A stretch of 10,617 nt of DNA from Thermoproteaceae archaeon (GCA_020833025.1 JAJHRB010000054.1:1-10617); one strand, 5' to 3'. Positions 1-10,617 are shown, numbered from the stretch's first letter. Notes: a model not told the origin generated them from the sequence alone. Numbers and translations are program-made.

Positions 1-749
1 CGCTCCGTGAGGGCTGTCGTGAGGGCCACCGACGCTGCGGAGAACGCAAATATGTACAAGAGGCTCGCCGGGTCTGGCGGGGAGCCGTAAATCAGCGCGC
101 TCCTCCCCAGCTCCGCCAGATGCGTCAGGGGATTGGCGGCGCTCACGGCTCTGAGCCACTCCGGGAAGAACTGTCGCGGAAAGAGCGCCGTGGATGTGAA
201 CATGAGCGGCATTGTTATGAAATTCGCCACGACGCCGGGAGCGTGCACGTCGGCCGCGTTAACCGTCAGCGCGATGAAAAGCGCCGAGAAGCCCGCGCCG
301 GCTGCCGCTAGCGCGGCGATCCACAGAGTAAGCCCCGCGGGGTTAACTGAGTAGCTCGCGCCGAGCGCGGCTCCCGCGGCAATTATCACCGGCACCGTGA
401 GTAGGCCTCTCGTGGTCGCGCCCAGTGCCTTCGCCGCGAAAATTGCCGACTTGGGCACGGGCGCCACCAGCAGCCTCTTCAGGTAGCCAGTCCTTTTGTC
501 AAATATCAAGCTCATCGAGCCGAACATCCCGGCAGACATCATCACGACGGAGGCCATTCCCGGGAGCATGTAGGCCAGGTAGCTGCCCACGCCGAAATAC
601 TGCAGCAGGAGGGCACGGGGCAGCCCGGCGAGGCTGCTCCCGAAGAATGCAACCCACATTAACGGCTGCGCAACTATCATGAGCCACATGTACCTGCTGC
701 GGGCGAGCCTCAGCAGCTCTCGCTTGTACAGCACGTAAATCTGCCCCAT
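1..749 (-). CDS. ABC-2 type exporter permease (DrrB-like), 3' end runs off the window
   Basis: Not in the ORF track because it has no stop in the window. Manual translation from ATG 749 (TGATG overlap with the ATPase stop) gives MGQIYVLYKRELLRLARSRYMWLMIVAQPLMWVAFFG...DKRTGYLKRLLVAPVPKSAIFAAKALG...MFTSTALFPRQFFPEWLRAVSAANPLTHLAELGR, open to position 1. Hydrophobic, with typical ABC-2 membrane motifs. Confidence 0.92.
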   Translation of the reverse strand, partial: MGQIYVLYKRELLRLARSRYMWLMIVAQPLMWVAFFGSSLAGLPRALLLQYFGVGSYLAYMLPGMASVVMMSAGMFGSMSLIFDKRTGYLKRLLVAPVPKSAIFAAKALGATTRGLLTVPVIIAAGAALGASYSVNPAGLTLWIAALAAAGAGFSALFIALTVNAADVHAPGVVANFITMPLMFTSTALFPRQFFPEWLRAVSAANPLTHLAELGRSALIYGSPPDPASLLYIFAFSAASVALTTALTE

Positions 750-1717
750 CACCGTCTCGCCCACCGCACCCGCGCGTATACTCTCCTGATGTCCGCGCGC
801 CCGCTCTCCATCGACGCTCCTGTGAGGCTCATGAAGACGGTGTCGAGGCCGGCCTTCTTGACCCTGACGCTCCTAATGCCGTCTACTGCCCTCACGACGT
901 CCGCCAGCAGCTCCTCGGCCCTCCGCGCCTTAATGACAATCTTGCCGTCCAGCACTATGACCTCGCCGAACTGCCTGAGCATGGAGACGTCGGCAGGCTT
1001 TGATGTCTCGATCTCTATCACGTCAACGCCGTATCTCGCCTTGAGCTCGTCAGGCGTGCCCACTGCCACCACTCTCCCCCTGTTCATGATTGCGACGCGG
1101 CCGCACAGCCTATCGGCCTCCTCAATGTAGTGCGTCGTGAGCAGGACCGTCACGCCGAACTCCCTGCTCACCTGCCTAATAACCTCCCAGAACCCCACTC
1201 TCGCGCCCACGTCAAGGCCCACGGTCGGCTCGTCCATGAACAGGATCTCGGGCCCGTGAATCAGCGCCATGGCGACCTCGAGGCGCTTTCTCATGCCGGT
1301 TGAGAGCTTCCCCGCGGGCCTGCCGGCGGCCTCGACAATGCCGAAGTACCTCAGTAGCTGGAGCGCCCTCTCCCGCCAGTCGCTCACGCCGTGCAGCCTC
1401 GCCTGTATCTCTAGGTTCTCCATAACGGCGAGCTCGTCATCGATTATAATCTCGGAGGATATCCAGCCGATTCTCCGCTTGACCTCTCTGGCCTCCCTCA
1501 CCACGTCAAAGCCGGCCACCAGAGCCCTGCCTGACGTAGGCGGGGTCAGCCCTGTCAAGATCTTTATTGTGGTCGTCTTGCCGGCTCCGTTCGGGCCTAG
1601 CAGGCCGAATATCTCGCCGCGCGCGACGGAGAAGGACGCGCCGTCAAGCGCGAGGACTCTGCCGTAACGCTTCACCAGATTCTCTGCCACTATAACGTCC
1701 GCCACGGCAAGCGGCAT
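749..1717 (-). CDS. ABC transporter ATP-binding protein (DrrA/NodI-like exporter ATPase)
   Basis: Walker A GPNGAGKTT, signature-like LSTGMRKRL, Walker B ILFMDEPT, H-loop LTTHY. The true start may be GTG 1705, which fits the AT-rich box at 1728-1735 better. Confidence 0.95.
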   Translation of the reverse strand: MPLAVADVIVAENLVKRYGRVLALDGASFSVARGEIFGLLGPNGAGKTTTIKILTGLTPPTSGRALVAGFDVVREAREVKRRIGWISSEIIIDDELAVMENLEIQARLHGVSDWRERALQLLRYFGIVEAAGRPAGKLSTGMRKRLEVAMALIHGPEILFMDEPTVGLDVGARVGFWEVIRQVSREFGVTVLLTTHYIEEADRLCGRVAIMNRGRVVAVGTPDELKARYGVDVIEIETSKPADVSMLRQFGEVIVLDGKIVIKARRAEELLADVVRAVDGIRSVRVKKAGLDTVFMSLTGASMESGRADIRRVYARVRWARR

Positions 1718-1726
1718 TACACCCTG

Positions 1727-1743
1727 TTTTATTTAGGTTTTTA
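1727..1743 (-). promoter_or_regulatory. Putative BRE/TATA promoter of the ABC operon
   Basis: Minus strand reads TAAAAACCTAAATAAAA, an AT island in GC-rich DNA about 25-30 nt upstream of GTG 1705. It overlaps the methyltransferase stop codon. Confidence 0.5.
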
Positions 1744-2502
1744 GGAGGAGTTACGCGTCTCGCGCCCAGCCGGCTGCCGCGTCCTCACGGCAATGACTAT
1801 CAGCCTTTCCGAGCCTCTGAAGTACTCGCCGCCGCTGTAGTTGCCGTACACTCTCTCGACCGTCGCGCCAGCGCCTTCCAGCAGCTCGCTTAGCTCGCCG
1901 AGCCCGTAAGTAGTTAATACGAGCGACCTCTCGCTCACGAGCGCGCTTCCCCTGCAAATGCGCCAGACCTCAACGAGGCGCGACCCCCTGCCGTCGCACC
2001 TCACGACGCACTCGACGCGCAGCCCGCCGGCGCGAATCTCGTGCTTCCACGCCCCGCCGGAGATCTCGCACATTGCGGCAGCCCTGTCTTTATTGAGCGC
2101 GTCTATGAGGATTCTGCCCCCGCGCTTGACCGTCCCGGATAGCCAGGTGATGGCCTCCGCCGCGTCGTCCCTCTCGAACAGGTTGATTGTCGAGTGCATG
2201 ATGTAAGCCCCGTGGAATGCCTCCCTCCTGAACGGCAGCAGCCTGACGTCAGCCTGAACGACGTCGCCGTGTGCCTTCGCGATCTTGAGATAGTCGAGGT
2301 TTATGTCAACCCCGACTACAGACCCCGCGGGCATGTATTTCATGTGCCTGCCGCTGCCGCACGCCACGTCAAGGGCCCGCGCGCCGGGTGCTATGTTAAG
2401 GGACGCGCGGACCAGGGCTGCCTCGGCCTCCGTCGCCCTCTCATCCCGGTAGTGCCTGAGGATCTCCAGGTAGAGCCCGTCGAAAAACTCCGCGGGGCTC
2501 AT
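1741..2502 (-). CDS. Class I SAM-dependent methyltransferase (253 aa)
   Basis: Motif I LDVACGSGRH, acidic motif GVDIN, then QADVRLLPF. Start reassigned to ATG 2502 (MSPAEFF), which forms an ATGA overlap with the sua5 stop; the track's 82 extra N-terminal residues overlap sua5 and look spurious. Confidence 0.88.
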   Translation of the reverse strand: MSPAEFFDGLYLEILRHYRDERATEAEAALVRASLNIAPGARALDVACGSGRHMKYMPAGSVVGVDINLDYLKIAKAHGDVVQADVRLLPFRREAFHGAYIMHSTINLFERDDAAEAITWLSGTVKRGGRILIDALNKDRAAAMCEISGGAWKHEIRAGGLRVECVVRCDGRGSRLVEVWRICRGSALVSERSLVLTTYGLGELSELLEGAGATVERVYGNYSGGEYFRGSERLIVIAVRTRQPAGRETRNSS

Positions 2503-3542
2503 AGCAGCGCCTCCGCGATTCTGAGGAGCTCCTCCGGCGTGCGCGCCTCTCTGCGTCCAGACGCCTTCCTCAGCCTGTTCATTAACGCGAGACCGAGGCC
2601 AGCCTCCTCGAGCGCCGGGACGACTCCGATGTCGACCGGCAGCCTGTCGAGAGAGCGCAGCGCGCCGTACAGGTTTCTCGCCGCCTCGTACAAGCTCTCC
2701 CCCAGCTGGAGCGCGCCGTCCGCCTCCGCGCACTTGCCCGCGGCGCATAGCACTGCCACCCTGAGCCCGCGGGATCTGAGCAGCCTGACAGCCTCGGCCA
2801 GCTCGAAGTGCACTATCACGAGGGGCGTCTCCGGCGCGTAGTGCCTATACTTCACCCCCGGCGCGATGGCCACGTCGGCCTCTGCAAGGCCTCGCGCGTA
2901 CGGCGGTATCGCGATGTCGCCGAAGTACTCTCTAAGCTCCTCCGCGGTGAAGGGGCCCGGGCGCAGCAGCACGGGAGGCCTCCTAGTGACGTCTACGATT
3001 GTTGACTCTATGCCCAGAAATGCCGGCCCGCCGTCTATTATCAAGTCGACCTCTCCGTTCAAGTCCTCTATCACGTGCTCCGCCGCTGTCGGGCTCGGCC
3101 GACCCGCCCTGTTCGCGCTGGGCCCGGCTATCGGCGCGCCGAGCTCCCTTATGATGGCCAGCGGAATTGGGTGGGCCGGCGCCCTCACGGCCACCGTGTC
3201 GAGACCCGCCGTCACGCACTTAGAGACGACTCCGCGAGACCTCACGACGACGGTCACGGGCCCCGGCCACACGCGCCTCAGCACCTCGGCGATGTCGCTT
3301 GGTATGTGCCCGACCTCCTCCGCCATTTCCAGCGAGTCGACGTGGACTATCAGCGGGTTGTCTCTCGGCCTCTTCTTGGCACGGAATACCCTCTCGCAGC
3401 CCTCGTCGCTCAGGGCGCTCGAAAAGAGCCCGTAGACTGTCTCCGTCGGCGCTGCGACTATGCCGCCGCGCCTCAGCGTGCGAACTGCCGCGTCTATCAC
3501 GCCGGGGTCGGGCCTCAGGGGATCTGTCTTCAGCACGCGCAT
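2499..3542 (-). CDS. sua5: Threonylcarbamoyl-AMP synthase, Sua5 type (YrdC domain plus C-terminal Sua5 domain)
   Basis: Motifs PTETVYGL, KKRPRDNPLIVHV, WPGPVT, PSANRAGRPSPT, GIESTIVD, LLRPG, linker PGVKYRHYAP. ATG 3542 (MRVLKTDP) is preferred over TTG 3599. Confidence 0.95.
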   Translation of the reverse strand: MRVLKTDPLRPDPGVIDAAVRTLRRGGIVAAPTETVYGLFSSALSDEGCERVFRAKKRPRDNPLIVHVDSLEMAEEVGHIPSDIAEVLRRVWPGPVTVVVRSRGVVSKCVTAGLDTVAVRAPAHPIPLAIIRELGAPIAGPSANRAGRPSPTAAEHVIEDLNGEVDLIIDGGPAFLGIESTIVDVTRRPPVLLRPGPFTAEELREYFGDIAIPPYARGLAEADVAIAPGVKYRHYAPETPLVIVHFELAEAVRLLRSRGLRVAVLCAAGKCAEADGALQLGESLYEAARNLYGALRSLDRLPVDIGVVPALEEAGLGLALMNRLRKASGRREARTPEELLRIAEALL

Positions 3543-3618
3543 GCCCCGGCCTCTCTTAGGGGCGCGCCTTTTGAGGCTTCTCTTGCATTTAGGCGCCAAG
3601 CGCTGCCCTGCCCCGCGC

Positions 3619-3633
3619 CTTAAATACTAAAAA
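3619..3633. promoter_or_regulatory. AT-rich box between divergent sua5 and transporter genes, possible bidirectional TATA region
   Basis: CTTAAATACTAAAAA reads TTAAATA on plus and TTTTTAGTATTTAAG on minus. It is the clearest TATA-like AT island in this intergenic region. Confidence 0.5.
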
Positions 3634-3658
3634 GAGTTGCCTGCGGAAAGCCCCGCCG

Positions 3659-4922
3659 GTGACCGGGAGCGAGCTGTGCGCCGCGGCTATACTGGCAATT
3701 GTCATCGCAGGCATGATCGCTAGGCCGCTGTTTCCCAGGCTGCCGGTCTGGTCGGTCATGTCCCTGGCCGCGTTTATTGCCGTCGTGCCCGGCCCTGTAT
3801 CCGTCGACCAGATACCGGCAATAGTGAACTTCGAGGTGCTGCTGTTCCTGATAGGCATGTTCTCAGTAGTGGCACTTGCCGAGTCTAGCGGCCTCCTTGA
3901 AGCAGTTGCATACTGGTTCCTCGGGCTCTTTCAGACGAGATATCAGGCAGCCGTCGGGGCGTCCCTTCTCTTCGGCCTCCTCGCGGCCATTGCCGTTAAC
4001 GACACGGTCGCGCTGATGGGGCCCCCAATAGCTGCAGCTCTGGCGCGCGCGGCGGGACTGCCGCCAAAGTTCGCGTTCCTCCTGCTCGCCTACTCACTCA
4101 CTATAGGCTCTGTCATGACGCCTATCGGAAACCCGCAGAACATGCTAATAGCCGTTATCTCAAACATGCAGGCCCCCTTCATAACATTTGTCAAGGTCCT
4201 CGCGCTGCTGACGCTCGTAAATCTTGTCATAACGCCGCTCCTCCTCGTCAAGTTGATGCGCGTGAGGAATGCGAGAGTTGCCGTGGTGGTGAGCCCGTGG
4301 GAGGCAATTAGGAACAGGAGGGACGCCATTCTTGCTGCAGTGTGGCTTGCTGCGACAATTGCGGCCATGGTGGCAAACGACGTGGCCGCCATAAGCGGGG
4401 CGCCGCACATACGCAATATAGGCGTGATACCCTTTGTCTCCGCAACGCTCCTCTACTTCCTCGCCAGCAGCCCGCGGGAGGTCGTCTCGCGCGTTGACTG
4501 GGGGGCCGTGCTCTTCTTTGCAACGATGTTCATTGCAATGAGAGCCGTGTGGGACAGCGGTCTGCTCTGGCCGCTGATCTCGGCGGCCCTGCCAGAGTAC
4601 CGCGGAAGCCCGGGAGACTTGCTGGCCATAATCGCCCTGTCTCTTGCGCTGAGCCAAGTGCTGAGCAACGTCCCCTTTGTGAGCCTCTTCTCGTCGCACC
4701 TCCTGCATGTAGGCGCCGACGCTAAGGCATGGCTAGCGCTCGCAATGGCAAGCACAATAGCCGGGAACCTCACACTGCTGGGGGCGGCGTCCAATATAAT
4801 AACTGGAGGTCCTCGAGAGGAAGTACGCGGCCACAATCACGTTTCTTGAGTTCCTGAAGCACGGCGCGCTAGTCACGGCAGTTAACGTGCTTGTCTACCT
4901 GCCGTTCGTCCTGCTCCTCTAG
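3659..4922 (+). pseudogene. ArsB/NhaD (ion transporter superfamily) anion permease, frameshifted near 4802
   Basis: Motifs NDT, GSVMTPIGNPQN, SNVP, AGNLTLLGAASNII. After AAT ATA ATA A (4793-4802) the sensible continuation is in another frame: CTG 4803 LEVLERKYAATITFLEFLKHGALVTAVNVLVYLPFVLLL, ending TAG 4920-4922. The unshifted ORF stops at 4849. Could be a sequencing error. Confidence 0.75.
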
Positions 4923-5612
4923 CGCCCTTCTGAGCTCCCTGAGAAACGCCACCGCCTCCTCCACGGAGCTCTTGAGTCTTCTGAGAAACGCCGTGCCCAC
5001 AACAACGGCGTCAGCCCCGGCCTTGATGACAGCCGCGGCCTTCGACGGGTTGTCTATCGCGAAGCCTGTAACGAGATAGGCGTCGCCGGCGAGCTCTCTG
5101 GCCAGCCTAATGTTCCTCTCGACGTAAACGGGAAGCTCTACTCCCGTCGCAGCATAGAGGCCGAGGTAGATGAACGCGGGCCTCAGCGAGGCCAGACGCC
5201 TGAGGAGCGCGTGGGGGAACTTGCCCGGCAGGAAGAACGCCAGCTCGAGCCCGTGGGCCCTGGAGAGCTCGATATAGCGCTGGAGCTCGCCGGGGTAGTC
5301 TATCAGCAGGTCGGGCGCCAGAACTCCCGCCGCGCCGACCTCTACCGCCGCGCTGAACAGCTCGCCGGGGCTCCCGGCGAAGTCCTCCCAGTACGCCATC
5401 AGGAATGCCTCGCCGCTCACGCGCGCCAGCTTAACGGGCTCTGCCTCCGCGTGAGCCCTCCTTATGAACGGGCCGTCGTACTTCGGGTTCCTGCTCGGCA
5501 GGCCCAGCTCCACGAAGTCCGCAGCCTCCCCGACGGCGCCGAGGGCCCTCATGAACGTGGCGACGTCCGGCCACCCGGCCAGCAGGTAAACGCCGAGGCC
5601 GGGCCTCCTCAC
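4869..5612 (-). CDS. trpA: Tryptophan synthase alpha subunit
   Basis: FVELGLPSRNPKYDGPFIRRAH corresponds to the catalytic Glu/Asp region; also GFAI and ADAVVVGTAF. GTGA overlap with the trpG stop. Confidence 0.92.
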   Translation of the reverse strand: MRRPGLGVYLLAGWPDVATFMRALGAVGEAADFVELGLPSRNPKYDGPFIRRAHAEAEPVKLARVSGEAFLMAYWEDFAGSPGELFSAAVEVGAAGVLAPDLLIDYPGELQRYIELSRAHGLELAFFLPGKFPHALLRRLASLRPAFIYLGLYAATGVELPVYVERNIRLARELAGDAYLVTGFAIDNPSKAAAVIKAGADAVVVGTAFLRRLKSSVEEAVAFLRELRRALEEQDERQVDKHVNCRD

Positions 5613-6190
5613 GGCGTCAAGTCAAGGAAGTTCTTGAATATTCTCTTGCCGTAAGGGGTCGCGACAGACTCAGGGTGGAACTGCACGCCGAATGTCGGAT
5701 GCTCGGCGTGCCTTATTCCCATTATCTCTCCGTCGTCGAGAGACCAGGCCTCCGCGATTAGCGCCGGCGGGAGCTCGTCGACGGCGAGACTGTGGTAGCG
5801 CACTGCAGCGAAGACCTCCGGGACGCCCCGGTACAGCGGGCCGCCCGCGTGGCGCACCACGCTGACCTTCCCGTGCCTCACCGTCCGTGCCCTTCTGATC
5901 CTCGCGCCGAAAACGTGCGCGACTATCTGGTGCCCCAGGCATATGCCGAGAATAGGCGCCCTCCCGCTGAATGCCCTCACTATCTCCGGCGAGTTCCCCG
6001 CGTCGCGCGGGTTCGCGGGATGTCCGGGGCCCGGCGAGATAACAACCCTGTCCGGCCTTATCCTCTCGACGACTCTCACCGTGACCTCGTCATTTCTGAG
6101 CACCACAGGCACGCTGCCCAGCTCGCCGATGTAGTGCGCTATGTTGTACACAAACGAGTCGTAGTTGTCTATTATCAGCGTGAGGTCCAC
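5609..6190 (-). CDS. trpG: Anthranilate synthase component II (glutamine amidotransferase)
   Basis: IDNYDSFVYN, ISPGPG, GICLGHQ (catalytic Cys), RYHSL, QFHPES (His-Glu). Confidence 0.96.
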   Translation of the reverse strand: MDLTLIIDNYDSFVYNIAHYIGELGSVPVVLRNDEVTVRVVERIRPDRVVISPGPGHPANPRDAGNSPEIVRAFSGRAPILGICLGHQIVAHVFGARIRRARTVRHGKVSVVRHAGGPLYRGVPEVFAAVRYHSLAVDELPPALIAEAWSLDDGEIMGIRHAEHPTFGVQFHPESVATPYGKRIFKNFLDLTP

Positions 6191-7476
6191 GGCGCCCCCT
6201 CGATGACGCTTTTCAGCGCCGAGAGCTTTATCTCGGTCTCCTTCAACTCCCTCTCGGGAGTCGAGTCGTACACCACGCCGGCTCCCGCCTGAATTTTAGC
6301 GCTTTCCCCCTGCACTATGATGGACCTGATTATAATTGCAAACTCGAGCAGCGACGGCGCGATGAAGCCGACAGCGCCGGCGTACAGCCCCCGGGGTCTG
6401 TCCTCGAGCTCTGCTATGATCTCCATTGCCCTGACTTTCGGCGCGCCGGAAACCGTGCCCGCCGGGTGTACGGCCAGGAGCGCGTCGACTGGGAGGTACC
6501 GCCTGTCAAGCATGCACCAAACCCGCGACACGATGTGCTGCACCCTGCTGTACTTCTCGACGGCGAACAACTCCTCGACCGCGACAGATCCCAGCCGGCA
6601 GACCCTCCCGATGTCGTTGCGGGCGAGGTCGACCAGCATTATGTGCTCCGCGAGCTCCTTCTCGTCTCTGAGCATGTCTTCCTCCAGTGCGAGGTCCTCG
6701 TCCTCGGTAGAGCCCCTCGGCCTGGTCCCGGCAATCGGGTGCGTCTCCACCCTGCCGTTCTGCACCTTCACGAGGAGCTCAGGCGACGTCCCGATCAGGT
6801 GGACGTCCCGGCACTTTATGAAGTACATGTACGGCGAGGGATTCGAGTCGGCGAGAGCCGTGTAGAGCCTGAAGAGGTTCCCCCTCGCCGTGTACTCAAT
6901 CCACCTGGACAGGACAACTTGCAGCACCTCGCCGCCGGCTATCCTTTCCCTCGCCTCCGCGACCCATTTCATGTACTCGCCGGGGTCGGTCATGTCGACG
7001 GGCCCTCTCACCTCCAGCGCGCCGGGCTGGGCTCTCGCCGCGCGCGGGAGCTCTCCTGCGACGTACCCCCTGCCCAGCAGCCTGTCGTAGATCGCGTAGC
7101 CCTCGGGTATGATAAAAAACGCCGTGGGGAGCCTGCTGTCAACCCTGCCGCGCTTGAGCAGCACGGGCTCGAGGTAGTATGCAGCCTCGTACGTCACCGC
7201 GCCGATCGCGACGCCTCCCCCGAACGGCCCGCCGCCTCGCTCCAGACCGCGCTGGACCTCGTAGAGGGCTTGCTGCAAGTCGGGACCGCTGGAGACATAC
7301 GCCCTCCTCACGCCCCATGCCACGAGCGTGTAGCGGGCCCGCTCGGCAAAGCCCTGTCCGGACTCCAGCAGCGCGACAAAGGGCTCTCCCGACAGGTACA
7401 GCCCGTGCGCTAGCTCGCGCGGGTCAGGCAGCCTCGACAGCGGGACCTTGACCAGGCCCCGGTCGCGGTCGGCCAC
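6175..7476 (-). CDS. trpE: Anthranilate synthase component I
   Basis: LLES and NPSPYM feedback motifs, SPELL, PIAGTRPRG, EHIMLVDLARND, PAGTVSGAPK, GAGVVYDS. GTG 7476 is the only canonical in-frame start upstream of the conserved N-terminus. Confidence 0.96.
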   Translation of the reverse strand: MADRDRGLVKVPLSRLPDPRELAHGLYLSGEPFVALLESGQGFAERARYTLVAWGVRRAYVSSGPDLQQALYEVQRGLERGGGPFGGGVAIGAVTYEAAYYLEPVLLKRGRVDSRLPTAFFIIPEGYAIYDRLLGRGYVAGELPRAARAQPGALEVRGPVDMTDPGEYMKWVAEARERIAGGEVLQVVLSRWIEYTARGNLFRLYTALADSNPSPYMYFIKCRDVHLIGTSPELLVKVQNGRVETHPIAGTRPRGSTEDEDLALEEDMLRDEKELAEHIMLVDLARNDIGRVCRLGSVAVEELFAVEKYSRVQHIVSRVWCMLDRRYLPVDALLAVHPAGTVSGAPKVRAMEIIAELEDRPRGLYAGAVGFIAPSLLEFAIIIRSIIVQGESAKIQAGAGVVYDSTPERELKETEIKLSALKSVIEGAPWTSR

Positions 7477-7487
7477 CCCGAGATCAT
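7410..7487 (-). other. Putative Trp-sensing leader ORF of trpE: MISGWPTATGAWSRSRCRGCLTRAS*
   Basis: ATG ATC TCG GGG TGG; ATG lies 26 nt from the first T of CTTAAAT; TGG 7475-7473 overlaps trpE GTG 7476-7474. Confidence 0.7.
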
Positions 7488-7507
7488 AGCAGCACGGCGG
7501 ACTGCAG

Positions 7508-7520
7508 ATTTAAGCATTTA
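7508..7520 (-). promoter_or_regulatory. TATA/BRE promoter of trpE-trpG-trpA
   Basis: Minus strand TAAATGCTTAAAT within the ~105-bp trpD-trpE gap. Confidence 0.7.
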
Positions 7521-7581
7521 GGCGTGAGGGGCCAGCGCGCCGTAGATAAGAACAGCGCGGCTCCCGCCGGTCTCGGCGCGC

Positions 7582-8577
7582 CTACTGCCAGGATGCCCTG
7601 ACGGCCTCCTCGAGCTTCGCGCGGGCCGCGCCCTCCCTGACGGCCCTCACGGCCAGCTCGTAGCCGTCCCTCAAGTCGCTCACGATGCCCGCGACGTAGA
7701 GAGCAGCAGCAGCGTTAACAGTAATGGCAGCCTCGGCCTCCCTGTGCTCTCCCCGCAGGCCGGCGAGGGCGACCGCAAGAGCCTCCTCTCTAGTCGAGAC
7801 GCGCGGGACGGGGGTTCTCGGAACGCCGAAGTCCTCGGGCTCCACAATGTAGCGCTCCACCCTCCCGCGCCTGACCTCGGCAACCTCAGTCGGCGCCTCG
7901 GCGCTCACCTCGTCTATGCCGGAGCCGTGCACCACGAGCGCGAAGTCCATAACTGCCGACGCGACGCCGGCGACTATGTCGAGCAGGCGCCTGTCGGAGA
8001 CGCCGACAAGCTGGCGCCTCACTAGCCCAGGATTTGCCAGGGGCCCGACTATGTTGAAGACCGTCCTGAAGGGGAGCTGCCTCCTCACGGAGGCCACCCT
8101 GGCAAACGCCGGGTGGTACCTCGGCGCGAAGACGAAGGCGAAGCCAAGGCGCTCGACCATCTCGGCAGCCCTCTCCGGCCCGACGTTGAGGTTGTAGCCC
8201 GCGGCCTCCATGAAGTCCGCGCTCCCGAAGAAGCCCGACGCGGACCTGTTGCCGTGCTTGAGCACCCTGGCGCCCGCGGCTGCGGCAACGATGGCAGCTG
8301 CCGTGGACAGGTTAATTGTCCTGGCCCCGTCGCCTCCCGTGCCTGCCGTGTCTATGGCCTCGACCCTCAGCGGCACCCTCACAGCAGCCTCGCGCGCGAA
8401 CTTGACAAAGCCGGCGACCTCCTCCGCCGTCTCGCCCCTGCAGCGCATTGCGGCCAGCGCCGCGGCGATCTGGACGTCGCTGAGACTGCCGGAAAGCATC
8501 TCCCGCGCGAGGAGGTACGCCTCGTCGGCGGATAAAGCCCTGCCGCCAGCGAGCTTCCTCAGCATCTCTACTGCCAC
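7582..8577 (-). CDS. trpD: Anthranilate phosphoribosyltransferase
   Basis: DTAGTGGDG, NLST, KHGNRSASGFFGSAD, FNIVGPLANP, DEVS. Start is uncertain: GTG 8577 (in the leader motif) or ATG 8565. The track's GTG 8592 lies upstream of the predicted transcription start. Confidence 0.95.
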   Translation of the reverse strand: MAVEMLRKLAGGRALSADEAYLLAREMLSGSLSDVQIAAALAAMRCRGETAEEVAGFVKFAREAAVRVPLRVEAIDTAGTGGDGARTINLSTAAAIVAAAAGARVLKHGNRSASGFFGSADFMEAAGYNLNVGPERAAEMVERLGFAFVFAPRYHPAFARVASVRRQLPFRTVFNIVGPLANPGLVRRQLVGVSDRRLLDIVAGVASAVMDFALVVHGSGIDEVSAEAPTEVAEVRRGRVERYIVEPEDFGVPRTPVPRVSTREEALAVALAGLRGEHREAEAAITVNAAAALYVAGIVSDLRDGYELAVRAVREGAARAKLEEAVRASWQ

Positions 8578-8588
8578 CCCGATGTCAT
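8568..8588 (-). other. Putative Trp-sensing leader ORF of trpD: MTSGWQ*
   Basis: ATG ACA TCG GGG TGG CAG TAG; ATG lies 26 nt from the first T of CTTATAAG; TGG 8576-8574 overlaps the in-frame trpD GTG 8577-8575. Confidence 0.7.
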
Positions 8589-8607
8589 GCACGCGCCGGG
8601 GGCGCCC

Positions 8608-8621
8608 CTTATAAGCTTTAG
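8608..8621 (-). promoter_or_regulatory. TATA/BRE promoter of trpD
   Basis: Minus strand CTAAAGCTTATAAG; the BRE-like part includes the protease stop codon TAA. Confidence 0.75.
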
Positions 8622-8962
8622 ACGGCCAGCAGCCCCACCTTCTCGAGGCGGCCCGTCACTGGGCTCACCGCATAGCCGAGTCTCTCGAGGGCCTGCACGC
8701 CGATTAGCACGTCGAGCGGGAGCTCGTCGAGGATCTCGACGAAGACCTCGGACTCCTCCCCCCACAGCCTTATCACCGCCACCGCGACCTCCACCCTCAC
8801 CCTTCTGCCGTCTACGGTCACCCTCTCCTTAGTTCTGAACGGCTTGAGCCCCGCCTCCTCGGCCACTCTCCTGCTCACCAGCACCTCCCCGTTAAAGCCC
8901 GTGTCAACGAGAGCCCTGTAAGTCCTCCCGCCGATCTCCACCTCTGCGAACGTTATGCCCAT
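8618..8962 (-). CDS. Clan AA (retropepsin-like) aspartic protease, small archaeal type
   Basis: 114 aa with catalytic ALVDTGF motif and C-terminal LIGVQAL. TATA TTTAATA (8988-8982) lies 26 nt before ATG 8962. Confidence 0.85.
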   Translation of the reverse strand: MGITFAEVEIGGRTYRALVDTGFNGEVLVSRRVAEEAGLKPFRTKERVTVDGRRVRVEVAVAVIRLWGEESEVFVEILDELPLDVLIGVQALERLGYAVSPVTGRLEKVGLLAV

Positions 8963-8981
8963 GCCCAGCCCGGCGTGCCGG

Positions 8982-9017
8982 TATTAAACCGCTCCCTGGC
9001 AGACAGGATAATAATAA
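8982..9017. promoter_or_regulatory. Back-to-back TATA boxes for the protease (minus) and the ATPase fragment (plus)
   Basis: TTTAATA at 8988-8982 on minus and TAATAA at 9012-9017 on plus; each first T is 26 nt from its start codon (8962 and 9038). Confidence 0.6.
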
Positions 9018-9037
9018 GACTGGCGTAAAGGCGGCAC

Positions 9038-9195
9038 GTGCACGCGAGAATTCGGAACTACCGCTGCTTCGGGGACGTCCAGCTGAGCGTGAGCGGCCCG
9101 CTGGCCGTGATAGTCGGGCCCAACGGTGCCGGCAAGACGGCGCTCCTGGAGGCGCTGCTCATCGGGGCGTCCAGGTGCCTGCCGCCGCCCCGGCG
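9038..9195 (+). pseudogene. N-terminal fragment of an SMC/ABC-like AAA ATPase
   Basis: MHARIRNYRCFGDVQLSVSGPLAVIVGPNGAGKTALLEAL has the I-x-N-Y-R-x-F start and a Walker A motif. Resemblance is lost after about 45 aa; the ORF runs on to TGA 9307 with no Walker B. Confidence 0.8.
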
Positions 9196-9310
9196 GAATG
9201 GCACGACGAGAATTGAAAGTGAGTGCCGGAAGTGTAAAAGAAAGGGCGAAATGCCTAAAAAAGTCGCGAAGGCAAAGCCGCAAGAGCGGAATCTCAGGAA
9301 GGATTGAAAA
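9196..9310 (+). CRISPR. Two degenerate CRISPR-repeat-like sequences separated by 69 nt (remnant or orphan mini-array)
   Basis: GAATGGCACGACGAGAATTGAAAG (9196-9219) and GAATCTCAGGAAGGATTGAAAA (9289-9310). Both resemble the Thermoproteaceae repeat recalled as GAATCTCAAAAAGAGGATTGAAAG (18/24 matches for the first). Only two copies, so not a canonical array. Confidence 0.5.
9236..9262 (-). terminator. Possible oligo-T terminator of trpB
   Basis: Minus-strand tracts TTTTTT (9262-9257) and TTTCTTTT (9243-9236) begin about 30 nt after the trpB stop. Confidence 0.4.
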
Positions 9311-10532
9311 TCTCGTACGCGTCGACGTCAAGAAGGCCGTGCCCCGACATGTTGAACGCGATGACGGAGCCCGGCGGCAGCTTCCTCGCGATGTCTACCA
9401 CCGCCTTGACGGCGTGGGCGGACTCGGGCGCCGGTATCACGCCCTCCGACCTCGCGAAGAGAATGGCCGCGCGCATCACCTCCTCCTGCGTGTACGCCAC
9501 TGCCTCGACGATGCCCAGGCGCCTGAGCAGCGAGAGGCTGGGGGCCGCCCCGTGGTAGCGCAGGCCGGCCGCATGCACGGGCGGCGGGACGTAATCGTGG
9601 CCGAGCGTGTACATCCTTATCATTGGGAGCGTGCCGACAGCGTCCGGGAAGTCGTACCTGTACTCGCCCCGAGAGAGCTTGGGCGCAGCTGACGACTCTG
9701 CCGCCACGAACCTCGCTCTCTCGAAGCCCTCGCCCCTCAGCCTCGCGCCTATCATCGGGTAGGCAAAACCGCCGAAGTTCGACCCGCCGCCGACGCAAGC
9801 CACGACGACGTCCGGCTCCTCGGGCAGCTGCCTGACCGCCTCGAGGCCTATCACGGTCTGGTGCAGCAGCACGAACTCCATCACGCTGCCGGGCAGGTAC
9901 TTCCTGCCCTCTCCGGACAGAACATACTCGACGGCCTCCGATATTGCAATGCCGAGAGAGCCCGGGTGGTCAGGCCTGTAGTGGCGCCTGCCGGCCTCCG
10001 TTATCTCGCTCGGGCTCGGGTGCACCACCGCCCCGTACGCCCTCATGAACGCCAGTCTCTGCCTCTTTGTCAAGTACGACGATCTCGTCATGAATACAGT
10101 GGCCCTCATGCCAAACAGCGCCGCGGCCAGCGCCACGGCCATCCCCCACTGCCCGGCGCCCGTCTCCGTGGCTACCTCGACCGCGCCGTCGGCCCTGGCG
10201 TAGTATGCCTGTGCTATTGCCGTGTTCAGCTTGTGACTGCCTGTCGGCAGCACTCCCTCGTACTTGTAGTATATGCGCACCCCCACGCCGAGTCTCCTCT
10301 CGAGACCCTCCGCCCTGAGCAGAGGAGTCGGCCTGCCGACCCTCCTGTAGGCCTCCCTGACCTCCTCGGGTATCGGCGCCCACCTCTCGGCGGAGAACTC
10401 CTGATCTATGAGGGCGGACGGGAGTATTCTCCTCAGCAGCGCAATTCTGCTCTCTCCCGCCTCGGGATCTCTCGGCGGCGGGAGAACTCCCGGGAGGTCC
10501 GCGGCTATGTTATACCACCTGTCCGGCACCAC
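9294..10532 (-). CDS. trpB: Tryptophan synthase beta subunit, TrpB2 type
   Basis: WYNI N-terminus, GRPTPL, PLP lysine in GSHKLNTA, TETGAGQWG, HPGSLGIAISEA, CVGGGSN, GLRYHG, PAPESAHA, NMSGHG. These signatures match TrpB2. Confidence 0.96.
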   Translation of the reverse strand: MVPDRWYNIAADLPGVLPPPRDPEAGESRIALLRRILPSALIDQEFSAERWAPIPEEVREAYRRVGRPTPLLRAEGLERRLGVGVRIYYKYEGVLPTGSHKLNTAIAQAYYARADGAVEVATETGAGQWGMAVALAAALFGMRATVFMTRSSYLTKRQRLAFMRAYGAVVHPSPSEITEAGRRHYRPDHPGSLGIAISEAVEYVLSGEGRKYLPGSVMEFVLLHQTVIGLEAVRQLPEEPDVVVACVGGGSNFGGFAYPMIGARLRGEGFERARFVAAESSAAPKLSRGEYRYDFPDAVGTLPMIRMYTLGHDYVPPPVHAAGLRYHGAAPSLSLLRRLGIVEAVAYTQEEVMRAAILFARSEGVIPAPESAHAVKAVVDIARKLPPGSVIAFNMSGHGLLDVDAYEIFNPS

Positions 10533-10543
10533 CCCGACGTCAC
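10505..10543 (-). other. Putative Trp-sensing leader ORF of trpB: MTSGWCRTGGIT*
   Basis: GTG ACG TCG GGG TGG; GTG lies 26 nt from the first T of CTTTTAAG; TGG 10531-10529 overlaps trpB GTG 10532-10530. Confidence 0.65.
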
Positions 10544-10562
10544 GGGACGTGCAGGGGCCGCC

Positions 10563-10570
10563 CTTAAAAG
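10563..10570 (-). promoter_or_regulatory. TATA box of trpB
   Basis: Minus strand CTTTTAAG, with the same geometry as the trpD and trpE promoters. Confidence 0.7.
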
Positions 10571-10617
10571 CATCGCGGCACAGGACTCTCTGGCACGCCT
10601 CGCAGCACCAGTGAGGG

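Follow-up and report, generated by a model that had tools for sequence, protein, structure and literature searches.

Predicted tryptophan-sensing -1 frameshift leaders at the trp genes of a Pyrobaculum, within a wider class of amino-acid leaders

The window, that is, the whole stretch of 10,617 nt analysed here, belongs to a 126-contig, 1.56-Mb assembly of a hot-spring archaeon, a Pyrobaculum, and carries trpB, trpD, trpE, trpG and trpA on its minus strand (Table 1). The layout observed on re-reading the sequence confirms the three NTG-NNN-TCG-GGG-TGG leaders that a preliminary description had placed on this strand, at 10543, 8588 and 7487; translation returned the leader-frame stops claimed there, after 12, 6 and 25 sense codons for trpB, trpD and trpE, respectively, and the trp genes do lie out of frame with the leader start, the annotated GTG being made up of the last G of GGG and the TG of TGG and thus belonging to the -1 frame. 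Each trp leader contains one Trp codon per putative slip site. The N-terminus of trpB in the gene frame, VVPDRWYNI, aligns with the N-termini of its orthologues, and in trpE the GTG of the putative slip site is the sole ATG, GTG or TTG in the gene frame ahead of the conserved KVPLSRLP. The trpC and trpF genes of the same genome were discarded as leader carriers; both start at an ordinary in-frame leaderless GTG, without a sensor.

Table 1. Features of the trp region, in window coordinates
Feature	Position	Strand	Remarks
trpB TATA-like box, CTTTTAAG	10563..10570	-	Start 27 nt upstream of leader GTG 10543
trpB leader mini-ORF, GTG ACG TCG GGG TGG ... TAG, VTSGWCRTGGIT and stop	10505..10543	-	GTG-to-TGG part 10543-10529
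trpB putative slip site and sensor, G GGG TGG	10529..10535	-	Invariant in all orthologues
trpB (TrpB2-type) coding frame	9294..10532	-	-1 relative to leader; PALP domain
trpD TATA-like box, CTTATAAG	8608..8615	-	27 nt upstream of ATG 8588
trpD leader mini-ORF, ATG ACA TCG GGG TGG CAG TAG, MTSGWQ and stop	8568..8588	-	ATG-to-TGG part 8588-8574
trpD putative slip site and sensor, G GGG TGG	8574..8580	-	From sequence and orthologues
trpD coding frame	7582..8577	-	-1 relative to leader; query for orthologue search
trpE TATA-like box, CTTAAATC	7507..7514	-	27 nt upstream of ATG 7487
trpE leader mini-ORF, ATG ATC TCG GGG TGG ... TAG, MISGW...AS and stop	7410..7487	-	25 sense codons; ATG-to-TGG part 7487-7473
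trpE putative slip site and sensor, G GGG TGG	7473..7479	-	From sequence
trpE coding frame	6175..7476	-	-1 relative to leader; Chorismate_bind and Anth_synt_I_N domains
trpG	5609..6190	-	GATase domain; 16-nt overlap with trpE end
trpA	4869..5612	-	Trp_syntA domain; 4-nt overlap with trpG end

The position of the leaders relative to the promoter was calibrated by scoring the same TATA 8-mer class genome-wide by its distance to the in-frame ATGs of long ORFs, where matches peak at -27/-28 (37 and 34 matches versus a background of 0-7). The leader NTG, previously described as lying 26 nt from the first T of the TATA box and at the 5' end of a leaderless mRNA, is 27 nt from the start of the 8-mer; this is the modal spacing in the genome, so the leader NTG is placed where leaderless start codons sit. 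The GTG of the trp genes lies 38 nt from the start of the 8-mer, a background distance in the same genome-wide calibration.

In the 1.56-Mb assembly, TGANNTCGGGGTGG has only four matches, all of them (4/4) at trp-gene promoters with identical TATA spacing; the fourth copy precedes a second trpB paralog (TrpB-like by NCBIfam), and within the window alone three matches are found versus 0.63 expected. A motif equally common before non-trp genes would, according to the preliminary description, have refuted its proposal; the specificity observed is that the TGG version is confined to trp genes (trpB, trpD, trpE, trpB2 and trpS), and that the G-GGG core also occurs ahead of other amino-acid genes, followed each time by a codon for the product of that pathway. 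The other genome matches of ATG-N(0-3)-TCGGGGTGG were set aside, as they have no TATA box and lie inside or antisense to coding sequence; one recurrent match arises from the strand opposite to the TrpG motif GVQFHPES.

A search of 40 relatives with the exact window motif, TGANNTCGGGGTGG, retrieved scattered matches only, because codon 2 of the leader differs in relatives, and the actual conservation was revealed by the alignment of orthologous upstream regions that the earlier proposal had suggested, in which ATG-(0/1 codon)-TCG-GGG-TGG is kept at trpB and trpD. Each of the 16 further Pyrobaculum genomes examined has both leaders, and that of trpB is also present in five Thermoproteus, the forms across the two genera being MSSGW, MASGW or MSGW, each followed by a stop. 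Orthologues of trpD were detected in 28 of 31 related genomes, and all same-genus orthologues with an intact 5' end (15/15) carry ATG-NNT-TCG-GGG-TGG. A shorter form, ATG-GGG-TGG, is located ahead of the TrpRS gene (trpS) in about 22 genomes and ahead of a Thermoproteus TrpB paralog (L101). At about 35 orthologous sites the leader ATG is in frame with TGG, the length changes only by whole codons (9, 12 or 15 nt) and the sole change of start codon is ATG to GTG; the ATG-to-TCG spacing at promoters is only 0 or 3 nt. Codon 2 is free to vary (GCT, GCC, TCT, TCC, TCG, CAT, ACA, ACG, ATC), and G GGG TGG is present without exception at every orthologous Pyrobaculum and Thermoproteus site. The position of the 0-frame stop varies among orthologous leaders, and many trpB leaders have it directly after TGG (TGG TAG/TGA/TAA). 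In L034, the only relative read at the trpD-trpE junction, trpE and the trpD stop overlap in ATGA, and a leader is absent.

A leader made of G GGG and a cognate codon also lies ahead of at least 10 or 11 other amino-acid or tRNA-synthetase genes in this genome, the identities of which were taken from NCBIfam: CTC (Leu) follows G GGG at leuA and ilvB, ACG (Thr) at thrC, CGA (Arg) at argG and carA, ATC (Ile) at cimA and ileS, AAA (Lys) at the homocitrate synthase gene, TAC and TTC (Tyr and Phe) at an aro-type transketolase gene (tkt), TGG (Trp) at trpS, and TGT (Cys) at a Cys-synthase-like gene. In the aro leader, the Tyr and Phe codons each stand behind their own G GGG. Among the G_GGG leader sites, 12 of 13 under the strict filter and 15 of all 16 have the cognate codon, matches that are not expected in the absence of selection for sensing, since the chance per site is at most about 0.1. 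A G_GGG leader ahead of a QueE-like gene is an exception, the next codon being GGA, without cognate logic. Matches of a looser scan at a HypF fragment, a helicase and two unknown ORFs were rejected as probably mid-gene or chance occurrences.

In each non-trp G GGG leader the gene is in the -1 frame, and for about ten of eleven genes (the set named comprises leuA, thrC, argG, cimA, ilvB, homocitrate synthase, tkt, ileS and carA) no ATG, GTG or TTG was observed in the gene frame ahead of conserved N-terminal motifs such as DTTLRDGEQ or LAYSGGLD. At argG, TCG/ACG GGG CGA is kept in 24 of 26 related genomes, and many relatives have a stop in the gene frame two codons before the slip. These start-free genes are predicted to be reachable only via a -1 slip.

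Regarding the site itself, at the window leaders and in all Pyrobaculum and Thermoproteus orthologues a tRNA on the P-site GGG can pair again with the GGG that lies one base back, which changes the A-site codon from UGG to GUG; G GGG UGG does not include a tandem-slippery heptamer, the A-site tRNA(Trp) being unable to re-pair at -1. No significant downstream RNA structure was detected when 82 nt from each leader start were folded with 37 C parameters (z-scores of 0.22, -0.27, -1.92 and 0.12), and a missing stimulatory structure is expected because the 'hungry' regime is stimulator-independent (PMC8211752). The depletion of in-frame G_GGG in ordinary ORFs is weak (2539 observed versus 2867 expected, ratio 0.89), and that of TCG_GGG weak or absent (ratio 0.96); G_GGG is common in ordinary ORFs, so the run by itself cannot be very slippery, and the leader sites need another factor for their efficiency, candidates being an A site left vacant for long or the proximity of the 5' end. 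A tRNA-Gly(CCC) was not found by ARAGORN, which returned 13 tRNAs with only a Gly(GCC), a result that is uninformative in an incomplete assembly. Where the two frames join in Vulcanisaeta and Caldivirga, the Trp codon comes after CAA or AUC, with poor -1 re-pairing; perfect P-site re-pairing would thus not be universal, as these junctions indicate.

In the mechanism proposed, each of the three promoters would, from its inferred transcription start, produce a leaderless mRNA whose 5'-terminal AUG (GUG at trpB) opens an M-x-S-G-W mini-ORF. With plentiful Trp-tRNA, UGG would be read and translation would terminate 1 to 21 codons further on, without enzyme; with scarce Trp-tRNA, the A site would stay empty at UGG, and the peptidyl-tRNA(Gly) on GGG would slip one base back onto an identical G-GG, a step that is inferred and that would leave GUG (Val) as the A-site codon. 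Translation would then run into TrpB, TrpD or TrpE, shifted proteins that are likewise inferred, and TrpG and TrpA would follow via overlapping stop/start coupling. The dependence of the switch on charged tRNA is an inference, as is the relief of the pause by the pathway product at the shift site, which may be deduced from the way in which the sensor codons fit their pathways.

The hungry-codon -1 frameshift reading advanced by the preliminary description is supported in that all its sequence-level predictions are met and in that start-free non-trp genes exist; it is these genes, apparently reachable only by a slip, that make it well supported. The trp leaders probably belong, as its Trp branch, to a set of 'G GGG + cognate codon' leaders spread over the genome at amino-acid biosynthesis and aminoacyl-tRNA synthetase genes in Pyrobaculum and Thermoproteus, and would act as a -1 slip switch under Trp starvation, for which there are no experimental data. 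Frameshifting at the trp genes themselves may be assumed only by analogy with the non-trp members, because the -1 codon there is GUG, a usable start, and GUG initiation at these genes cannot be excluded by sequence alone. Nevertheless, the occurrence of the G-GGG core with pathway-matched codons, together with the start-free genes, favours frameshifting over either GUG initiation or a DNA operator.

The explanation that competes best, still an improbable one, is ordinary internal GUG initiation on an 11-nt 5' region, with the AUG mini-ORF as a decoy, an upstream ORF or a feeder for reinitiation and no frameshift involved. At every trp and trpS site GUG stands in frame and could legitimately serve as a start, the trpB leaders that stop directly after TGG have a geometry compatible with termination-reinitiation, and the overlapped codon is ATG in Vulcanisaeta and Caldivirga; however, GUG results automatically from GGG followed by UGG and is not independent evidence, and a ribosome stalled at UGG would hide it, so that regulation would run opposite to what is needed. 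The leader stop, 1 to 21 codons past TGG, is also too variable for reinitiation, the invariance of G GGG would be unexplained if any NNG codon sufficed, and in ten non-trp genes with a leader of this class the conserved N-terminal motifs are not preceded by any start codon.

A real but constitutive -1 frameshift, giving fixed low expression without any amino-acid sensing, is considered very unlikely; it would accommodate the absence of experimental evidence for regulation and the presence of G_GGG sites in many ordinary genes, but not the cognate A-site codon at 12/13 strict and 15/16 total leader sites (at a per-site chance of at most about 0.1), nor an aro leader with Tyr and Phe codons each placed after its own G GGG. 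No more can be granted to the idea that ATGNNNTCGGGGTGG is a DNA operator of a Trp-responsive transcription factor lying over the transcription start, its coding appearance being incidental. A sequence conserved down to its single nucleotides, synonymous positions in TCG and GGG among them, and a fixed position relative to TATA at trp genes only are what would be anticipated for an operator; the motif, however, has no dyad symmetry, its ATG-TCG indels are codon-sized only (spacing variants of 0 or 3 nt at promoters), its first codon changes only from ATG to GTG, and TC is dispensable (ATG GGG TGG at trpS and at the Thermoproteus TrpB paralog), while one DNA-binding protein cannot explain a G GGG core followed elsewhere by different, pathway-matched codons. 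A cause outside the ribosome, with the frame altered either in the transcript by a slipping RNA polymerase or in the DNA sequence by misassembly of the G run, finds some room in a junction that is always a homopolymer run, in the frequency of homopolymer indels among assembly errors and in the 126-contig origin of the window, but is hardly credible when the same frame offset recurs in >20 independent genomes, including single-contig ones, when four G are far below the length of known transcriptional slippage runs, and when neither process accounts for a next codon that matches the pathway product.

Hungry-codon frameshifting, the reading retained, can be compared with several known systems. 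Bacterial prfB (release factor 2) is autoregulated by a +1 frameshift in which a stop codon is the sensor and an internal Shine-Dalgarno the stimulator; in both cases the A-site codon would await the gene's product or a consequence of it, shortage would lengthen the pause, the P-site tRNA would slip and the product would be made, with the shift early in the ORF, but the prfB/antizyme type shifts +1 at a stop codon, and prfB is a single gene, whereas the trp leaders would shift -1 at a sense codon within a regulon that has one sensor codon per amino acid. In the bacterial attenuation leaders trpL, thrL, pheL, hisL, leuL and ilvL, terminator/antiterminator hairpins control a downstream gene with its own start. 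As in the trpL type, a short leader ORF with end-product codons would read the supply of charged tRNA via ribosome pausing; unlike it, the leader overlaps the gene, without spacer, without significant structure and mostly with a single sensor codon, and what it would control is the choice of reading frame. Canonical -1 programmed frameshifting also differs, with its X XXY YYZ heptamer and pseudoknot or hairpin, as the trp leaders have neither heptamer nor downstream structure.

A close parallel is the 'hungry-codon' leftward (-1) frameshifting of E. coli (Gallant and Lindsley 1992, reviewed in PMC8211752), in which a single P-site tRNA likewise slips one base back with the A site vacant and no downstream stimulator; it is a laboratory phenomenon at starved codons inside reporter genes, whereas the Pyrobaculum leaders are apparently an evolved, conserved switch at leaderless 5' ends, paired with the cognate pathway. 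Mycobacterial leaderless poly-Cys short ORFs, Cys-responsive attenuators according to the abstract of bioRxiv 10.1101/834739, resemble them in that a leaderless mRNA opens with a short sensor ORF, rich in the cognate codon, upstream of biosynthesis genes; operon attenuation is reported in that abstract, which does not mention a frameshift into the enzyme frame. The only archaeal -1 case listed in a 2021 review (PMC8211752), fucA1 of Saccharolobus solfataricus, also requires the frameshift for the full-length enzyme, but concerns one gene in which the shift joins two enzyme halves, no link to amino-acid supply being described there.

Taken more broadly, Thermoproteales probably rely on a codon-resolved ribosomal frameshift sensor, mostly at leaderless 5' ends, for the control of most operons of amino-acid biosynthesis and of several aminoacyl-tRNA synthetases, with G GGG and the cognate codon in Pyrobaculum and Thermoproteus, with C CAA, A AAC, G GAA or U AUC and the cognate codon at the junction in Vulcanisaeta and Caldivirga, and with the trp genes of the window as the Trp arm. 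To our knowledge, Thermoproteales have neither bacterial attenuation nor T-box elements, and post-transcriptional amino-acid sensing in archaea is, as far as we know, largely unknown; no prior description of such leaders was found in the literature searched. The G GGG leader system appears to be a switch without earlier description, with which a shortage of a charged tRNA would activate the corresponding pathway. Annotation is affected as well: automatic gene prediction is bound to assign wrong starts to genes of the leader type or to cut them short, the trp genes being the one case where GUG hides the problem. If the proposal is true, a hyperthermophile would use the reading frame as a switch, a slippery run and one codon reporting the charging of one tRNA and licensing the matching pathway or tRNA synthetase; this would be a third solution beside bacterial attenuation and T-boxes, and one that would need no RNA structure, which would be sensible near 100 C.

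At trpB, trpD and trpE, the start of the gene is overlapped by a mini-ORF that begins with NTG and reads M-x-S-G-W (hereafter the leader), and the GTG of each gene consists of the last G of the leader's GGG and the TG of its TGG, so that the gene is read in frame -1 relative to the mini-ORF. These sites could all be read on the minus strand as the preliminary description had placed them, with 12, 6 and 25 sense codons before the mini-ORF stop at trpB, trpD and trpE, respectively; trpG and trpA follow 3' of trpE with overlaps. A TATA-like 8-mer starts 27 nt 5' of the leader NTG at the three genes. When the start of the 8-mer [CT]TT[AT][AT]A[AT]N was calibrated against the in-frame ATGs of long ORFs over the whole assembly, it peaked at -27/-28 (37 and 34 matches, against a background of 0-7), and therefore the leader NTG occupies the position of leaderless start codons in this genome, in agreement with the earlier proposal; for the trp GTG, the 8-mer would lie at -38, which is background. 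The 14-mer TGANNTCGGGGTGG has four matches in the 1.56-Mb assembly, three of them the window sites, and the fourth (contig C88, position 15260), 27 nt from a TATA box, precedes a second TrpB-like gene (NCBIfam PRK12391); the suggested genome-wide count thus gives only copies before trp genes, each with TATA at 27 nt.

Leaders and associated genes in the window (nucleotide ranges) and elsewhere in the same assembly (contig:position, with the extracted locus in brackets).
Feature	Position	Strand	Codon after GGG	Cognate amino acid	Basis or use
trpB leader GTG ACG TCG GGG TGG	10543-10529	minus			sequence
trpD leader ATG ACA TCG GGG TGG	8588-8574	minus			sequence
trpE leader ATG ATC TCG GGG TGG	7487-7473	minus			sequence
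TrpB-type PLP enzyme ORF	9294-10532	minus			
TrpD ORF	7582-8577	minus			ortholog-search query
TrpE ORF	6175-7476	minus			
leuA, 2-isopropylmalate synthase			CTC	Leu	
ilvB, acetolactate synthase			CTC	Leu	
thrC, threonine synthase			ACG	Thr	
argG, argininosuccinate synthase			CGA	Arg	
carA, carbamoyl-phosphate synthase small subunit			CGA	Arg	
cimA, citramalate synthase			ATC	Ile	
ileS, Ile-tRNA ligase			ATC	Ile	
homocitrate synthase			AAA	Lys	
N-terminal transketolase gene (aro-type)	C61:21284 (L117)	minus	TAC and TTC, each behind its own G GGG	Tyr, Phe	
trpS, Trp-tRNA ligase	C31:1937 (L116)	minus	TGG	Trp	
Cys-synthase-like gene	C74:3095 (L125)	plus	TGT	Cys	
QueE-like radical-SAM gene	C10:3221 (L123)	minus			

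The recommended alignment of trp upstream regions across relatives recovered the leader at trpB and trpD in Pyrobaculum and at trpB in Thermoproteus: the trpD start reads ATG-NNT-TCG-GGG-TGG in all 15 same-genus orthologues with an intact 5' end, and the trpB leader is present in five Thermoproteus genomes and in each of the 16 further Pyrobaculum genomes that were compared. Throughout the aligned leaders G GGG TGG is unchanged, the only first-codon substitution is ATG to GTG, and codon 2 is variable (GCT, GCC, TCT, TCC, TCG, CAT, ACA, ACG or ATC) or missing, the latter (ATG TCG GGG TGG) in two distinct Pyrobaculum groups, so that the ATG-to-TCG spacing at promoters is 0 or 3 nt only. Because the frame is kept, start codons are replaced by start codons and the second codon is free, the conservation is, as judged from sequence, that of a translated unit and not of a frame-blind DNA motif. 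A shorter ATG GGG TGG is found at trpS in about 22 genomes of Pyrobaculum and Thermoproteus and at one Thermoproteus TrpB paralog, whose gene is in the -1 frame; this paralog's orthologues in four further genomes start at an ordinary in-frame ATG. The cultivable P. calidifontis and P. aerophilum, as we assign their genomes, have these leaders at trpB, trpD and trpS. In the locus of one relative (L034), trpE overlaps the trpD stop (ATGA), whereas the window has a spacer of about 100 nt (7487-7582) that contains a new TATA box and a Trp leader specific to trpE, and TrpE carries a 9-residue N-terminal extension; the trpE leader thus looks like a recent, putative sensor gain. Between trpB and trpD, the window contains a gene for a retropepsin-like aspartyl protease of 114 aa (Pfam Asp_protease_2) and an ORF initially named an ATPase fragment (8618-8962 and 8984-9331, minus strand), which look like an insertion since trpB directly adjoins the trpD promoter in most relatives.

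The same class of leader is found at other amino-acid genes. Two scans of the assembly, one for short ORFs starting at TATA+26 to +29 where a different frame carried a long open ORF, and a looser one anchored on GGGG, both returned the trp sites together with further G GGG leaders, each with its gene, identified from NCBIfam, in the -1 frame. The codon after GGG is cognate to the pathway in 12 of the 13 strictly filtered G_GGG sites, the exception being a QueE-like gene. The preliminary description had held that the motif should not be equally common before non-trp genes; this is borne out for the TGG version, found at trp genes. The G GGG core also occurs before other amino-acid genes, with the codons cognate to their pathways. 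In the non-trp leader genes, no in-frame ATG, GTG or TTG precedes the conserved N-terminal motifs (e.g., DTTLRDGEQ, LAYSGGLD); at argG, 24 of 26 related genomes retain TCG/ACG GGG CGA, and many have a stop codon in the gene frame two codons 5' of the slip point. These startless proteins are, on the predicted reading frames, reachable only via a -1 shift on G GGG, and therefore no reading other than frameshifting accounts for the class as a whole.

At the trp genes themselves, independent initiation at the GUG cannot be excluded on these data: the -1 codon at G GGG TGG is GUG by necessity, and it masks the missing start. Frameshifting at these genes is inferred from the geometry, from the conserved frame and by analogy to the startless members, without evidence from transcripts, ribosome profiling or proteomics. 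Simple stalling, or termination followed by reinitiation, at the trp leaders would give the opposite regulatory direction. The direction is right for the slip model, as argued from the outset: a shortage of Trp-tRNA would cause a -1 slip and the Trp enzyme would be made, with predicted N-termini M-T-S-G-V-V-P-D-R-W-Y (TrpB), M-T-S-G-V-A-V-E-M-L-R (TrpD) and M-I-S-G-V-A-D-R-D-R (TrpE). The leader layout matches hungry-codon -1 frameshifting, in which a single P-site tRNA slips while a shortage of aminoacyl-tRNA leaves the A site empty, with no requirement for a downstream stimulator (PMC8211752); no significant structure was found in the 82 nt from each leader start (z = 0.22, -0.27, -1.92 and 0.12), which fits this stimulator-free regime. 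Ordinary genes do not avoid in-frame G_GGG (observed/expected 0.89; 0.96 for TCG_GGG), so the G run is only conditionally slippery, and the source of the efficiency of the leader sites is unknown. ARAGORN did not recover tRNA-Gly(CCC) from this incomplete assembly.

The Trp arm of the proposed regulon comprises trpB, trpD, trpE, the trpB paralog and trpS. In this genome, trpC and trpF (C28:28751 and C40:9032; loci L127 and L129) have ordinary in-frame leaderless GTG starts, without a Trp sensor, and hence only part of the Trp pathway would be under leader control. Five codons past its Trp site, the TrpRS leader (MGWALPGRDAM...) contains another G_GGG, CCG GGG AGG (Arg), which leads into the same -1 frame. 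The transketolase leader, MQGYSALERSGFSS followed by a stop, has the slip sites CAG GGG TAC and TCG GGG TTC, both opening the same -1 frame, which would make the leader an either/or sensor of the aromatic amino acids Tyr and Phe. The Cys-synthase-like PLP enzyme, in the -1 frame behind ATG TTG GGG TGT (MLGC...), has weak CysK/CysM/SbnA matches, all below curated cut-offs, and a less typical TATA spacing of about 31 nt. The QueE-like gene, in the -1 frame behind ATG GGG GGA GAG (MGGERREP, then a stop), has the only leader of the strict set without cognate amino-acid logic, and an in-frame GTG further downstream could be its real start. In most Pyrobaculum genomes (L175-L187), the ATG that opens the argG leader is part of the 3' end of the preceding gene, whose product terminates in EEFKGDVEDYGE, tentatively taken to be a LysW-like tail; there the leader is, by its inferred placement, operon-internal and not at a leaderless 5' end.

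Outside Pyrobaculum and Thermoproteus, a third genus of the family (genomes G018 and G020; loci L163, L198, L199, L035/L061) seems to be without leaders at the genes checked: trpS (G018) and argG (both genomes) have in-frame ATG starts, and in G018 trpB and trpD form a tightly coupled pair in which trpD has no leader, and the trpB start is off-contig. In the sister family of the same order, which we take to include Vulcanisaeta distributa, V. moutnovskia and Caldivirga maquilingensis, the trp genes are arranged as trpA-trpB-trpD-x-trpE (L102-L110), and trpA is preceded by a mini-ORF ending in (P/L)-CAA-TGG-NNN-TAA (e.g., MPQWS, MRDGKLQWV and MMVTMKLQWR), with a single Trp codon, no G run and the stop always one codon past TGG; the last base of CAA and the TG of TGG form the trpA ATG, which is in the -1 frame. 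Junctions read at L130-L139 and L165-L173 place TrpRS behind ATC TGG (U AUC UGG, -1) without a start codon in the gene frame, argG behind A AAC CGG and thrC behind G GAA ACN, both in the -1 frame, and cimA behind GAA ATC in the +1 frame; a GGAAACC string, unexplained, recurs near several of these starts. The principle of a cognate codon at the frame junction, as inferred from these junctions, is one that spans the order. The perfect P-site re-pairing initially envisaged applies to G GGG in Pyrobaculum and Thermoproteus; the mechanism may not be the same in detail in the sister family, where the slip codons differ and some are unable to re-pair well.

A full-text literature search found no description of this leader/frameshift system, in line with what had been supposed, and for -1 PRF a 2021 review on recoding in archaea gives one case only (PMC8211752). 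The trp leaders resemble known kinds of control, namely hungry-codon frameshifting, autoregulatory frameshifts (e.g., prfB) and leader-peptide sensing. If the proposed reading is true, the leader class would represent a general, structure-free amino-acid sensor in archaea.
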